From assembly GCA_964401995.1 (NCBI GenBank), contig CAYOAP010000001.1, positions 160,592 through 224,591 of the forward strand: a stretch of 64,000 bases of DNA, written 5' to 3'. The translations under genes and the position numbers were made by a program. Under the pieces are notes generated by a model that was not told where the DNA came from, searched no databases, and saw nothing but the letters and a program-made list of their open reading frames with translations. This document shows positions 1-64,000 of the stretch, in pieces (positions within the stretch are counted from its first letter, which is position 1; each line of letters begins with the position of its first letter). This stretch comes from an uncultured Conexibacteraceae bacterium (GTDB lineage Bacteria; Actinomycetota; Thermoleophilia; Solirubrobacterales; 70-9).

Positions 1-45
1 GCGCGCTCTCGCCCCGGATTTGAGCCTCTCTTCGCTTCTACAGCC

Positions 46-1239
46 GTGACCCGCGTACTCATCCTCTCCTGGGAGTACCCGCCACTTATCGAGGGTGGCC
101 TCGCCCGCCATGTCCGCAAGCTCTCCGAGGCCCTGGTCGAGCGCGACGTCGAGGTCCACGTGCTGACCCGCGGTGGCGAGGAGTCGCCCGCGGAGGAGCG
201 CTTCAACGGCGTCTTCGTCCACCGCATCCGCGAGCCGAAACGGCCGACCGACCTCGGCGAGTTCGTCGCCTGGGTCGAGCGCATGAACTCCGACATGCTC
301 GCCGCCGGGGTCGAGCTCGGCGACCGCTACAGCTTCGACCTGGTCCACGGCCACGACTGGCTTGTCGCCAATGCCTGCGACCACCTCGCCAAGCGCTTCG
401 GCGCGCCGCTGGTGACGACGATCCACGCCACCGAGCACGGCCGCCACCAGGGCTGGGTCGACAAGCATCCCCAGACCTATATCCACGGGGTCGAGCGCTG
501 GATCACCAACCGCTCCGAGCGCGTGATCGCCTGCTCGCACTACATGCGCGAGCAGATTGCCGACATCTTCGGCGTCGAGGAGAAGCGGGTGACGGTGATC
601 CCCAACGGGATTGACCCCGACGACCTGCAGCCCCAGGACCCGGCCGAGCTGACCAGGCTGCGGGCGGAGTTCGCCGAGCCCGACCAGAAGCTGGTGCTGC
701 TGATCGGGAGGCTGGTCTACGAGAAGGGCTTTCAGCTCGCCCTGGAGGCGATGCCACAACTGATCGAGGACGTTCCGGGGACCCGCTTCCTCGTCGCCGG
801 CTCCGGCACCCACGAGCAGGAGCTGCATCGCCAGGCGAGCGAGCTGGGCCTGATGGAGCACGGCACCTTCGTCGGCTGGATCGGCGACGACGTCCTCCAC
901 TCGCTCTACCGGATCGCCGACCTCACCGTGGTCCCCTCGATCTATGAGCCCTTCGGCCTGGTCGCGCTGGAGGCGATGGCCTCCGGCTGCCCCTGCATCG
1001 TCGCCGACACCGGCGGCCTGCGCGAGGTTGTCCCCCACGAGGAGGCCGGGCTGCGCTTCCGCGCCCACGATCCCGAAGCCTTGGCCGAGGTTGCGATCCG
1101 CGTCCTCTCCGACGACGAGCTCGGCCGCCGCCTCGTCGCCGAAGCCTACGAGCACGTCCGCCGCTTCGACTGGGGAGACGTCGCCGAGCAAACAGCTGCG
1201 GTCTACGCCGATTTGGTCGGCGAGGCCAGCCGGGCCTGA
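46..1239 (+). CDS. GT-B fold glycosyltransferase, GT4 (Glycos_transf_1) type
   Basis: 397-aa ORF with GTG start. It has N-terminal LILSWEYPP..GGLARHV and the C-terminal EPFGLVALEAMASGCPCIVADTGGLREVV donor-binding signature of retaining GT4 enzymes. GC3 bias is strong. Confidence 0.8.
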   Translation: MTRVLILSWEYPPLIEGGLARHVRKLSEALVERDVEVHVLTRGGEESPAEERFNGVFVHRIREPKRPTDLGEFVAWVERMNSDMLAAGVELGDRYSFDLVHGHDWLVANACDHLAKRFGAPLVTTIHATEHGRHQGWVDKHPQTYIHGVERWITNRSERVIACSHYMREQIADIFGVEEKRVTVIPNGIDPDDLQPQDPAELTRLRAEFAEPDQKLVLLIGRLVYEKGFQLALEAMPQLIEDVPGTRFLVAGSGTHEQELHRQASELGLMEHGTFVGWIGDDVLHSLYRIADLTVVPSIYEPFGLVALEAMASGCPCIVADTGGLREVVPHEEAGLRFRAHDPEALAEVAIRVLSDDELGRRLVAEAYEHVRRFDWGDVAEQTAAVYADLVGEASRA

Positions 1240-1245
1240 AGGGCT

Positions 1246-1530
1246 TCAGTCGACCGGTTGAGTGGCGGCGTCGGTTGACGCCGGCCTGAACTCGCCGACC
1301 CGGGTGCCGCCCGGCGCCCAGTCGATGCCGACAATCAGGTCGCCAGGAGGGATCGAGAGCGCCCCCGCGAGCTTGACCAGGGTGTCGATGCGGGCGACGC
1401 GAGCCCCGCGCTCCAGCATGCTGATCTCGGTCCGGTGCAGCGAGGCGCGGATCGCCAGCTCCTCCTGCGACATGTCGGCGCGCTTGCGGCAGCGGGCGAG
1501 GTTCTCCCCGAAGTGAGCGGCGATGTTCAT
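1246..1530 (-). CDS. XRE/Cro-family helix-turn-helix transcriptional regulator
   Basis: HTH_3-like segment MSQEELAIRASLHRTEISMLERGARVARIDTLVKLAGAL. Start placed at ATG 1530 (MNIAAHF); the ORF stays open to 1617, so the start is uncertain. Divergent from the adjacent vapBC pair. Confidence 0.75.
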   Translation of the reverse strand: MNIAAHFGENLARCRKRADMSQEELAIRASLHRTEISMLERGARVARIDTLVKLAGALSIPPGDLIVGIDWAPGGTRVGEFRPASTDAATQPVD

Positions 1531-1691
1531 CGGCGGCGGTCCCATCGCCGGCATTCTTCTGATCGTTAAGCGCACAGTCCACAGCCTCTTGTCCGAAATG
1601 TGTTGTCTTACAGACAAGCAGATTCATTCCTGGTATGATTCGTGCAGTTGGATTTGGGTGGTTGAGGGTCATAAGATGGGTCTCAGCCACC

Positions 1692-1973
1692 ATGACGCTG
1701 AAGATTGAGGACAGGGAGGCGGAGCAGTTGGCGACGGAGATCGCAACCCATACGGGAGAGGGCAAGACAGGCGCGGTGCGTCAGGCGCTCCGCGAACGGC
1801 ACGAGCGTCTTGGCCTGCAGGCGGCCGCCGGACGCAAGCGTGAGCCAGGCAGCCTGCTCCGCTACCTCGAAACCGAGATCTGGCCCTTGATCCCCGCCGA
1901 GGAGCGTGATCAGCCGCCGATGACGAAAGCCGAACGGGAGGAGATCCTCGGCATCGGTCCGGAGGGGTATTGA
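1692..1973 (+). CDS. vapB: VapB-type antitoxin of a type II TA pair
   Basis: 93-aa product MTLKIEDREAEQLATEIA.., immediately upstream of a PIN gene and overlapping it by 4 nt (TTGA). Start chosen at ATG 1692 inside track ORF 1635-1973. Confidence 0.65.
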   Translation: MTLKIEDREAEQLATEIATHTGEGKTGAVRQALRERHERLGLQAAAGRKREPGSLLRYLETEIWPLIPAEERDQPPMTKAEREEILGIGPEGY

Positions 1974-2362
1974 TTCTCGACAGCTCCGCTCTCATCTCTG
2001 TCGTCCGCGATGAGCAAGGCCGCGATCGTCTGGTCGAGGCGATTGAAGGGGCCGGCAAGATCGGCATTGGGACGCCGACTCTCACCGAGTCTTTGATCGT
2101 TCTGGTGAGGCGGTTTGGCCCATCCGGGCGCTCGATTCTGCAGCGCTTCCTCACGGAAAATGGAGTTGCCACAGTGCCTTTTGATGAGCGCCATTGGAAT
2201 GCAGCCGCCGAGGCGTTCATCCGTTTCGGCAAGGGACGTCACCCCGCCCGCCTCAACTACGGCGACTGCATGACTTACGCCACCGCTCGGGTTGCCGACG
2301 CTCCTCTGCTCTTTGTCGGCAACGACTTCGCGAAGACGGATCTGATGCCGGCGCTCGCCTGA
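1970..2362 (+). CDS. vapC: VapC PIN-domain ribonuclease toxin
   Basis: 130 aa. MILDSSALISV (N-terminal Asp), NYGDCMTYATA and FVGNDF match the PIN acidic-residue layout. Start overlaps the antitoxin stop. Confidence 0.8.
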   Translation: MILDSSALISVVRDEQGRDRLVEAIEGAGKIGIGTPTLTESLIVLVRRFGPSGRSILQRFLTENGVATVPFDERHWNAAAEAFIRFGKGRHPARLNYGDCMTYATARVADAPLLFVGNDFAKTDLMPALA

Positions 2363-2382
2363 GCGGGCGACGGGCTGCTGGC

Positions 2383-3039
2383 TTAGGAGGGAGGAGAGAG
2401 GGTCGTCTCGGCCGTCGGGTCGGGCTCGACCGGGTCCGGCCAGCGCATCTGCTCGGGCGCATCGCGCATCCGCACGATCCGCGCTGGCGTCCCCACCACG
2501 ACCGCGTTCGCGGGCACGTCCTTGGTGACGACGGCGTTGGTGCCGATGATCGAGTTGTCGCCGACCTGGACTCCGCGCAGGAAACAGGCGCCGTAGCCGA
2601 TCCAGACGTTGGAACCGATCACGACGTCGCGCTTGTAGATCCCCTGCACCCGGATCGGGCGCTCGACGTCGACGACGCCGTGGTCGAAGTCGATGAACAT
2701 CGCCCGGTCGGCGATCACGCACTGCTGGCCGATCTTCACCCGCTGGTAGGCCGAGATCGTGCACTCCTGCCCCATCACCGTCTTGTCGCCGATTTCGACG
2801 ATCCCCTCGTGGCAGCGGATCTTGCTCCCGTCGCCGATCCAGACGAAGCGGCCGAAGCGCACCGCTCCCTTCTCGCCGATCTCGATCGCCAGCTTGCGGC
2901 CGAGGAAGACCATTCCAGTCGTCTGCCAGCGCCTCCCGGCCTGGGTCAGGAGGCGTCGCCACAGGTAGCGCCAGAGCAGCCGCCCGTAGGCGCTGTTGAG
3001 CATTCCGTTGCGGGACATGAATCGGATCCGTTCAATCAC
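2383..3039 (-). CDS. Hexapeptide-repeat (left-handed beta-helix) acetyltransferase
   Basis: Repeated hexapeptide units IGDKTVMGQECTI, IGQQCVIADRAMF, IGSNVWIGYGACF, VGDNSIIGTNAVV. An alternative start is ATG 3018. Confidence 0.75.
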   Translation of the reverse strand: MIERIRFMSRNGMLNSAYGRLLWRYLWRRLLTQAGRRWQTTGMVFLGRKLAIEIGEKGAVRFGRFVWIGDGSKIRCHEGIVEIGDKTVMGQECTISAYQRVKIGQQCVIADRAMFIDFDHGVVDVERPIRVQGIYKRDVVIGSNVWIGYGACFLRGVQVGDNSIIGTNAVVTKDVPANAVVVGTPARIVRMRDAPEQMRWPDPVEPDPTAETTLSPPS

Positions 3040-3068
3040 GGCGGGCGGGACTCTAGACTGGCCCAGCC

Positions 3069-4031
3069 GTGGCCGACACGACCAAATCCCAACCGCTCGT
3101 CGAGCGGCTTGTCGCTGGCGACAAGCGAGCGCTGGCGCGAGCGATAACCCTGATCGAGTCCGACGACCCGGCTGGCTGGGAGCTGGTCCGCGAGGTCTAC
3201 CCCAACACCGGCAAGGCGCGGATCGTCGGCTTCACCGGCCCTCCCGGGGTCGGCAAGAGCACGCTGATCGGCGCCCTGACCGGTGAGCTGCGCAAAGCCG
3301 ACCGCCAGGTCGCCGTGCTCTCGATCGATCCCTCCAGCCCCTTCACCCACGGCGCCCTGCTCGGCGATCGCATCCGCCTCTCCGAGCACTTTCTCGACTC
3401 CGGCGTCTTCATCCGCTCGATGGCCTCGCGCGGCGCCCTCGGCGGGCTCTCCGAGGCCGCCCTGCAGGTGGCGCTGGCGATGGACGCCGCCGGCAAAGAC
3501 GATGTCCTGATCGAGACGGTCGGGGTGGGCCAGGCCGAGATCGACATCGTCGACCACGCCGACACGATCGTGCTGGCGCTGATGCCCGGCTCCGGCGACT
3601 CGATCCAGGCGCTGAAGGCGGGGGTGATGGAGATCCCCGACGTGATCGTCGTCAACAAGGCCGACCACCCGATGACCGACACGATGGTGCGCGAGGTGCG
3701 CGGGGTGCTGGCCCTCTCCCACGATCCCGAAGGCTGGCGGGTGCCGATCCTGCGCACCGAGGCGGCTCGCGGCGAGGGCGTGGCGGAGCTGGCCGAGAAG
3801 ATCGACGAGCACCGCGCCCACATCGAAGCGGGGGGGACGCTGGCCGCGCGCCGCGCCCGCAACCTGCGCAACGAGGTCTTGGGGATCGCGACCTCGCGGA
3901 TGCGCCGCCGGCTTGAGGCCATCGTCGCCGACGATCCCGAGATCGCGGCGCTGCTGGATCGCGTCGTCAGCCGCGAGCTTGACCCGGCCAGCGCCGCGAG
4001 CGAGCTGCTGGAGCGCCAGGTCGATGGCTGA
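3069..4031 (+). CDS. meaB: MeaB/ArgK G3E-family GTPase (methylmalonyl-CoA mutase chaperone)
   Basis: 320 aa with GTG start. P-loop GPPGVGKST, ETVGVGQ and NKAD motifs; N-terminal LVERLVAGDKRALARAITLIE is typical of MeaB. Confidence 0.85.
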   Translation: MADTTKSQPLVERLVAGDKRALARAITLIESDDPAGWELVREVYPNTGKARIVGFTGPPGVGKSTLIGALTGELRKADRQVAVLSIDPSSPFTHGALLGDRIRLSEHFLDSGVFIRSMASRGALGGLSEAALQVALAMDAAGKDDVLIETVGVGQAEIDIVDHADTIVLALMPGSGDSIQALKAGVMEIPDVIVVNKADHPMTDTMVREVRGVLALSHDPEGWRVPILRTEAARGEGVAELAEKIDEHRAHIEAGGTLAARRARNLRNEVLGIATSRMRRRLEAIVADDPEIAALLDRVVSRELDPASAASELLERQVDG

Positions 4032-4431
4032 CGCGCCCGCCCCGCCGCTGCAGGCGGCCGAGGTCGACGGCTGGCTCGGCTGGGAGATCGACCCGATCGA
4101 CAGCGCCGACGGCGGCCAGGTTCGCGGCTACTTCAGCGATGCCGGCAGCGGCGAGCCGACCTGGCTCGTCGTCAAGCTCGGCCGCTTCGGCGGCAGGCTG
4201 GTGGCGGTCCCAATGCGCAGCTGCGCCGGTGGCGGCGGCCGGGTCTGGGTCGCCCACGAGCGTTCTGTGATTCGCAGCGCCCCGGTCGTCGATCCGACCT
4301 GCCCGTTGCTGCGCGAGCACGAGCTGGCGATCTGCGAGCACTTCGGCATCGGCGAGGGATCGGGCCGGGCGGCGGAGGTCTATGGCCGCCCAGAGGGCGC
4401 GGCCACCTCGCTGCCGCCCTCGCCTGCCTGA
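4024..4431 (+). CDS. PRC-barrel-like domain protein
   Basis: 135 aa. VRGYFSDAGSGEPTWLVVKLGRFGGRLVAVPM resembles a PRC-barrel core. ATG 4024 overlaps the meaB stop by 8 nt (ATGGCTGA). Confidence 0.5.
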   Translation: MADAPAPPLQAAEVDGWLGWEIDPIDSADGGQVRGYFSDAGSGEPTWLVVKLGRFGGRLVAVPMRSCAGGGGRVWVAHERSVIRSAPVVDPTCPLLREHELAICEHFGIGEGSGRAAEVYGRPEGAATSLPPSPA

Positions 4432-4479
4432 ACCGCTGGCGTTATCTCTTCGTAATGAAGACGTGGAAAGGTTGACTCC

Positions 4480-6237
4480 ATGGTCTTGCTGATCCTCTTC
4501 GGCTTCATCGCGGGCGCTGCCACAGCGCTCTCGCCCTGCGTGCTGCCGGTCCTGCCGATCGCGCTCTCGGCAGGGGCGACCGGTGGCCGGCGGCGGCCGC
4601 TCGGGATCGTCGTCGGCCTCGCGGTCTCCTTCACCTTCGCCACTGTCGCCCTCGTCTACGTGATCGCGGCCTTGGGCCTGCCGGGCGACCTGCTCCGCAA
4701 CCTGGCGATCGCGGTGCTGCTCGTCTTCGGGATTTGCCTGATGGTTCCGCCGCTGGCGGCACGGCTGGAGGCCTGGCTGAGCCGCTTCGCCAGCCGCGCC
4801 GGGGTCGCCGGCGGCAAAGGCGACGGCTTCTGGTCGGGGACGGCGGTGGGGGCCAGCCTCGGGCTCGTCTATGCCCCCTGCGCCGGGCCGATCCTCGCTG
4901 GCGTGATCACTGTCTCCGCCTCGCAGACATTCACCGCCGGCCGCCTCGGCGTCGCCCTCAGCTACGGGATCGGCTCCGCCTTCGTCCTCTATTTCCTGAT
5001 GCTCGGCGGCCGCCGCGTCGTCGCTCCGCTCGCCCGGCGCGGCATCGGCTTCCAGGTGGCGATGGGCGCGGTGATGGTGGTCGTCGCCTTGGCGATGCTG
5101 GGCAACTACGACGTTCGCTTCCAGAACTCGATCGCCAGCGATCTGCCCAGCTTCCTGGTCGATCCCACCCACAGCCTCGAGGACACCGCCGCCGCCCGCT
5201 CGGCCCTGGTCGACGTTCGCGGCGAAGCGGCCCATGGCGTCGGCGGCAGGGCTGCCGGCGCGCCGCAGCCGGCCGAAGGAGCGAAAGGCAGGCTGGCGTT
5301 GCCGGTGCTGGGGGTCGCCCCCGAATTCGTCGACAACCAGCAGTGGTTCAACACTCCCGGCGATCGGCCGTTGACGCTGCGCAGCCTGCGCGGGCGGGTG
5401 GTCCTGGTCGACTTCTGGACCTACACCTGCATCAACTGCCTGCGCACGCTGCCCTACCTGAAGGCGTGGGACGAGCGCTACCGCAAGGACGGGCTGACGA
5501 TCGTAGGCATCCACTCGCCCGAGTTCCCGTTCGAGCACGATGCCGGCAACGTCGCCGACGCGATCGAACGCAACGGCCTGCGCTATCCCGTCGCCCAGGA
5601 CAATGACCTCGCAACCTGGAACGCCTATGGCAACCAGTACTGGCCGGCCGAGTACTTCATCGACGCCCAGGGCCGGGTCCGCTACGTGCACTTCGGCGAG
5701 GGCTCGTATGGCGAGAAGGAGAAAGTCATCCGCCAGCTGCTGGCCGAAGCGGGCCACAAGGTTTCCGGGCCCGACTCGGGCGCCCATGGGATCGCGCCCT
5801 CGGCTGGGCTGACGACTCCCGAGACCTACCTCGGCGCCGCTCGCGCCGAACGTTTCATCAACCCGATGCTCTCGCCCGGGCTCCATGACTTCGGCAACCC
5901 CGCGAAGCCGCCGGCTGACGAATTCGCCTACCGCGGGAAGTGGAGGATCAGCCTCGAGTCGGCGACGGCGGCTGGCGGCGCCTCACTTGACCTCAACTTC
6001 GGGGCGCGGCGGGTCTATCTCGTGCTCGGCTCGCCCGGGCAGAGCCGCACGATGCGGGTATTGCTCGACGGCCGGCCGATCCCCGACAGCCTGGCCGGGG
6101 CCGACGTCCACAACGGCGTCGCCGTGATCTCCGGCCAGCGCCTCTACGACCTGGTCAACCTGCCCAAGGTCGGCCACCATGTCCTCCGGCTCGAACCCGA
6201 AACCGGGATCTCGGGTTACGCGTTCACGTTCGGCTAA
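4480..6237 (+). CDS. dipZ: DipZ-like fusion: CcdA/DsbD-type membrane thiol-disulfide transporter, thioredoxin-like domain and a C-terminal beta-rich domain
   Basis: Polytopic N-terminus with Cys motifs ALSPCVLPV and YAPCAGPIL. TlpA/ResA-like domain with FWTYTCINCLRTLP (CxxC). About 170-aa C-terminal extension, as in mycobacterial DipZ. Confidence 0.8.
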   Translation: MVLLILFGFIAGAATALSPCVLPVLPIALSAGATGGRRRPLGIVVGLAVSFTFATVALVYVIAALGLPGDLLRNLAIAVLLVFGICLMVPPLAARLEAWLSRFASRAGVAGGKGDGFWSGTAVGASLGLVYAPCAGPILAGVITVSASQTFTAGRLGVALSYGIGSAFVLYFLMLGGRRVVAPLARRGIGFQVAMGAVMVVVALAMLGNYDVRFQNSIASDLPSFLVDPTHSLEDTAAARSALVDVRGEAAHGVGGRAAGAPQPAEGAKGRLALPVLGVAPEFVDNQQWFNTPGDRPLTLRSLRGRVVLVDFWTYTCINCLRTLPYLKAWDERYRKDGLTIVGIHSPEFPFEHDAGNVADAIERNGLRYPVAQDNDLATWNAYGNQYWPAEYFIDAQGRVRYVHFGEGSYGEKEKVIRQLLAEAGHKVSGPDSGAHGIAPSAGLTTPETYLGAARAERFINPMLSPGLHDFGNPAKPPADEFAYRGKWRISLESATAAGGASLDLNFGARRVYLVLGSPGQSRTMRVLLDGRPIPDSLAGADVHNGVAVISGQRLYDLVNLPKVGHHVLRLEPETGISGYAFTFG

Positions 6238-6260
6238 GGAGCTCCCACAGGGTCGACAGG

Positions 6261-6737
6261 TCAGTCGACGCTGCCAGGGGGAGCGATCCAGACGCTCTCG
6301 AACTCGAGGCTCGTGTGGGTCGCGAGCAGGTCGTAGTCGCTGTCGTAATGCAGGACGCCAAGTCGATACTGGGAGGCGATCGAGGCGATCAGGAGGTCGG
6401 GAAAGCTGATCCGGTGATTCGCCGCTGGGTCTTCGGCCAACTCGCGCTGAGCGCGTTCTGCCAGAAGCCATGTGTCGGCATCGCCTCTGGTCTGAGCAAG
6501 GCCGTCGAGCTCGTCCGAGAAGGCCGAGAACTCGGCGGCTGTGCGCGCGGAATACAGAGCCTCGACGCGGAAGGGGGGTGATGCATGGAGCCGGTTCTCG
6601 CGCACGGCATCTTCGAAAGCCCGAAGAGACCCTCGGCTGAGTCGCCGTCCGCGGTCTGGGCGCGTCTGGGCGAGGGCGACGCGCACGTAGGCGGACCAAT
6701 CCAGCAGTGCGGCTGGCAGCAGCGGAGTCGAGGTCAC
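6261..6737 (-). CDS. vapC: VapC-like PIN-domain toxin
   Basis: LLDWSAYV (N-terminal Asp) and C-terminal ISFPDLLIASIASQYRLGVLHYDSDYDLL fit a PIN domain. GTG 6737 overlaps the upstream antitoxin stop (GTGA). Confidence 0.65.
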   Translation of the reverse strand: MTSTPLLPAALLDWSAYVRVALAQTRPDRGRRLSRGSLRAFEDAVRENRLHASPPFRVEALYSARTAAEFSAFSDELDGLAQTRGDADTWLLAERAQRELAEDPAANHRISFPDLLIASIASQYRLGVLHYDSDYDLLATHTSLEFESVWIAPPGSVD

Positions 6738-7027
6738 AGTTCTTCGAGCAGCTTTTCTACCGACGGACGCTTCCACCCTGGCCTGTCGAGGGCGATGTCC
6801 AGATCCAACCCGGCGCCGGTGCGCATTCTCTCGAGGAAGCGCTCACGCGAGGCTCGCCTGCGCGCTTCCTCCTCGTCTGTCTCTCGCGCTTCGGCGATCG
6901 TCGCCTCCGCGCCTTTGATCACCAGCCGCTGAAAGCTGATCGGGATCCCCTGTGAGCGCAGGGGCGCAAGAGCCGTCTCGACCTCGGCGGTCTCGGTGAT
7001 CATGTGGCGCTTGCGTTTGGTCGGCAT
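6734..7027 (-). CDS. Type II antitoxin partner of the PIN toxin
   Basis: 97 aa: MPTKRKRHMITETAEVETALAPL..EARETDEEEARRRASRERFLE. Small, charged, and overlapping the toxin start by 4 nt. The start could also be ATG 7003. Confidence 0.55.
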   Translation of the reverse strand: MPTKRKRHMITETAEVETALAPLRSQGIPISFQRLVIKGAEATIAEARETDEEEARRRASRERFLERMRTGAGLDLDIALDRPGWKRPSVEKLLEEL

Positions 7028-7039
7028 GAATCGAGTGTA

Positions 7040-7070
7040 GCACCAGGTGCAGCACCCGATCTGTCGGTGC
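7040..7070. promoter_or_regulatory. Candidate TA autoregulatory operator (four GCACC/GGTGC half-sites)
   Basis: GCACC-A-GGTGC-A-GCACC-N9-GGTGC lies 13-43 nt upstream of the antitoxin ATG (7027, minus strand). Confidence 0.35.
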
Positions 7071-7141
7071 AATTGGGGTGGCTGAGATTCGCTTCATGGC
7101 CCCTTAAGGCCTGGGCGACGAGTTTTCTCCCCCCTTGGGGC

Positions 7142-8287
7142 TCAGCAGCCGAGCTGGCGGGCGATCACCATCTGCTGCACCTCGTCGGTGCCCTCGCCGA
7201 TGGTGAGGATCTTGGCGTCGCGGTAGAAGCGGCAGACCGGGTACTCCTCGATGAAGCCGTAGCCACCGTGGATCTGCACCGCCTCCTCGGTCGCTTTGAC
7301 CGCGAGGCGGCCGGTGATCAGCTTCGCCTGGGCGGCCGTCAGGGTGAATGACTGGCCGGCGTCCTTTTCCAGCGCCGCCCGCCAGGTGAGCAGGCGCGCT
7401 GCCTCGATCTGGGCGGAGAGGTCGGCGATCTTGGCCTGGATCGACTGGAATTTCGAGATCGGCTGGCCGAAGGCCTTGCGCTCTTTGGCGTAGGAGATCG
7501 CCTCGTCGAGGGCGCCCTGCGCCAGGCCCACTCCCATCGCCGCGACCCCGATCCGGCCGCCGTCGAGGATGTGGAGGAAGTTCTTGAAGCCTTCGCCGCG
7601 GCGGCCGAGCAGGCTGGACTCGGGCACCCGGCAGTCCTCGAAGGAGAGCGGGCGCGTGTCGGAGGCGTTCCAGCCCATCTTGCGGTAGGGCGTGCCAGCC
7701 TCGTAGCCTGGAGTCCCGTTGGCGACGATCAGGTTGGAGATCTCTTTGCGGCCGTTGGCCTCGCCGGTGACGGCGGTGATCGAGACGCAGCCGGAGATGT
7801 CGGTGCCGGAGTTGGTGATGAACTGCTTGGCCCCGTTGACGACCCATTCGCCGCCGTCCAGCTTCGCCGTGGTGCGGACGTTGCCGGCGTCGGAGCCGGC
7901 CTCGGGCTCGGTCAGGCCGAAGGAGGCGAGGCGCTTGCCGGCGCAGAGCTGCGGCAGCCACTCCGACTTCTGCTCGTCGCTGCCCCAGAGGTAGATCGGC
8001 ATCGTCCCCAGCGAGGTGTGGGCGGCCATCGTGATGCAGACGGATGAGTCGATCCGGGCCAGCTCTTCGACCGCCAGCACGTAGGACATCGTGTCGGCCC
8101 CACCGCCCCCATACTCCTGCGGGAACGGGATCCCCATCAGGCCAAGATCGCCCAGCTTCTCGACGATCTCGTAGGGAAACGACTTGGTCCGATCCAGCTC
8201 CTCGGCAACGGGCGCGACCTCCTGCCGGGCAAAGTCCCGGACGGTGTCGCGCAGCAGCCGCTGCTCATCGCTCAGCTCGAAGTTCAC
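7142..8287 (-). CDS. Acyl-CoA dehydrogenase
   Basis: 381 aa. MNFELSDEQRLLRDTVRDFA N-terminus and C-terminal YRDAKILTIGEGTDEVQQMVIARQL are typical of the ACAD family. Confidence 0.9.
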   Translation of the reverse strand: MNFELSDEQRLLRDTVRDFARQEVAPVAEELDRTKSFPYEIVEKLGDLGLMGIPFPQEYGGGGADTMSYVLAVEELARIDSSVCITMAAHTSLGTMPIYLWGSDEQKSEWLPQLCAGKRLASFGLTEPEAGSDAGNVRTTAKLDGGEWVVNGAKQFITNSGTDISGCVSITAVTGEANGRKEISNLIVANGTPGYEAGTPYRKMGWNASDTRPLSFEDCRVPESSLLGRRGEGFKNFLHILDGGRIGVAAMGVGLAQGALDEAISYAKERKAFGQPISKFQSIQAKIADLSAQIEAARLLTWRAALEKDAGQSFTLTAAQAKLITGRLAVKATEEAVQIHGGYGFIEEYPVCRFYRDAKILTIGEGTDEVQQMVIARQLGC

Positions 8288-8308
8288 GCGCGGCAGCCTA
8301 TGCGAGCG

Positions 8309-9745
8309 CTAGAGCTGAAGGCTCTTGACCTGCAAGAGCTCCTCGATCGCGAAGCGGCCGTTCTCCCGCCCGTGGCCTGACTGCTTGTAGCCGCCGAAGG
8401 GGGCGAGGGGGTTGAAGGCGCCGCCGTTGATCTCGATCTGGCCGGTGCGGATGCGACGGGCGACGCCGATCGCGCGCTCGCTGTCGGCGGACCAGACGCC
8501 GCCGGCGAGGCCGTAGACGCTGTCGTTGGCGATCCGGACCGCGTCCTCCTCGTTGTCGTAGGGCTGGATCGCCAGCACCGGGCCGAAGATCTCCTCCTGG
8601 GCGATCGTCATCTCCGTCGTCACCTCGGAGAAGACGGTGGGGCGGACGAAGTAGCCGCGGTCGAGGCCGTCGGGCGCCGTCGCTCCGCCGGTCACCAGCT
8701 TCGCCCCTTCGGCCTCGCCTTTCTCGATGTAGCCGCGGACCCGCTGGCGCTGGACGTCGGAGACGAGTGGCCCGAGCCGGGTCGAGTCCTCGAAGGGGTC
8801 GCCGGGCGTGAACGCCTCGGCAGTCGTGGCGGCGATCTGCTCGGCTTCGGCCAGCTTCTCGCGCGGGACCAGCATCCGGGTCAGGGCGCTGCAGGTCTGG
8901 CCCGAATTGAGGAAGCACTTGGCGACGCCGTCGGGGACCGCCTTGGCGAGGTCGGCGTCGTCGAGGATCAGATTGGGCGACTTGCCGCCCAGCTCCATCG
9001 CCACCGGCTTGACCGAGGCCGAGGCGAGCTCGCTGACCCGGCGCCCGGCTCGGGTCGAGCCGGTGAAGGAGATCATGTCGACCCCGGGGTGCCCGGCGAT
9101 CGCCTCGCCGACGACCGGCCCGGTGCCGGTGACGAGGTTGAAGACGCCGGCGGGCAGGCCGACCGCCTCGATCACCTCGGCCAGGATGAAGGCGTTGAGG
9201 GGGACGATCTCGCTCGGCTTGAGGACCACCGTGCAGCCGGCGGCAAGCGCCGGCGCCACCTTGGCGGCGATCTGGTTCAGCGGGTAGTTCCAGGGCGTGA
9301 TCGCGCCGAGCACGCCGACCGGCTCGCGCAGCACCCGCGAGTTGCCGATCTCCTGCTCCCAGGCGATTTCCTCCATCAGCGCCGGCATTGCCGCGAACTG
9401 GCCGATCGGCAGCCCGGCCTGGATGATCCGGCTCAGGGTTAGCGGCATGCCCAGCTCCTGGGAGATCGTGGCGGCGATCTCGTCGCCGCGCTCGCCGAGC
9501 CCGGCCGAGATCGCGCTCAGGTAGCCGGCGCGCTCGTCGCGGGGGGTCTGCGACCAGGAGTCAAAGGCGTCGCGGGCGGCCCGCACGGCGCGATCGGCGT
9601 CCTCGGCTGTGCCGGCCGGGATCGTCCCCATCTTCTCCTCGGTCGTCGAGTTGACGACGTCGAGCGTCTCGGCGCCGGTCGAGTCGACCCACTCGCCGCC
9701 GATGAAGATCTTGTCGCGGACCTGAACCTCTGCCGTTGTCGCCAT
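8309..9745 (-). CDS. NAD(P)-dependent aldehyde dehydrogenase
   Basis: 478 aa. Catalytic Glu motif MELGGKSP and catalytic Cys motif [15 protein letters not shown]-type RBS upstream. Confidence 0.9.
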
Positions 9746-9801
9746 CTCTGTCTCCTCTTGGTTGTCGCCTGGCTGCCCAGCCAGACGTTAGAGGATTTCG
9801 C

Positions 9802-10284
9802 TCAGGCGACTTCGAGCGCGGGCAGTGGCGGCATCGCCAGGCCAGGGCCGGGTAGGGCCCGAGCATCGCGGGCCTTGAGCACGGCGCCGCAGCTTTCGCA
9901 GGTGCCCCGGTCGCTGACGGCGCCGCCGCACTGCTTGTGGACGATCAGCATCGGCGGCCCGGCGGGGCCGGTCGAGTGGCGGTCTCCCCAGCCCTGCAGG
10001 GCGATCAGCGCGGGCCAGAGGTCGAGGCCCTTCTCGGTCAGGAAATACTCGAAGCGCTCGGGGCTGCTCTGGTAGGCGCGGCGCTCGAGGATGTTCTCCT
10101 CGACCAGTCGCAGGAGGCGGGCGGAGAGGACGTTGCGGGCGACGCCGAGCCCGCGCTGCAGCTCATCGAAGCGCCGCCGTCCGTTCATCACGTCGCGGAC
10201 GATCAGCAGCGACCAGCGCTCGCCGACGACTTCCAAGGACTTGGCGATCGAGCAGATCTGGCCTGGATAGTCGTTGCGCAGCAC
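9802..10284 (-). CDS. HxlR-family winged-helix regulator with Cys-rich C-terminal tail
   Basis: CSIAKSLEVVGERWSLLIVRDVMNGRRRFDELQRGLGVARNVLSARLLRLVEENIL is a typical HxlR core. There is an extra C-terminal HKQCGGAVSDRGTCESCG. GTG start. Confidence 0.85.
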   Translation of the reverse strand: MLRNDYPGQICSIAKSLEVVGERWSLLIVRDVMNGRRRFDELQRGLGVARNVLSARLLRLVEENILERRAYQSSPERFEYFLTEKGLDLWPALIALQGWGDRHSTGPAGPPMLIVHKQCGGAVSDRGTCESCGAVLKARDARALPGPGLAMPPLPALEVA

Positions 10285-10305
10285 AACGTGATCTTGGCAC
10301 AGATG

Positions 10306-10364
10306 GTTGCATCAAGCAACTGACTGAGATAAAGTGCCGCCAGTCACGAGTTGCGTGATGCAAC
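10306..10364. promoter_or_regulatory. Two GTTGC-N5-GCAAC palindromes in the hxlR/thioesterase divergent region
   Basis: GTTGCATCAAGCAAC (10306-10320) and GTTGCGTGATGCAAC (10350-10364), 44 bp apart. TGACTG/CAGTCA (10321-10346) lies between them. Confidence 0.35.
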
Positions 10365-10394
10365 TGTGCTCACGATTCGACTGGAGGCGCTGCA

Positions 10395-10550
10395 ATGAAG
10401 CTGACTTCAAGGCATAGGCACACCCACCGGAGCAAGGCTCCGCGGATCTCGATCAGCCAGGCCGAGATCACCGCCGATCTGCTCTACCCGGCGCGGCGCC
10501 CAGCCGCCCGCCAAGCATCGGCCCCTGGCCGTCGCGGAGGCATTCGATGA
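10395..10550 (+). CDS. Possible 51-codon small ORF coupled to the thioesterase gene
   Basis: ATG 10395 is preceded by GGAGG at a 7-nt spacing. Its stop overlaps the thioesterase ATG (ATGA). GC3 is high. The product is basic and has no recognisable motif. Confidence 0.2.
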   Translation: MKLTSRHRHTHRSKAPRISISQAEITADLLYPARRPAARQASAPGRRGGIR

Positions 10551-11098
10551 GCGACGGAGGGGACACCGCCGTCACCAGCGCCGAAGCCTTCGCGGCCGAG
10601 AACCCGGAGGCGACCCGGACCCGGACCCTGGTCTGGCAGGACCCGGTGCCGACCGCCGCGGCGGGGGCGACGATGACCGGCATGGAGTACATGGAAGCGG
10701 TCTCCGAGGGCAAGGTGCCGCCGCCCCCGATCGCGGTCCTGATGAGGATGCGCCCGGCGGAGCTGTCTGAGGGCCGCTGTGTGTTCGAGGGCGAGCCCGG
10801 CGAGGAGCACTACAACCCGATCGGCGTCGTCCACGGCGGTTACGCGGCGACCCTGCTCGACTCGGCGCTCGGCTGCTCGGTCCACACGACCCTGCCCGCC
10901 GGCGTGGGCTACACCTCGCTTGGCCTCGAGGCCAAGTACGTGCGGCCGATCACCCGCGACACCGGCCGCGTCCTCTGCGAGGCCAACGTCCTCTACCGCG
11001 GCCGCAAACAGGCGACGGCGGAGGCGACCCTGACCGCGGCCGACACGGGCAAACTGCTCGCCCACGGCAGTTCGACCTGCATGATCCTCGGCGGCTGA
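10547..11098 (+). CDS. PaaI-type hotdog-fold thioesterase
   Basis: 183 aa. NPIGVVHGGYAATLLDSALGCSV is typical of the PaaI/4HBT family. GGAGG RBS 6 nt upstream. Confidence 0.8.
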   Translation: MSDGGDTAVTSAEAFAAENPEATRTRTLVWQDPVPTAAAGATMTGMEYMEAVSEGKVPPPPIAVLMRMRPAELSEGRCVFEGEPGEEHYNPIGVVHGGYAATLLDSALGCSVHTTLPAGVGYTSLGLEAKYVRPITRDTGRVLCEANVLYRGRKQATAEATLTAADTGKLLAHGSSTCMILGG

Positions 11099-11102
11099 GC
11101 GC

Positions 11103-12563
11103 TTAGGAAGACTGGGCTTCGGCGAGGGCGACGAGCAGCCTGACGCCGAAGCCGCTGGCGTCGTTGCCGGTGTACTCGCGGCCGACGTCCCAGGCGGTGC
11201 CGGCGATGTCGATGTGGGCCCAGGCGGTCTCGCCGACGAACTCCTCGAGGAAGGAGCCGGCGTAGATCGTGCCCGCCTTGCGCTTGGCCGAGGCGTTGAC
11301 GAGGTCGGCGACCGTGCCCTTTGTCAGCTCCTTGTACTCGGGGTGCAGGGGCAGGCGCCAGGTCAGCTCCCCGGTCATCTTGCCGGCCTGCTCGACTTCC
11401 GCGGCGAGCTCGTCGTCGTTGGAGATGACCGCGGCGTAGGTCGAGCCGAGCGCGATCATCACCGCGCCGGTCAGCGTCGCCAGGTCGACGATTCGTTCTG
11501 CGCCCAGCTCGACGGCGTAGGCGAGGGCGTCGGCGAGGATCAGGCGGCCCTCGGCGTCGGTGTTGTTGACCTCGACCGTCTTGCCGTTGTACTGGGTGAT
11601 GATGTCGCCGGGCTTGACCGCTGTCCCCGAGGGCATGTTCTCGGTCGAGGGCACGATCGCGAGCAGCTCGATCTCAAGCCCGAGTTCGGCGATCGCGGCG
11701 AAGGACTCGATCACCGCGGCGGCGCCCGACATGTCCATCTTCATCTCCTCCATGCCGGAGGAGGGCTTGATCGAGATGCCGCCGGTGTCAAAGGTGACGC
11801 CCTTGCCGACGAAGGCGAGCGGGCCGTCCTTGGTGCCGCCGCCGGTGTGGTTGAGGACGATCAGCTTCGGCTCCTCGGGGCCGCCCTGGCTGACCGCGAC
11901 CAGGCCGCCCATCCCCTTGGCGATCATCTCCTCGCGTCCGAGCACTTCGACGCTGACGCTGCCGTGGGCGGCGGCGATCTCCTCGGCGCGCTGGGCCAGG
12001 TAGGACGGGGTGGCGATGTTTGAAGGCAGGCTCTGCAGGTCGCGGGCCCGGTTCTGGGCCTCGGCGCAGACGCGGGCGACCTCGACCTCGGCGGCGACGC
12101 TTTCCGGCCCGATCAGGCTCAATGACTCAAGCCGGGCCGGGGGAGGGCTGTCGGGGTCGACGCTGAGGAAGCGGTCGAAGCGGTAGGCGCCGAGGATCGT
12201 GCCGGTTGCCAGCGCCGCCGCGATCGCCTCGTCATCGCCGGGCAACGCCCAGGCCAGGGAGGCGGCCTCCAGGCGGCGGGCCTCGTGAGCCGCCACGGCT
12301 GCCGCGATCCGGGCGCGCTCGGGGTCGAAGTCGCCACGCTTGCCGAGACCGACCACAAGCGCCCGGCCTGGGCTCTGCGGGTGCAGCAGGCTCAGCTTCT
12401 TGAACGCCGGCTTCGCGTCGGCGGCGCCGGCCGCGCTGGCGAGCTCCGTCGGCAGCGCCTCCTCCTCGAAGAGGCCGACTACAAGCAGGTCGGCATCGAT
12501 GCTGGAGAGCTCGCTCTGGATCACCTCGATCTTCACGCGGCGCGAGTCTATGCGCTTGCGCAC
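11103..12563 (-). CDS. pepA: Leucyl aminopeptidase (M17)
   Basis: 486 aa. VGKGVTFDTGGISIKP and NTDAEGRLILADAL signatures. Confidence 0.9.
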   Translation of the reverse strand: MRKRIDSRRVKIEVIQSELSSIDADLLVVGLFEEEALPTELASAAGAADAKPAFKKLSLLHPQSPGRALVVGLGKRGDFDPERARIAAAVAAHEARRLEAASLAWALPGDDEAIAAALATGTILGAYRFDRFLSVDPDSPPPARLESLSLIGPESVAAEVEVARVCAEAQNRARDLQSLPSNIATPSYLAQRAEEIAAAHGSVSVEVLGREEMIAKGMGGLVAVSQGGPEEPKLIVLNHTGGGTKDGPLAFVGKGVTFDTGGISIKPSSGMEEMKMDMSGAAAVIESFAAIAELGLEIELLAIVPSTENMPSGTAVKPGDIITQYNGKTVEVNNTDAEGRLILADALAYAVELGAERIVDLATLTGAVMIALGSTYAAVISNDDELAAEVEQAGKMTGELTWRLPLHPEYKELTKGTVADLVNASAKRKAGTIYAGSFLEEFVGETAWAHIDIAGTAWDVGREYTGNDASGFGVRLLVALAEAQSS

Positions 12564-12652
12564 GCAGCAAGGCAGAACCTCCCGCTATCGTCCGCTCAGA
12601 AGGTCCTAAGCCTTCGCCCAGACCCCACGACTTTGGAGAAGAAAGGCAGTCG

Positions 12653-13834
12653 ATGCCCAGCACAGTGATCCTTGGAACCGCGCGGACCCCCTTCGGCAAG
12701 ATGGGCGGGAGCCTCTCTTCCCTCGGCGCAACCGATCTCGGCGGGGCCGTGATCGAGGCCGCCCTGGAGCGCTCCGGCGTCGCCCCCGAGCAGGTCCAGC
12801 AGGTCGTCTTCGGCCAGGTCCTGCAGGCCGGCCAGGGGCAGATCCCCTCGCGCCAGGCCCAGATCAAGGGCGGCGTCCCCAAGGAGGTCCCCTCGGAGAC
12901 GATCAACAAGGTCTGCGCCTCCGGCATGCGCTCGCTCGGCATCGCCGACATGGGCATCCGCGCCGGCGACACCGAGGTCGCCGTCACCGGCGGCATGGAG
13001 TCGATGAGCCAGGCGCCCTACCTGCTGCCGGGCGCGCGCTTCGGCTTCCGCATGGGCGATGTCAGCGCGATCGACGCGATGACCCACGACGGGCTGACCA
13101 ACCCCTTTACCGAAAAGCAGATGATCAACGAGGCGAGCGAGGTCTCCAACGAGCTCGAGATCACCCGCGTCGACATGGACCGCTTTGCCGAGCGCTCGCA
13201 CCGGCTTGCCGCCGAGGCGACCGACGCCGGCCGCCTCGCCGACGAGATTGTCGGCGTCACCGTCAAGTCGCGCAAGGCCGAGACCACGGTCGAGGCCGAC
13301 GAGGCGATCCGCCCAGACACCACCCTGGAGACGCTGGCCAAGCTGCGGGCGATCGGCGGCGACGACGCCACCCACACCGCCGGCAACGCGCCGGGGGTCA
13401 ACGACGGCGCCGGCGCGATCGTCGTCGCCTCTTCGGACTGGGCTGAGAAGGAAGGCAAGACCCCGCTGGCCCGCGTCCTCTCCTACGGCACCGTCGCCGA
13501 TGATTTCCCCTACCTCGCCAGGACTCCCGCCAACGCCGCCAAGCAGGCGCTGGAGAAGATCGGCAAGAGCCCCGAGGACGTCGACCTCTGGGAGATCAAC
13601 GAGGCCTTTGCCTCGGTCGCGCTCAACTCGGTGCGGATGCTCGGCGTCGATGAGGAGAAGGTCAACGTCAACGGCGGCGCGATCGCCCTTGGCCACCCGA
13701 TCGGCGCCTCCGGCTCCCGCATCGTCGGCGCTTTGGTTCATGAGCTAGGCCGCCGCGGCGGCGGCCTCGGCGTCGCCGCGATCTGCTCCGGCGGTGGCCA
13801 GGGCGACGCGATCGTGATCGAAGTCAACGGCTAG
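12653..13834 (+). CDS. Acetyl-CoA C-acetyltransferase (thiolase)
   Basis: 393 aa. [10 protein letters not shown] (active-site Cys), [15 protein letters not shown] and CSGGGQGDA motifs. Confidence 0.9.
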
Positions 13835-13836
13835 CT

Positions 13837-14622
13837 GTGAGCCGCGGCGCGGCGTTCTTCGATCTCGATAAGACCCTGATGGCGGGGTCGAGCGGGATGC
13901 AGTTTGCCCGCGTCGCCACTCGGCAGGGGATCGTCAGCCGCCGCCTGCTCGCCAGCTGGGCAATCGAGCACCTGCGCTACCGCCTGCGCGGCACTACCGA
14001 CGAGCGCACGGCGGAGGTGCTGCGGGTCGCCCGCGACCTGATCTCGGGCGTGCCGGCGAAGACGATCGATCGCATGGGCCCAGAGGTGATGGCGGCGATC
14101 CTGCCCCGCGTCTACCCGCAGATGCTGGACGAGGTCCACGACCACCAGGACGCCGGCCGCGCCACCTTCATCGTCAGCGCCGCCGGCAACGGCGTCGTCG
14201 AGTCGCTGGCCCAGGTGCTGGGGATGGAGGGCGGGATCGGCACCCGCTACGAGGTCGACGCCGCCGGCAACTTCAGCGGCCGCCTCGACGGCCCCTTCGT
14301 CTACGGCCCTGGAAAGGTCGAGGCGATGGAGGCCTTCGCCGAGCTTCACGACATCGATCTCGACGCCTCCTACGCCTACTCGGACTCGGTTTCCGACCTG
14401 CCGATGCTGCGCGCCGTCGGCCACCCGGTGGTGGTCAACCCCGACCCGCCGCTGGCCGAGATCGCTAAGCAGGAGGGCTGGCAATCGATGCGCTTCGAGC
14501 GGCTCGGCCGCCGCCTCGTCGCCGTGGTCATCACCCTGCTGGCGACCGTCGCCGGCTTCGGCGCCTCGCGGGTCGCGACGCGGCGCAAGGCGCCCCAGCG
14601 TCGCTTTCCCGCGCGCCGCTAG
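13837..14622 (+). CDS. HAD-IB family hydrolase (SerB-like) with C-terminal membrane anchor
   Basis: FFDLDKTL motif I and AYSDSVSDLPML motif IV region. Hydrophobic tail LVAVVITLLATVAGFG. GTG start. Confidence 0.75.
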   Translation: MSRGAAFFDLDKTLMAGSSGMQFARVATRQGIVSRRLLASWAIEHLRYRLRGTTDERTAEVLRVARDLISGVPAKTIDRMGPEVMAAILPRVYPQMLDEVHDHQDAGRATFIVSAAGNGVVESLAQVLGMEGGIGTRYEVDAAGNFSGRLDGPFVYGPGKVEAMEAFAELHDIDLDASYAYSDSVSDLPMLRAVGHPVVVNPDPPLAEIAKQEGWQSMRFERLGRRLVAVVITLLATVAGFGASRVATRRKAPQRRFPARR

Positions 14623-14646
14623 CCGCCGCCCGCCTAAACTTCCAGC

Positions 14647-16299
<1,653 letters not shown>

Positions 16300-16322
16300 A
16301 CAGGCGCTAGGGTTCGCGCCGC

Positions 16323-16748
16323 ATGGCAACCGCTACCGCCCGCAAGATCCGCGTCGTCGTCGCCAAGCCCGGCTTGGATGGGCACGATCGCGGGGCGAAG
16401 ATCATCGCCCGCGCCCTGCGCGACGCCGGCATGGAGGTGATCTACACCGGTCTGCACCAGACGCCCGAGCAGATCGCCGAGACCGTGATCCAGGAGGACG
16501 CCGACGCGGTCGGCCTCTCGATCCTCTCCGGCGCCCACATGACCCTTGTCCCCCGCGTGGTGGCCCTGCTTGCCGAGCAGGGGGTCGACGACGTGCTGGT
16601 CACCGTCGGCGGCACGATCCCCGCCGACGACATCCCCGAGCTGAAGAAGCTCGGCGTCGCCGAAGTCTTCACCCCGGGCGCTGGCACCGACGACATCGTC
16701 GACTTCATCCGCGCCGGCGCCGCCGAGCGCCACCAGAACACCGATTAG
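16323..16748 (+). CDS. Methylmalonyl-CoA mutase family, cobalamin-binding subunit
   Basis: 141 aa. [13 protein letters not shown] (DxHxxG B12 ligand motif), then SILSGAH and TVGGTIP. Confidence 0.9.
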
Positions 16749-16774
16749 TGTTCTGTAGCCGGGGCCGCTTGCCC

Positions 16775-16798
16775 GATTGACTGGTCAATCAACCAGTC
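16775..16798. promoter_or_regulatory. Overlapping palindromes upstream of etfBA (candidate operator)
   Basis: Perfect GATTGAC-TG-GTCAATC (16775-16790) overlaps GACTGGT-N6-ACCAGTC (16779-16798). It lies about 95 nt upstream of etfB. Confidence 0.35.
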
Positions 16799-16891
16799 GC
16801 GCGCAACCGCTAACATCCCCGCCCGCAACGGACCCGCGCGGCGCCAGATGCCGCTCGCGAAGAGCCCAGAACCGCCTAAGGAGGCTTGAAC

Positions 16892-17683
16892 TTGAAGATC
16901 TGCGTCCTGGTCAAGGAGGTACCTGATGCCGCCGTCCAGAAGCGCATCGACCCCAACACGATGCGAATGGACAGAAGCGGCGAGAAGAACCTCAACCCGT
17001 TTGACACACATGCCATCGAGGCTGCCATGCAGATCAAAGAGGGCGGTGCAATCCCGGTCGAGGAGGTCGTCGCAGTGACGATGGGCCCCGAGACGGCGTT
17101 CCGCGCCCTGCACAAGGCGGTCGCGCTTGGCGCCGATCGCTCGGTGCACCTCAGCGACGCCGCCCTCTCCGGCTCCGACGTCTGCGCCACCGGCTATTCG
17201 CTGGCCAAAGTCCTCGAGGCCGAGAGCCCGGACCTGGTCCTGCTCGGCCAGCAGTCCGACGATGGCGAGTGCTACACGATCGGCGCCGTCGTCGCCGACC
17301 ACCTGCAGATGCCCTCGCTGACCCAGGTGATCAAGATCGACGTCACCGACGGCAAGCTGCGCTGCGAGCGCCAGGCCGAGTACGGCTACGACACCGTCGA
17401 GGTCGAGTTGCCGGCCGTGATCAGCGTCGGTGACGCGATCAACGAGCCGCGCTACCCGAGCCTGAAGGCGATCATGGGCGCGAAGAAAAAACCGCTCGAC
17501 AACAAGGCGACCGCGGACGTCGGCATCGACGCCGGCATGGTCGGCGAGAGCGGCTCCAAGACAGCGGTCCTCGCACTCAACCCGCCGCCCCCCAAGGAGG
17601 CCGGAGAGATCATCGAGGACGAGGACACCAACGAGACGGTCGAAAAGATCGTCGCCTGGCTTGACGAGAGGAAGCTGATCTAG
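16892..17683 (+). CDS. etfB: Electron transfer flavoprotein beta subunit
   Basis: KICVLVKEVPD N-terminus is typical of EtfB. The track ORF starts at TTG 16886, but AAGGAGG (16878-16884) is better spaced for TTG 16892. Confidence 0.9.
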   Translation: MKICVLVKEVPDAAVQKRIDPNTMRMDRSGEKNLNPFDTHAIEAAMQIKEGGAIPVEEVVAVTMGPETAFRALHKAVALGADRSVHLSDAALSGSDVCATGYSLAKVLEAESPDLVLLGQQSDDGECYTIGAVVADHLQMPSLTQVIKIDVTDGKLRCERQAEYGYDTVEVELPAVISVGDAINEPRYPSLKAIMGAKKKPLDNKATADVGIDAGMVGESGSKTAVLALNPPPPKEAGEIIEDEDTNETVEKIVAWLDERKLI

Positions 17684-18658
17684 ATGGCAGGCATCCTGGT
17701 TTACGCCCTGCACGACGACGAGGGCAACTTCAACAAGAACTCGCTCGGAGCAATCTCCGAGGCGGCCAAGCTGGCCGGCGAAATCGGCGGCGAGGCCGCT
17801 GCGGTCGTAGTCGGTGACATCGCCGACGACGCCTGCGCTTCGCTGGGCAACTACGGCGCCGCCAAGGTCTACCGGGCCAAGGCTGTGCCCGAGGGGCTGG
17901 CCCAGCCGATCATCGACGTGATGGCCAAGGTCATCAACGAGAACGACTTTGGCTACGCCCTGTTCGGCGGCGGCCTGCTCGGCTTCGAGATCGGCGCCGG
18001 CCTGACCGCGCGTTTGAACGCCGGTGTGACGATGGAGGTCACCAAGGTCAAAGTCGACGGCGGCAAGCTGATCGTCGAGCGGCCGATCCTGCAGGACTCC
18101 CAGATCGCCGACGTCGGCTACGTCAGCAAGCCGGGGATCATCATCGGCCGCCTCAACGCTTTTGATGTCAAGGAGAGCGGCGGCACGGCCGAGGTCGTCG
18201 ACGTCGAGGTCGAGCTGTCCGCCTGGTCCTCCAAGGCCAAGCTCGTCCAGCGCGGCGAGCAGCGTGGCGCCGACGTCAACATCGAGGACGCCGACATCCT
18301 CGTCGGCGGCGGTCGAGGCCTCGGCGCAGCCGAGGGCTTCGAGCTCTGCGAGCAGCTGGCCGAGTCGATGGGCGGGGCCGTTGCCGCGACCCGCGCCGTG
18401 GTCGATGCCGGCTGGTACCCCTACGCGGCCCAGATCGGCCAGACCGGCAAGACGGTCGCGCCGAAGCTGTATCTGGCCGCCGGCATCTCCGGGGCGATCC
18501 AGCACAAGGTCGGGATGCAGAGCTCGGAGAACATCCTCGCGATCAACAAGGATCAGAACGCGCCGATATTCGAGTTCTCAGACCTCGGCGTGGTCGGCGA
18601 TCTGCACAAGATCCTGCCCAAGCTGACCGAGGCGATCAAGGCGAAGAAGGGCGGCTGA
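17684..18658 (+). CDS. etfA: Electron transfer flavoprotein alpha subunit
   Basis: 324 aa. C-terminal FAD-binding signature PKLYLAAGISGAIQHKVGM. The ATG directly follows the etfB stop. Confidence 0.9.
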   Translation: MAGILVYALHDDEGNFNKNSLGAISEAAKLAGEIGGEAAAVVVGDIADDACASLGNYGAAKVYRAKAVPEGLAQPIIDVMAKVINENDFGYALFGGGLLGFEIGAGLTARLNAGVTMEVTKVKVDGGKLIVERPILQDSQIADVGYVSKPGIIIGRLNAFDVKESGGTAEVVDVEVELSAWSSKAKLVQRGEQRGADVNIEDADILVGGGRGLGAAEGFELCEQLAESMGGAVAATRAVVDAGWYPYAAQIGQTGKTVAPKLYLAAGISGAIQHKVGMQSSENILAINKDQNAPIFEFSDLGVVGDLHKILPKLTEAIKAKKGG

Positions 18659-18663
18659 GCAAA

Positions 18664-20361
18664 ATGCCGGCCGTTGCGCCCAGCGAGTTCCCCCCGCCGT
18701 TCGATTCCGCAGATGTGATCGGTCCCCCGACCGATGCGGTGGACGATCGGATCGAGGTTGGCGTGGCGATCGTCGGCGGTGGCCCCGCCGGCCTCGCCTG
18801 CGCCAACAAAGTCATGCAGCTGCTCGAGGACGAGCCAGAGCTGGCCGAGAAGCTGGGCGAAGTCCCGGTTGCGGTGGTGGAGAAGGGCAAAGTGGCCGGC
18901 GCTCATCTGCTTTCGGGGGCCAACATGCGGCCCTCGGCGATGGAAGAGCTGTTCCCCGACCTCGACAAGTCGGAGTGGCCGGTCTACCAGGAGGTGACCA
19001 AGGACGCGGTCTACCTGCTGACCTCGAAGGCGGCGCTGCCGCTGAAGCCGATGCCGCCGAACTTCCGCAACCACGGCAACTACGTCACCTCGGTCTCCAA
19101 ATTGGGGCGCTTCCTCGCCGACAAAGCCGAGGAAGCGGGCGTCTACATCCTGGCCGAGACCGCGGCGACCAAGCTGCTGGTCGAGGACCGGGTCGTCAAG
19201 GGCGTCCGCTCCGGCGACCGCGGCCGCGGCAAGGACGGCGAAGAGCTGGGCAACTTCGAGCCGGGCTCCGATGTCGTCGCCAAGGCGACGGTGCTGGCCG
19301 AGGGCACGGTTGGCCACCTCAGCTACGCCGCCTACGACTACTTCGACCTCCACGGCGCCGATCCGATGCGCTGGGAGCTCGGGGTCAAAGAGGTCTGGGA
19401 GGTGCCGAAGCCGCTCGACCGGGTGATCCACACGATGGGCTGGCCGCTGCGCAAGGCGGCCAAGCACAACGAGTTCGGCGGCAGCTTCATCTACCCGATG
19501 GGCGAGGACAAGCTCTGCATCGGCCTCGTCGCCGGTCTCGACTACACCGACGCCACCTTCAGCGTCCACGACGCTCTGCAGCTGCTCAAGACCCACCCCT
19601 TCATCAAGGACCTGCTCGAGGGTGGTAAGCGGGTTGCCTGGGGAGCGAAGACGATCCCCTCCGGCGGCTACTTCGCGATGCCCAAGCGCCTTGCCGTGCC
19701 CGGCATGGTGATCGCCGGCGACGCCGCCAGCATGGTCAACGTGCCGACCCTGAAGGGCGTCCACTACGCGATGCACGCCGGCATGTACGCGGCGGAAGCG
19801 ATCGTCACGGCGCTGAAGGAAGACTCGGTCAACTTCGAGGCCTACGACGAGAAAGTCCACAACTCGATGATCGAGAAGGACCTGTTCGAATCGCGCAACA
19901 TGCGCCAGCCCTTCTCCAAAGGCTTCTTCCTCGGCGGCGCCTTCGCCTCGGCGATGACCGTCACCAAAGGCAACTTCCCCGGCGGCCACTGGAAGCAGGA
20001 GCACGACTCCGAGGTCGAGATGGACCTCGGCAAGGCGGGCGACATGTACATCAAGCCCGACAACGAGCTGACCTTCAACAAGCTCGACTCGGTCTTCCTC
20101 TCCGGCAACGCCACCCGCGACGACGCTCCCAACCACGTCCGCATACAGACCCGGGTGCCGCGCGAGATCGCCCAGACCTGGGTCTCGATGTGCCCGGCCC
20201 AGGTCTACGAGATCCCCGAGGACCAGCTCGAGAACGGGGCGGCGCAGGTCGACGTCCATGTGACCGCGTCGAACTGCGTGCAGTGTGGGGCGATCACCGC
20301 CAAGGGCGGGCGCCTGACGCTGCCCGAGGGCGGCGACGGGCCGCTTTACCAGGAGACCTGA
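18664..20361 (+). CDS. Electron-transfer flavoprotein:quinone oxidoreductase (ETF-QO)
   Basis: 565 aa. FAD motif VAIVGGGPAGLACA and a C-terminal ferredoxin-like part with CPAQVYE and NCVQCGAI. Confidence 0.85.
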   Translation: MPAVAPSEFPPPFDSADVIGPPTDAVDDRIEVGVAIVGGGPAGLACANKVMQLLEDEPELAEKLGEVPVAVVEKGKVAGAHLLSGANMRPSAMEELFPDLDKSEWPVYQEVTKDAVYLLTSKAALPLKPMPPNFRNHGNYVTSVSKLGRFLADKAEEAGVYILAETAATKLLVEDRVVKGVRSGDRGRGKDGEELGNFEPGSDVVAKATVLAEGTVGHLSYAAYDYFDLHGADPMRWELGVKEVWEVPKPLDRVIHTMGWPLRKAAKHNEFGGSFIYPMGEDKLCIGLVAGLDYTDATFSVHDALQLLKTHPFIKDLLEGGKRVAWGAKTIPSGGYFAMPKRLAVPGMVIAGDAASMVNVPTLKGVHYAMHAGMYAAEAIVTALKEDSVNFEAYDEKVHNSMIEKDLFESRNMRQPFSKGFFLGGAFASAMTVTKGNFPGGHWKQEHDSEVEMDLGKAGDMYIKPDNELTFNKLDSVFLSGNATRDDAPNHVRIQTRVPREIAQTWVSMCPAQVYEIPEDQLENGAAQVDVHVTASNCVQCGAITAKGGRLTLPEGGDGPLYQET

Positions 20362-20441
20362 GCAAAAACCCCGCATGGGGCGTCACAGAATTGACACGAA
20401 CAGCGCACCACAGGTGCGTGGCCCGCTACTACGGTCGAACG

Positions 20442-20651
20442 ATGGTCGTAATCGGTTCGATCGCGGGCAGTGCCGCCACCGGGTTTGGCCTGATGGCTGC
20501 TTCGATTGCCGTCTTCGGCTTCGCTGCCCATGCCCGGCCAGCGTTGACTGGGGCCGGCGAGGAGAAGCTGAGATACGCGACTGTTGTCGGAGGCCTCGTG
20601 GGTCTCTTCGCGTCTCTTCTTGTCATCTTTTTGTCTGCAATGATCGGGTAG
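20442..20651 (+). CDS. Small two-TM membrane protein, unknown function
   Basis: 69 aa: MVVIGSIAGSAATGFGLMAASIAVFGF..VVGGLVGLFASLLVIFLSAMIG. Start chosen inside track ORF 20190-20651. Confidence 0.45.
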   Translation: MVVIGSIAGSAATGFGLMAASIAVFGFAAHARPALTGAGEEKLRYATVVGGLVGLFASLLVIFLSAMIG

Positions 20652-20661
20652 ACTGGACAGC

Positions 20662-20856
20662 ATGAGCAAAGGTCGGGCATTGACTTATCTATTTGCGGCA
20701 ACCGTGGCAGCCACCACAGCGGTTTGTGCGGCGCTCATGGTGTTGCATGTGGACGGGTTGCTGATCGCTGTTGCGATGGTCGTGGTTGGCGGCTCGGGGG
20801 CGGATGCGCTCTCGCGGGTGGTCATGCGCTACGGGCCGCCTGAGCGCCACCGCTAA
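20662..20856 (+). CDS. Small two-TM membrane protein, unknown function
   Basis: 64 aa with two hydrophobic segments (LFAATVAATTAVCAALMVL, LLIAVAMVVVGG). No recognisable motif. Confidence 0.4.
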   Translation: MSKGRALTYLFAATVAATTAVCAALMVLHVDGLLIAVAMVVVGGSGADALSRVVMRYGPPERHR

Positions 20857-20887
20857 GCAACTGGGGCGGGGCGGGTATCGTCGCGGC

Positions 20888-21757
20888 GTGCTTGCGCTTG
20901 GGATAGTCGCGGCTGTCGGGGCCTCTCTGCTCTACAACACCTCGATTGCCTTGCAGGCTCTGGAGGCGCGGGAGGTGCCTGGGGAGCATTCGCTGCGGCC
21001 CTCTTTGATCGGGAAGCTGCTGCGCAACAAACGGTGGCTGGGGGCTACGGCGCTTGGGTTGCTTGGCTGGCCGCTGGAGATCGGGGCGTTGCTGCTTGCG
21101 CCTCTGACCGTTGTCCAGCCCTGTCTGGCCAGTGGGTTGATCCTGCTGCTCTGGCTGGGGGCTACGAAGCTGGGGGAGGCGCCAGGGCGGCGGGAGTGGA
21201 TCGCTGTGGCGGCGATCGTGATCGGGGTCGCGGGCGTTGCCTGGGCGGCGCCGGACCGGACCACCGACCACGCTGGGGCAGGGGCGATCGCGCTGGCGAT
21301 GGGCCTGCTGGCGCTGCCGATCGCCGCGCCCTATCTGCTGCGGGGCCGGGTCTCGGCGGTCGGCTTGCTGCCGGTGATCAGCGCCGGCTGCGGCTATGCC
21401 TGGACCGGGATCTCCAGCAAGCTGCTGACCGACGAGCTCGCCGTCGGCGCCCTGTTGATCGCGGTGGTCTGGCTGGCGACCGCCGCCGCCTCGGAGGGGC
21501 TGGCCTTGTTGAGCGAGATGAGCGCCCTGCAGCACCGGGGCGCGACCCATGTGGCGCCGGTGATGTTTGCCGTCCAGGTGCTGGTCCCGGTCCTCTTGGC
21601 GCCGCTGATCTTCGGCGAGTCGTGGAGCACGACGCCTCTGGGCGGGGTGGCTCTGGTCGCATTCATCGGAGTCGCTGTGGCTGGGACGACGCTGCTGGCC
21701 GGATCTCGCGCGGTTGGCGCGGTCATCGATACGGCCAGGGCCAACGAGGCAGACTGA
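20888..21757 (+). CDS. Polytopic membrane protein, DMT/NIPA-like transporter
   Basis: About 9 hydrophobic segments. LYNTSIALQALEAR..GWPLEIGALLLAPLTVVQP resembles DMT-superfamily proteins. GTG 20888 chosen as start. Confidence 0.55.
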   Translation: MLALGIVAAVGASLLYNTSIALQALEAREVPGEHSLRPSLIGKLLRNKRWLGATALGLLGWPLEIGALLLAPLTVVQPCLASGLILLLWLGATKLGEAPGRREWIAVAAIVIGVAGVAWAAPDRTTDHAGAGAIALAMGLLALPIAAPYLLRGRVSAVGLLPVISAGCGYAWTGISSKLLTDELAVGALLIAVVWLATAAASEGLALLSEMSALQHRGATHVAPVMFAVQVLVPVLLAPLIFGESWSTTPLGGVALVAFIGVAVAGTTLLAGSRAVGAVIDTARANEAD

Positions 21758-21879
21758 TTCGGGTCCGTATTCGCTGCTAGCCTTGCGCTCGCCTTCCGCC
21801 CGTCCGTCCGCGAAGGCAACCAAACCAGCCGCCACGCCACCAAGGAGCCACCGTAGGGCCCGCAGAGACAACCCGGCCC

Positions 21880-22890
21880 GATGCGACCAAGTTCGCCATC
21901 GGGTTCGACCATCGTGACCGCGCTCGCCTGTTTGAGCTGTGGACGGAGGTTCTCGATTCCGAGCAGTGGTCGGAGGGTAAGAAGCTGGCTGCGTTCGAGC
22001 AGCGTTGGGCCGACTGGAACGGCCTGCCCAGCCTCGGCCTCTCAAGCTGGGCCGGTGGCGCGCTGGCGGCGCTGGAGTTCGCCGGGGTCAAGGGTGAGAC
22101 CGTGCTCTGCCCATCGAACACCTTCATGGCCAGCCCGCTGGCGGCGGTCGGCGCCGGCGCCAAGGTCGAGTTCGTCGATTGCAACCGCACCGACCTCTGC
22201 ATGTCGTTCGACGACTTCGAGGCCAAAGCCGAGCAGCACAAGCCGAAGGCCGCGATCCTGGTCCACATCGGCGGCCACATCGCCTTCGACGCCGAGCGGA
22301 TCGCCGCCTACTGCCGCGACAGCGGGATCTTCCTGCTCGAGGACTGCGCCCACGCCCACGGCGCCGACTGGAACGGCGCCCGGCCCGGATCCTTCGGCGA
22401 CGCCGGGGTCTACTCGCTCTACGCGACCAAGACTGTCTCGACCGGGGAGGGGGGAGTGCTCGTTTCCTCCAATCAGGACCTGATCGATTTCGCCGCCAAG
22501 TTCCGCAACTACGGCAAGTTCGAGCACGAGGTCGACGGCCTCAACTTCCGCATGAGCGAGTTCACCGCGGCGCTTGGCCTGGTCCAGGCGGAGCGGATGG
22601 AGGAGATCGTCGAGTGGAAGAACGCCTATGCGCGCGATCACCTCGACGCCCTGCATCCGGCCCGGCTCGAGCTGCCCGAGGGGATGACCTCGGGCTTCTA
22701 CAAGTACATCGTCTTCGAGCAGATCGAGAAGTCCACCGGTCGCGTCTACGACCAGCCCTGCCACCGGATCATGGGTCACTCGGTCGAGCTTCCTAACACC
22801 GACTGGGTGGCTGAGAACCATTGGTGCGTCCCGCTCTATTACCGACCTGAGAGCCGCGAGGCGGCTCTAGAGGAGGCAAGCAAAGCATGA
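21880..22890 (+). CDS. DegT/DnrJ/EryC1-family PLP-dependent sugar aminotransferase (start codon unresolved)
   Basis: CPSNTFMASP, EDCAHAHG and YSLYATKTVSTGEGG (PLP Lys). The frame is open from 21781 and encodes a DegT-like N-terminus (KFAIGF..KKLAAFEQRWADWNG..SSWAGGALAALEF), but there is no ATG/GTG/TTG before GTG 22102. Confidence 0.75.
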   Translation, partial: DATKFAIGFDHRDRARLFELWTEVLDSEQWSEGKKLAAFEQRWADWNGLPSLGLSSWAGGALAALEFAGVKGETVLCPSNTFMASPLAAVGAGAKVEFVDCNRTDLCMSFDDFEAKAEQHKPKAAILVHIGGHIAFDAERIAAYCRDSGIFLLEDCAHAHGADWNGARPGSFGDAGVYSLYATKTVSTGEGGVLVSSNQDLIDFAAKFRNYGKFEHEVDGLNFRMSEFTAALGLVQAERMEEIVEWKNAYARDHLDALHPARLELPEGMTSGFYKYIVFEQIEKSTGRVYDQPCHRIMGHSVELPNTDWVAENHWCVPLYYRPESREAALEEASKA

Positions 22891-25220
22891 GAGTCCTGGT
22901 CACCGGCGGTGGCGGATTCATCGGATCGCACGTCGTCGATCGCTTGATCGACCGCGGCGACACCCCGCGCATCTTTGACCTCAGCGCCTCCCCCTACCAT
23001 TCGCCGCTGGAGGTTGAGACCTTCACCGGCAGCATCACCGACCCGGCAAACCTCGACCTGGCGATGCGCGACTGCGACGCCGTCATCCACCTGGCGGCGG
23101 TCGCCGACGTCTCCCACGTCCTCGCCGACCCGGTCTTGGCCGAGGAGGTCAACACCCGCGGCACCCTCAACGTGCTGGAGGCGGCCTGTGGCGCCAAAGT
23201 CGACCGCGTCGTCTACGGCTCGACCACCTGGGTCTACAGCGACTGCGTCGAGCAGGACGTCAGCGAGGAGACGCCGATTCCGGCGCCCCGCCACCTCTAC
23301 ACGGCGACCAAGCTCGCCGGAGAGACCTACTGCGCCGGCTACGCCGAGCTCTACGACCTTGAGAGCACAGTGCTGCGCTTCGGCATCCCCTATGGCCCCC
23401 GCGCCCGCGCCGCCGGCGTCGTCGCCAAGTTCACCGACCTTGCCTTCGAAGGCAAGGCGCTGACGATCGCCGGCGACGGCAGCACGACCCGCAGCTTCAT
23501 CTACGTCGAGGATCTCGCCGACGGCATCGTCGCCGCGCTCAAGCCAGAGGCGGCCGGCCGCACTTACAACCTCTCCGGCGACGAGGTTGTGACGATCCTC
23601 GAAATCGCCGAGCGGGTGCAGGAAAACACCGACAACTGCGAGATCGTCCACACGCCGCCGCGCCCGGGCGACTTCCCCGGCAAGGCGATCTCCAACGAGC
23701 GCGCCCTGGAGGAGATCGGCTGGAAAGCCGAAACGAGCTTCCGCGACGGCGTCCGCAATTACGTCGAATGGGTACGCAGCAGCACCCGCCCCCCCGACCC
23801 GATTCCCGGCAAAAAGCCCTCGCTTAACGGCAACGGCCACGCCGCGGGCGCGCTGCTCGCCGGCGCTGCCGGCAGCGAGGATCGCGCCCCAAGCGTGCTG
23901 GTCTTGACCGCCGACATCGGCGAGGGCCACGACCTGCCGGCGCGGATCATCGCCGCCGACATCGAGGCCGAAATCCCCGAGGCCAAGGTCGAGGTCGCCA
24001 ACGGCCTGGAGGCGATGGGCCGCTTCCTCTCCTCGACTGTGCGCGGCGGCTCCAAAGTCACCTTCCGCTGGATGCCGTGGCTGTTCGACATCCAGTACTG
24101 GCTGCTGACCAAGTTCGCGCCCACCCGCTGGCTCGCCCATCACCTCGGCTACGCCTTCGGCGCCCACGGCCTGATGAAGCTGATCGCGAAGCACGACCCC
24201 GACGTCGTCATCTCCACCTACCCGGGGGTGACCGCGATCCTCGGCATGCTGCGCGAAAACGGCAGGCTGACGGTGCCCGTGCAGTCGGCGATCACCGACC
24301 TCGCCGGGCTGCGCTACTGGGCCCACCCCGGGGTCGACCTGCACTACGTGACCCACCCGGAGTCGATCGAAGAGGTCGAGAAGCTGGCCGGGCCGGGCAG
24401 CGTCGAGTGGATGCGGCCGCCGATCTCACCCGACTTCTTGATGCCCCGCACCCGCGTCGACGCGCGCAAGGCCCTTGACGTTCCCGCCCACGGCCGGATC
24501 GTGCTGGTCTCTGGCGGCGGCTGGGGCGTCGGCGATCTCGAGGGGGCGATCAACTCCGCCCTCAAGGGCGACGACACCCTCGTCGTCTGCATCACCGGCC
24601 ACAACGATGTCGCCCGCGAGAAGCTGGAGCAGCGCTTCGGCGGCAACGACCAGGTCCGCATCCTCGGCTTCACCGATCAGATGAGCGACTGGATGGCGGC
24701 CTCCGACGCGATGATCCACTCGACCGCGGGCTTGACCGTGCTCGAGGCTCATATCCGCGGCTGTCCGGTCGTCTCCTACGGCTTCTCCGCCGGCCACCTG
24801 CGCGCCAACAATGCCGCCTTCGAGCGCTTCGGCCTGGCCGAGGTCGCTCGCTCCGAGCACGAGCTGGAGTCTGTCCTGCGCCACATCACCCGCGAGCGGC
24901 AGTCGCCGGATTCGTCGTTCGCCTCGCTGCCCTCGATCTCTTCGCGAGCGCTGAACGTGCGGGCGCGGGTGCGCCCGCAGCCGGTCTGGCGCCTGCGCAC
25001 CGAGCGAGTGATCGCGGCCGTCTGCCTCCTTGCTGTCGCTCTCATCCTGTCGCTCTCGGTGGTCAAGCGCGAGACGCCCTATCGGGTGATCGCCAAGCCG
25101 CTCGAGAGCCGGATCCACATCGGCAAGGACACCGACGCGCCTGCGCCGACTGTGAAGGCAAACCAGGCCGCGCAGCCGGTCTCGCCTGAATCTCACACCG
25201 CCGCCAACTCCGGCAATTGA
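22887..25220 (+). CDS. Fusion protein: NAD-dependent sugar epimerase/dehydratase (extended SDR), MGDG-synthase/UgtP-like GT28 glycosyltransferase and a C-terminal TM segment
   Basis: 777 aa. N-terminus has VLVTGGGGFIGSHVV and YTATK (YxxxK). A low-complexity linker of about 45 aa follows. The second domain has VLVLTADIGEGHD..ISTYPG..VLVSGGGWGVGD..GFTDQMSDWMAASDAMIHSTAGLTVLEA, typical of diacylglycerol glycosyltransferases. TM segment AAVCLLAVALILSLSVV lies near the end. Confidence 0.75.
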   Translation: MRVLVTGGGGFIGSHVVDRLIDRGDTPRIFDLSASPYHSPLEVETFTGSITDPANLDLAMRDCDAVIHLAAVADVSHVLADPVLAEEVNTRGTLNVLEAACGAKVDRVVYGSTTWVYSDCVEQDVSEETPIPAPRHLYTATKLAGETYCAGYAELYDLESTVLRFGIPYGPRARAAGVVAKFTDLAFEGKALTIAGDGSTTRSFIYVEDLADGIVAALKPEAAGRTYNLSGDEVVTILEIAERVQENTDNCEIVHTPPRPGDFPGKAISNERALEEIGWKAETSFRDGVRNYVEWVRSSTRPPDPIPGKKPSLNGNGHAAGALLAGAAGSEDRAPSVLVLTADIGEGHDLPARIIAADIEAEIPEAKVEVANGLEAMGRFLSSTVRGGSKVTFRWMPWLFDIQYWLLTKFAPTRWLAHHLGYAFGAHGLMKLIAKHDPDVVISTYPGVTAILGMLRENGRLTVPVQSAITDLAGLRYWAHPGVDLHYVTHPESIEEVEKLAGPGSVEWMRPPISPDFLMPRTRVDARKALDVPAHGRIVLVSGGGWGVGDLEGAINSALKGDDTLVVCITGHNDVAREKLEQRFGGNDQVRILGFTDQMSDWMAASDAMIHSTAGLTVLEAHIRGCPVVSYGFSAGHLRANNAAFERFGLAEVARSEHELESVLRHITRERQSPDSSFASLPSISSRALNVRARVRPQPVWRLRTERVIAAVCLLAVALILSLSVVKRETPYRVIAKPLESRIHIGKDTDAPAPTVKANQAAQPVSPESHTAANSGN

Positions 25221-25918
25221 TCGCGGCGCTGGCCGGCGCCGGCGCCGCGGCCGCCACGGTGGTCCATGCCGGGCCGGCGCTGGCGCCGATCGTTCCCGGC
25301 ATCGCGCCCGTCCTCAGCATCGAGCTGCGCCAGGAGGCGGCGGATGGAGTGGCGCTCACCTTCGACGACGGCCCTCACCCAGAAGGCACGCCCCAGACCC
25401 TGGAGATCCTGCGTGAGGCTGGGGCGCCGGCAACCTTCTTCCTCGCCGGCGAGCAGGTCGAGCAGCGGCCGGCGCTGGCGGCCGAGATCGTCGCCGCCGG
25501 CCACCGGGTCGAGCTGCACTGCCATCGCCATCGCAACCAGCTGCGGCTGACGCCGCGGCAGCTGCTCGACGACGCCGATCGCGCCAAGGCGGTGATCGAG
25601 GAGGCGAGCGGCCAGGAGGTCGCCGACTACCGCCCTCCCTACGGGATCTTCAGCTACTCCGGCCTGCGGGCGATCCGCAGCCGCGGTTGGCGGCCGGTGC
25701 TGTGGTCGCAGTGGGGAAAGGACTGGAGGCGGTCGGCAACGCCTGACTCGATAACGCGACGCTGCACTTCCTCAGTCGAGGCCGGTGACATCCTCCTCTT
25801 GCACGACGCCGACTACTACAGCGCGCCTGGCTCCTGGGCCCGCACGGTCGCTGCCATGCCGCGCATCCTCGAAAGGTTGGACAGCCGCGGGCTGAAACCG
25901 ATCTCGCTGCGACGCTGA
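25217..25918 (+). CDS. Polysaccharide deacetylase (NodB homology, CE4)
   Basis: LTFDDGPHPEGTP, HRVELHCHRH and RPPYG motifs. TTG start overlaps the previous stop (TTGA). Confidence 0.8.
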   Translation: MIAALAGAGAAAATVVHAGPALAPIVPGIAPVLSIELRQEAADGVALTFDDGPHPEGTPQTLEILREAGAPATFFLAGEQVEQRPALAAEIVAAGHRVELHCHRHRNQLRLTPRQLLDDADRAKAVIEEASGQEVADYRPPYGIFSYSGLRAIRSRGWRPVLWSQWGKDWRRSATPDSITRRCTSSVEAGDILLLHDADYYSAPGSWARTVAAMPRILERLDSRGLKPISLRR

Positions 25919-26112
25919 GAGGGGGGAGCGAGCGTCCACTGCTCGCAGCCGGCAAAAGCGTCGTCAAGACGCTGGGCCATGGTGCTCCTTGGCCGATCCT
26001 GGTCGAAGATCTCCTTGGGCATAGCTCTCCCGTCCTGTAGGGAACGTTGGGTAAGACTCCCGCTCCGATCGGACGAAAAAACCTGCACTTTGCGGAAACC
26101 TGGACCGACCAG

Positions 26113-26952
26113 CTAAGAGGAGGCGAACTTGGCGATCTCCTCGGCAAGCCGCTGTGGCTGGTCGAGCGCGACGAATGTCTTCGCGTTGGGGATCTCGACG
26201 ATGCGGGCATCGGGGGTTGAGGCCGCCAGCCGTTCGGCGTATTTGATCGGGAAGTAGCTGTCTCCCGGCGCCCAGGCCAGCAGCAGCGGATGCTCGAAGC
26301 TGCCGAGCTTTTCGGCCGCCTCCAGCGTGTGGCGCTTGTTCATGCCGGCCGTGACCTTGCGCAGATCGTGGCGGATCGCGGAATTGTGGAGTCCGGGCGC
26401 CATCCAGGAGGCGATCAGGTCATCCGGGATCTTCGTCTTCGCGAAGGGCTTGAAGGCGCGGCGGGCGACGGCGGGGATGCGGAAGGGCGCCGACAGCACC
26501 TCGATGCCGCCGGGCAGCTTCGCCAGCGGCGGCATCGCCTTGAAGATTCCGGGCGGGAAGTTCTCGTGGGTGTCGCAGTTGGTCAGGACCAGCCGCCCGA
26601 TCCGCTCGGGGTGGCGGGTGACGAGCACCTGCGACATCGCGCCGCCGGAGTTGTTGCCGACGATGGTGACGTCATCGAGGCCGAGCTTGTCGAGGAAGCT
26701 GGCGATGATCGCGGCGACGCCTGGGGGGGAGAGGTCCGCGTCAGGGCGCATCGCCACCTGCTGGGACCCCATCGGCCAGTCTGGGGCGAGGCAGCGGAAG
26801 CGATCGGAGAGGCGGTCGACGACGCCGCTCCAGAGCCGTCCGTCGACCAGATACCCGTGGACGAAGACGATCGCTTTGCCCTCGCCCGACTCGCGATAGC
26901 GGACGGTCCCGGCCGGTAGCTCGATCTCATGGCGATCGCCGTTGACGGTCAT
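26113..26952 (-). CDS. Alpha/beta-fold hydrolase
   Basis: IVFVHGYLVDGRLW is typical of AB_hydrolase_1. The nucleophile-elbow region reads VGNNSGG, which is atypical. ATG 26952 has a GGAGG RBS 8 nt upstream; the track ORF extends to 26997. Confidence 0.75.
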   Translation of the reverse strand: MTVNGDRHEIELPAGTVRYRESGEGKAIVFVHGYLVDGRLWSGVVDRLSDRFRCLAPDWPMGSQQVAMRPDADLSPPGVAAIIASFLDKLGLDDVTIVGNNSGGAMSQVLVTRHPERIGRLVLTNCDTHENFPPGIFKAMPPLAKLPGGIEVLSAPFRIPAVARRAFKPFAKTKIPDDLIASWMAPGLHNSAIRHDLRKVTAGMNKRHTLEAAEKLGSFEHPLLLAWAPGDSYFPIKYAERLAASTPDARIVEIPNAKTFVALDQPQRLAEEIAKFASS

Positions 26953-27015
26953 CTGGGCTGCCTCCTGCATAGAAGTGCGAGAGGGCCAGCTTCTCACGAA
27001 GCAGCTCGGCCGGGC

Positions 27016-28500
27016 TCAGGTCGCGGGGGCCAGGGGTGGTTCGGCCGCGCTCTCGCGGGCAGCCCGGCGCGACTCCTTCTGCGCGTACATCCGCACGTCG
27101 GCGAGCTGCAGGGCGGGAGTTGGCTCTGTCGCCTCGGCTGGGATCGAAGCCGATCCCCAGGCCGGGGAGACGTCGTATCCCGTCCCCTTCTCGGAGAGGG
27201 CTTCGGCCGCCATCCTGGTCACGCCCCCGAAGCGCTGCGCCGTGCAGTTGAGCAGGACGCAGAACTCGTCGCCGCCGACCCGGTAGGCGACTCCGTCGCC
27301 GTCGACCGCGTCGCGCAGCCGCCGTCCCAGCCTGGTCAGCAGCTCGTCGCCGGCCGGGTGGCCCAGGGTGTCGTTGAAGTTCTTGAAGCCGTTGAGGTCG
27401 AGGAAGATGACGAGGGCCGGCGCCGCCGCGCTTGTCTTGGCGCAGAGCTCCTCAAGGTCGACCTGCATCCGGCCGCGGTTGCCGAGGCCGGTCAGGGGGT
27501 CGGTCTGTACCTGCTCGAGCAGGGCCTTGTTCTCGCGCACGCTCATCCCCAGCCGCACGATCACGGCGATCATCGTGGCCGCCCAGAGCACGGTCGAGAG
27601 GCCGCTGGTGGCGCTGAAATACTGCATCGCGAAGAGTCCGATCATCACCCCGAAGAAGAGGGCGGGGACCATCAGCTCGCGCCAGCCGTCAAAGCGGGCG
27701 GAGGCCTGGATCGTGTCTGCCCGCGGCTGCCACATCTCGGCGCCGAGGCAGATCGCCGCGATCAGGTAGATCGGGTCGATCCAGTCGCCCGAGGGAAGCG
27801 TGGCGCTGGTCGATTGCAGGGTGTAGGCGATGTCGGCGGCGACCAGCGCCGAGAGCCCGGCCAGCAGCAAGATCCAGGTCCTGCCGGGGCGCCAGCGGGT
27901 GAGCGCGATCGCTCCGATCACCAGCGCCAGCATTGCGATGTCGCCGAGTGGGTAGGCGAGTGTGGTCGCCACCTGCAGCGAGGTGCCGGTCGCGTGCTCG
28001 GCGACGAAGTCGAAGACGAAGGCGGCGCCGAGCGCTGCCGTGCCGAGTGCCGCGATCAGGCCATCCATCCACAGCCGCCAATCGAGTTCGTCCGCCTTGG
28101 CTCGAACCAGCAGCACCAGCCCGGCGTATGCGAGCGGATAAAAGAGGAGATAGCCGACATCAGCCGGGGAGGGGTAGGGAGCGCTGGGGTTGCCTTCGAT
28201 CGCAACCGTCCAGTAGACCTCGGCCGCGCCCCAGGAGAGGATCGCCAGCCCGATCAGAATCCAGGCAGGGCGCTCGCGTCCGGCGCCGATGGCGCGCACG
28301 AGGCAGGCCAGCCCGGCGGCGATGATCACCGCGTCATAGACGGGACCGCCGAGGGCGAAATCGAGATTGGACCCGCCGATGCCGAGCCAGTCGTGGAGGG
28401 CGACCACCGTCGTGCCGCCCAGCAGCACGACCGTCAGCGCCTGGCGCGCGAAGCGCTCTGCCCAGGTACGGCCGACCGTCGAGTCCGCTGACGCGTTCAC
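27016..28500 (-). CDS. Diguanylate cyclase: multi-TM N-terminal domain plus GGDEF domain
   Basis: 494 aa with about 9-10 hydrophobic segments, then DPLTGLGNRGRM..FLDLNGFKNFNDTLGHPAGDELL..RVGGDEFCVLL. Confidence 0.85.
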   Translation of the reverse strand: MNASADSTVGRTWAERFARQALTVVLLGGTTVVALHDWLGIGGSNLDFALGGPVYDAVIIAAGLACLVRAIGAGRERPAWILIGLAILSWGAAEVYWTVAIEGNPSAPYPSPADVGYLLFYPLAYAGLVLLVRAKADELDWRLWMDGLIAALGTAALGAAFVFDFVAEHATGTSLQVATTLAYPLGDIAMLALVIGAIALTRWRPGRTWILLLAGLSALVAADIAYTLQSTSATLPSGDWIDPIYLIAAICLGAEMWQPRADTIQASARFDGWRELMVPALFFGVMIGLFAMQYFSATSGLSTVLWAATMIAVIVRLGMSVRENKALLEQVQTDPLTGLGNRGRMQVDLEELCAKTSAAAPALVIFLDLNGFKNFNDTLGHPAGDELLTRLGRRLRDAVDGDGVAYRVGGDEFCVLLNCTAQRFGGVTRMAAEALSEKGTGYDVSPAWGSASIPAEATEPTPALQLADVRMYAQKESRRAARESAAEPPLAPAT

Positions 28501-28600
28501 TGCCCTGGTATCGGCAGCAGATGGTCATTTCCCAACTAATAAATGGGCAAATTTCTCCGCCTAAAGGGGCGGGAGTCTCCAGTCATCTAAACTGCAGAGC

Positions 28601-28816
28601 ATGAAAACCGGAATTCACCCCGATTACACGCTCGCCAATGTGCATTGCTCGTGCGGGAACCAGTTCTACACCCGCTCGACCAAGGCCGATCTCCACGTCG
28701 AGCTCTGCTCTGAGTGCCACCCGTTCTACACGGGCAAGCAGAAGCTGGTCGATACCGGCGGTCGGGTCGAGCGTTTCCAGCGTCGCGCAGCCAAACACGC
28801 CAAGGCCGGGAAGTAA
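28601..28816 (+). CDS. rpmE: 50S ribosomal protein L31 (zinc-ribbon form)
   Basis: [33 protein letters not shown]. Near-textbook L31. Confidence 0.95.
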
Positions 28817-28819
28817 GCA

Positions 28820-29833
28820 GTGAGCCCAGAGGTGGGCTCGGCACAGGCAGAGGCGTCGTCGGCTTCCTCAAACGGGGCCGACTCGCTGCGCATGCCCGAC
28901 GGCGCCCTGGTCGCGAAACGCGACGCGCCGGTCGGTGGCCAGGCGGTTCTGGAGGGCGTGATGATGCGCGGCATCTCGACCTGGGCCGTCGCCGTCCGCA
29001 ACCCTGAGGGCAAGATCGAGATCAGCTCGGAGACGCTGGTCCCCTGGGCCAAGCGCAACCGCCTCTGGCGGGCGCCGGTGATTCGCGGCGTCGTCGCCCT
29101 CGGCGAGTCGATGAAGATCGGCTTCAAGGCGCTGGCGATCTCCGCCAACGCTCAGATCCCCGAGGATGAGGAGGGCGAGCCCGAAGAGATCGGCGGCTTC
29201 ATCTGGGGGGTGACGATCTTCCTCTCGGTGTTGCTGGCGATCGGGCTCTTCTTCGTCGTCCCGGTCGGGCTGACCAGCCTGATCAAGGACAAGCTCGGCT
29301 CGCCGTTCCTGTTTTGGCTGGTCGAGGGCCTGCTGCGGACGGGGATCTTCATCGGCTACATCGCCGCGATCAGCCGCCTCAAGGACCTGCGGCGCGTCTT
29401 CGAGTACCACGGCGCCGAGCACAAGACGATCTCCTGTTACGAGGCCGAAGACGAGCTGACCCCGGCCCGGGCCAAGCTCTACTCGCGCCTGCACCCCCGT
29501 TGCGGCACCAGCTTCCTGCTGATCGTGATGGTGCTGGCGATCTTCGTCTTCGCCCCGATCGGCCTCCCCGCCTGGTACTGGCTGGTCGCTTCGCGCATCC
29601 TCGGCATCCCGCTGATCGCCGGCCTCTCCTACGAGGTGATCAAGTGGGCCGGCAAAAACCGCCGCAAACGCTGGGTGCGGGCGGTGATGTGGCCGGGGCT
29701 GATGCTGCAGAACCTGACCACTCGCGAACCGGATGAAGAGCAGCTGGCGGTCGCGATCGCTTCGCTTGAGGCGGTCTTGGCTCGTGAGACACCCGCGGTT
29801 GCGGGCGAGCCGCACATCGAGATAGTCGCGTAG
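28820..29833 (+). CDS. DUF1385-family membrane protein
   Basis: GQAVLEGVMMRG, YHGAEHKTISCYE and HPRCGTSFLL signatures. Conserved position between rpmE and prfA. Confidence 0.8.
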   Translation: MSPEVGSAQAEASSASSNGADSLRMPDGALVAKRDAPVGGQAVLEGVMMRGISTWAVAVRNPEGKIEISSETLVPWAKRNRLWRAPVIRGVVALGESMKIGFKALAISANAQIPEDEEGEPEEIGGFIWGVTIFLSVLLAIGLFFVVPVGLTSLIKDKLGSPFLFWLVEGLLRTGIFIGYIAAISRLKDLRRVFEYHGAEHKTISCYEAEDELTPARAKLYSRLHPRCGTSFLLIVMVLAIFVFAPIGLPAWYWLVASRILGIPLIAGLSYEVIKWAGKNRRKRWVRAVMWPGLMLQNLTTREPDEEQLAVAIASLEAVLARETPAVAGEPHIEIVA

Positions 29834-29843
29834 GCGCTCGGTC

Positions 29844-30056
29844 GCGGGTCCTGTCGTGGGGGTTGGGTGGCCTCGCTTGCGCTGCGATCTGCTCCGGGCG
29901 GCGGGATGGCTTCGCTCGAAGGGACGAGACCTTGCCCTTCGCAGACTCCGCGACTGCGCGACACCACCCAACCCCCACGCCACCCGCGAGCGAAGTGTCC
30001 ACAGCCCGAACTGCATCAACTTCCCTACCTGCCAGATCGAGAAGTTGATGCAGTTC
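29844..30056 (+). repeat. Structured intergenic repeat, copy A (core plus 3' hairpin)
   Basis: Aligns by eye along its whole length with 56303-56521. It has a perfect 15-bp long-range helix (29856-29870 / 29964-29978). It also has a perfect 16-bp hairpin (30008-30023 / 30041-30056) with a 17-nt loop. Confidence 0.85.
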
Positions 30057-30184
30057 GCTGGCGGAGCTTCGGAGACGCTTGGAAGCTTCGAGGCGCTCGG
30101 GGCTTCCGGCGCTGGCGGCTCTTAGCGGCTTCGGGGTCTTCGAGACGCTTCGAAGCTTCTGCGTCCAGTCGGGCTCGCTGCTCG
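30057..30184. repeat. Spacer between inverted repeat copies, with two GAGACGCTT-S-GAAGCTTC units
   Basis: GAGACGCTTGGAAGCTTCGAG (about 30072-30092) and GAGACGCTTCGAAGCTTCTGCG (about 30142-30163). GCTGGCGG occurs at about 30057 and 30111. GAAGCTTCGA can pair with TCGAAGCTTC. Confidence 0.6.
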
Positions 30185-30328
30185 CGTGGGTGGCGTCGGG
30201 ATGGGGCGGACTCGCCGGCCCGAAGGCTGTGGAGGGCAAGATTGCAACCCTGCAGGGCGCGGTGTCCCTCCGCCCGGAGCAGCGCGAAAGGGCCGCCGAG
30301 GGTGCCCCATCCCGGCGACAGGCCCCGC
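30185..30328 (-). repeat. Structured intergenic repeat, copy C (diverged core, inverted orientation)
   Basis: The reverse complement aligns block by block with copies A and B: GCGGGGCCTGTCGCCGGGATGGGG.., CTGCTCCGGGCGGAGGG, CTTGCCCTCCACAG, CCCCATCCCGACGCCACCC. It has its own perfect 10-bp closing helix (30198-30207 / 30304-30313). Confidence 0.75.
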
Positions 30329-30370
30329 GCGCCCAGCGCCCCGCGCTTATGCCAAGGCTATGGTTGGCCC

Positions 30371-31441
30371 GTGATCGAGAAACTCGTTGAGCAGGTGGAA
30401 GCGCGGTTCGCTGACCTTGAGGGGCAGATGTCTGACCCTGCAGTGATCGGCGACAGAGAACGCTATGCCGAAGTTGGGCGTGAGTACCGGGAACTGCAGG
30501 CTGCACACGAGTTGGCCGGCGAGTGGCGGACGCTTAAAGACGATCTTGAAGGAGCGCGGGAGCTTCTTGAGGAAGGCGAGGACTCCGAGCTGCGCAAGGT
30601 CGTTGACGATGCGCCTGCTCGGTTGGAGGAGCTGACTGAGGAGATTCGGTTGGCGATGGTCGAGCGCGATCCGAACGACTCCAAAAACGTGCTGGTCGAG
30701 ATCCGGGCTGGGACCGGGGGGGACGAGGCGGCGCTGTTTGCCGGCGACCTCTACAAAATGCTGACTCGGTATGCCGAGGAGCGTGGCTTCTCGACCGAGG
30801 TGCTGTCGCAGTCGGCGGCCGAGGTCGGCGGCTTCAAGGAGGTCACCTTCGCGGTCAAGGGCGAGGGCGCCTACTCCGTCTTCAAGTACGAGGGTGGGAC
30901 GCACCGGGTGCAGCGGGTGCCGGAGACCGAGTCCCAGGGCCGCATCCACACCTCGACCGCGACGATCGCGGTGCTGCCGGAGGCCGAGGACGTCGAGATC
31001 GAAATCAACCAGGGCGATCTGCAGATCGACGTCTACCGCTCCTCGGGCCCGGGTGGGCAGTCGGTCAACACGACCGACTCAGCGGTTCGGATCACCCACA
31101 AACCGAGCGGGATCGTGGTCTCGATGCAGGACGAGAAGTCCCAGCTTCAGAACAAGGACAAGGCGATGCGGGTGCTGCGGGCGCGGCTCTACGAGCGCGA
31201 GCTGGCCGAACAGCAGGCGAAGATCGCCTCCGAGCGCAAGGCCCAGGTCGGCACCGGCGAGCGCAGCGAGAAGGTCCGCACCTACAACTTCCCCCAGGGC
31301 CGCGTCACCGACCACCGGATCAAGCACACCTCGCACAACCTCGACGGGGTGCTGGCTGGCGCCCTGAACGAGTTCACCGATGCGCTCGCCGCCGAGGAGA
31401 AGCGGCAGCGCCTGGAGACCGCGGCAGCCGCTCCGGTCTGA
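30371..31441 (+). CDS. prfA: Peptide chain release factor 1
   Basis: GTG start inside track ORF 29867-31441 (VIEKLVEQVEARFADLEGQM). PET codon-recognition tripeptide and GPGGQSVNTT (GGQ) motif. Confidence 0.95.
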   Translation: MIEKLVEQVEARFADLEGQMSDPAVIGDRERYAEVGREYRELQAAHELAGEWRTLKDDLEGARELLEEGEDSELRKVVDDAPARLEELTEEIRLAMVERDPNDSKNVLVEIRAGTGGDEAALFAGDLYKMLTRYAEERGFSTEVLSQSAAEVGGFKEVTFAVKGEGAYSVFKYEGGTHRVQRVPETESQGRIHTSTATIAVLPEAEDVEIEINQGDLQIDVYRSSGPGGQSVNTTDSAVRITHKPSGIVVSMQDEKSQLQNKDKAMRVLRARLYERELAEQQAKIASERKAQVGTGERSEKVRTYNFPQGRVTDHRIKHTSHNLDGVLAGALNEFTDALAAEEKRQRLETAAAAPV

Positions 31442-31444
31442 GCG

Positions 31445-32254
31445 GTGGGAAGCGTTCGCGAAGCGCTGGCGTCGGCCGGGGATGCCCTGGCGGCGATCGG
31501 CGTCGAAGACCCTCGGCTCGACGCCGAAGTGCTGCTGGCTGCAACCACAGGCTGGGACCGGGCGCGGCTGGCTGCCGACTCCACGGCCGAGATCCCGCCA
31601 TCCGCGGCGCGGGCCTTTGGCGAGGCGGTGCGACGGCGGCTGCGGCGCGAGCCGGTCGCCTACATCGTCGGCCGCAAAGGCTTCCGCCACATCGATCTCG
31701 CTGTCGACCGCAGGGTGCTCGTCCCCCGTCCGGAGACCGAGCTGCTGGTCGAGCTGGCGCTGGAGCGGGCCCCGCAGACGCTGCTGGACGTTGGCACCGG
31801 CTCGGGGGCGATCGCCCTCGCGGTCGCCGACGAGCTGCCGGGTTGCGAGGTGACGGCAATCGACACCTCGGCCGCCGCGCTCGAAGTCGCCCGGGCCAAC
31901 GCCGCTCGCCTCGGTTTGGCCGAGCGGGTCACCTTTCTCGACGGGACGGTTCCGGTCGAGGGCGCGTTCGACCTGACCCTGGCCAACCTTCCCTACATCG
32001 CCGAGCCGGACTGGCGCTCGCTGCAGCCCGAGGTGACCGAGTGGGAGCCGCGCGAGGCGCTGCTCGCCGGCGCCGACGGGCTCGACGCGATCCGGGTGGT
32101 GGTCCCGGCGGTCGGGCCGGGGACGTTGGCCCTGGAGATCGGGGAGGGGCAGGCGCCTGCCGTGGCCGCGATCCTCGAAGAGGCCGGCTTCGGCTCGATC
32201 GAGGCCCGTCCCGATCTGGCCGGGATCGAGCGGGTGGTGATCGGCTCGCGATGA
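31445..32254 (+). CDS. prmC: Release-factor glutamine N5-methyltransferase
   Basis: LDVGTGSGAIALAVA SAM-binding motif. Motif IV reads NLPY (31985-31996) where NPPY is expected. Conserved position after prfA. Confidence 0.85.
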   Translation: MGSVREALASAGDALAAIGVEDPRLDAEVLLAATTGWDRARLAADSTAEIPPSAARAFGEAVRRRLRREPVAYIVGRKGFRHIDLAVDRRVLVPRPETELLVELALERAPQTLLDVGTGSGAIALAVADELPGCEVTAIDTSAAALEVARANAARLGLAERVTFLDGTVPVEGAFDLTLANLPYIAEPDWRSLQPEVTEWEPREALLAGADGLDAIRVVVPAVGPGTLALEIGEGQAPAVAAILEEAGFGSIEARPDLAGIERVVIGSR

Positions 32255-32895
32255 CCGAGATCGTCTCGATCGAGCGCGATGGCGAGGCGGCGGCGCGCTC
32301 GGCCCTGGACCGCTGCGTCGCCGCCGGGGGCGTCGTCGTCTATCCGGCTGACGGGCTCTACGGGCTCGCCTGCGACCCGCTCGACGCCGCCGCGATCAAG
32401 CGCATCCACGAGATCAAGGGCCGCGACGACGGCAAGCCCTCCGCCGTCCTCTACTTCTCGCCGCTGGCGATGCGGGAGCTGGTCCAGGGCCTCGGCCCGC
32501 GCACGCGTGAGGCGGTCGCGGCGCTGCTGCCGGGCCCGGTCACCCTCGTCGTCGCCAACCCCGGCCATCGCTACCCGCTGGCCTGTCGCGAGGACGTCGA
32601 GCGGCTCGGCGTCCGCCTCCTCGCCGGCCCCCTGGCCGGGGCGATGTGCCCGATCTTTCAGACCTCGGCCAATGTCAGCGGCGAGCCCGCGCCCTCGAGC
32701 TTCGAGCAGGTTGCGGCCGAGGTGATCGCCGGCGCCGACCTGGCGATCGACGGCGGCAAGCTGACCGGGCTGCCCTCCACCGTCGTCGACATCACCACCA
32801 TCGACGAGGACGGCGGCTGGACGATCCTCCGCGAAGGCGGCCTCTCGGCCGGCGACCTAGCAGCCGCGATCGCCGTGGAAGGGGAGATGGGCTAA
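32251..32895 (+). CDS. tsaC: L-threonylcarbamoyladenylate synthase, short TsaC/YrdC form (Sua5/YciO/YrdC family)
   Basis: 214 aa. [25 protein letters not shown] and [12 protein letters not shown] overlap with the prmC stop. Confidence 0.8.
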
Positions 32896-32957
32896 GGAGC
32901 TGCCATCGGGTTTCAGACACGTCGCTTCATGTCGCCAGGCTATCCCGATCCGTTGCT

Positions 32958-34253
32958 ATGGTCGCTCGCTTGATGAGCGAGCTTCCCGAGAACTTCCAGA
33001 CCGCGCCGCTGGCCGAGGTCGATCCCGCGATTGCCGCGGTCCTCGACGGCGAGCTCAGGCGCCAGCAGCGGACGCTGGAGATGATCGCCTCGGAGAACTT
33101 CGTGCCGCAGGCGGTGCTCGACGCGGTTGGCTCGGTCCTGACCAACAAGTACGCCGAGGGCTACCCCGGCCGCCGCTACTACGGCGGCTGCGAGGAGGTC
33201 GACATTGCCGAGCAGCTGGCGATCGACCGTGCCAAGGAGCTGTTCGGCGCCGAGCACGCCAACGTCCAGGCCCACGCCGGCGCCCAGGCCAACAACGCCG
33301 CCTACATGGCGCTGATCGAGCCCGGCGACACGATCATGGGGATGGCGCTCGACCACGGCGGCCATCTCAGCCACGGGATGAAAATCAACGTCTCCGGCAA
33401 GCTCTACAACGTCGTCGCCTACCACGTCAGCCGCGACGACCTGCGGGTCGACATGGACGAGGTGGCGCGCCTTGCGGCTGAGCACCAGCCGAAGCTGATC
33501 GTCGCCGGCTGGTCGGCCTATCCGCGCCAGCTCGACTTCGCCGCCTTCCGCGAGATCGCCGACTCGGTCGGGGCCAAGCTGATGGTCGATATGGCCCATT
33601 TCGCCGGCCTGGTCGCCGCTGGCGAGCACCCCAACCCGGTCGAGCACGCCGACGTCGTCACGACGACGATCCACAAGACTCTCTGCGGCCCGCGCAGCGG
33701 CATGATCCTGAGCCGCGCCGAGCACGCCAAAGCGGTTGACAAAGCGGTTTTCCCCGGCCAGCAGGGCGGGCCGCTGATGCACACGATCGCCGCCAAGGCG
33801 GTGGCGATGAAGATCGCCGCATCGGAGCCTTTCCGTGCTCGCCAGCGGCAGACGATCGCCAACGCCCAGGCCTTTGCCGCGGGCCTGGAAGCGAACGGCA
33901 TCCCCGTCCTCACCGGCGGCACCGACGTCCACCTGGTCCTGGTGGACCTGACCCCGACCGGGCTCGACGGCCAGACCGCGGAGGACCGGCTCGAGGCGGT
34001 CGGCATCACCGTCAACCGCAACGCGATCCCGTTCGATCCCCGGCCGCCGATGAACCCGTCGGGCCTGCGGATCGGGACGCCGGCGCTGACCACCCGCGGC
34101 ATGGTCGCGGAGGACATGACCGAGATCGCCGAGGTGATCGCGGTCGCCCTCTCCGACGACTTCGAGTCCGAGAAGTCATCGCTCGCCGAGCGCACCGAGG
34201 CGCTGATGGACCGCTACCCGCTCTATCCGCAGCTCTCGCCCGCTTCCGTCTGA
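32958..34253 (+). CDS. glyA: Serine hydroxymethyltransferase
   Basis: [22 protein letters not shown] and [16 protein letters not shown] (PLP Lys). The start may instead be ATG 32973. Confidence 0.95.
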
Positions 34254-34257
34254 GCGC

Positions 34258-35274
34258 TTGAAGGTCTGGGTCGACTGCACGGCGGCGGCGCACCCGCTCG
34301 TCCTGCGGCCGATCATTGAGCGGCTGGAAGCTCGGGGCGACGAGGTCTTCGTCACCGCCCGCGACTACGGGCAGACGCTGGGAATCCTCGATCGCCTTGG
34401 CATCGCCTACACCGCGGTCGGCGCCCACGGCGGCGCCTCGATGGTCCGCAAGGGCCTGGCAGTTGGCGGCCGCTCGGCCCAGCTGGCAAAGCTGGTCTGG
34501 AAGCAGCAGCCGCAGCTGGCAATTGCCCACGGCTCGGTCGACCTTGCCGTCGTCTCCTCGCTCTTCCGTATCGCCTCGGCCCAGCTGCAGGATTATGAGT
34601 TTGCTGGCCTGCAGCGCCAGATCAGCTTCCGGATCGCGAAGCGGGTGCTGGTCCCGGACACGATCCCGGTCGAGCGGATGCGGCGGATCGGGGCGAAGGA
34701 GAAGAAGCTGGTCCGCTATCCGGGGTTGAAGGAGGAGTACTACCTGGCCGACTTCGAGCCCGATGCCGCCGTCCTTGACGAGCTGGGGCTGGACCGGGAG
34801 AAGGTGCTGGTCGTCGTCCGCCCGCCGCCCGAGACCTCCGAGTACCACGCCCGCAACGACCTCTACGAGGCGACGATCCGCCGCCTGGCTGGAGCAGAAG
34901 AGGTCCAGGCCGTCGTCATTCCCCGCACCGAGCCCCAGGGCGCGGCGGTGCGGGCGATGAACGCCGCCAACCTGATCGTCCCCGAGCGCGCGATAGACGC
35001 CCAGAGCCTGATCGCCTACGCCGATCTCGTCGTCAGCGCCGGCGGCACGATGAATCGCGAGGCCGTCGCCCTCGGCACGCCGGTTTTCACCACCTTCACC
35101 GGGCGCATGGGCGGGGTCGACGAGGCCCTGATCGCTGAAGGCCGCCTCAGCGTCCTTGCCGATCCGGCCGAGCTGCAGCTGCGTAAGCGCGAGGCCCCCG
35201 CCGGGGTGCGCGAGCGGCGCGATCCGGAGCTGCTGGTCGAGGGCTGCCTCGGCGCTGTCGAGAGCGTCGAGTAG
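34258..35274 (+). CDS. DUF354-family protein (GT-B-like fold)
   Basis: 338 aa. MKVWVDCTAAAHPLVLRPIIERLEARGDEVFVTARDY..SAGGTMNREAVALGTPV is typical of DUF354. TTG start. Confidence 0.65.
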   Translation: MKVWVDCTAAAHPLVLRPIIERLEARGDEVFVTARDYGQTLGILDRLGIAYTAVGAHGGASMVRKGLAVGGRSAQLAKLVWKQQPQLAIAHGSVDLAVVSSLFRIASAQLQDYEFAGLQRQISFRIAKRVLVPDTIPVERMRRIGAKEKKLVRYPGLKEEYYLADFEPDAAVLDELGLDREKVLVVVRPPPETSEYHARNDLYEATIRRLAGAEEVQAVVIPRTEPQGAAVRAMNAANLIVPERAIDAQSLIAYADLVVSAGGTMNREAVALGTPVFTTFTGRMGGVDEALIAEGRLSVLADPAELQLRKREAPAGVRERRDPELLVEGCLGAVESVE

Positions 35275-35312
35275 CCTGACCAGCGCCCGTTCCCCGTCCC
35301 GGGCCCTGCGAA

Positions 35313-36431
35313 ATGGCCGCGACCACAGACGCCGTCCTCGCCTTTCTCGTAGCCGCCTCGATTGCCTGGCTGCTGGTTCCCTACGCCGAGCGCCTGGCCT
35401 ACCGGATCGGCGCGATCGACCAGCCGAAGGAGCGTGGCCTGCACGACAAGCCGATGCCGCGGCTCTCCGGGCTGGCGATCTTCGCCGGGATCGAGGTCGC
35501 CGGCTGGATCTGGCTGCCCTCCGATGGCGAGAGCCGCTCGATCCTGATCGGGGCGGCGGCGATCGCCGCCGTCGGCGTCATCGACGACGTCCGCGGCCTG
35601 CCGGCTCTGCCGAAGCTGCTGGGCCAGATCGGCGCCGCCCTGATCCCGGTGCTGGACGGGGTCAGGGTCGACAACCTCACCCTTCCCTTCGTCGGCGGCT
35701 TCGAACTCGGCTGGCTCGCCTATCCGCTCAGCGTGATCGGGATCGTCGCCGTCGTCAACGTGATCAACTTCATCGACGGGGTCGACGGGCTCGCCGCCGG
35801 GGTCTGCACGATCGCCGCGATCACCCTGGCGGCGATCGCGCTCTCGCTCGAACGCAACGCCGCCGGCGTGCTGGCGGCGCTGACCGCCGGCGCCGCCCTC
35901 GGCTTCCTCCGCCACGGCTTCCCGCCCGCCTCCAGCTTCATGGGCGACACCGGCTCCAACCTGCTCGGCTACCTGCTCGCCACCGCCTCGATCCAGGGGG
36001 CGCTGAAGACGAACGCTGTCGTCGCCCTCGCCTTCCCGCTGGTGATCCTCGCCGTGCCGATCCTCGACACCGGCTTCGTCGTCGCCAAGCGAGTCAAATA
36101 TCGGCAGCCGATCTACCAGGCCGACAGCTGGCATTTCCACCACCGGATGGCCAACATCGGCTTCTCGCAGCGGCGCACGCTGGCCTACCTCTACGGCTGG
36201 ACCCTGGCCCTCGCCGGCCTCGCCCTGGCCCTGCGCTTCGTCCCCTACAGCGACGACCACGGCCACTTCGACGCGCTCTGGACCGCGGTGATCGTTGCCT
36301 TCGGCCTGGTCGCGCTCGCCTCCAGCGTCTACTTGATCTACGTGCTGGAGATCCTCAAGCTGCGCCGCGGCCAGATCAACCCGGAGACCGGCGAGTTCGA
36401 AGCGATCCGGCCGCCCCAAGAGCCGGGGTAG
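35313..36431 (+). CDS. Polyprenyl-phosphate N-acetylhexosamine-1-phosphate transferase (WecA/Rfe, MraY-like Glycos_transf_4)
   Basis: About 11 TM segments. NVINFIDGVDGLAAG and FMGDTGSNLLGY motifs. Position upstream of the atp operon, as in actinobacteria. Confidence 0.85.
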   Translation: MAATTDAVLAFLVAASIAWLLVPYAERLAYRIGAIDQPKERGLHDKPMPRLSGLAIFAGIEVAGWIWLPSDGESRSILIGAAAIAAVGVIDDVRGLPALPKLLGQIGAALIPVLDGVRVDNLTLPFVGGFELGWLAYPLSVIGIVAVVNVINFIDGVDGLAAGVCTIAAITLAAIALSLERNAAGVLAALTAGAALGFLRHGFPPASSFMGDTGSNLLGYLLATASIQGALKTNAVVALAFPLVILAVPILDTGFVVAKRVKYRQPIYQADSWHFHHRMANIGFSQRRTLAYLYGWTLALAGLALALRFVPYSDDHGHFDALWTAVIVAFGLVALASSVYLIYVLEILKLRRGQINPETGEFEAIRPPQEPG

Positions 36432-36526
36432 TGGCAAGACTCACGAACTGGCTCTGCAAAGCGGTTCCGTGGATCTTTCGGATATAGTCGCGCGTCCGCC
36501 CGCTCGGCCAGAGCCGGGCGACTTTT

Positions 36527-36901
36527 ATGTCTCCTCCCAAGTTCGTCGACCCACTGATGCTCATCGCCGCGCTCGCAGTCTTTCTGCTCGGAGGCTTCTC
36601 CATGCTCGGCTACGCGGTCGGGGCCGGCGCCTGGCTGATCCAGCGCGGCATCCAGGAGTTCGCCGCCCGCCGCTCAAAGCGTGAGCTGGCCGCCGGCAAC
36701 CGCCAGAAAGCGATGGGGATAGTCGCCGGCACGACCCTGGGCCGGGTCTGGCTGATGGCGACGGCGGTCCTGCTCGTCGGCCTCGCCCAGCGCGAGGCAG
36801 GGCTCTCCTCGGCGATCCTGCTGATGGTGATGTTCACGATTTCCTTCGCCGCCGCCGGCATCGCCCACCTGTTCGAGCCGGAAGGGCAAAGGGCGCGATG
36901 A
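36527..36901 (+). CDS. AtpI-like small membrane protein preceding atpB
   Basis: 124 aa with 3-4 hydrophobic segments. Its stop overlaps the atpB ATG (ATGA). The assignment rests on position only. Confidence 0.5.
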   Translation: MSPPKFVDPLMLIAALAVFLLGGFSMLGYAVGAGAWLIQRGIQEFAARRSKRELAAGNRQKAMGIVAGTTLGRVWLMATAVLLVGLAQREAGLSSAILLMVMFTISFAAAGIAHLFEPEGQRAR

Positions 36902-37806
36902 AGACGCGGACCAAAGTCCTGATCGGGCTGGGCATCTACCTGGCGATCGCGATCGCGCTGCTGCTGATCTTTGGAAATGCTGGCAAGAACGAAGCCTTCA
37001 AGCCGCAGAACGAGTTCAAGCTTGAACCGTGGGTCTCGATCCACCTCGGCAGCCTCGATCTCAGCATCAACAAGGCGGTGCTCTACCTGGCCCTTGCCAG
37101 CGGCCTGACGATCTTCACGATGGTCTGGATCTCGCGGCGGATGGCGCAGAAGCCGAACCGCGTGCAGACGGCGATCGAGGTCTCCTACGACCTGACAAAA
37201 GACCGGATCACCGGCGGCAGCCTCGACGGCAAGATCGCCAGCCGCTGGTTCCCCTTCCTCGCCGCGCTCTTCTTCTGGATCTGGTTCTCGAACATGATCG
37301 GCTTCCTGCCGTTGCCGACCAACACCGAGCACACCTTCACCATCTTCGGCGTCGAAATCCCCTCCTTCGCGATCTACGCGGCGACGGCGAACATCTCGAT
37401 CCCGCTGGTCCTCACCCTCGTCGTCTGGATGTCGTACCACGTCGAAGGGATCCGGGCCAAGGGCTTCATCCCCTACTTCGCCAGCTGGCTGCCCCCGGGC
37501 CTGGAGTCGATGAGCCCGTTCGGCAAGGCCGCGATCTTCATGATCGAGGTGATCTCGCACTTCGTGCGGCTGATCTCGCTCTCCGTCCGTCTCTTCGCCA
37601 ACATCCTCGCCGGCCACCTGCTGTTGCTCTTCATGGGTGGCGGGCTTGCCGTTCTGCTCGGTATCGCGGCCCTCGGGGCACTCACGTTCCCGCTGGCCTT
37701 CGCGTTCTTCATCTTCGAGGTGGGCCTGGTCGCGACGCTTCAGGCGTTTATCTTCTCGACCCTCACCGCGATCTACATCGGCGGAGCCACCTCCGCAAGC
37801 CACTAG
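36898..37806 (+). CDS. atpB: F-type ATP synthase subunit a
   Basis: 302 aa. ISLSVRLFANILAGHLLL contains the essential Arg. Confidence 0.95.
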   Translation: MKTRTKVLIGLGIYLAIAIALLLIFGNAGKNEAFKPQNEFKLEPWVSIHLGSLDLSINKAVLYLALASGLTIFTMVWISRRMAQKPNRVQTAIEVSYDLTKDRITGGSLDGKIASRWFPFLAALFFWIWFSNMIGFLPLPTNTEHTFTIFGVEIPSFAIYAATANISIPLVLTLVVWMSYHVEGIRAKGFIPYFASWLPPGLESMSPFGKAAIFMIEVISHFVRLISLSVRLFANILAGHLLLLFMGGGLAVLLGIAALGALTFPLAFAFFIFEVGLVATLQAFIFSTLTAIYIGGATSASH

Positions 37807-37828
37807 ATAAAGGAGCACTGTTCTCACC

Positions 37829-38098
37829 ATGGATCTGACCCCCCTCGCCGCGGCTGGTGCCGAAGAAGGCATCAAGAGCGCCGGCAAAGCGATCGCCCTC
37901 GGTGTCGGCGCCGGCCTCGGCTCGATTGGCGCCGGTATCGGCGTCGGCTTCATCTTCGGCAAGGAGATCGAGTCGGTCGCCCGCCAGCCCGAGATGAAAA
38001 GTGAGCTGGAAAGCATCCGCTGGCTCGGCTTCGCGCTGACTGAGGCGGTCGCCTTCTACACGTTCATCTTCGGCCTCATCGCCTTCTTCCTCTCTTAG
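37829..38098 (+). CDS. atpE: F-type ATP synthase subunit c
   Basis: 89 aa hairpin protein. GAGIGVGFIFG and the ion-binding Glu in FALTEAVAF. Confidence 0.95.
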   Translation: MDLTPLAAAGAEEGIKSAGKAIALGVGAGLGSIGAGIGVGFIFGKEIESVARQPEMKSELESIRWLGFALTEAVAFYTFIFGLIAFFLS

Positions 38099-38102
38099 GC
38101 AG

Positions 38103-38681
38103 ATGGCATTGCTGGGCTATATAGCCGCAGTACCGGTTGCCGCTGAGGAAAGCGGGGGCAGCTTCCTGGTCTCACCGGGCCTTGGCCTAATGATCTGGAC
38201 GCTGGTCCTCTTCCTGCTGACGATGTGGGTGCTGAGCAAGGTCGCCTTCCCGAAGATCCAGGAGGCGCTCGACAAACGCGCCAAAACGATCAGCGAGTCG
38301 ATCGACGCCGCCGTGCGCCAGCGCAAGGAATCCGACGAACTGCTCGAGGAGTACCGCGGCCGGCTGGCCGAGGCGCGTGAGCAGGCCGACGACATCATGG
38401 CCCGCGCTCGCAAGGCGGCGGAGACCGCCACCGCCGAGGCGACCACGGCCGGCAAGGAGAAACGCGAGGAGCTGGTCTCAGCCGCCAAGCGCGACATCGA
38501 AGCCGAGACCCGTCGCTCGCTGCAGCAGATCCGCAAGGAGGTCGCTGACCTCACGGTGCTGGCGACCGAGAAGGTCACCCGCAAGTCGCTGAACGCGGAG
38601 GATCAGAAACGGCTGGTCGAGGACGCCCTCAGCGAGGTCGACTTCTCGGCCCTCTCCGGCGCGGAGGAGTCGAGGAACTGA
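38103..38681 (+). CDS. atpF: F-type ATP synthase subunit b
   Basis: 192 aa with a single N-terminal TM followed by a long charged helical region. Operon position. Confidence 0.9.
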   Translation: MALLGYIAAVPVAAEESGGSFLVSPGLGLMIWTLVLFLLTMWVLSKVAFPKIQEALDKRAKTISESIDAAVRQRKESDELLEEYRGRLAEAREQADDIMARARKAAETATAEATTAGKEKREELVSAAKRDIEAETRRSLQQIRKEVADLTVLATEKVTRKSLNAEDQKRLVEDALSEVDFSALSGAEESRN

Positions 38682-39214
38682 TGGACGAGGCAGCTCGCGT
38701 ATATGCGGAGGCGTTGTTCGACGTCGCCAAGCAGAAGGGCAAGCTCGACGCGATCAGCGACGAGCTGGCGGGGTTCGCCGACGCCCTCGACTCCGATCGC
38801 GAGCTGCAGGTCTTCTTCTTCAGCCCCTACTTCTCCTCGGCCGAGAAGGCCGACGGCCTGAAGCGGGCGATCAGCGGGGCCGACGACGAGTTCATCAACT
38901 TCCTCGAGCTCTTGATCGAGAAGCAGCGGATGCCGGAGATCTTCCGGATTCGGCGCCAGTTTGAGGAGATGTGGAAAAAGGAGAACCGCCGCATCGACGT
39001 GACCGTGACCAGCGCCGTCGAGCTGGACCCCTCTGTCGTGGGGAAGATCGGCGAGGAGATCGAGCGCCAGACCGGCAAGAAGGTCGAGCTGGCGAGCCGT
39101 GTCGACGAGGAGATCCTCGGCGGCGTCGTGCTGCAGGTCGGAAACATGGTCCTCGACGCGAGCATCCGCAGTCGCTTGGAGAAACTTCGAAAGAGCGTCG
39201 CCCAGGCGGCGTAA
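38681..39214 (+). CDS. atpH: F-type ATP synthase subunit delta (OSCP)
   Basis: 177 aa. RVYAEALFDVA N-terminus and C-terminal GGVVLQVGNMVLDASIRSRLEKL. Confidence 0.9.
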   Translation: MDEAARVYAEALFDVAKQKGKLDAISDELAGFADALDSDRELQVFFFSPYFSSAEKADGLKRAISGADDEFINFLELLIEKQRMPEIFRIRRQFEEMWKKENRRIDVTVTSAVELDPSVVGKIGEEIERQTGKKVELASRVDEEILGGVVLQVGNMVLDASIRSRLEKLRKSVAQAA

Positions 39215-39232
39215 GGAGGCATAGAGCACCTA

Positions 39233-40879
39233 ATGGAGATCAAGCCGGACGAGATCGCAAGCATTCTGCGCGAGCGGATCGAGGGAATGGAGACCGACTC
39301 CGCCGACCTTTCCGAGGTCGGCACGGTTCTGTCGGTGGCGGACGGCATCGCCCGCATCCACGGCCTCGACAACTGCATGGCGCTGGAGATGTTGGAGCTG
39401 CCGCACGGGGTCACCGGGCTGGCGCTCAACCTCGAGGCCGACAACGTCGGCGCCGTGCTCTTCGGCGAGTGGGACAAGGTCGTCGAGGGTGACACGGTCA
39501 AGCGCACCGGGCACCTGCTGCGGATCCCCGTCGGCGACGAGCTGCTGGGCCGCCTGGTCGACCCGCTCGGCCGCCCGCTTGACGACAAGGGCGAGATCGA
39601 AACGACCGAGACGCGCCCGGCCGAGTTCAAAGCCCCTGGCGTGGTCGAGCGCCAGCCGGTGACTGAGCCGGTCCAGACCGGATTGATGGCGATCGACGGG
39701 ATGATCCCGATCGGCCGTGGCCAGCGAGAGCTGATCATCGGCGACCGCCAGACCGGCAAGACGGCGATCGCGATCGACACGATTATCAACGCCCGCGACA
39801 AGGACATGATCTGCATCTACGTGGCGATCGGCCAGCGGATGTCGACGGTCGTGCAGCTGAAGGAGGTGCTGGAGGAAAACGGGGCGATGGAGAACACGAT
39901 CATCGTCGCCGCCCCCGCCGACGAGGCCGCACCGATCAAGTTCATCGCCCCCTACGCCGGTTGCGCGATGGGCGAGCACTTCCTCTACAACGGCAAAGCC
40001 GCGCTCTGCGTCTATGACGACCTGACCAAACACGCCTACGCCTACCGCCAGATGTCGCTGCTGCTGCGCCGTCCGCCGGGCCGCGAGGCTTACCCCGGCG
40101 ACGTCTTCTACCTGCACTCGCGGCTGCTGGAGCGCGCGGTCAAACTCAGCGACGAGCTGGGGGGTGGGTCGCTGACGGCGCTGCCGATCATCGAGACCCA
40201 GGCCAGCGACGTCTCCGCCTACATCCCGACCAACGTGATCTCGATCACCGACGGCCAGATCTTCCTCGAGTCCGACCTCTTCAACTCGGGCGTGCGGCCG
40301 GCGATCAACGTCGGCATCTCGGTCTCGCGAGTCGGCGGCAACGCGCAGACCAAGGCGATGAAGAAGGTCGCCGGAAAACTGCGCCTCGACCTCTCCCAGT
40401 ACCGCGACCTCGAGGCCTTCGCCCAGTTCGGCTCCGAGCTCGATCCCGAGACCCAGAAAGCGCTCGCCCGTGGCGAACGCCTGGTCGAGCTGCTGAAGCA
40501 GAAAGAGCGCGAGCCGCTCGGCGTCGCCGACCAGGTCGCGGCGATCTACTCCGGCACCGGCGGCTACCTCGACCGGATCAAAACCGAGCGCGTCGGCGAG
40601 TTCCTCGCCGACCTCCGCACCCGAATGCACTCCGAGGAGTCGGAGCTGCTGGGGCGGATCGCCGACACCGGCAAGCTCTCCGAGGAGGACGAGGCGGCGC
40701 TGGGCAAGGCGATCGCCGAGGCCGTCGATGACTTCGGCGCCGATTTCGACGAGCACGGCGACCCGGTCGAGGCCGGCGAGTCCGACCGCGTCAAGTCCGA
40801 GGAGGAGCGCGCGAAGCCGAGCCGCACCGCCGAGGCTGAGGCCGCGACCGATCAGGAGAAGGAGGCGACTCCGGCCTAG
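39233..40879 (+). CDS. atpA: F-type ATP synthase subunit alpha (with C-terminal extension of about 40 aa)
   Basis: 548 aa. Walker A GDRQTGKT. An acidic tail [43 protein letters not shown] extends beyond the canonical end. Confidence 0.95.
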
Positions 40880-40893
40880 GGCCGGGTGTAGCC

Positions 40894-41814
40894 ATGGCCA
40901 CTCAGAAGGACGTCAAGAATCGCATCTCGTCGATCAAGAACATCAACAAGATCACGAGGGCGATGGAGATGGTCGCCGCGGCGCGCCTGCGCCGGGCCGA
41001 GCAGCGGATCGCCGCTCTGCGCCCCTATGCCCAGGGGATGCGCAAGCTGACCCGCCGCGCCGCCGCCCAGGCGGGGGGTGTCCCCCGCGTCCCGGTCCTG
41101 GTCGAGCGCGAGGAGGTCAAACGCGTGGGCGTGGTCCTGGTCACCGGCGACCGCGGCCTGGCCGGCGCCTTCAACGCCAACATCATCCGCGAAGGGATGC
41201 GGTTGAAAAGAGAGATTCGCGAGCAGGGGGCGGAGCCGGTCTTCACCGTAGTCGGCCGCAAGGGCGTCTCCGCTCTGACCTTCCGCAAAGAGGAGCTGCG
41301 CACCTCATACGCCGGTTTCACCGACCGCCCCGCTTTCGCCAACGCGCGCGAGATCGGCGAGGAGCTGACCGCGCGCTACGTCGACGAGGGCCTCGACCGG
41401 GTCGAGCTGATCTACAACCGCTATGTCTCGCCGCTGACCCAGCACGTCTGGCGCCAGACGCTGCTGCCGCTGCAGCAGGCCGAGGTCATCGGCGAGGGGG
41501 TCGCCGCCGAGGAAGAGGAGGCGGAGGAGACCGAGATCGAGCAGGCGCACAGCCGCTCGCTGCTCGACTTCGAGCCCGACCCCGAGGAACTTCTTGCCCA
41601 GCTCATACCCGAGTACGTGAGCATCTCCGTGTACCGGGCGCTGCTGGAGTCCGCCGCTTCGGAGCTGGGAGCGCGGATGACCGCGATGCGCAGCGCCGCG
41701 GAGAACGCGGAAACGATGATGGAAGACCTGACGCTGGAAATGAACAGGGTCCGGCAGTCGGAGATCACACAGGAGATCTTGGAGGTAGTCGCCGGTGCCG
41801 AGGCACTCGGTTGA
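40894..41814 (+). CDS. atpG: F-type ATP synthase subunit gamma
   Basis: 306 aa. IKNINKITRAMEMVAAARLRRAE N-terminus and C-terminal NRVRQSEITQEILEVVAGAEAL. Confidence 0.95.
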   Translation: MATQKDVKNRISSIKNINKITRAMEMVAAARLRRAEQRIAALRPYAQGMRKLTRRAAAQAGGVPRVPVLVEREEVKRVGVVLVTGDRGLAGAFNANIIREGMRLKREIREQGAEPVFTVVGRKGVSALTFRKEELRTSYAGFTDRPAFANAREIGEELTARYVDEGLDRVELIYNRYVSPLTQHVWRQTLLPLQQAEVIGEGVAAEEEEAEETEIEQAHSRSLLDFEPDPEELLAQLIPEYVSISVYRALLESAASELGARMTAMRSAAENAETMMEDLTLEMNRVRQSEITQEILEVVAGAEALG

Positions 41815-41819
41815 CCTAA

Positions 41820-43262
<1,443 letters not shown>

Positions 43263-43274
43263 GGGCGATCCGAG

Positions 43275-43688
43275 TTGGCATCCGACCACAAAATCGACGT
43301 TGAGGTCCTGACCCCCGAGGGGGAGGTCTTCAACGGCGAGGTGAAACAGGTCTCGACCCGGACCGCGGGCGGCGAAATCGGCATCCTCGCCAACCACACG
43401 CCGCTGCTGGCGGCGCTGCGCCCGACCGAGCTGCGGCTGCACATCTCCGACTCGGAGACCAAGCGCTACGCCCAGGCTCACGGCTGGCTGCAGGTCTTCG
43501 GCAACAAGGTGCGCCTGCTGATCGAGGAGGCAATCGCCCCCGACGAGCTCGATCCGGCAACTCTGAAAGAGCAGCTGGCTGATGCTGAACAGCGCCTGTC
43601 CGAGTCCGAGAAAGGCAGCGGTGAGCAGGGGCGGGCCAAAAAGGACCGTGACCGGGCGGAGGCATTTCTCGCTATTGCCCAGGGATGA
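43275..43688 (+). CDS. atpC: F-type ATP synthase subunit epsilon
   Basis: 137 aa with TTG start. VEVLTPEGEVFNGEV..GEIGILANHTPLL is typical of epsilon. Confidence 0.9.
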   Translation: MASDHKIDVEVLTPEGEVFNGEVKQVSTRTAGGEIGILANHTPLLAALRPTELRLHISDSETKRYAQAHGWLQVFGNKVRLLIEEAIAPDELDPATLKEQLADAEQRLSESEKGSGEQGRAKKDRDRAEAFLAIAQG

Positions 43689-44777
43689 ATGAGCGACGAG
43701 CTGCTGGCTCTTGCCAAGCGCCTGATCAGCTACGACACGTCTGAGCCCGAGGCTGTCGCCGAGGCCGCTGGGTTCGTCAAGGGCTGGCTTGAGGCGCGGG
43801 GGATCGAGTCGCGCAGCGATGAGGTGCGTGGGCTGCCGGTGATGAAGGCCGAAGTCGGGCCGACGGACGCGCCGACGGTGGTGCTCCACGGTCATCTCGA
43901 TGTCGTTCCAGGGCGGGTGGGGCAGTTCGATCCCAAAGTCGAGGGCGACCGCCTCTACGGGCGCGGCGCTTATGACATGAAGGGCGCTCTTGCCGCGATG
44001 CTGCTGACGACGGCGGCGATGCGTGATCAGGACGGGGTCCGGGTCCGGCTTGGGATAGTCGGCGACGAGGAGTCCGAGGAGGAGGCTGAGCGCGGCAGCG
44101 ATCATCTGGTCGACAGCGGCTTCATCGGCGACTTCGCGATCACCGGCGAGCCGACCGATCTCCACATCGGGATCGAGGCCAAGGGGGTGCTCGCCCTGCG
44201 GCTTGAGGTCAGCGGCACGGCCGCCCACGGCGCCACTCCCTGGCTCGGCGACAATGCCGTTCTCAAGGCGCTCGACATTTTCCGCAGTATCGAGTCGCTA
44301 CCGTTTGCCAGGCACAGCTCCGAGCTTTTCGACCGCCCCTCGATCAACCTCGGCCGGATCTGGGGCGGGGATGCGCTCAACAAGGTGCCCGACCGATGCG
44401 TGATCGACGTCGACATCCGCTACCTGCCCGATCAGGACCCAGCCTCGGTGCTGGAGGAAGTCCATGGGCTGAGCGGGATCGCGGTCTCCTCGCTCTTCAG
44501 CCGCCCGCCGGCCACCGTCGACCGCGACTCGACTTACATGCGCGCCCTGCGCGACGCGGCGACGGCGCATCACGACGGCGAGCCGATGAGCGTCGGCCGC
44601 GACGGCGCCTCCGATGCGGTCTCGTTCCTGCGGGTCGGAGTGCCGGCGGTGGAGTTCGGCCCGGTCGGCGCCGGCCACCATGGGCCCGAGGAGTGGGTCT
44701 CGGTCTCCTCGCTGGAGGTCTACCGACAAACGCTCGACACCTTCCTGCGCTCGATCCCGGCGAGGCTCGATGACTGA
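43689..44777 (+). CDS. M20-family metallopeptidase / deacylase (ArgE/DapE-like)
   Basis: HGHLDVVP, GRGAYDMKG and GDEESEEE metal-ligand motifs. Confidence 0.8.
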   Translation: MSDELLALAKRLISYDTSEPEAVAEAAGFVKGWLEARGIESRSDEVRGLPVMKAEVGPTDAPTVVLHGHLDVVPGRVGQFDPKVEGDRLYGRGAYDMKGALAAMLLTTAAMRDQDGVRVRLGIVGDEESEEEAERGSDHLVDSGFIGDFAITGEPTDLHIGIEAKGVLALRLEVSGTAAHGATPWLGDNAVLKALDIFRSIESLPFARHSSELFDRPSINLGRIWGGDALNKVPDRCVIDVDIRYLPDQDPASVLEEVHGLSGIAVSSLFSRPPATVDRDSTYMRALRDAATAHHDGEPMSVGRDGASDAVSFLRVGVPAVEFGPVGAGHHGPEEWVSVSSLEVYRQTLDTFLRSIPARLDD

Positions 44778-46392
44778 CCCGGTCTCGAAGAAGCCGCCGC
44801 CCGAGGGCGATCACGAGCCGGCGCCAAAGCCGAAGCGCTACTGGTGGCGCTTCCTCCTCGCCTCCTTCGTCATCGTCGCCGCCTGCGCCGGGGCGACCGC
44901 GGCCAGCGGGCTGCTTTACATCGGCAGCATCGCCGACGCCCTCTCCCATCACAGCGCCTACAAGCACAAACTCGACCGCTATCTCTCCGAGGTCGAAGGC
45001 GGCGCCCCCGAGAACATCCTCATCCTCGGCTCCGACAAACGGGCCAACATCCCGGGCGACCCCGGCCGCTCCGACACGACGATGCTGCTGCGCCTCGACC
45101 CCGAACGCAACGCGATCGCGGTGATGTCGATCCCGCGTGACCTCAAGGTCGAAATTCCCGGCTTCGGGACCGAAAAGTTCAACGCCGCCTACACCGACGG
45201 TGGGCCCAAACTGACCCTGCGCGTGGTCAAGGAATTGACCGGCCTGCAGATCAACCACGTCGTCAACGTCGACTTCCTCGGCTTCGTCCGCGCTGTCGAT
45301 GCGATCGATTGCGTCTACGTCGACGTCGACCGCCGCTACTACCACTCCAACGTCGGCTTGCCGGCTTCCGAACAGTATTCGGAAATCGACGTCCAGCCCG
45401 GCTATCAGCTGCTCTGCGGCAAACGGGCCCTGGAGTACGTGCGCTACCGCCATACCGACACCGACCTCGTCCGCTCGGCTCGTCAGCAGGACTTCATCAG
45501 CGCCGCCCGCCAGCGGGTGCCGATCTCCAAACTGGCCTTCGGCCAGGAAAGCCTGATCAACATCTTCACCAAATACACGACCTCCGACATCAGCGACGCG
45601 CAGACGATGATCCAGGTCCTCGAGCTCTTCGTCGAATCGCGCAACGCGGCGATCAAAGAGGTTCACTTCCCGGCGACGCTGGGGCCGAGCTACGTCTACG
45701 CGTCGGAGGGCGCGATCCACGGCGCTGTCAACAAGTTCCTCGGGATCGAAGCAAGCAGCGGCCCCCGCAACTCGCTGGAACAGGACGCGGGCGGCGGCTC
45801 CAAGTCAAAGAACAAGAAGGGCGCGAAGTCGAAGCCGAAGCAGGAAATGCCGCACCTGGCGAAGCCGAAGCCGCCGGGCAGCGATGGCTTGGTGCCGGCG
45901 GGCGAAGCTGGCAAGCTGGAGGCGAAGACGGTGGCCCGCAAGGTCGGCGCCGGCTTCCCCGTCTTCTATCCGACGCGGCTGCCGTCGGAAGCGCGCTATG
46001 TCGAAAGCTCGATCGAACTCCACATCCAGGATCCGCGCGTCTACCACCTCAAGGACACCGACGGCAACCGCCACGGCGCCTACCGTATGGTCGCCGAGTT
46101 CGGCCCCGAATTCGAAACCCATTACTTCGGCCTGCAGGGGATCCAGGGATGGTCAGACCCGCCGATCCTCGACAACCCGAGCCTGACCAAGACGATCCAC
46201 GGCCGCGAATATGAAATCTTCGTCGACGGAGACCGGATCCAGACGATCGCCTGGCATCGCGGCAACAACACCTACTGGGTCTCCAATGACCTCTTGAACA
46301 CCCTGACCAACGACCAGATGGTGGGCATGGCCCGCTCGGCAAACGTGGTCATGCCCAAGCAGAAGCCAAAGCGGGGAAAGAAGGCGCGGTGA
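44770..46392 (+). CDS. LytR-CpsA-Psr (LCP) family cell-wall glycopolymer ligase with extended C-terminal domain
   Basis: N-terminal TM, then ILILGSDKR..GRSDTTMLLRLDP..SIPRDL LCP core. ATG 44770 chosen inside track ORF 44614-46392. Confidence 0.8.
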   Translation: MTDPVSKKPPPEGDHEPAPKPKRYWWRFLLASFVIVAACAGATAASGLLYIGSIADALSHHSAYKHKLDRYLSEVEGGAPENILILGSDKRANIPGDPGRSDTTMLLRLDPERNAIAVMSIPRDLKVEIPGFGTEKFNAAYTDGGPKLTLRVVKELTGLQINHVVNVDFLGFVRAVDAIDCVYVDVDRRYYHSNVGLPASEQYSEIDVQPGYQLLCGKRALEYVRYRHTDTDLVRSARQQDFISAARQRVPISKLAFGQESLINIFTKYTTSDISDAQTMIQVLELFVESRNAAIKEVHFPATLGPSYVYASEGAIHGAVNKFLGIEASSGPRNSLEQDAGGGSKSKNKKGAKSKPKQEMPHLAKPKPPGSDGLVPAGEAGKLEAKTVARKVGAGFPVFYPTRLPSEARYVESSIELHIQDPRVYHLKDTDGNRHGAYRMVAEFGPEFETHYFGLQGIQGWSDPPILDNPSLTKTIHGREYEIFVDGDRIQTIAWHRGNNTYWVSNDLLNTLTNDQMVGMARSANVVMPKQKPKRGKKAR

Positions 46393-47738
46393 CCGACAAG
46401 CAGCCAATCGGGGTCATCGGCGTCGGCTGGGTCGGGCTGGTCACCGCCACCTGCTTCGCCGAGCTGGGCCACCCGGTGGTGGCGCGCGACATCTTGGCCG
46501 AGAAGGTCGAGGCGCTCTCGCGCGGAGAGGTGACGATCCACGAGCCGGGGCTGCAGGAGCTGCTGCAACGCAACTCAGAGCGTCTCACCTTCACGACCGA
46601 TATGGCCGAGGTCCTCGACGCGGCCAAGCTGCTCTTCGTCTGCGTCGATACGCCACCGACCTACTCCGGCGACGCCGACCTCGGGCGGGTGATGTCAGTG
46701 GTCGACGAGCTACGGGGTGATTCCACCCACGCCCTGGTGATGAAGTCCACGGTCCCGGTCGGGACAGGCCAGAAAATCCAGCGCGAGCTGAGCGACACTG
46801 GCTACGCGTCCTGCCCGGAGTTTCTCAAGGAGGGCTCGGCGATCGATGACTTCATGCGGCCCGACAGGGTCGTGATCGGCGCTGATCCGGGAAACGAGTC
46901 TGCTGCCGATGCGGTTGAAGAGATCTATGCGCCGCTTGGTGGGGAGGTCATGCGCACCGACGTTTCCAGCGCCGAGATGATCAAGCTGGCGTCCAACACC
47001 TTCCTCGCCACCAAGATCTCCTTCATCAATGAGATCGCCAACGTCTGCGAGGAGGTCGGGGCAGACGTGACCGAGGTTGCCCGCGGCATGGGCCTGGATG
47101 ACCGGATCGGGCCGAAGTTCCTCCAGGCGGGGCTGGGCTTCGGGGGCAGTTGCTTTGGAAAGGACGTCTCGGCGTTGCGCAAGCTCGCCGCCAACACCGG
47201 GTACCACTTCCAGCTCCTCAACGCGGTGGTCGAGGTCAACGAGCTCCAGAAGCGCCGGGTCGTGCACAAGCTTCGTGAGCACCTCGGCTCGCTGGTCGGC
47301 AGGCGGGTCGCCCTGCTCGGCCTCTCGTTCAAGCCCAACACAGATGACATGAGAGATGCCGCCAGCCTGGTGCTCGCCGCGCGCTTGGAGGGAGAGGGCG
47401 TTGAAGTCGTCGCCTACGACCCGGTGGCCGGGCCGCGGGCTGCGGAACTTCTTCCTGGGGTGCAGATGTTGCCGTCTGCCACGGATGTCCTTGAGGGCGC
47501 CGACGCCGCCGTCCTCGTCACCGAGTGGGCTGAGTTCGCCGAGTTCGACTGGGCCGCTGCCGCGAGCCGGATGTCCCGTCCGCTGATCGTCGACGGGCGC
47601 AACTTCCTCGACGCCGATGCGCTGGTAGCAGCGGGCTTCGAGTACGAGGGCATCGGCCGCCAGAGTGCGGGTGACCGGCGCACCTCGGCGTCCTCAGTCG
47701 CTCGCGTGCAGAGCACGCCACGCTCCCTGCGTCCTTGA
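46389..47738 (+). CDS. ugd: UDP-glucose 6-dehydrogenase
   Basis: IGVIGVGWVGLVTATCFAELGH Rossmann motif and catalytic Cys in GFGGSCFGKD. GTGA overlap with the LCP gene. Confidence 0.9.
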   Translation: MTDKQPIGVIGVGWVGLVTATCFAELGHPVVARDILAEKVEALSRGEVTIHEPGLQELLQRNSERLTFTTDMAEVLDAAKLLFVCVDTPPTYSGDADLGRVMSVVDELRGDSTHALVMKSTVPVGTGQKIQRELSDTGYASCPEFLKEGSAIDDFMRPDRVVIGADPGNESAADAVEEIYAPLGGEVMRTDVSSAEMIKLASNTFLATKISFINEIANVCEEVGADVTEVARGMGLDDRIGPKFLQAGLGFGGSCFGKDVSALRKLAANTGYHFQLLNAVVEVNELQKRRVVHKLREHLGSLVGRRVALLGLSFKPNTDDMRDAASLVLAARLEGEGVEVVAYDPVAGPRAAELLPGVQMLPSATDVLEGADAAVLVTEWAEFAEFDWAAAASRMSRPLIVDGRNFLDADALVAAGFEYEGIGRQSAGDRRTSASSVARVQSTPRSLRP

Positions 47739-47769
47739 TCTGCTTGGTCACACGCACTCTGGCGAGCTA

Positions 47770-48750
47770 ATGCAGGCGATCGTTCTAGTTGGTGGGGAAG
47801 GGACTCGACTGAGGCCACTGACGGCGACGGTGCCGAAGCCGGCGCTGACCCTGGTCGACCGGCCGTTTCTCGCCTACATGGTCGAGTGGCTGGCGGGGCA
47901 CGGGGTGACTGAGGTCGTGCTTGCCTGCGGCTTCCTGCCCGACGTCCTGCGCGAGGCGCTGGGCGAGGGCAAGCGCGCCGGCGCCAGCATCCGCTACGTC
48001 GCCGAGCCCGAGCCGCTGGGCACTGCTGGGGCGATCCGCTTTGCCGCTGACCAGCTCGGCGATGACCTCGACGATCGCTTCCTTGCGCTCAACGGCGACG
48101 TCCTCACCGACCTCGACCTCGGCGCGCTGCTGCGGGCGCATGAGCAGCGAGGCGCCCGCGCGACCCTGGGTTTGCACCCAGTTGAGGACGCCGCGGCATA
48201 TGGGCTGGTTTCGACTAATGCCGACGGCGAGGTGCTTGAGTTCGTAGAGAAGACCGGGCGCCAGGCGCCGGGTGAGATCAACGCTGGGATGTACGTGCTT
48301 GAGCGCTCGGTCCTCGACCTGGTCGCGCCCGGCGAGAACGTCTCGATCGAGCGGGACGTCTTCCCCCGGCTGGTCGGCGACGGCCTCGGCGCCCTGCGGC
48401 TGGAGGGCTACTGGATGGACATCGGCACCCCGGAGCGCTATCTGCAGGCGAGCTGGGACATCCTCGAGCGCCGGGTGGCGACGGAAGTCAAGCCGACCGC
48501 GCCCGGGCTGCTGGTCGGCCCTGGCGCAACCGTCGCCGCAGCGGCGACGATCGGCCCGCGGGCGGTGCTCGGCCCGGGTTGCCAGGTCGCGGCCGGGGCA
48601 AAGGTCCGCGGCTCGGTTCTGCTCGATGGTTGCGTCGTCGGCGAGGGCGCCATGGTCGACGGCTCGATCCTCGCCCCCGGAGTTGAGGTCGACCCGGGGG
48701 CGGAGCTTGACGGCGCAGTGATCGGCCGGGATGAAAGAGTGCCCGCCTGA
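47770..48750 (+). CDS. NDP-sugar pyrophosphorylase (mannose-1-phosphate guanylyltransferase-like) with C-terminal LbH domain
   Basis: MQAIVLVGGEGTRLRPLT..PKP signature and hexapeptide-type C-terminus. Confidence 0.8.
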   Translation: MQAIVLVGGEGTRLRPLTATVPKPALTLVDRPFLAYMVEWLAGHGVTEVVLACGFLPDVLREALGEGKRAGASIRYVAEPEPLGTAGAIRFAADQLGDDLDDRFLALNGDVLTDLDLGALLRAHEQRGARATLGLHPVEDAAAYGLVSTNADGEVLEFVEKTGRQAPGEINAGMYVLERSVLDLVAPGENVSIERDVFPRLVGDGLGALRLEGYWMDIGTPERYLQASWDILERRVATEVKPTAPGLLVGPGATVAAAATIGPRAVLGPGCQVAAGAKVRGSVLLDGCVVGEGAMVDGSILAPGVEVDPGAELDGAVIGRDERVPA

Positions 48751-49745
48751 TGGCCCACCCGATGCTCGACGACATCCTCGCGATCCCCGATCACCTGCGC
48801 GACGCGCTCTGGCGGATCGACTCGGCTCGGCTCGAGGCTGCCGATGCCGCCGGCGTCCTCGTCTGCGGGATGGGGGGCTCGGCGATCGGCGGCGACCTCG
48901 CCGCCGCCGCCCTGGGCGATCGCCTCAGCCGGCCGTTAGTCGTCGTCCGCGGCTACCGGCTGCCGAGCTGGGTCAGCTCGGATTGGACCGTGCTCTGCTC
49001 CAGCTACTCCGGCAACACCGAGGAGACGCTGGCCTGCTTCGCCGCCGCCGAGGAGCTCGGCGCCCGCCGCCTCGTCGCCAGCACCGGCGGCGCCCTGGTC
49101 GATCAGGCCCGGGCGGCCGGTGTCCCGGTCGTCGGCCTGCCCGGCATCCTCCAGCCGCGGGCCGCCGTCGCCTACGCCTTCGCCGTCGCAGCCAAAGTCG
49201 CCTCGCTCGCTGGCATCGCCCCAAGCATCGATGCCGAAATCGAGGCCGCGGCTGCTTTCTTGAGCGAGCAGTCGGAGACGCTGCGCTCGCGCGCCGAGGA
49301 GATTGCGGCCGAGCTCGAGGGCAGGCTGCCGATCATCTGCGGCGCCGACCTGACCGTGTCCGTCGCTCGCCGCTGGAAGACCCAGGTCAACGAGAACGCG
49401 AAGCTGCCCGCCTACTTCTCGGAGATCCCCGAGGCCGATCACAACGAACTCTGCGGTTGGGGCGGGGCGCCGGCGACCGGCGCCAAGCTGGCTGCCGTCT
49501 TTCTCGAGGATGGCGACCAGCACCCGCGCGAGCGGACCCGTTTCGAGCTGACGGCCGCCGCTGTCGCATCCGACGGAGCGCGGGCCGTGCGGGTCGAGAC
49601 CGAGGGGGAGACCCCGGCGGCGAGGCTGCTCTGGGCGGTGATGCTCGGCGACCTCGTCTCCGTTAATCTCGCCGAGGCCCGTGGCGTCGACCCGCTTCCG
49701 GTCGAGCCGATTGAGAACTTCAAGACGGCGCTGGCCGGCTCTTAA
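48750..49745 (+). CDS. Bifunctional phosphoglucose/phosphomannose isomerase (SIS domain)
   Basis: VCGMGGSAIGGDL and SYSGNTEETL SIS motifs. ATGA overlap with the previous gene. Confidence 0.75.
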   Translation: MAHPMLDDILAIPDHLRDALWRIDSARLEAADAAGVLVCGMGGSAIGGDLAAAALGDRLSRPLVVVRGYRLPSWVSSDWTVLCSSYSGNTEETLACFAAAEELGARRLVASTGGALVDQARAAGVPVVGLPGILQPRAAVAYAFAVAAKVASLAGIAPSIDAEIEAAAAFLSEQSETLRSRAEEIAAELEGRLPIICGADLTVSVARRWKTQVNENAKLPAYFSEIPEADHNELCGWGGAPATGAKLAAVFLEDGDQHPRERTRFELTAAAVASDGARAVRVETEGETPAARLLWAVMLGDLVSVNLAEARGVDPLPVEPIENFKTALAGS

Positions 49746-49779
49746 CCGGGCCGGCGGCCTGATCTCGTAGGTTTCAGTC

Positions 49780-50790
49780 ATGCGCGCGATGATCCTGGCG
49801 GCTGGCTTGGGGACCCGGTTGCGGCCGATCACCTACGAGATGCCGAAGCCGATGGTGCCGGTCCTCAACCGGCCGGTGATGGAGCACATCGTGCGCCTGC
49901 TGGCCCGCCATGGCTTCAGCGAGGCGATCGCCAACCTGCACTGGTTCCCGGAGCTGATCGAGGGCCGCTTCGGCGACGGCTCGGATTTCGGCATCGAGCT
50001 CTCCTACAGCCGCGAGCAGCAGCTGCTCGGCACCTCGGGCGGCGTCCGCAACGCCGCCGACTTCCTCGGCGACTCGTTCCTCGTCATCTCCGGCGACGCG
50101 CTGACCGATATCGACCTGGCGGCGATGCGCGCCTTCCATGAGTCCCATGACGGGATCGCCACCCTGGCGACGAAGCGGGTCGACGACACCAGCCAGTTCG
50201 GGGTCGCGATCACCGGCGCCGACGGCCGCATCCAGGGCTTCCAGGAGAAGCCCGAGCCGGCCGAAGCGCTCTCCGACCTCGCCAACTGCGGCATCTACAT
50301 GTTCCGCTCCGAGGTCTTCGACTTCTTCCCGGCCCCCTCGACCAGCAAGGCGGCCGGGTCCGACGATCCGCCCGGCTTCGCCGACTGGGCGATGGACGTC
50401 TTCCCGGCGCTGCTGGGGGGCGATGTGCCCTTCTACTCGCACGAGATCGATGCCTACTGGAATGACATCGGCAACCTCGAGCAGCTGCGCCAGGGCAACC
50501 TCGATGCGCTTGGCGGCGCGGTTGCCGTCGACCCGGGCGCGCCCGAGGTTGGCGACGGTGTGCGGGCGGCGAGCCCACTCGGCGACGCCGAGGTCGTCGG
50601 GCCGGCCCTGATCGGCGCCGGGGTCGAGCTTGGCGCCGGGGTCCGGATCGACGGCCCGGCGATCATCGGCGACGGCTGCCGGCTCGGCGACGGCGCCCGT
50701 GTCCGCGACTCGATCCTGCTCGAAGCGGCCGAGGTCCCGGCCGCGGGCTTCCTGATCGGCGCGATCGCGGGTTCTGCGACGAAGACCTGA
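49780..50790 (+). CDS. NDP-sugar pyrophosphorylase, second copy, with C-terminal LbH domain
   Basis: MRAMILAAGLGTRLRPIT..PKPMVPV signature and hexapeptide C-terminus. Confidence 0.8.
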   Translation: MRAMILAAGLGTRLRPITYEMPKPMVPVLNRPVMEHIVRLLARHGFSEAIANLHWFPELIEGRFGDGSDFGIELSYSREQQLLGTSGGVRNAADFLGDSFLVISGDALTDIDLAAMRAFHESHDGIATLATKRVDDTSQFGVAITGADGRIQGFQEKPEPAEALSDLANCGIYMFRSEVFDFFPAPSTSKAAGSDDPPGFADWAMDVFPALLGGDVPFYSHEIDAYWNDIGNLEQLRQGNLDALGGAVAVDPGAPEVGDGVRAASPLGDAEVVGPALIGAGVELGAGVRIDGPAIIGDGCRLGDGARVRDSILLEAAEVPAAGFLIGAIAGSATKT

Positions 50791-50847
50791 CGCTTTTTTG
50801 ACAAAGCGCGCACCACGCGCGCGCCGCGGCTCCGCAGGATCTGGGGC

Positions 50848-51471
50848 ATGGAGCTTCTGCACGCCGTCGCCACTGGATTTGTCCCCTCGCTATGCGCCGC
50901 CTGCGGCCGCTCCTGCCGCCCCCGGGCGGTGGTCTGCACCCGCTGCAACCGCCGTCTAGCGGCAGCCGATCCTGTGCTCGGCGCGGGGCCCCAGGGCCTC
51001 GACCGCGTCTGGTCCTCGGCTGCTCACGAGGGCGTGGCCCGCGACCTGGTCACGGCTTTGAAGTTCCGCCGCCTGCTGCCGGTGGCCGACCTGATGGCTG
51101 ACCGCATCCAGTGGCTGGCCCCGGCAAACATGCTCAGCGGCGCGATCGTTCCAGTTCCCACCGCCTCGCTGCGCACGATGAAACGGGGCTTCGATCCAGC
51201 CGCCGAGCTGGCGATGGCCTTGGCCGACCGCCTCGACGCCCCCTTCCACAACTGCCTGGTCCGCCGCGGCGGGGGTCGCCAGCTGGGCAAGCGCAGGGCC
51301 GACCGAATCGGCCACCCGCCCGACATCCATCCCCGTGGCAAGGTTCCCCGCAGCATCCTTCTGATCGACGACGTCCTGACCACCGGCGCAACCCTCTCGG
51401 CCTGCGCCCGGGCCCTTCGCCAGGCAGGCGCCGTCCGGGTCGTCGCGATCACCTTTGCCCGCCGACTTTGA
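50848..51471 (+). CDS. ComF-family phosphoribosyltransferase-like protein
   Basis: N-terminal Cys cluster CAACGRSC..CTRC and PRT motif ILLIDDVLTTGATL. Confidence 0.8.
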   Translation: MELLHAVATGFVPSLCAACGRSCRPRAVVCTRCNRRLAAADPVLGAGPQGLDRVWSSAAHEGVARDLVTALKFRRLLPVADLMADRIQWLAPANMLSGAIVPVPTASLRTMKRGFDPAAELAMALADRLDAPFHNCLVRRGGGRQLGKRRADRIGHPPDIHPRGKVPRSILLIDDVLTTGATLSACARALRQAGAVRVVAITFARRL

Positions 51472-51536
51472 TTGCGCCCTTGCTCTCGCGGGTATGCGGG
51501 CGTACGATCAAATGACAACCCCCGAAGGAGGCGCAG

Positions 51537-51884
51537 ATGCGAATTGAGATTCGTGGCCGCAACGTCGAGATCACTGACGAGCTTCGGGAGCATGTGCTCA
51601 AACGCTTCAAGCGGGTTGGCAAACAGGTCTCGGAGCTGGCCACTCTCGACATCGAGATGATTGAGGAGCGCAACCCCTCGATCGCCAATCGCGAGATCGC
51701 CGAGGCCACGCTGCGATTGAAAGGCGTCACCCTGCGCGCTCGCGAGGCTTCGCCGGAGATGATGCACTCGATCCACGAGCTGGCTGAGGACATCCGCCGC
51801 CAGGTCAAGAAACATCGCGACATGCGCCGCAAGCGGGCCCAGACCCGCCACCTCGTCAACAGAATGAGGGGCCGCACCGCCTAA
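51537..51884 (+). CDS. hpf: Ribosome hibernation factor, short HPF/RaiA form
   Basis: 115 aa. MRIEIRGRNVEITDELREHVLKRF is typical of the S30AE family. It has a basic tail and no long-HPF dimerisation domain. GGAGG RBS. Confidence 0.85.
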   Translation: MRIEIRGRNVEITDELREHVLKRFKRVGKQVSELATLDIEMIEERNPSIANREIAEATLRLKGVTLRAREASPEMMHSIHELAEDIRRQVKKHRDMRRKRAQTRHLVNRMRGRTA

Positions 51885-51916
51885 CCGCTCAGGACCTACC
51901 CCGCTACTCTTGGTCC

Positions 51917-54748
<2,832 letters not shown>

Positions 54749-54754
54749 CGCCCC

Positions 54755-55159
54755 TTGAGCCACGATCCAGTCCGCCGCTTCGTCGACGCCTTCAATGGGG
54801 GCGATCTGGATGCCTTTGCCGCAGTGCTCGACCCGGAGGTCGAGCTGCATTCTGGGCGGGGCCTGCGCAAGGGGGTGGCGGCGGCGCGATTGTGGGCGAC
54901 GCGGCCGCCCGGCGGCGTGCAGCAGACGATTGAGCTGGACGAGCTCTACGAGGAAGGCCTGGAGGGCGGTGGCGGGACCGCAGTCGCCCTGATCACCCGC
55001 CGCTGGCACTGGGAAGAGGACGGCTCTTTCGCCCATGAGGAGGAGATGGCCTGGCTCTTCGAGTTGCACGACGGCAGGATCCGCAGCTGGCGCCCTTTCG
55101 ACGACCGCGCCGAGGCGCTGCGCGCGGGCGGGTTCGAGCACGGCGCCGCGGCTGGGTAA
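54755..55159 (+). CDS. NTF2/SnoaL-like small protein
   Basis: 134 aa. VRRFVDAFNGGDLDAFAAVLDPEVEL is typical of the SnoaL-like fold. TTG start. It is inserted between secA and prfB. Confidence 0.55.
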   Translation: MSHDPVRRFVDAFNGGDLDAFAAVLDPEVELHSGRGLRKGVAAARLWATRPPGGVQQTIELDELYEEGLEGGGGTAVALITRRWHWEEDGSFAHEEEMAWLFELHDGRIRSWRPFDDRAEALRAGGFEHGAAAG

Positions 55160-55168
55160 GCTGCGGGC

Positions 55169-56288
55169 ATGGCTGAGACCGCGTCAACCGAATCGGTGCC
55201 GGCGCGGCTCGCCGAGATCCGCGATCAGTTGAAGCTGCTCGCGGACTACCTTTGACCCGGCTGCGCTTGAGTCGGAGATAACCGAGCTTGAGGCCGAGAT
55301 GCAGCGGCCCGGCTTCTGGGACGAGCAGGAGGCGGCCGCCCGCACCTCGGCTGCCCACGCCCGCGCCCAGCGCAAGCTGAAGACCTTCCGTGAGCTGGAG
55401 TCGGAAGCGGGCGACCTCGCCGAGCTGGCCGAGATCGCGGCCGAGGACGAGGAGATGGCGGCAGAACTCGACACCCAGCTCTCCTCGGTAGAGCGCCGCC
55501 TGGCCGAGCTGGAGGAGGCGCGGCTGTTCAGCGGCAGCTACGACGCCGGCGATGCCGTCGTCACCGTCCATGCTGGGGCGGGGGGGACCGACTCCCAGGA
55601 CTGGGCCGAGATCCTGCTGCGGATGTACCTGCGCTGGGCCGAGCGCCGCGGCTTCGAGGTTGAGATGAAGGAGGCCTCGCCGGGGGAGGAGGCGGGGCTG
55701 AAGTCAGGGACCTTTATCGCTCGCGGCGAGAACGCCTACGGCCTCTTCGCCGCCGAGCGCGGCGTCCACCGCCTGGTCCGGATCTCACCCTTCGACTCTT
55801 CGTCCCGACGCCACACCAGCTTCGCTCAGGTTGACGTCGCGCCCTTGGTCGATTCCGGGGTCGACGTCGAGATCGACGAGACCGACCTGCGGATCGACAC
55901 CTACCGCGCCTCCGGGGCCGGCGGCCAGCACGTCAACAAGACCGACTCGGCGGTGCGGATCACCCACATCCCGACCAACACCGTCGTCCAGTGCCAGAAC
56001 GAGCGCTCCCAGACCCAGAACAAAGCGGTGGCGATGCAGATGCTGCGCTCGAAGCTGGTCGAGCTGGAGGAGCGCAAACGGGCCGAAGAGCTGGCCAAGG
56101 TGCGCGGCGAGGTCAAGGACGTGGCCTGGGGCTCGCAGATCCGCAGCTACGTCCTGCACCCCTACACGATGGTCAAGGACCATCGCACCGAGCACGAGGT
56201 GGGCGACGTGCAGCGGGTGCTCGACGGCGACATCGACGAGTTCATCCGTGACTATCTGAACAAGACCGCTGCGTCTTCAGCGAGCTGA
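55169..56288 (+). CDS. prfB: Peptide chain release factor 2, requiring a programmed +1 frameshift (55169-55252 joined to 55254-56288)
   Basis: Frame 0 encodes MAETASTESVPARLAEIRDQLKLLADYL and ends at CTT TGA C. The +1 frame continues DPAALESEITELEAEMQRPGFWDE. SPF tripeptide and SGAGGQHVNKT (GGQ) motif. Confidence 0.95.
55250..55256 (+). promoter_or_regulatory. RF2 autoregulatory +1 frameshift site CUU UGA C
   Basis: Exact CTTTGAC heptamer at codon 28/29 of prfB. The downstream frame is RF2-like. Confidence 0.9.
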
Positions 56289-56302
56289 TGGGGGTTCTGG
56301 CC

Positions 56303-56521
56303 GCGGGTCCTGTCGCCGGGGTGGGGTGGCCCTCGCTTGCACTGCGATCTGTTCCGGGCGAAGGGGTGGTTTCGCGTGTAGGGGTTGGGCCTTGCCCTCC
56401 ACAGACTCCGTGCTGCGCGACACCACCCCACCCCGGCGCCACCCGCGGACGAGCGTCCCAACTCCTAACCCCGAACTGCATCAAATTCCCTACCTGCCAG
56501 AGGGAGAATTTGATGCAGTTC
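56303..56521 (+). repeat. Structured intergenic repeat, copy B (core plus 3' hairpin)
   Basis: It starts 15 nt after the prfB stop. It has a perfect 14-bp long-range helix (56316-56329 / 56423-56436). It also has a perfect 16-bp hairpin (56473-56488 / 56506-56521). It is collinear with copy A. Confidence 0.85.
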
Positions 56522-56528
56522 GCTCGAC

Positions 56529-57191
56529 ATGGGCGAGGGTCGGCCTGAGATGGCTGAGTCGCTGATTTTCCTCGAGCGCCCGGCGGCGGATGCGCCAGAG
56601 GGGCTGCTGGTGCTGCATCACGGCCGCGGCACCGACGAGCGCGATCTGCTCGGGCTGGCCGACGTCCTCGACCCGCAGCGACGGCTCCACGTCCTCACGC
56701 CGCGGGCGCCACTGACGCTGCCGGGCTCGCCCGGCTACCACTGGTATCTGGTGCCGCGGGTCGGCTACCCCGACCACGACACGTTCCACGCGGCACGGGC
56801 CGCCCTGGCCGAGCTCCACGACGGCCTCTGGGAGCGGACCGGGGTCGATCCTTCGCGCACCGTCCTCGGCGGCTTCTCGATGGGGTCCGTGATGAGCTAC
56901 GCGATGGCGCTGAGTGGCGACCGGCCACCGGTGGCGGGCATCCTCGCCTTCAGCGGCTTTCTGCCGATCGTCGAGGACTGGCAGCCCAAGTTCGACGACA
57001 GGCTCGGGACCAAGGCCTTCATCGCCCACGGCCGCCAGGATCCGATCATGGAGATCGGGTTCGCCCACCGCGCCCGCGCGGCGCTTGAGGCCGGTGGCCT
57101 CGCCGTCGACTACCACGAGTCCGATCTGGGCCACCAGATCGACCCGGCCAACGTTCCCGCCGCGGTCGAGTGGCTGCATGAGACGATCTGA
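56529..57191 (+). CDS. Phospholipase/carboxylesterase-family serine hydrolase
   Basis: LLVLHHGRGTDERD, LGGFSMGSVMS (GxSxG) and AHGRQDPIM. The start may be ATG 56550, because no RBS precedes 56529. Confidence 0.8.
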   Translation: MGEGRPEMAESLIFLERPAADAPEGLLVLHHGRGTDERDLLGLADVLDPQRRLHVLTPRAPLTLPGSPGYHWYLVPRVGYPDHDTFHAARAALAELHDGLWERTGVDPSRTVLGGFSMGSVMSYAMALSGDRPPVAGILAFSGFLPIVEDWQPKFDDRLGTKAFIAHGRQDPIMEIGFAHRARAALEAGGLAVDYHESDLGHQIDPANVPAAVEWLHETI

Positions 57192-57195
57192 GCCG

Positions 57196-58083
57196 ATGGC
57201 AGGCCCGCCCCCCGAGCTCGAAGGCGTCACCCACCGCGACGTGCAGGTGGGCGGGGTGCGGCTGCATGTGGCCGAAGCGGGCTCGGGCCCACCGATCGTC
57301 CTCCTGCACGGCTGGCCCCAGCACTGGTGGGTCTGGCGCAAGCTGTTGCCGGAGCTGGCCAAGGAACGGCGGGTGATCTGCCCTGACCTGCGCGGGTTCG
57401 GTTGGAGCGACGCCCCGGCCGGGGCCTATGAGCTGGGAGAACTTGCCGCCGACATCATCGGCCTGTTCGACGCGCTCGAGCTCGACCAGGTCGAGTTGAT
57501 CGGACACGATTGGGGGGGCTACGTCGGCTTCCTCGTCTGCCTGCGGGCGCCGGAGCGCATCCGCCACTTCCTGGCGCTGGCGATCGCCCACCCCTGGATT
57601 GAGCCTCCCAAGCCCTCACTCGGCGCTCTGCGCATATTCGGCTACCAGTTCCTGATGGCGGCGCCCGGCATCGGCGCCTCGGTCCTTCGCTTCCTCCCGG
57701 CCTTCGTCGCAACGGTGATGAAGAAAGGGGCGCATCCCGATACGAGCTGGAGCAGGGAGGAGGTGGCCTGTTACGCCGAGAGCTTCCGTCCCGCCGACCA
57801 CGCGCTCGCCTCCTCGCGCCTCTACCGCAGCTTCCTCAGGCGTGAGGTTCCACGGCTGCGCAACGGCCACTACCGTTCCCAGCGCCTCTCGGTCCCGACC
57901 CGCCTGCTCACCGGCGAGGCCGACCGGGTTGTGCGGGCGGAGTCGCTTGATGGCTTTCAGGCCTACGCCGACGACATGGCTCTGGAGGTGGTCCAGCGCT
58001 CTGGCCATTTCATCGCCGAGGAGCGCCCCGACATCGTGCTCGCAAGGGCCCACGAGCTGTTCGGCCCGGTCGCTGCCGCCTGA
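57196..58083 (+). CDS. Alpha/beta hydrolase, epoxide-hydrolase/haloalkane-dehalogenase-like
   Basis: LLHGWPQHWWVW and LIGHDWGG (Asp nucleophile elbow). ATG 57196 chosen inside track ORF 56914-58083. Confidence 0.8.
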   Translation: MAGPPPELEGVTHRDVQVGGVRLHVAEAGSGPPIVLLHGWPQHWWVWRKLLPELAKERRVICPDLRGFGWSDAPAGAYELGELAADIIGLFDALELDQVELIGHDWGGYVGFLVCLRAPERIRHFLALAIAHPWIEPPKPSLGALRIFGYQFLMAAPGIGASVLRFLPAFVATVMKKGAHPDTSWSREEVACYAESFRPADHALASSRLYRSFLRREVPRLRNGHYRSQRLSVPTRLLTGEADRVVRAESLDGFQAYADDMALEVVQRSGHFIAEERPDIVLARAHELFGPVAAA

Positions 58084-58100
58084 GGGCGGGACCGCTGCGG

Positions 58101-58754
58101 CTAAGCGCTGCGGGTTGGCTTGGCCTGGAGCCAGGTCAGCCGGTTGCCGCCACCGTGCTCGATCGTCAGGTGAAGGGTGTCGAAGCGCCGGCAGGAGTGA
58201 GGGGTGCCCGGGATGCGAATTTCGACCGTGAAGCTGTTGGCCGCCGCTGCCTTTGACGCCTGGCTTGGGCTGAGGCTCTCGGTCAGCCGAATCGTGCCCG
58301 CTTCGCTGAGATGCTGCTTCGAATCGGGCAGCTTGAGCCCGCCCTTGCTGCCGGCGAGGCGGTAGGAGACGGTCGCGTCAGTCGATTCGGTTGAGGTGTA
58401 GCGGACGAGCAGGCGGACCTTGTTCTGGGCCGGGTAGGCGAAGGCCTGGGCATGGGCCGTCTGCAGCAAACACTCGGCTGGAGGCAGGCCGGCTTCTTCG
58501 TCTTCCAATTCTTCTTCTTCGGCTTCTTCAGCTTCGAGTTCTTCCTCTTCGCTTTCTTCGCCTTCGTCTTCTTCGTCGAACGGCGTCGAGAGCGTCGGAC
58601 CGGAGATGGGTCCGGCGTGGATGGTCAGCGCCGCGGCCGGCCGGGCGACGAGCAGCATCGCCAAAAGGGCGACGGGGACCGCGAAAAAGGCCCACCAGGC
58701 GATTCGCGTCGAGGTGGGCATGCGGCCAGGAACAGTTGTGTCGGTGCTCTGCAT
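58101..58754 (-). CDS. Membrane-anchored/secreted protein with poly-acidic tract, unknown function
   Basis: 217 aa. Signal-anchor IAWWAFFAVPVALLAMLLV..AAA, acidic run FDEEDEGEESEEEELEAEEAEEEELEDEE, then a beta-rich domain of about 130 aa. No motif recognised. Confidence 0.5.
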   Translation of the reverse strand: MQSTDTTVPGRMPTSTRIAWWAFFAVPVALLAMLLVARPAAALTIHAGPISGPTLSTPFDEEDEGEESEEEELEAEEAEEEELEDEEAGLPPAECLLQTAHAQAFAYPAQNKVRLLVRYTSTESTDATVSYRLAGSKGGLKLPDSKQHLSEAGTIRLTESLSPSQASKAAAANSFTVEIRIPGTPHSCRRFDTLHLTIEHGGGNRLTWLQAKPTRSA

Positions 58755-58806
58755 AGGCCCTGAATCGGTCGGGCCTGGGTGGACCTTTAGGCCCCTGGCC
58801 GGATGA

Positions 58807-59364
58807 TCAGCTCTTCAGCACGCCCTCCAGGCGCAGCAGTCCCTCCTTCATCGGCAGGCCCCCTCCGTAGCCACCGAGGGCGCCGCTGGTCCGCAGCACG
58901 CGGTGGCAGGGGACGACGATCGGGATCGGGTTGGAACCGCAGGCTGTGCCCGCCGCGCGCACCGCCTTTTTGTTGCCTGCGCTGATCGCCATCTGGGTGT
59001 AGCTGCGGGTCTGGCCGTAGGGGATGCGGTCGATCGCTCGCAGCACCTTGCGGCGGAAGTCCTTGCTCAGCTGCCAGTCCAGCGCCAGGTCGAAGTGCTC
59101 GAGCTTGCCCTCGAAATAAAGGTCGAGCTCGCGGCGAACCTGGTCGAGCTGCGCGGGGGCCTCGAGCACGCGGGGGGAGACCCGGTCCGCCAGCTCCGCC
59201 AGCAGCTCGTCGGCGTCCTGGTTCGGCAGTCCCACCCGGACCAGTCCGCGCGGCGTCGTCGCCAGCAGCAGCTGCCCGTAGGGTGAGTCGGCAGTCGTGT
59301 AGGCGACGTCGAGCAGGCCCTCGTCGGATGCGCGCTCGGCGAGGAGTCGCAGCGAGTCCTTCAT
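58807..59364 (-). CDS. ogt: Methylated-DNA--protein-cysteine methyltransferase (Ogt/MGMT)
   Basis: 185 aa. Active site IPIVVPCHRVL and helix-turn-helix YGQTRSYTQMA. ATGA overlap with the upstream sigma gene. Confidence 0.9.
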   Translation of the reverse strand: MKDSLRLLAERASDEGLLDVAYTTADSPYGQLLLATTPRGLVRVGLPNQDADELLAELADRVSPRVLEAPAQLDQVRRELDLYFEGKLEHFDLALDWQLSKDFRRKVLRAIDRIPYGQTRSYTQMAISAGNKKAVRAAGTACGSNPIPIVVPCHRVLRTSGALGGYGGGLPMKEGLLRLEGVLKS

Positions 59365-59822
59365 GCCAGCTCCTCTCGCAGTCGCTTGATTCCCTCGTGG
59401 AGGCTGCGGCGGGCGGCCTCCGGCGAGCAGCCCAACGTCGCGGCGATCTCCTCGTGGGGGAGGTCACAGGCGTAGCGCAGGGCCACGGCCGCCCGCTGTT
59501 TCGGCGGCAGGGCGCCGACCTTGAGCCAGATCCCGTCGCTCGGCTCGGGGTCGCTGACGGCGATCTCCGGCGGCTCGGCGACCGGCAGCGGCCGGCGGCC
59601 GTTGGCGCGGTGATGGTCGATCGCCTTGCGCGAGGCGATCGTCAGCAGCCAGCCGCGCAGGTTGCTGGTGTCATCAAGCTTCGGGTAGGCGCGCAGCGCG
59701 GAGAGAAACGTCTCCTGGAAGCAGTCGTCGGCGTCGCTGCGGCCGACGGCCCCGCGCAGGACCGCCATCACGTCGGCGGCGTGCTCGTCGATCAGGATCT
59801 GGAACGGGGGCAAGTCAGTCAC
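59361..59822 (-). CDS. ECF-type sigma-70 family RNA polymerase sigma factor
   Basis: 153 aa. Region 2 DCFQETFLSALRAYPKL..LRGWLLTIASRKAIDHHR and region 4 LPPKQRAAVALRYACDLPHEEIAATLGCSPEAARRSLHEGIKRL. Confidence 0.85.
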   Translation of the reverse strand: MTDLPPFQILIDEHAADVMAVLRGAVGRSDADDCFQETFLSALRAYPKLDDTSNLRGWLLTIASRKAIDHHRANGRRPLPVAEPPEIAVSDPEPSDGIWLKVGALPPKQRAAVALRYACDLPHEEIAATLGCSPEAARRSLHEGIKRLREELA

Positions 59823-59884
59823 CTCATGGATTAAACGCTGCGTTGCGGAGGAACGTGAGGCAGCGCTTGATCTAGGCTGCGGCG

Positions 59885-60748
59885 ATGCCCGATCCTGGCA
59901 AGCCGCCGAGTGAGATCGTTGCCGGGGCGCTGGCCGAGGACCTCGGCGCCGGCGACGTCACCTCGGAGGCGACGGTGCCGGAGGAGGCGCGCGGGCGGGC
60001 CCGGATCGTGCAGAAGGCGCCCGGCGTCGCCTTTGGCTTCGAGCTTGTCGAGGAGACGATGCGCCAGTGCGGCGTCGAGCACGTCGACCGGCTCGTGGTC
60101 GAGGGGCAGTGGCGCGAGGATGTGCCGACCGAGGCGATCCTCGCCACCGGGTCGGCGCGATCGCTGTTGGCCGCCGAGCGCACGGCGCTGAACTTCCTCG
60201 GCCACCTCTCGGGCGTCGCCACCCTGACCGCCCGCTTTGTCGAGGCGGTCGCCGGCACCGGCGCCCGCATCCTCGACACCCGCAAGACGACGCCGGGCCT
60301 GCGGACGCTGGAGAAGGCGGCGGTCGTTGCCGGTGGCGGCCGCAACCACCGCATCGGCCTCTACGACGCGATCCTGATCAAGGAGAACCACATCGCCCTC
60401 GCCGACGGCCTGGCCAAGGCTGTCTACAAGGCCCGCCGCGCCCACCCCGACCTGGCGGTAGAGGTCGAGTGCCGCAACCTCGACGAGGTCGCCTACGCGC
60501 TCGGCACCGGCGCCGACATCCTCCTGCTCGACAACATGGACACCGAGACCTTGGCCAGAGCTGTCGCCCTGCGCGACACCGAAACCGGCGGGGCTGGGAA
60601 AGGCCCATCGCTTGAGGCTTCGGGTGGAGTCAACCTGGAGACGGTGCGCCCGATCGCGGAGACCGGGGTCGACCTGATCTCGATCGGCGCCCTCACCCAC
60701 TCGGCGCCCTCGCTCGACTTCAGCATGCTGATCGAGCTCACTACTTGA
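59885..60748 (+). CDS. nadC: Nicotinate-nucleotide pyrophosphorylase (carboxylating)
   Basis: 287 aa. ALAEDLGAGDVTS, ERTALNFL, ILDTRKTTPGLR and HRIGLYDAILIKENH are typical of QPRTase. Confidence 0.9.
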   Translation: MPDPGKPPSEIVAGALAEDLGAGDVTSEATVPEEARGRARIVQKAPGVAFGFELVEETMRQCGVEHVDRLVVEGQWREDVPTEAILATGSARSLLAAERTALNFLGHLSGVATLTARFVEAVAGTGARILDTRKTTPGLRTLEKAAVVAGGGRNHRIGLYDAILIKENHIALADGLAKAVYKARRAHPDLAVEVECRNLDEVAYALGTGADILLLDNMDTETLARAVALRDTETGGAGKGPSLEASGGVNLETVRPIAETGVDLISIGALTHSAPSLDFSMLIELTT

Positions 60749-61586
60749 GCAGTTTTGAGAGGCGGCGGTCTTTGAGGACGCGGCCGCCGGTCTGCTCCTT
60801 CGGGCAGTAGTTGGTCTGGTGCTCGGAGAAGAAGACAGCCTCGATCGTGGTCCCGCAGCGCGGGCAGGGCTCGCCCTCGCGGCGGTGGACCCGCAGCGGC
60901 ATCGGCACCTTGTCGGGCACCTCGTCGCCGATCGCCTCCTCGTAGTGCTCGATCGCGTCGCCGAGCACGTGGAGGGCGCCGTGCAGCCGCTCGATCTCCT
61001 CCTCGTCTAGTTCCGAGCCTTTCTTGAAAGGGGAGAGGCGGGCCTCCCAGAGGATCTCGTCGACCCAGGAGCGGCCGATCCCGGCGATCGTCCGCTGGTT
61101 GCGCAGCAGCGGGTGGAGGTGGCGCGGCTGCGCGATCAGCTCGGCGAAGGCCGGCAGCGGGGGAGGGGGCCAGGCTTCCGGCCCCAGGGTCGCGACCATC
61201 TCGTCACTGGCGACCGCATCGGCGGCCAGCAGCTTCGCCCAGGCCCGCTGCTTGGTCCCGAACTCGCGCAGCCGCAGCTCGCGCCCGTCCTCGAGCCGGA
61301 CCAGCACCCGCGAAGCACGGTCTTTGGGCGAGGCCCGTTTGTCGAAGGCCCGCAGCCGCCCGGCCGACATCAGGTGGATCAAGAGCGCCAGGTCGCCGAA
61401 CTCGACCACCGGCATCTTGCCGACGCGGCGCACCCCACTCACCTTCCGACCCACCAGCGCATCAAGCGGCGGCTCAAAGGTCTTCATCACATTCATCCCC
61501 GGTGCCAACACCGATTCGACGACAGCTCCGGACAAGGCGGTGTTCAATCGCCGAGTCACGATCTCAACCTCCGGAAGCTCTGGCAT
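60741..61586 (-). CDS. Fpg/Nei-family DNA glycosylase / AP lyase
   Basis: MPELPEVE N-terminus (catalytic Pro2/Glu3) and an H2TH region. The C-terminal zinc-finger-like CPRC-X16-CPKE has Glu where the fourth Cys is expected. ATG 61586 chosen inside track ORF 60741-61700. Confidence 0.85.
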   Translation of the reverse strand: MPELPEVEIVTRRLNTALSGAVVESVLAPGMNVMKTFEPPLDALVGRKVSGVRRVGKMPVVEFGDLALLIHLMSAGRLRAFDKRASPKDRASRVLVRLEDGRELRLREFGTKQRAWAKLLAADAVASDEMVATLGPEAWPPPPLPAFAELIAQPRHLHPLLRNQRTIAGIGRSWVDEILWEARLSPFKKGSELDEEEIERLHGALHVLGDAIEHYEEAIGDEVPDKVPMPLRVHRREGEPCPRCGTTIEAVFFSEHQTNYCPKEQTGGRVLKDRRLSKLLK

Positions 61587-61613
61587 CCAACAAGTCTGGC
61601 GGCTCCGCCTGTT

Positions 61614-61675
61614 GGTGGCCTGGCCAGGGGGCCGAGAACGTAAACCTCGCCCGCAGGCCCCCTGGCCAGGCCACC
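61614..61675. repeat. Perfect 20-bp inverted repeat (22-nt spacer) in the fpg/nei-nadA divergent intergenic region
   Basis: GGTGGCCTGGCCAGGGGGCC (61614-61633) and GGCCCCCTGGCCAGGCCACC (61656-61675) are exact reverse complements. Confidence 0.9.
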
Positions 61676-61761
61676 CTCCGGAACGGCTAGACTTGGACAA
61701 CGTTCATTCGACTGGTTCAAGGCAAACGCCGGGCCAGCGAACATCAGGAAAGGAAGGGCTC

Positions 61762-62793
61762 ATGCAGGAGCTCCCGACGATCCAACCCACCAAACCGGAC
61801 GCTCTTTCGCCCGCAGAGATCGCTGCCCTGAGCGATGAAGTTCGCGCGCTCGCCGCCGAGCGCAACGCGGTCATCCTCGCCCACAACTACGAGCTGCCTG
61901 AGATCCAGGACGTCGCCCACCACATGGGCGACTCGCTCGGCCTCTCGCGCCAGGCCGCGGCCACCGACGCCGACGCGATCGCCTTCTGCGGCGTCCACTT
62001 CATGGCCGAGACGGCCTCGATCCTCTCGCCGGAGAAGACCGTGCTGATCCCCGACCTCGACGCCGGCTGCTCGCTTGCCGACTCGATCAACGCCGACCAG
62101 CTGCGCGCCTGGAAGGCCGAATACCCTGGGGCGATGGTCGTCATGTACGTCAACACCTCAGCCGAGGTCAAGGCCGAGACCGACTACTGCTGCACCTCCT
62201 CCAACGCGGTCAAGGTGGTCGAGCACATCTGGGCCGAGCACGGCCCCGATACCGAGATCCTCTTCGGCCCCGACATGTGGCTGGGCGCCTTCGTCGAGCG
62301 TGAGACCGGGCTCGTCGACGACCAGGAGCGGCGCGGCAACTTCCACATCTGGGACGGCGAGTGCCACGTCCACGCCGGCATCCGCCCCGGCGACATCGCC
62401 CAGACCCGGGCCGAACACCCCGAGGCCGAGTTCCTGATCCACCCCGAGTGCGGCTGCTCGACCCAGGCGATGGAGTACGTCGCCTCGGGCGATATCGAGC
62501 CCGACGGCGTCCACATGCTCTCGACCTCAGGGATGCTCGAGCACGTCGAATCGCATCCCGACGGGAGCTTCATCGTCGCCACCGAGAACGGGATGCTCTA
62601 CCCGCTGCAGCAGGCGGCGCCGCAGGCCAACCTGATTGAGGCCAACCGGATGGCGGTCTGCAAATACATGAAGATGATCACGCTGCCGAAACTGCGCGAC
62701 TCGCTGCGCGATATGAAGCACGAAGTCCGGGTCCCGGCCGATGTCGCCGAGCTTGCCCGGGTCCCGATTGAGCGAATGGTCGCGATCGGTTAG
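61762..62793 (+). CDS. nadA: Quinolinate synthase
   Basis: 343 aa. VILAHNYELPEIQDVAHHMGDSL, CGVHFMAETA, YVNTSAEVKA and IHPEC motifs. ATG chosen inside track ORF 61024-62793. Confidence 0.9.
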   Translation: MQELPTIQPTKPDALSPAEIAALSDEVRALAAERNAVILAHNYELPEIQDVAHHMGDSLGLSRQAAATDADAIAFCGVHFMAETASILSPEKTVLIPDLDAGCSLADSINADQLRAWKAEYPGAMVVMYVNTSAEVKAETDYCCTSSNAVKVVEHIWAEHGPDTEILFGPDMWLGAFVERETGLVDDQERRGNFHIWDGECHVHAGIRPGDIAQTRAEHPEAEFLIHPECGCSTQAMEYVASGDIEPDGVHMLSTSGMLEHVESHPDGSFIVATENGMLYPLQQAAPQANLIEANRMAVCKYMKMITLPKLRDSLRDMKHEVRVPADVAELARVPIERMVAIG

Positions 62794-62845
62794 CGCGAGG
62801 TAGAGTCCGCCGGGCCCGCCAGCCCGAAGAAAAGGACCCAGTCCC

Positions 62846-64000
62846 TTGCCCGAGATCGCACCCCAGGATTCAACCAGCACCGAGCAGCTGCACGAGCTCG
62901 CTCAGCAGCTCCGCGTCGACTCGATCCGCGCTGTAGCGGCGGGCGGCTCCGGGCATCCGACCTCCTCGATGTCGGCCGCCGACCTGATGGCGGTGCTGCT
63001 GGCGCGCTACCTCCGCTACGACTTCTCCGCACCCGAGAACAAGGCGAACGACCACCTCGTCTTCTCCAAGGGGCACGCCTCGCCGCTGCTGTACTCGCTC
63101 TACAAGATGGCGGGCGCGATCGACGACGAGGAGCTGCTGACCTTCCGCAAGTTCGGCTCCCGCCTGCAGGGGCACCCGACGCCGGAAATTCCCTGGGTCG
63201 ACGTCACCACCGGCTCGCTCGGCCAGGGCCTGCCGATCTCGGTTGGCATTGCCCAGGCTGCCGCCCGGCTCGAATCTTCGGACCTGCGGGTTTGGGTGCT
63301 TTGCGGCGATTCCGAGATGGCGGAGGGGTCGATGTGGGAGGCCTTCGAGCACGCGGGCCTGGCGCAGTTGAGCAACCTCGTCGCCATCGTCGATGTCAAC
63401 CGCCTCGGCCAGCGCGGCCCGACCATGCACGAGTGGGACACCTCTTCGATGGCGGCGCGGGCGCGCGCCAACGGCTGGGACGTGCAGGAGATCGACGGCC
63501 ACGACCTGGCGGCGATCGACGCGGCCTACACGCAGGCGCTTGCCGCCGATCGCCCGGCTGCGATTTTCGCTCGGACGAAGAAGGGCGCCGGAGTTGCCGC
63601 GGTCGAGGACCAGCCGAACTGGCACGGCAAGCCGCTCGCCGATCCCGATGCCGCGGTCGAGGAGCTGGGTGGCATCCGCTCGCTCTCGGTCGCGGTGCAG
63701 TCGCCGCCGCAGGCGCAGCCGTTCGAGGTCGCGCGGGCGCAGGTCGACAAGCCGACCTACGAGCTGGGCGCCAAGGTTGCGACCCGCGGCGCCTACGGCG
63801 ACGCCCTCGCCTGGCTCGGCTCGATCGACGACAAAGTGGTGGCGCTCGACGCCGAGGTCGGCAACTCGACCTACGCCGAACGCTTCGCCGCCAAGCACCC
63901 GGACCGCTTCTTCGAGATGTACATCGCCGAGCAGCAGATGGTGGCGGCCGCGGTTGGCCTGCAGGTGCGGGGCTGGAAGCCGTTCGCCTCCACCTTCGGC
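62846..64000 (+). CDS. tkt: Transketolase (5' partial, continues beyond the window end)
   Basis: It is an open frame from TTG 62846 to the window edge, and it is absent from the track because it has no stop. Motifs are SGHPTSSMSAADL, FSKGHASPLLY and CGDSEMAEGSMWEA (ThDP motif). The pyrimidine-binding domain follows (MYIAEQQMV). Confidence 0.85.
   Translation, partial: MPEIAPQDSTSTEQLHELAQQLRVDSIRAVAAGGSGHPTSSMSAADLMAVLLARYLRYDFSAPENKANDHLVFSKGHASPLLYSLYKMAGAIDDEELLTFRKFGSRLQGHPTPEIPWVDVTTGSLGQGLPISVGIAQAAARLESSDLRVWVLCGDSEMAEGSMWEAFEHAGLAQLSNLVAIVDVNRLGQRGPTMHEWDTSSMAARARANGWDVQEIDGHDLAAIDAAYTQALAADRPAAIFARTKKGAGVAAVEDQPNWHGKPLADPDAAVEELGGIRSLSVAVQSPPQAQPFEVARAQVDKPTYELGAKVATRGAYGDALAWLGSIDDKVVALDAEVGNSTYAERFAAKHPDRFFEMYIAEQQMVAAAVGLQVRGWKPFASTFG

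Follow-up and report, generated by a model that had tools for sequence, protein, structure and literature searches.

REPs, RPEs, bacterial MITEs and the ends of IS200/IS605 elements are the described systems closest to the repeat analyzed here. REPs are located between convergent or unidirectional ORFs and also inside replication and repair genes, and a GTAG end of REPs often supplies the TAG stop codon of a flanking ORF (PMC3733652). RPEs are palindromic repeats of ~100–150 bp that repeatedly occur in-frame inside unrelated functional genes, to whose products they contribute a peptide segment, as well as between genes (PMC10969869). MITEs, among which Correia/NEMIS, ERIC/YPAL, RUP and BOX were compared as elements that act as RNA hairpins, are defined by 15–30 bp terminal inverted repeats of a parent IS and by target-site duplications. 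IS200/IS605 elements bear two separate subterminal hairpins, their ends are recognized by the single-stranded fold and not by sequence, and they insert 3′ of a short sequence without target duplication, with strand specificity and a replication-linked orientation bias. Three copies of a large hairpin repeat, designated A, B and C, are present in the window, the whole 64-kb stretch of DNA that was analyzed. With a probability of roughly 0.7, these copies belong to a family, so far undescribed, of non-autonomous dispersed repeats that form hairpins, an unusually large member of the REP/MITE/RPE class. The large repeat behaves like a small selfish DNA element and not like a dedicated regulatory RNA gene.

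Copy A (29834–29995, plus strand; 150 bits with the covariance model) is the first row of the family alignment. It directly follows the TAG stop codon (29831–29833) of a DUF1385 gene (28820–29833, plus strand) that was identified from the ORF list and from called genes with Pfam families. The preliminary description had set the start 11 nt past this stop codon, but the element begins directly after the TAG with the outer stem GCTCG...CGAGC included. Copy C (30167–30344, minus strand; 126 bits) is diverged and has its 5′ end ~30–40 nt upstream of the start of prfA, the release factor 1 gene placed by gene calls at 30371–31441 on the plus strand, from which the copy points away. One gene caller put the prfA start 57 nt downstream of the likely start. 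Copies A and C form a convergent pair, with their 3′ ends facing, just upstream of prfA, and convergent pairing of copies also was found in L117, L095, L096, L062, L030, L019 and L042. The spacer between A and C (30058–30166) carries, as read from the sequence, an internal duplication of ~55 nt together with palindromes of the GCTTCGAAGC type. Similar motifs are present in the L117 and L095 spacers. Copy B (56291–56462, plus strand; 144 bits) starts a few nucleotides past the TGA stop codon (56286–56288) of the release factor 2 gene prfB (55299–56288, plus strand), the orthologous gene of which carries Pfam PCRF and RF-1. When the covariance model was scored at every position of the window, only A, B and C emerged, and the next best score was 20 bits for the antisense of A. 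In blastn alignments A and B were 81.6% identical over 228 nt (E = 2e-56), which agrees with the recurrence on the same strand at about four-fifths identity that had been estimated by eye, and the diverged inverted copy C likewise was recovered with 69% identity to A over 163 nt and 71% to B over 157 nt.

The repeat unit of ~175–195 nt folds into one long irregular hairpin with two outer stems that comprises at least 38 pairs in five helices. A strictly conserved asymmetric internal loop places GGGUCCUGUCG opposite CGACGCCACCC, a G-rich/C-rich helix varies freely in sequence provided that pairing holds, and an apical pair of blocks, CUGCUCCGGGCG and CUUGCCCUCCGCAG, is invariant. In copy A the outer stem is GCTCG..GCGGG/CCCGC..CGAGC with the conserved GGGTCCTGTCG, the variable G-rich arm (29856–29870) pairs with the C-rich arm at 29964–29978, and the invariant apical blocks are CTGCTCCGGGCG and CTTGCCCT. 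The coordinates that had been given for the helices all were exact when read off the sequence. None of 200 dinucleotide shuffles was as stable as copy A (z = −6.5) or copy B (z = −5.8); copy C taken alone was not exceptional compared to dinucleotide shuffles (z = −1.2).

The covariation that had been seen by eye in three copies was borne out in 62 copies from many genomes. Overall 95.5% of cells were paired, compared to 48–57% when the 3′ partners were slid by 1–3 columns. Double compensatory changes were found at 18 of the 38 pairs, and both sides had changed in 224 cells compared to 13–43 in the slid controls. None of 500 shuffles reached any of five covariation measures. The inner helix that is TCTGC/GCAGA in A and TCTGT/ACAGA in B covaries as had been proposed (alignment columns 69–125: GC 56, UA 4, CG 2), and so do the outermost pairs (CG 28, GC 27). 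The helices of the large repeat are maintained by compensatory change. At variable pairs G·U combinations (24 cells) were not in excess over A·C combinations (31 cells), unlike in typical RNAs. On one strand three G·U positions never vary (177 cells), and only these favor the strand of A and B. A sequence-specific RNA role also would explain both these positions and the apical blocks, which are invariant without a need to pair.

The equal rarity of G·U and A·C at variable pairs is expected of a process that operates on DNA arms. Pairing might then be unselected, with the arms kept complementary by template switching or conversion at replication and the family consisting of decaying duplicated DNA, and the outer-stem remnant in L119 and the internal deletion in L149 that are described below do resemble slippage across a hairpin. 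Nevertheless, homogenization of the arms would erase the asymmetric loop that is conserved, the positions at which a mismatch is fixed, and the apical blocks, which are unpaired and invariant, and the same architecture is kept in genomes whose proteins differ by 30–40%, which makes the explanation very unlikely.

The unit of ~215 nt that had been proposed initially consists of two different repeats that lie side by side. The 3′ hairpin, which had been taken as part of the element, is absent from all other copies of the large repeat, including the A-like copy of the relative L117, and has an independent distribution. It is a palindromic repeat of 51 nt that is located 3′ of A at 30007–30057 (plus strand) with the stem variant CAACTTC/GAAGTTG, and by B at 56472–56522 (plus strand) with the family-consensus stem CAAATTC/GAATTTG, in the latter case 27 nt before the ATG (56550) with which the esterase gene starts. 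The two hairpins are 92.7% identical over 55 nt. The small repeat was found at 29 other independent sites in soil metagenome contigs, none of which has the large element nearby. The 51-nt hairpin is a second, independent REP-like repeat. In L150 another gene caller set a start codon inside this hairpin.

A scan of 185,579 species genomes with a three-block pattern returned 111 loci, which include ~60 true full-length copies, all in MAGs of Solirubrobacterales, Conexibacteraceae or unclassified Actinomycetes. Beyond the window, ~70 further copies were found in Solirubrobacterales MAGs and nowhere else among the scanned genomes. As far as scanned, the family is confined to one lineage of Solirubrobacterales, which are soil Actinomycetota. 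Genomes carry several copies each, with at least 11 in MFD02923.bin.2.73 as counted with the strict pattern, and the density in the window is three copies in 64 kb. A distant blastn search of a plasmid collection gave no match to the large repeat, and nothing relevant was found in the literature on palindromic repeats of Solirubrobacterales or MITEs of Conexibacter. The preliminary description had recognized no known RNA family, and the search of Rfam 15 agreed: the whole window had no match at gathering thresholds, and the sensitive mode applied to 29700–30500 produced only mir-643 (17.9 bits, threshold 65) and mir-3477 (16.4 bits, threshold 108), chance microRNA matches with E of 1–5. Absence from Rfam together with a size of ~150 nt, conserved internal loops and covarying helices might indicate multi-copy genes for a trans-acting small RNA, or a new self-cleaving ribozyme. 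However, no conserved promoter or terminator was found around A/C and B, copies adjoin genes or sit within them in both orientations, close relatives can dispense with individual copies, and truncated, deleted or nested copies are common. An RNA gene of this type is highly improbable.

The large repeat is not a locus-specific RNA, since close relatives have each of the three window sites empty, degraded or filled in another way. The spacer between the DUF1385 gene and prfA is empty and only 17 nt long in L122, retains a stem-only remnant (GGGCGGGT/ACCCGCGCGAGTTGCGC) in L119, holds an unrelated hairpin of 175 nt instead in L118, contains nested partial copies in L121, and carries an A plus C pair in L117. 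The spacer between prfB and the esterase gene is empty with a clean stop/start overlap in L151, possesses the 51-nt small hairpin alone in L150, has a copy with an internal deletion of ~72 nt in L149, and includes a variant of 123 nt with the same ends and a different interior in L152. The window itself provides an empty site at 8288–8308 (minus strand), a spacer of 21 nt that separates the TAG stop codon of an aldehyde dehydrogenase gene from the beginning of an acyl-CoA dehydrogenase gene. In L080 the orthologous spacer contains a full copy directly after the same TAG; orthology was established by tblastx of both flanks onto window positions 8000–8299 and 8318–8812, and the sequences were compared directly. 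The copies in L038, L063 and L080 are at different loci of one genome and are nearly identical. Copies do not cluster by locus: the two in L104 are 79% alike, but are 65–68% like their orthologues. Element ends are fuzzy, and no target-site duplication, as would mark a MITE, was detected at the ends of the near-identical L038, L063 and L080 copies or when filled and empty sites were compared (window and L080; window and L122). Among close relatives single copies have been gained, lost, internally deleted, nested and flipped.

These data divide the original proposal of a structured RNA. Its premise that a nucleic-acid fold, and not a protein, is conserved is upheld by the covariation in ~60 copies. 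Selection for a structured RNA at these loci is not, because spacers are empty or refilled in relatives, many copies are antisense inside coding sequences and G·U does not exceed A·C. Conservation of a single-stranded DNA fold, which had been offered as an alternative, and membership in the MITE/IS class, which had not been recognized, fit better than an RNA that acts at the locus.

Gene context was assessed with a codon-usage gene caller that reproduces the known genes of the window. Copies persist at sites of low harm, which are positions immediately past stop codons, spaces between convergent genes, short operon gaps and, in-frame, interdomain linkers of proteins. Twenty-eight of the ~70 copies start −2 to 21 nt past the stop codon of a same-strand gene. 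In 16 cases the upstream gene shares the strand of the element and the downstream gene is convergent; 12 copies lie between genes on their own strand, 16 between two opposite-strand genes and 18 inside a gene; only three copies have a divergent context with a gene start on each side. There is no net bias in orientation relative to gene direction (~31 sense, 34 antisense), and in seven convergent gene pairs both genes are followed by a sense copy of their own.

In 28 of 64 copies (44%) the trinucleotide TAG lies no more than 30 nt 5′ of the GGGKCC motif, compared to 9.9% of background windows. In the same 64 copies neither a comparable excess of TGA 5′ of GGGKCC nor an excess of TAG at the 3′ end was observed. 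The base before TAG, inspected by eye at 26 junctions, is G in 11, C in seven, A in six and T in two. Among ~7 independent loci inside genes, TAG is at the junction of only one. The 5′ flanking TAG may be the insertion target or part of a recognized end. The pattern that needs to be explained is the occurrence of sense copies after stop codons and of antisense copies within genes. Counts of TAG within coding sequence were 263 for the sense and 2230 for the antisense strand. As TAG on the sense strand of a genome with 68% G+C mostly is a stop codon and has an antisense excess of ~8.5-fold within coding sequence, this asymmetry alone would yield the observed strand pattern. A UAG recoding signal was considered and rejected: TAG already makes up 39% of stop codons, so that its use in 13 of 21 adjacent stops is a weak excess, TAG also is found at junctions that are not stops, and the downstream sequence keeps no frame. 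A riboswitch or other 5′ leader also was rejected because only a minority of copies precede a same-strand gene and copy C points away from prfA.

The proximity of the 28 copies to stop codons and the double service of seven convergent pairs are features expected of a cis-acting structured RNA of 3′ untranslated or intercistronic regions that is selected for that role, with copies spreading secondarily. Such an RNA might serve as a terminator without a U-tract, as a block to 3′ exonucleases or as a modulator of translation termination. REPs that are ≤ ~15 nt from a stop codon have been reported to stall terminating ribosomes in E. coli. Sense copies are nearly excluded from coding sequences despite sense and antisense frames that are equally open, and the strong covariation, the three G·U pairs fixed on the sense strand and the extremely stable fold, which reaches about −120 kcal/mol when the small hairpin is included, also agree with a cis-acting role. 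Conversely, the same spacers are empty or possess deleted copies in close relatives, about half of the copies are antisense to local genes, and variable pairs have G·U and A·C at about equal frequency. No canonical promoter or terminator was found on the relevant strand around A/C and B, and the strand asymmetry of TAG equally predicts the exclusion of sense copies from genes. Selection of the family as a cis-acting RNA is considered unlikely.

Between 16 and 18 copies are in-frame within genes, with 16 antisense and two sense as judged with the codon-usage gene caller. In-frame copies separate the two ABC_tran domains in an ABC ATPase, follow domain III in dnaX, lie between the wedge and helicase domains in recG and between the N- and C-terminal domains of a UvrD-like helicase, and also occur in a membrane-protein gene and at the PyrK–PyrD junction. 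In the ABC ATPase, DnaX, RecG, the UvrD-like helicase and PyrK–PyrD, an open frame runs through the element and Pfam domains of a single protein lie to either side of it. The predicted inserts in DnaX, RecG and the ABC ATPase are ~50 residues long. Compared to L090, L065 and L075, L116 has its copy in the reverse orientation at the same site. Internal stop codons do not account for the antisense bias within genes, as both strands of most copies are open in two to three frames. The L108 locus in the membrane-protein gene, which had appeared to be an empty site, is an in-frame deleted relic. Orthologous copies within genes keep the fold even though the host proteins are only 60–70% identical between species; such retention calls either for selection that continues at the locus or for conversion by copies elsewhere. 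The in-gene copies specify similar Gly/Pro/Arg-rich peptides in at least six host proteins, with an antisense frame that reads ...GG.G.GG..P.EGCGGQG...SLRPEQRAGQ..P.P..., as might be expected of a protein-coding module. Yet the majority of copies are intergenic, the conserved blocks are put out of frame with one another by single-base indels (CGGQG in some copies, AEGK in others), and conservation tracks base pairing instead of codon position. A coding module effectively is refuted.

As a dispersed repeat, the family most resembles REP/REPIN sequences, which also are high-copy, strand-asymmetric hairpins, are frequently arranged in inverted doublets and lack target-site duplications, and which have at one end a short tag that ends in TAG (PMC3733652). 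The large repeat similarly is extragenic in the main, high in copy number and favors convergent or unidirectional spacers with occasional copies in replication and repair genes, and where TAG adjoins its 5′ end, this TAG often is the stop codon of an adjacent ORF. It differs in forming an irregular hairpin of 175–195 nt with invariant apical blocks, and not a simple stem-loop of 20–40 bp; the large repeat is four to eight times longer than a classical REP, and the 51-nt hairpin is closer in size. The putative tag is NTAG in place of GTAG and occurs in under half of the copies, the members of a doublet are separated by 120–300 nt, the sequence around copies yielded no gene for a RAYT (TnpA-REP) tyrosine transposase, and a text search of the REP survey did not find the host phylum Actinomycetota (PMC3733652). 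The in-frame copies in dnaX, recG, the UvrD-like helicase, the ABC ATPase, the membrane-protein gene and pyrK–pyrD recall RPEs, a likeness that is behavioral only. The sequences are unrelated, as judged from a G+C content of 75% that is incompatible with the AT-rich RPEs. Moreover, the host is a free-living, high-G+C soil actinobacterium and not a reduced intracellular alphaproteobacterium (Rickettsia), copies within genes strongly favor one orientation, and most copies are intergenic and abut stop codons. The ends of the large repeat are inverted complements (5′ GGAC..GCGCTCGGCCGCGGGT, 3′ ACCCGCGG..GAGCGTCC) in the manner of the 15–30 bp terminal inverted repeats of MITEs, but neither a duplication nor, in the 8-kb stretches around copies, a parent IS was found, and the whole repeat, instead of the ends alone, forms one covarying hairpin. 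Strand specificity, the short 5′ sequence and the lack of a target duplication are reminiscent of IS200/IS605 elements; here there is a single hairpin, no net orientation bias relative to gene direction, and no TnpA in the sequence around copies.

If the copies are dispersed repeats of this class, the fold would be preserved because the copying machinery would recognize a folded single strand. The nearest analogy would be HUH tyrosine transposases, which recognize REP hairpins and the ends of IS200/IS605 elements. Neither an HUH...Y/Y1 motif nor, with RAYT and IS608 TnpA sequences as queries, a tblastn match was found in Solirubrobacterales loci; the search covered 8-kb pieces around copies (about 0.5–1.1 Mb), which makes this a weak negative. 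The lack of a target-site duplication, the fuzzy ends, TAG in only 44% of copies, the great length relative to a REP, the invariant G·U positions and apical blocks, and the fold kept by orthologous copies within genes also weigh against a mobile repeat. Transcripts of the DUF1385 gene and prfB probably include copies A and B as very stable 3′ structures. These copies may stabilize the messages or disturb translation termination, effects that would be a by-product and not the reason that the sequences exist. A more elaborate reading, which is possible but doubtful, is that a structure-specific enzyme of Actinomycetota copies the 175-nt folded strand to sites immediately 3′ of TAG and that the sense RNA has an additional activity at stop codons. 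The candidate enzyme would be a distant HUH/RAYT-like nuclease or something new, and the sense RNA would block exonucleases or tune termination, including for prfA and prfB. If this reading were true, the family would be a host-maintained 'giant REP' system that also builds protein linkers in replication and repair genes.

Although abundant in soil, Solirubrobacterales are barely cultured and are represented almost only by MAGs, in which repeats of this type break assemblies and mislead gene callers. Dozens of covarying copies together with empty, deleted and flipped sites constitute a clean natural data set for questions on the copying mechanism, on the reason for retention of the fold and on whether proteins gain usable linkers. 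For screens that search for structured RNAs the family carries a caution, as excellent covariation alone cannot separate a functional RNA from a mobile repeat that depends on its hairpin. For the lineage itself, the family extends REP- and RPE-like behavior to high-G+C actinobacteria with a far larger and more elaborate hairpin, including hairpins that hug stop codons, doublets in inverted orientation, and copies that dnaX, recG and a UvrD-like helicase gene carry in-frame.

The large element is present in three copies in the window, A (29834-29995) and B (56291-56462) on the forward strand and C (30167-30344) inverted, each of which was recovered by blastn and with a covariance model where the preliminary description had placed it; the helix coordinates proposed there were exact when the sequence was read. 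Copies A and B are 81.6% identical over 228 nt and C is 69–71% identical to both over ~160 nt (blastn). A covariance-model scan of the 64-kb window with filters off yielded exactly these three copies at 150, 144, and 126 bits; the next-best match, at 20 bits, was copy A read in antisense. Copy A lies directly 3′ of the TAG stop codon of the DUF1385 gene in the cluster rpmE-DUF1385-prfA-prmC, copy C is immediately 5′ of prfA, and copy B begins a few nucleotides past the TGA stop codon of prfB, ahead of an esterase gene. The exact DUF1385 protein was found on ENA and Logan metagenome contigs, and its near homologs carry Solirubrobacterales labels. Within the prfB region (54755-56288) a 329-aa open reading frame was called from 55299 and a separate upstream frame at 54755-55159; prfB of the relative L151 was called as 372 aa (L-numbers denote stretches from other genomes or metagenome contigs that were compared with the window). 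A programmed +1 frameshift is common in prfB genes. The spacer at 30058-30166, between the hairpin that follows A and copy C, contains an imperfect ~55-nt duplication with two occurrences of GCTGGCGG...GAGACGCTTSGAAGCTTC and many GCTTCGAAGC palindromes; L117, L095, and L096 have related motifs in their matching spacers.

Three short blocks common to A, B, and C were used in a pattern scan of one genome per species across 185,579 species, which produced 111 loci. A profile search identified ~60 full-length true copies, all in Solirubrobacterales, Conexibacteraceae or unclassified Actinomycetes metagenome-assembled genomes (MAGs), and showed that pattern matches in other phyla were due to chance. 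With the covariance model the number of matches within the pattern-scan loci rose to 68, nine of them diverged or shortened copies. Several genomes possess many copies, with at least 11 in MFD02923.bin.2.73 under the strict pattern. The element had no match in Rfam 15, in agreement with the preliminary description, where it was not recognized as a known RNA family, nor in a plasmid collection, and nothing was found on it in the literature. The ABC ATPase gene of one long-read MAG (L046, 5530-7210) aligns to its orthologs as five pieces with shifting frames, a pattern suggestive of homopolymer indel errors in this assembly. Where copies from MFD-series MAGs differ by a single base in a G-run, the difference therefore should be read with caution.

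In this window of 68% G+C, the folds of copies A and B were far more stable than those of shuffles that preserve dinucleotide content (z = −6.5 and −5.8, respectively). That of copy C by itself was not (z = −1.2), and the reverse strand of A folded as well as the forward strand (z = −8.0). The proposal that a nucleic-acid fold is conserved was borne out when 62 copies were aligned with MAFFT and their structure was predicted by RNAalifold. The predicted structure comprises five helices with 38 pairs, 18 of which show double compensatory changes, including alignment columns 15-175 (CG 28, GC 27, UA 2), 38-155 (UA 33, GC 19), 59-134 (CG 32, GC 25, AU 3), 62-131 (GC 27, AU 19), and 66-128 (GC 44, UA 16). 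Cells were paired in 95.5% of cases compared to 48–57% with slid partners, 224 cells were changed on both sides compared to 13–43 in the slid controls, and none of 500 shuffles reached any measure of pairing or covariation. The helices are separated by strictly conserved blocks: GGGTCCTGTCG faces CGACGCCACCC, and CTGCTCCGGGCG and CTTGCCCTCCGCAG occupy the apical part. Covariation speaks neither for nor against the apical helix, which is invariant across the alignment. A looser stem outside the modeled core, GGGAC..GCGCTCGG with GAGNAGCGTCC, extends the unit to ~175–195 nt.

The preliminary description had included a 3′ hairpin as a covarying part of the element (read as ~215 nt at 29844-30056). 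The stem does differ between the A side (30007-30057) and the B side (56472-56522), but the hairpin is a separate repeat and its covariation amounts to one double change. The two hairpins share 92.7% identity over 55 nt, which exceeds the identity of the cores, and no other large copy has such a hairpin beside it. A scan of JGI metagenome contigs revealed 29 further sites in 26 stretches of soil metagenome sequence (L123-L148) with differing flanks and no large element nearby. The hairpin is a 51-nt palindromic repeat with the consensus CGAACTGCATCAAATTCCCTACCTGCCAGnnnnGGAATTTGATGCAGTTCG and a loop that is conserved in its first 12 bases and variable in four; it has no Rfam entry. The 5′ flank is C-rich, the 3′ flank is G-rich, the flanks sometimes pair, and the sites often are directly after stop codons. 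The stem variant of copy A, CAACTTC/GAAGTTG, recurs in L150 and thus marks a subfamily. The stem is unusually AT-rich for a genome of 68% G+C.

The DUF1385-prfA spacer was compared in six relatives whose DUF1385 proteins are 87–93% identical to that in the window. One relative (L117) has A-like and C-like copies as in the window without the small hairpin, a second (L119) retains only joined outer stems, GGGCGGGT/ACCCGCGCGAGTTGCGC, a third (L120) has an additional gene, and a fourth (L122) has an empty site with 17 nt from the same TAG to the prfA start. The spacer of L121 (3600-3860) harbors nested partial copies with three or four 5′ ends (GGGCGGGTCCTGTCG, GGGCGGTCTTGTCG, GCGCGGGTCCTGTCG, GCGCGGCTCCTCTCG) and one 3′ end, an arrangement that looks like repeated insertion into or beside older copies followed by decay. 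That of L118 (3515-3694) is occupied by an unrelated 175-nt element with a multi-branch fold (−122.7 kcal/mol; z = −8.4) and a perfect ~25-bp closing helix, GGGGCAACCGGGGGCCGGTTCCC/GGGAACCGGCCCCCGGTTGCCCC, of which there was no second copy among the sequences examined. The L118 element suggests that the genomes contain several unrelated hairpin-repeat families and that the DUF1385-prfA spacer is an insertion hot spot. The prfB-esterase spacer was compared in four relatives: stop and start codons overlap in L151, the small hairpin stands alone in L150, an ortholog of copy B lacking ~72 nt is accompanied by the small hairpin in L149, and in L152 a 123-nt variant keeps the termini but differs in its interior. 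The 21-nt spacer at window positions 8288-8308 is empty and its counterpart in L080 has a full copy directly after the same TAG. The copies in L038, L063, and L080, which are different loci of one genome, are nearly identical, and a shared locus does not make copies most similar to each other: the L104 pair are 79% alike and each is only 65–68% like its positional counterparts elsewhere. Taken together, these patterns demonstrate insertion, deletion, and conversion, and on sequence comparison the large element is a mobile, or at least an actively recombining, repeat. In L080 (1560-1900) and L063 (~6700-6840) the similarity continues for at least 120 nt 3′ of the element and takes in a hairpin rich in A and T, GTCGACTTTTCCTC..GAGGAAAATCGAC; a ~100-nt tandem direct repeat (CACCGATYAGCGAACGTCACGATCTGATTCTCCGTGAGCGGCG...) is an additional feature of L080. 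The large element seems to move together with 3′ neighbors that differ among copies.

The alternative that each copy is a functional RNA specific to its locus is unsupported: in relatives the spacers are empty or hold deleted copies, and wobble pairs at variable positions give no indication of it. On the A/B strand, three positions are G·U pairs in almost every copy (177 cells). G·U normally is far better tolerated than A·C in functional RNAs. At variable positions G·U occurred in 24 cells and A·C in 31, and thus the transcribed strand is not singled out; the wobble data fit a DNA hairpin with fixed mismatches as well as an RNA. A secondary role for sense copies, in which they would form 3′ structures on the DUF1385 and prfB mRNAs, is plausible.

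Seventy copies were placed in their gene context by means of a codon-usage gene caller, which recovers the genes already known in the window. Twenty-eight copies start from −2 to 21 nt past the stop codon of a same-strand gene, 16 are antisense between two genes on the other strand, often with the 3′ end 2–7 nt from a stop codon, 16 (18 if two split gene calls are included) are antisense within coding sequence, and two are sense within coding sequence. Seven convergent pairs like A and C were found, typically with one copy behind each of two convergent genes. Pfam annotation confirmed that in-gene copies separate one domain of a protein from the next. They split the ABC_tran pair of a duplicated ATPase, follow domain III in DnaX, part the wedge from the helicase domain in RecG and the N- from the C-terminal domain in a UvrD-like helicase, and occupy a PyrK-PyrD junction. 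In L070 (6406-7998) the frame is free of stops across PyrK (Fe-S domain), an antisense copy of the element, and PyrD (dihydroorotate dehydrogenase); these normally separate genes appear to be fused through the repeat. A copy in an N-terminal loop of a large membrane protein is present in seven genomes, and at this site L108 retains a relic that carries an in-frame deletion. The ABC ATPase linker copy in L116 (7133-7313) is opposite in orientation to those in L090 (5426-5606), L065, and L075, as is the membrane protein copy in L012 (192-366) to those in L109, L007, and L104, with identical outer inverted repeats in both cases. Such flipped copies arose either through inversion in place, with the two arms recombining, or through separate insertions at a hot spot.

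Of 64 copies, 28 have a TAG triplet in the 30 nt on the 5′ side of the conserved GGGKCC motif, compared to 9.9% of background windows; neither TGA at this junction nor the 3′ end of the element showed enrichment among these copies. The TAG often is the stop codon of the upstream gene and also occurs at non-stop junctions, and in two clean comparisons of filled and empty sites the native TAG stop was kept with the element directly after it. Within coding sequence TAG is 8.5-fold more frequent in antisense than in sense (2230 versus 263). An element that requires a 5′ TAG therefore would land in sense behind genes and in antisense within them, which matches the observed distribution. We infer that the requirement extends to in-gene copies, at most of which TAG is no longer present. 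Among 344 confidently coding open reading frames in the window and element-bearing loci, the stop codons were TAG (39%), TGA (53%), and TAA (8%). The TAG share seems high for genomes of ~68–72% G+C and may be linked to TAG-tagged repeats that supply or prefer such stops.

GTAG-/CGTC-tagged REPs lie 3′ of genes, in the spacers of convergent or unidirectional open reading frames, have termini that supply TAG stop codons, form inverted dimers, include copies within replication and repair genes, and are associated with HUH tyrosine transposases (PMC3733652). RPEs are the classic in-frame palindromic passengers (PMC10969869). The large element shares the behavior of both, but differs from REPs in being four to eight times longer and an elaborate conserved hairpin, and from those in the published survey in having an actinomycetotal host. 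No target duplication was seen at the element, and no partner enzyme was identified in the 1.1 Mb searched. The best explanation, to which we assign a probability of roughly 0.7, is that the element belongs, as a new and large member, to the class of palindromic dispersed repeats and is located beside a second, smaller one. The initial observation stands, and conservation of a nucleic-acid fold is supported; the reading as a functional RNA specific to one locus lacks support.

Follow-up and report, generated by a model that had tools for sequence, protein, structure and literature searches.

A dispersed, hairpin-forming repeat family of Solirubrobacterales fills the gap between DUF1385 and prfA

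The 537-nt gap between DUF1385 and prfA is occupied by repeats that most likely represent a small mobile element lying behind the upstream gene, and not a regulatory leader of prfA. They belong to a previously undescribed family of approximately 150–175-nt, strand-specific, hairpin-forming dispersed repeats scattered in Solirubrobacterales genomes, a new family similar in kind to MITE, REPIN, ERIC and RPE elements. Taken as a whole, we favour with fair though incomplete confidence a reading in which the gap is filled by repeats, the family is of a mobile type that settles behind stop codons, and prfA–prmC is separately transcribed and leaderless.

Gene context and composition of the spacer

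The window, that is, the whole 64,000-nt stretch of DNA analysed, contains the translation-factor cluster and the repeat copies listed in Table 1. Neighbouring genes elsewhere in the cluster are separated by 3 nt, whereas DUF1385 and prfA lie 537 nt apart; this gap, reported in an earlier note made from the sequence alone, holds up, as Pfam supports the gene calls on either side (stop at 29833, GTG at 30371). Alignments of all 59 PrfA orthologues begin at query residue 1, so GTG 30371 is the correct prfA start, although the metagenome annotation places it at ATG 30428. As its sequence and translation show, prfB contains a programmed +1 frameshift site, CTTTGAC, at 55248–55254. An identical DUF1385 protein sequence is encoded on the ENA metagenome contigs L001–L007, and contigs L005–L007 terminate at or within the DUF1385–prfA spacer.

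Table 1 Features of the window discussed in the text
Feature	Position	Strand	Evidence or description
rpmE (ribosomal protein L31)	28601..28816	+	Pfam Ribosomal_L31, E = 2e-31
DUF1385 (YqhQ-like) gene	28820..29833	+	Pfam DUF1385, E = 1.4e-83; stop TAG 29831-29833
Repeat copy A	29834..29998	+	nhmmer 29844-29995, E = 3e-41; covariance model 158.9 bits over 29830-30007
Hairpin H2	30007..30057	+	17-20-bp stem, inverted repeat; fold -30.1 kcal/mol
Middle hairpin	30063..30172	+	Direct and inverted repeat; repeated GAGACGCTTsGAAGCTTC motif; fold -60.0 kcal/mol
Repeat copy C	30166..30343	-	nhmmer 30328-30179, E = 2.5e-35; covariance model 127.9 bits
TATGGT, putative -10 box of leaderless prfA	30359..30364	+	-12 to -7 from the G of GTG
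prfA (RF1)	30371..31441	+	GTG start; Pfam PCRF and RF-1
prmC (release-factor methyltransferase)	31445..32254	+	Pfam PrmC_N and MTS
prfB (RF2)	55170..56288	+	Sequence and translation; Pfam PCRF and RF-1 for 55299-56288
Repeat copy B	56289..56466	+	nhmmer 56303-56452, E = 2e-42; covariance model 147.0 bits
Second H2 copy	56472..56522	+	3' of copy B

The spacer consists of four successive local hairpins (copy A, H2, the middle hairpin and copy C) that account for 94% of its global folding energy. Copy A begins immediately 3' of the DUF1385 stop, in sense orientation to that gene, and forms a long imperfect hairpin (-98.8 kcal/mol when folded alone) with the conserved blocks GCGGGTCCTGTCG, CTGCTCCGGGCG, CTTGCCCTTCGCAG and CGCCACCCGCG. 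Copy C runs opposite to the genes on either side. With its 5' end towards prfA, it extends to about -28 relative to the inferred prfA start and so overlaps the -35 region. The third copy, B, is sense to prfB, and its core begins 14 nt past the TGA stop of that gene. The terminal motifs of the spacer were found where the earlier note had placed them (GCGGGTCCTGTCG at 29844–29856 and CGACAGGCCCCGC at 30316–30328), within an inverted repeat that pairs 29843–29875 with 30297–30329. That note had drawn copy A as 29844–30056; the repeat proper stands, while 30007–30057 is a separate small hairpin, H2. Between the two H2 copies there is a compensatory change, CAACTTC/GAAGTTG in the spacer versus CAAATTC/GAATTTG after copy B. 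Matches to H2 and the middle part came only from this population's own contigs, with none at another locus for the middle hairpin, and the segments between other repeat pairs are unrelated; both were therefore dropped as candidate parts of the family.

As a unit, the spacer folds at -332 kcal/mol (z = -8.6), a value equalled by 0 of 100 shuffles, and is far more stable than expected by chance. When pairs are limited to positions at most 180 nt apart, the fold still attains -310.8 kcal/mol, and pairing between A and C is therefore unnecessary. No terminator-like site was found in 29834–30370, and no T run follows copy A, H2, the middle hairpin or copy B.

The spacer contains no stop in the prfA reading frame and is open for 179 codons. 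An N-terminally extended RF1 read through the repeats was considered and rejected: L116, L119 and L120 have an in-frame stop one codon 5' of the prfA start, the orthologues all align from residue 1 and, at 70% G+C, a stretch of this length is free of stops by chance in a few per cent of cases.

A strand-specific repeat family conserved as a folded structure

An nhmmer profile of the three copies detects A, B and C at E-values of 1e-35 to 1e-42, with no further match in the 64 kb, and independently retrieved about 60 further copies. In all, approximately 60 copies are present in approximately 25 Solirubrobacterales metagenome-assembled genomes (MAGs), several per genome and at least seven in one MAG. 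The confirmed copies all lie within Solirubrobacterales or related Thermoleophilia genomes, and no pattern match from another phylum was confirmed. Carriage of the repeat by phages was rejected, as viral contigs gave 0 matches to its pattern. Covariance model R1 was built from 53 copies, with those of the window among its seed; A, B and C fit it over their full length. Their reverse strands score only 13–32 bits, which makes the orientation of each copy unambiguous. With the gathering threshold applied, Rfam 15 gave 0 matches in the window; a permissive search of the spacer (E <= 10) returned nothing but two chance miRNA matches.

Compensatory changes preserve the stems of the repeat. In the alignment, 96.8% of cells are paired compared with 85.6% in shuffles, cells with double changes number 165 against 42.5, and the covariation score of 0.292 exceeds both that of shuffles (0.099) and those of slid controls (0.035–0.068). 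G.U cells outnumber A.C cells by 122 to 15, and this excess of G.U pairs on the sense strand identifies it as the strand that folds. The unpaired blocks GTCCTGTCG, CTGCTCCGGGCG, CTTGCCCTCCGCAG and CGCCACCCGCG are invariant or nearly so across approximately 25 genomes. The termini read GCGGGT...ACCCGC, with an outer helix GCGCTC/GAGCGY; because the whole unit is palindromic, terminal inverted repeats are trivially present. Copies differ by single-nucleotide indels, hence the repeat has no conserved reading frame.

Copies are more similar within a genome than between genomes (0.79 versus 0.735). Of the 53 copies, 22 have their best match elsewhere in their own genome, and some pairs are 95–100% identical. 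A and C fall in different subfamilies. A is most similar to L113 (92.6% identical), which occupies another locus in the closest genome; the best relatives of C are L100:2236-2412 (87.8% identical) and a truncated copy in L116. Truncated, nested and half-duplicated copies all occur. Two loci considered as nested insertions that would expose the exact ends of the element and a target-site duplication, L101 and L068, turned out instead to carry the 5' half duplicated in tandem, with no remainder of an older copy downstream.

Many copies lie behind the stop codons of diverse genes

According to gene calls from a crude GC3-based ORF caller, on which all gene context statistics rest, 26 copies begin 2–32 nt beyond the stop of a gene in their own orientation, and only 4 adjoin solely the stop of a convergent gene. 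The genes 5' of sense copies are diverse housekeeping genes, among them PEPCK, GlnA, NuoD and IspG. This position and orientation suggest that the repeat is transcribed into 3' UTRs. Antisense copies comprise C, the second copies in L058 and L065, four beside convergent genes and one inside a membrane-protein gene. The last is the sole intragenic site seen, and there the reading frame continues through the copy, uninterrupted, in 7/7 orthologues (L010, L024, L045, L095, L112, L114 and L118). Pairs of direct copies 1.8–2 kb apart flank a membrane-protein gene and not a transposase.

Most family members occur singly. All seven inverted pairs, drawn from different loci and genomes, are in '+ then -' order; the DNA between the paired copies is unrelated among these seven convergent pairs, and in four of them each of two convergent genes is followed by its own copy. 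The two copies of L100 have a canonical bidirectional terminator between them, which places both inside 3' UTRs. Only 7 of 61 copies have a terminator-like site within 160 nt downstream, and these matches are weak; on this ground we rejected the ideas that a terminator always follows the repeat and that the copies are themselves canonical terminators.

The presence of copies beside both prfA and prfB might point to a link with release factors. This was rejected because 20 other sense copies follow unrelated housekeeping genes, and the location next to these two genes looks coincidental. TAG is the stop 5' of 16 of the 26 copies, compared with a background of 37% (p ~0.009); as a sign of an RF1 link this too was set aside, since the enrichment stems largely from a subfamily with a TAGGCGC 5' flank that sometimes supplies the stop. 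The site downstream of prfB is filled in the window, L046 and L065, the PrfB proteins of the latter two being 86–90% identical to that of the window.

Variable occupancy of the site and a predicted promoter of prfA

Relatives with 83–99% identical proteins show the DUF1385–prfA site empty, partly filled or differently filled, the outcome that favours the mobility entertained in the earlier note. An empty spacer of 20–42 nt is found in L122, L123, L124, L128, L129, L131, L132 and L169, and a miniature of approximately 70 nt, with both termini preserved, in L119, L120 and L130. L125 carries a nested copy and L116 a truncated C-type copy in + orientation. The spacer of the closest relative (PrfA 98.6% identical) measures 130 nt, and its truncated copy differs from those of the window. 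Across 81 orthologous loci, six contain a family member. In L127 and several more distant relatives, DUF1385 and prfA are separated by whole inserted genes, as would be expected where one transcription unit gives way to another. The spacer is thus an inter-operon gap, normally of 20–40 nt, into which repeats have been added. Neither 50 flank pairs nor the comparisons of filled with empty sites yielded a consistent direct repeat as a target-site duplication, and the CG-rich, self-complementary ends of the repeat would render duplications of 2–3 bp undetectable.

Sequence conservation indicates that prfA probably has a leaderless mRNA and a promoter of its own, located 3' of the repeats. A TANNNT hexamer, as defined for Mycobacterium tuberculosis (PMC3898074), stands 6–9 nt before the start in 50 of 59 prfA orthologues, compared with 1.5 expected from shuffles, and a Shine–Dalgarno-like motif is present in just 3 of the 59; the conserved hexamer near the start and the lack of a Shine–Dalgarno motif together point to a leaderless transcript. 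In M. tuberculosis, 73% of primary start sites of transcription have TANNNT 7–12 bp upstream, and no -35 motif is conserved (PMC3898074). The TATGGT of the window is located between copy C and the GTG, which would leave the repeats outside the prfA mRNA; in silico, this predicted promoter corresponds to the condition under which the earlier note would have dropped the leader reading, a prfA promoter downstream of 30328. A scan of 28500–30700 for sigma-70 consensus promoters gave 0 matches, a result that is uninformative for actinobacterial promoters with only a -10 element.

Comparison with known repeats

The ERIC/IRU elements of Enterobacteria are 127-bp imperfect palindromes present in tens of copies per genome; depending on their orientation, they alter how stable the upstream mRNA is (PMC10969869). 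The Solirubrobacterales repeat likewise is a non-coding, multi-copy imperfect palindrome of roughly 100–150 nt that occupies intergenic regions, often gene 3' ends, which are transcribed for ERIC/IRU and presumably so here; occupancy and copy number vary between relatives in both, and occasional copies are intragenic. It differs in having no sequence similarity to ERIC/IRU, in its hosts (Actinomycetota, Thermoleophilia), in its clear sense bias past stops, in its strongly conserved internal-loop blocks and in the existence of miniatures reduced to the termini.

REP, BIME and REPIN elements are extragenic hairpins located just past stop codons, often as inverted doublets, that form long-lived, lineage-specific populations, create no target-site duplication and are plausible protectors of RNA 3' ends. 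The present family resembles them in its position, its inverted doublets, its lineage-specific populations and its plausible protective role, and no duplication was recognised beside its copies. However, its unit is a single asymmetric hairpin of 150–175 nt with distinct arms, compared with 20–40 nt for REP, its doublets are split by 100–190 nt of unrelated sequence, and no RAYT was found in the retrieved loci, which is a weak test.

Rickettsia palindromic elements (RPE) can sit in frame within protein-coding genes (PMC10969869). Their likeness to our family lies in a palindromic repeat of approximately 150 bp and an in-frame genic copy kept in 7/7 orthologues, but the Solirubrobacterales copies are mostly intergenic with one intragenic site, the host lineage is unrelated and the sequence presumably so. 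Given the host and its 70% G+C content, homology to RPE families is implausible. With MITEs such as Correia/CREE, RUP and QMITE, of which QMITE2 lies mainly in 3' UTRs (PMC10969869), the family shares a non-coding, multi-copy unit below 300 bp, terminal inverted repeats, an RNA fold, presence/absence polymorphism, clustering and partial nesting. No target-site duplication was recognised and no parent insertion sequence is known for the Solirubrobacterales repeat, which is a covarying hairpin throughout, whereas a MITE consists of terminal repeats that flank an unstructured core.

Intrinsic terminators are also G+C-rich hairpins a few nucleotides past a stop, in the orientation of the gene, but the repeat has no U-tract, its hairpin is approximately 10 times longer, and the copies of L100 have a true bidirectional terminator beside them. 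Integron attC sites were ruled out: the repeat shows no RYYYAAC ... GTTRRRY, its termini are GCGGGTCCTGTCG ... CGCCACCCGC, and its copies follow core housekeeping genes, not promoterless cassette genes.

Proposed mechanism and alternative explanations

In our preferred reading, the family would consist of small non-autonomous elements that move or duplicate, as do those of the MITE, REPIN, ERIC or RPE kind, and that accumulate just past stop codons, oriented as the upstream gene. In the 3' UTR its sense strand would fold into a long hairpin. At the site studied here, copy A, H2 and the middle hairpin would form the structured 3' end of the rpmE–DUF1385 transcript, probably protecting or ending that RNA and insulating the next transcription unit, and prfA–prmC would be transcribed separately, leaderless, from TATGGT at 30359–30364. 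The retrieved loci contained no autonomous element with the repeat's termini and no Y1- or RAYT-like ORF, again a weak test. The conserved unpaired blocks and the occupancy of the prfB site could nonetheless point to a role for the host and not to selfish proliferation.

Extended to the whole family, this last thought gives the alternative that survives best, although we regard it as unlikely: a 3' UTR RNA module, binding a protein or directing an RNase, kept by host selection and not, or no longer, selfish. The near-invariant loops combined with covarying stems, the bias of G.U pairs to the sense strand, the position of sense copies directly past the stops of core metabolic genes and the filled prfB-downstream site in three genomes all agree with such a module. 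Yet orthologous sites are frequently empty, antisense copies exist, one of them in frame inside the membrane-protein gene, and truncated, nested and half-duplicated forms are present; near-identical copies in one genome suggest recent copying, and conserved loops would be equally expected as recognition sites of a transposase.

Somewhat more doubtful is the further proposal of a new class of structured RNA in the 3' UTRs of many core genes. A dedicated protein or nuclease would recognise the invariant loops GUCCUGUCG, CUGCUCCGGGCG and CUUGCCCUCCGCAG and thereby decide the fate of mRNA 3' ends genome-wide, while opposite copies such as C would insulate the next promoter in an organism with largely leaderless genes.

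We give a similarly low probability to a REPIN-like mobilisation, an alternative that concerns the mobilisation step only: transfer as single-stranded DNA by a RAYT or IS200-IS605-type Y1 (HUH) transposase, the conserved hairpin and its strand asymmetry then reflecting recognition of single-stranded DNA and not the folding of RNA. A strand-specific hairpin with conserved bulges, inverted doublets, extragenic copies just past stop codons, the lack of a visible target-site duplication and populations that persist in the lineage as genome-specific subfamilies are in line with this mechanism. One subfamily in addition has TAGG immediately 5' of the hairpin, which recalls the GTAG of REPs. On the other hand, approximately 0.9 Mb of 8-kb loci contained no Y1-like ORF: a phmmer search with E. 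coli RAYT and IS608 TnpA against the 12,534 six-frame ORFs of the retrieved loci gave no match at E < 1, a weak test that covered 8-kb windows only. Furthermore, the unit is far longer than a REP, its two arms do not represent one REP in two copies, and orientation in the convergent pairs follows transcription, a pattern that a replication-strand bias alone would not produce.

There is little to recommend the view of copy A, H2, the middle part and C (approximately 485 nt) as one non-autonomous fold-back transposon inserted between DUF1385 and prfA. The earlier note had suggested such an element, and its shared inverted repeats with no sign of coding are indeed observed; the ends pair as inverted repeats, the global minimum-energy fold joins A with C, and convergent pairs of 403–487 nt in the same relative orientation recur at six other loci. 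The 485 nt as one element, in contrast, fails on several counts, as the inter-copy DNA differs by locus and in L100 holds an ordinary bidirectional terminator, H2 and the middle part are unmatched outside this population, copies are mostly single, four of the pairs simply reflect two convergent genes with one copy each, and A and C belong to different subfamilies with their best relatives at different loci of the closest genome.

Least probable of all is the very large structured 5' leader envisaged in the earlier note, considered here as a cis-regulatory attenuator or riboswitch-like structure controlling prfA after read-through from rpmE–DUF1385: a very stable fold ending 27–42 nt before the start, an open prfA frame and the lack of a canonical terminator make it conceivable, but relatives with 84–89% identical proteins have only 20–42 nt at the site, eight spacers being empty, the closest relative has a different truncated copy, the repeat also follows many unrelated housekeeping genes and has no Rfam match, three relatives place an in-frame stop right before the start, and the -10-like box downstream of the repeat, with no Shine–Dalgarno motif, points to a leaderless prfA.

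Implications

The preferred reading explains a 537-nt gap in a tight translation-factor cluster with no recourse to regulation of prfA, and the analysis corrects the annotated prfA start by moving it upstream to GTG 30371. That prfA and prfB share a conserved signature of leaderless genes is a helpful observation on gene expression in Thermoleophilia. Covariance model R1 and alignment A3 can now be used for Solirubrobacterales, an abundant and almost uncultured soil lineage in which such repeats break short-read assemblies, as at the ends of L005–L007, seed spurious ORFs and are potential strain markers. By combining covariation, invariant loops, sense bias, miniatures and an in-frame genic copy, the family offers a good test case for distinguishing selfish DNA, a domesticated RNA structure, or both.

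The DUF1385–prfA spacer

The gene layout proposed in the earlier note is borne out by Pfam matches and gap lengths: the flanking gene gaps are 3 nt each, compared with 537 nt between DUF1385 and prfA. The quoted terminal motifs are present at their positions, and the spacer ends are inverted repeats, 29843–29875 pairing with 30297–30329. Folding the spacer as RNA likewise confirms that it is highly structured (−332 kcal/mol, z = −8.6); each copy alone is a long imperfect hairpin, and the spacer forms four hairpins in a row. Because −310.8 of the −332 kcal/mol is retained when pairs more than 180 nt apart are forbidden, a long-range fold-back of copy A on copy C is possible but not required, and during transcription the local hairpins would form first.

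Features of the prfA region, with minimum free energies of segments folded alone
Feature	Position	Strand	Remarks
rpmE	28601–28816	+	Pfam
DUF1385	28820–29833	+	Pfam
Repeat copy A	29834–29998	+	−98.8 kcal/mol
H2 (small hairpin after copy A)	30007–30057		−30.1 kcal/mol
Middle hairpin	30063–30172		−60.0 kcal/mol
Repeat copy C	30166–30343	− (antisense)	−106.3 kcal/mol
TATGGT	30359–30364		−12 to −7 from the G of the prfA GTG
prfA	30371–31441	+	Pfam
prmC	31445–32254	+	Pfam

A third copy, B, lies directly 3′ of prfB (56303–56455) and is followed by the same H2 as copy A. A profile of the three copies finds exactly three sites in the 64 kb (E = 1e-35 to 1e-42), and a regular expression for the two termini gave no further convincing copy in the window.

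Homologues of the DUF1385 protein are labelled Solirubrobacterales, and the protein is encoded identically on several ENA soil-metagenome contigs (L001–L007). The same spacer is present on L001–L004; L005, L006 and L007, independent ENA and Logan assemblies of the same population, stop inside or at it, 32, 129 and 234 nt past the DUF1385 stop. These ends suggest either breakage of short-read assemblies by the repeats or a spacer that varies within the population. The prfA frame is free of stops across the entire spacer, 29834–30370 (ORF 29867–31441), which we judge to be chance, since an in-frame stop lies one codon ahead of the start in relatives.

A lineage-restricted repeat family

The copies belong to a repeat family of lineage-restricted spread. 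Across 185,579 species-representative genomes, the pattern CGCGGGNCCTGTCG-N30-42-TCCGGGCG matched 111 loci, among which about 60 family members were confirmed by profile, several per genome, all in Solirubrobacterales, Thermoleophilia or unclassified Actinomycetota MAGs; none of the pattern matches in Streptomyces, Proteobacteria or other groups was confirmed. In an alignment of 53 copies, invariant or near-invariant blocks (GCGGGTCCTGTCG, CTGCGCGCTGCTCCGGGCG, CTTGCCCTCCGCAGCCT and CGCCACCCGCG) alternate with variable stem segments, and an outer helix, GCGCTC/GAGCGY, lengthens the unit to ~175 nt. The repeat has no match in Rfam 15, and the literature searched did not describe such repeats for this lineage.

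The structure of the repeat is conserved in a strand-specific manner. RNAalifold finds 35 pairs, 16 of them with compensatory double changes (for example, CG 29/GC 21/AU 2 and GC 38/UA 13). Paired cells on the named structure reach 96.8%, against 85.6% after shuffling, with 165 double-change cells against 42.5 and a covariation score of 0.292, compared with 0.099 for shuffled and 0.035–0.068 for slid controls. G·U cells number 122 and A·C cells 15, two wobble pairs are kept in 43–45 of the 53 copies, and pairing is 96.8% on the sense strand versus 91.0% on the antisense strand. A covariance model of the family scores copies A, B and C at 159, 147 and 128 bits, and the opposite strand at these sites at 13–32. 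The repeat structure is thus under selection, on a single strand.

Partial tandem or nested copies occur at L101 (5973–6039 and 5816–5961), L068 (292–357 and 149–280) and L125 (2975–3156), where a 5′ half (model positions 2–70) comes first and a full copy next, and the rest of the first copy does not reappear beyond it.

Placement of copies

Repeat copies are positioned behind stop codons. According to a crude GC3-based ORF caller, on which these placement counts rest, 26 copies, A and B included, start 2–32 nt past the stop of a co-oriented gene, and the 3′ end adjoins a convergent gene's stop in 8, 4 of which also lie behind a co-oriented stop. All seven inverted pairs are arranged '+ then −'; in four, the pair separates convergent genes, each of which is followed by its own sense copy. 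Since the genes preceding copies are core genes of many kinds (PEPCK, GlnA, NuoD, IspG, OGDH, carboxyltransferases, aldehyde dehydrogenases, RelA/SpoT and others), the adjacency of the repeat to both release-factor genes in the window looks coincidental.

TAG stops upstream of copies are in excess (16/26 versus a 37% background, p ~0.009). This is probably accounted for by one subfamily with TAGGCGC immediately 5′ of the hairpin (L042, L083, L093, L054, L060, L062, L102 and L020); in L042, L083 and L093 its TAG is the upstream gene's stop codon.

The copies are ruled out as canonical intrinsic terminators: they lack a U-tract, and a terminator-like site follows only 7 of 61. Between two convergent copies at L100 (2420–2470) lies a canonical bidirectional intrinsic terminator (CAAAAGGCGTCGCATATCGACGCCTTTTG), so these copies are within 3′ UTRs; this shows that the lineage uses ordinary terminators beside the repeats.

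Turnover at orthologous sites

Copies are gained and lost at orthologous sites. Across 80 orthologous DUF1385–prfA loci from metagenomes, with site states taken from relatives whose DUF1385 is 83–89% identical, the spacer is 20–42 nt in many (L122, L123, L124, L128, L129, L131, L132, L169), is occupied in L119, L120 and L130 by a ~70-nt miniature that shares the termini, and has a nested copy in L125. At only 130 nt, the spacer of the closest genome (PrfA 98.6% identical) holds a truncated C-type copy oriented + (L116); the A-type copy of that genome shares 92.6% identity with A and is found at another locus (L113). The site 3′ of prfB is also filled in L046 (single copy) and L065 (pair). Copies are more similar within than between genomes: 22 of the 53 have their best match in their own genome, and some pairs are 95–100% identical.

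This dispersal among genomes, with orthologous sites variously empty or filled, supports the earlier note's reading of a mobile repeat. Its view of the spacer as a single fold-back element is not supported: inter-copy segments are unrelated among loci, and H2 and the middle part have no match outside this population. The 485-nt block is therefore ruled out as one mobile unit, and the repeat unit is independent of the fold-back. Copy flanks and filled/empty site comparisons revealed no target-site duplication, though the CG-rich ends would hide one of 2–3 bp; the repeat loci examined contained no parent insertion sequence (a weak test) and no Y1 transposase (likewise weak).

Long perfect or near-perfect hairpins occupy the DUF1385–prfA site in L135 (1132–1260), L137 (4003–4208) and L121 (4012–4167), with little or no similarity to the family (at 24.6 bits, L121 matches only marginally); several kinds of hairpin-forming insert seem drawn to this site. 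DUF1385 and prfA are 0.9–2.5 kb apart in L127, L139, L142, L148, L155, L158, L160, L166, L173 and L174, and in L127 (1126–2004) an extra 292-aa ORF with a hydrophobic, signal-peptide-like N-terminus lies between them. The boundary is therefore one that tolerates whole-gene insertion rather than a tight operon junction.

A large membrane-protein gene immediately downstream of murJ also harbours an antisense copy (L118:6256–6403; L010:7317–7465; L024:3838–3982; L045:3582–3730; L095:607–755; L112:1376–1518; L114:7393–7542), and the reading frame is open and in register through it in all seven genomes having it. It encodes a ~50-aa loop (LLPRxASGWG...SLRPEQR...DDRTRG) between an apparently membrane-spanning N-terminal part of ~85 aa, beginning MLDLPRYLLGVAE, and the rest of the protein.

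The prfA and prfB starts

prfA is preceded by a conserved −10-like box. Of 59 orthologues, 50 have a TANNNT beginning 11–16 nt ahead of the start codon, mostly at −13 (1.5 in shuffles), with empty or filled spacers and always downstream of the repeat; in the window this box is TATGGT (30359–30364). A Shine–Dalgarno-like motif occurs in only 3 of 59. The idea that the spacer forms a structured prfA leader is accordingly not supported. Mycobacterial mRNAs are commonly leaderless; there, 73% of primary transcription start sites have TANNNT 7–12 bp upstream, and no −35 motif is conserved (PMC3898074).

Judging from sequence, prfA is probably leaderless. From the box and the rarity of a Shine–Dalgarno-like motif in orthologues we infer that prfA–prmC is its own transcription unit beginning at the start codon; copy C would then overlap only the poorly constrained −35 region of prfA, and the repeats would be the tail of the rpmE–DUF1385 transcript. 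Conservation over the 59 orthologues places the start at GTG 30371 (356 aa); the ATG 30428 (337 aa) of public metagenome gene calls is a typical miscall of a leaderless non-ATG start. Since TAAGCT at −12 to −7 ends 6 nt before the prfB ATG (55170), with no Shine–Dalgarno sequence, prfB too is probably leaderless. Within prfB, positions 55248–55254 read CTT TGA C, the classical site of programmed +1 frameshifting.

Discussion

Copies are probably transcribed together with the upstream gene and fold as RNA; they would serve as 3′-end hairpins in transcript protection, pausing or termination, and probably spread by transposition or copying. The repeat works like ERIC, REP/REPIN, RPE and bacterial MITEs, with no sequence in common (RPE compared by description), and differs from REP in that its units are not short. 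In Rickettsia palindromic elements, the reading frame runs through in-gene copies, which the in-frame antisense copy downstream of murJ resembles (PMC10969869). The repeat is best classed as a new family within the ERIC/REP/RPE/MITE-like kind, not a new kind of system: the family is well defined, its covariation is unusually clear, and its phylum is under-studied.
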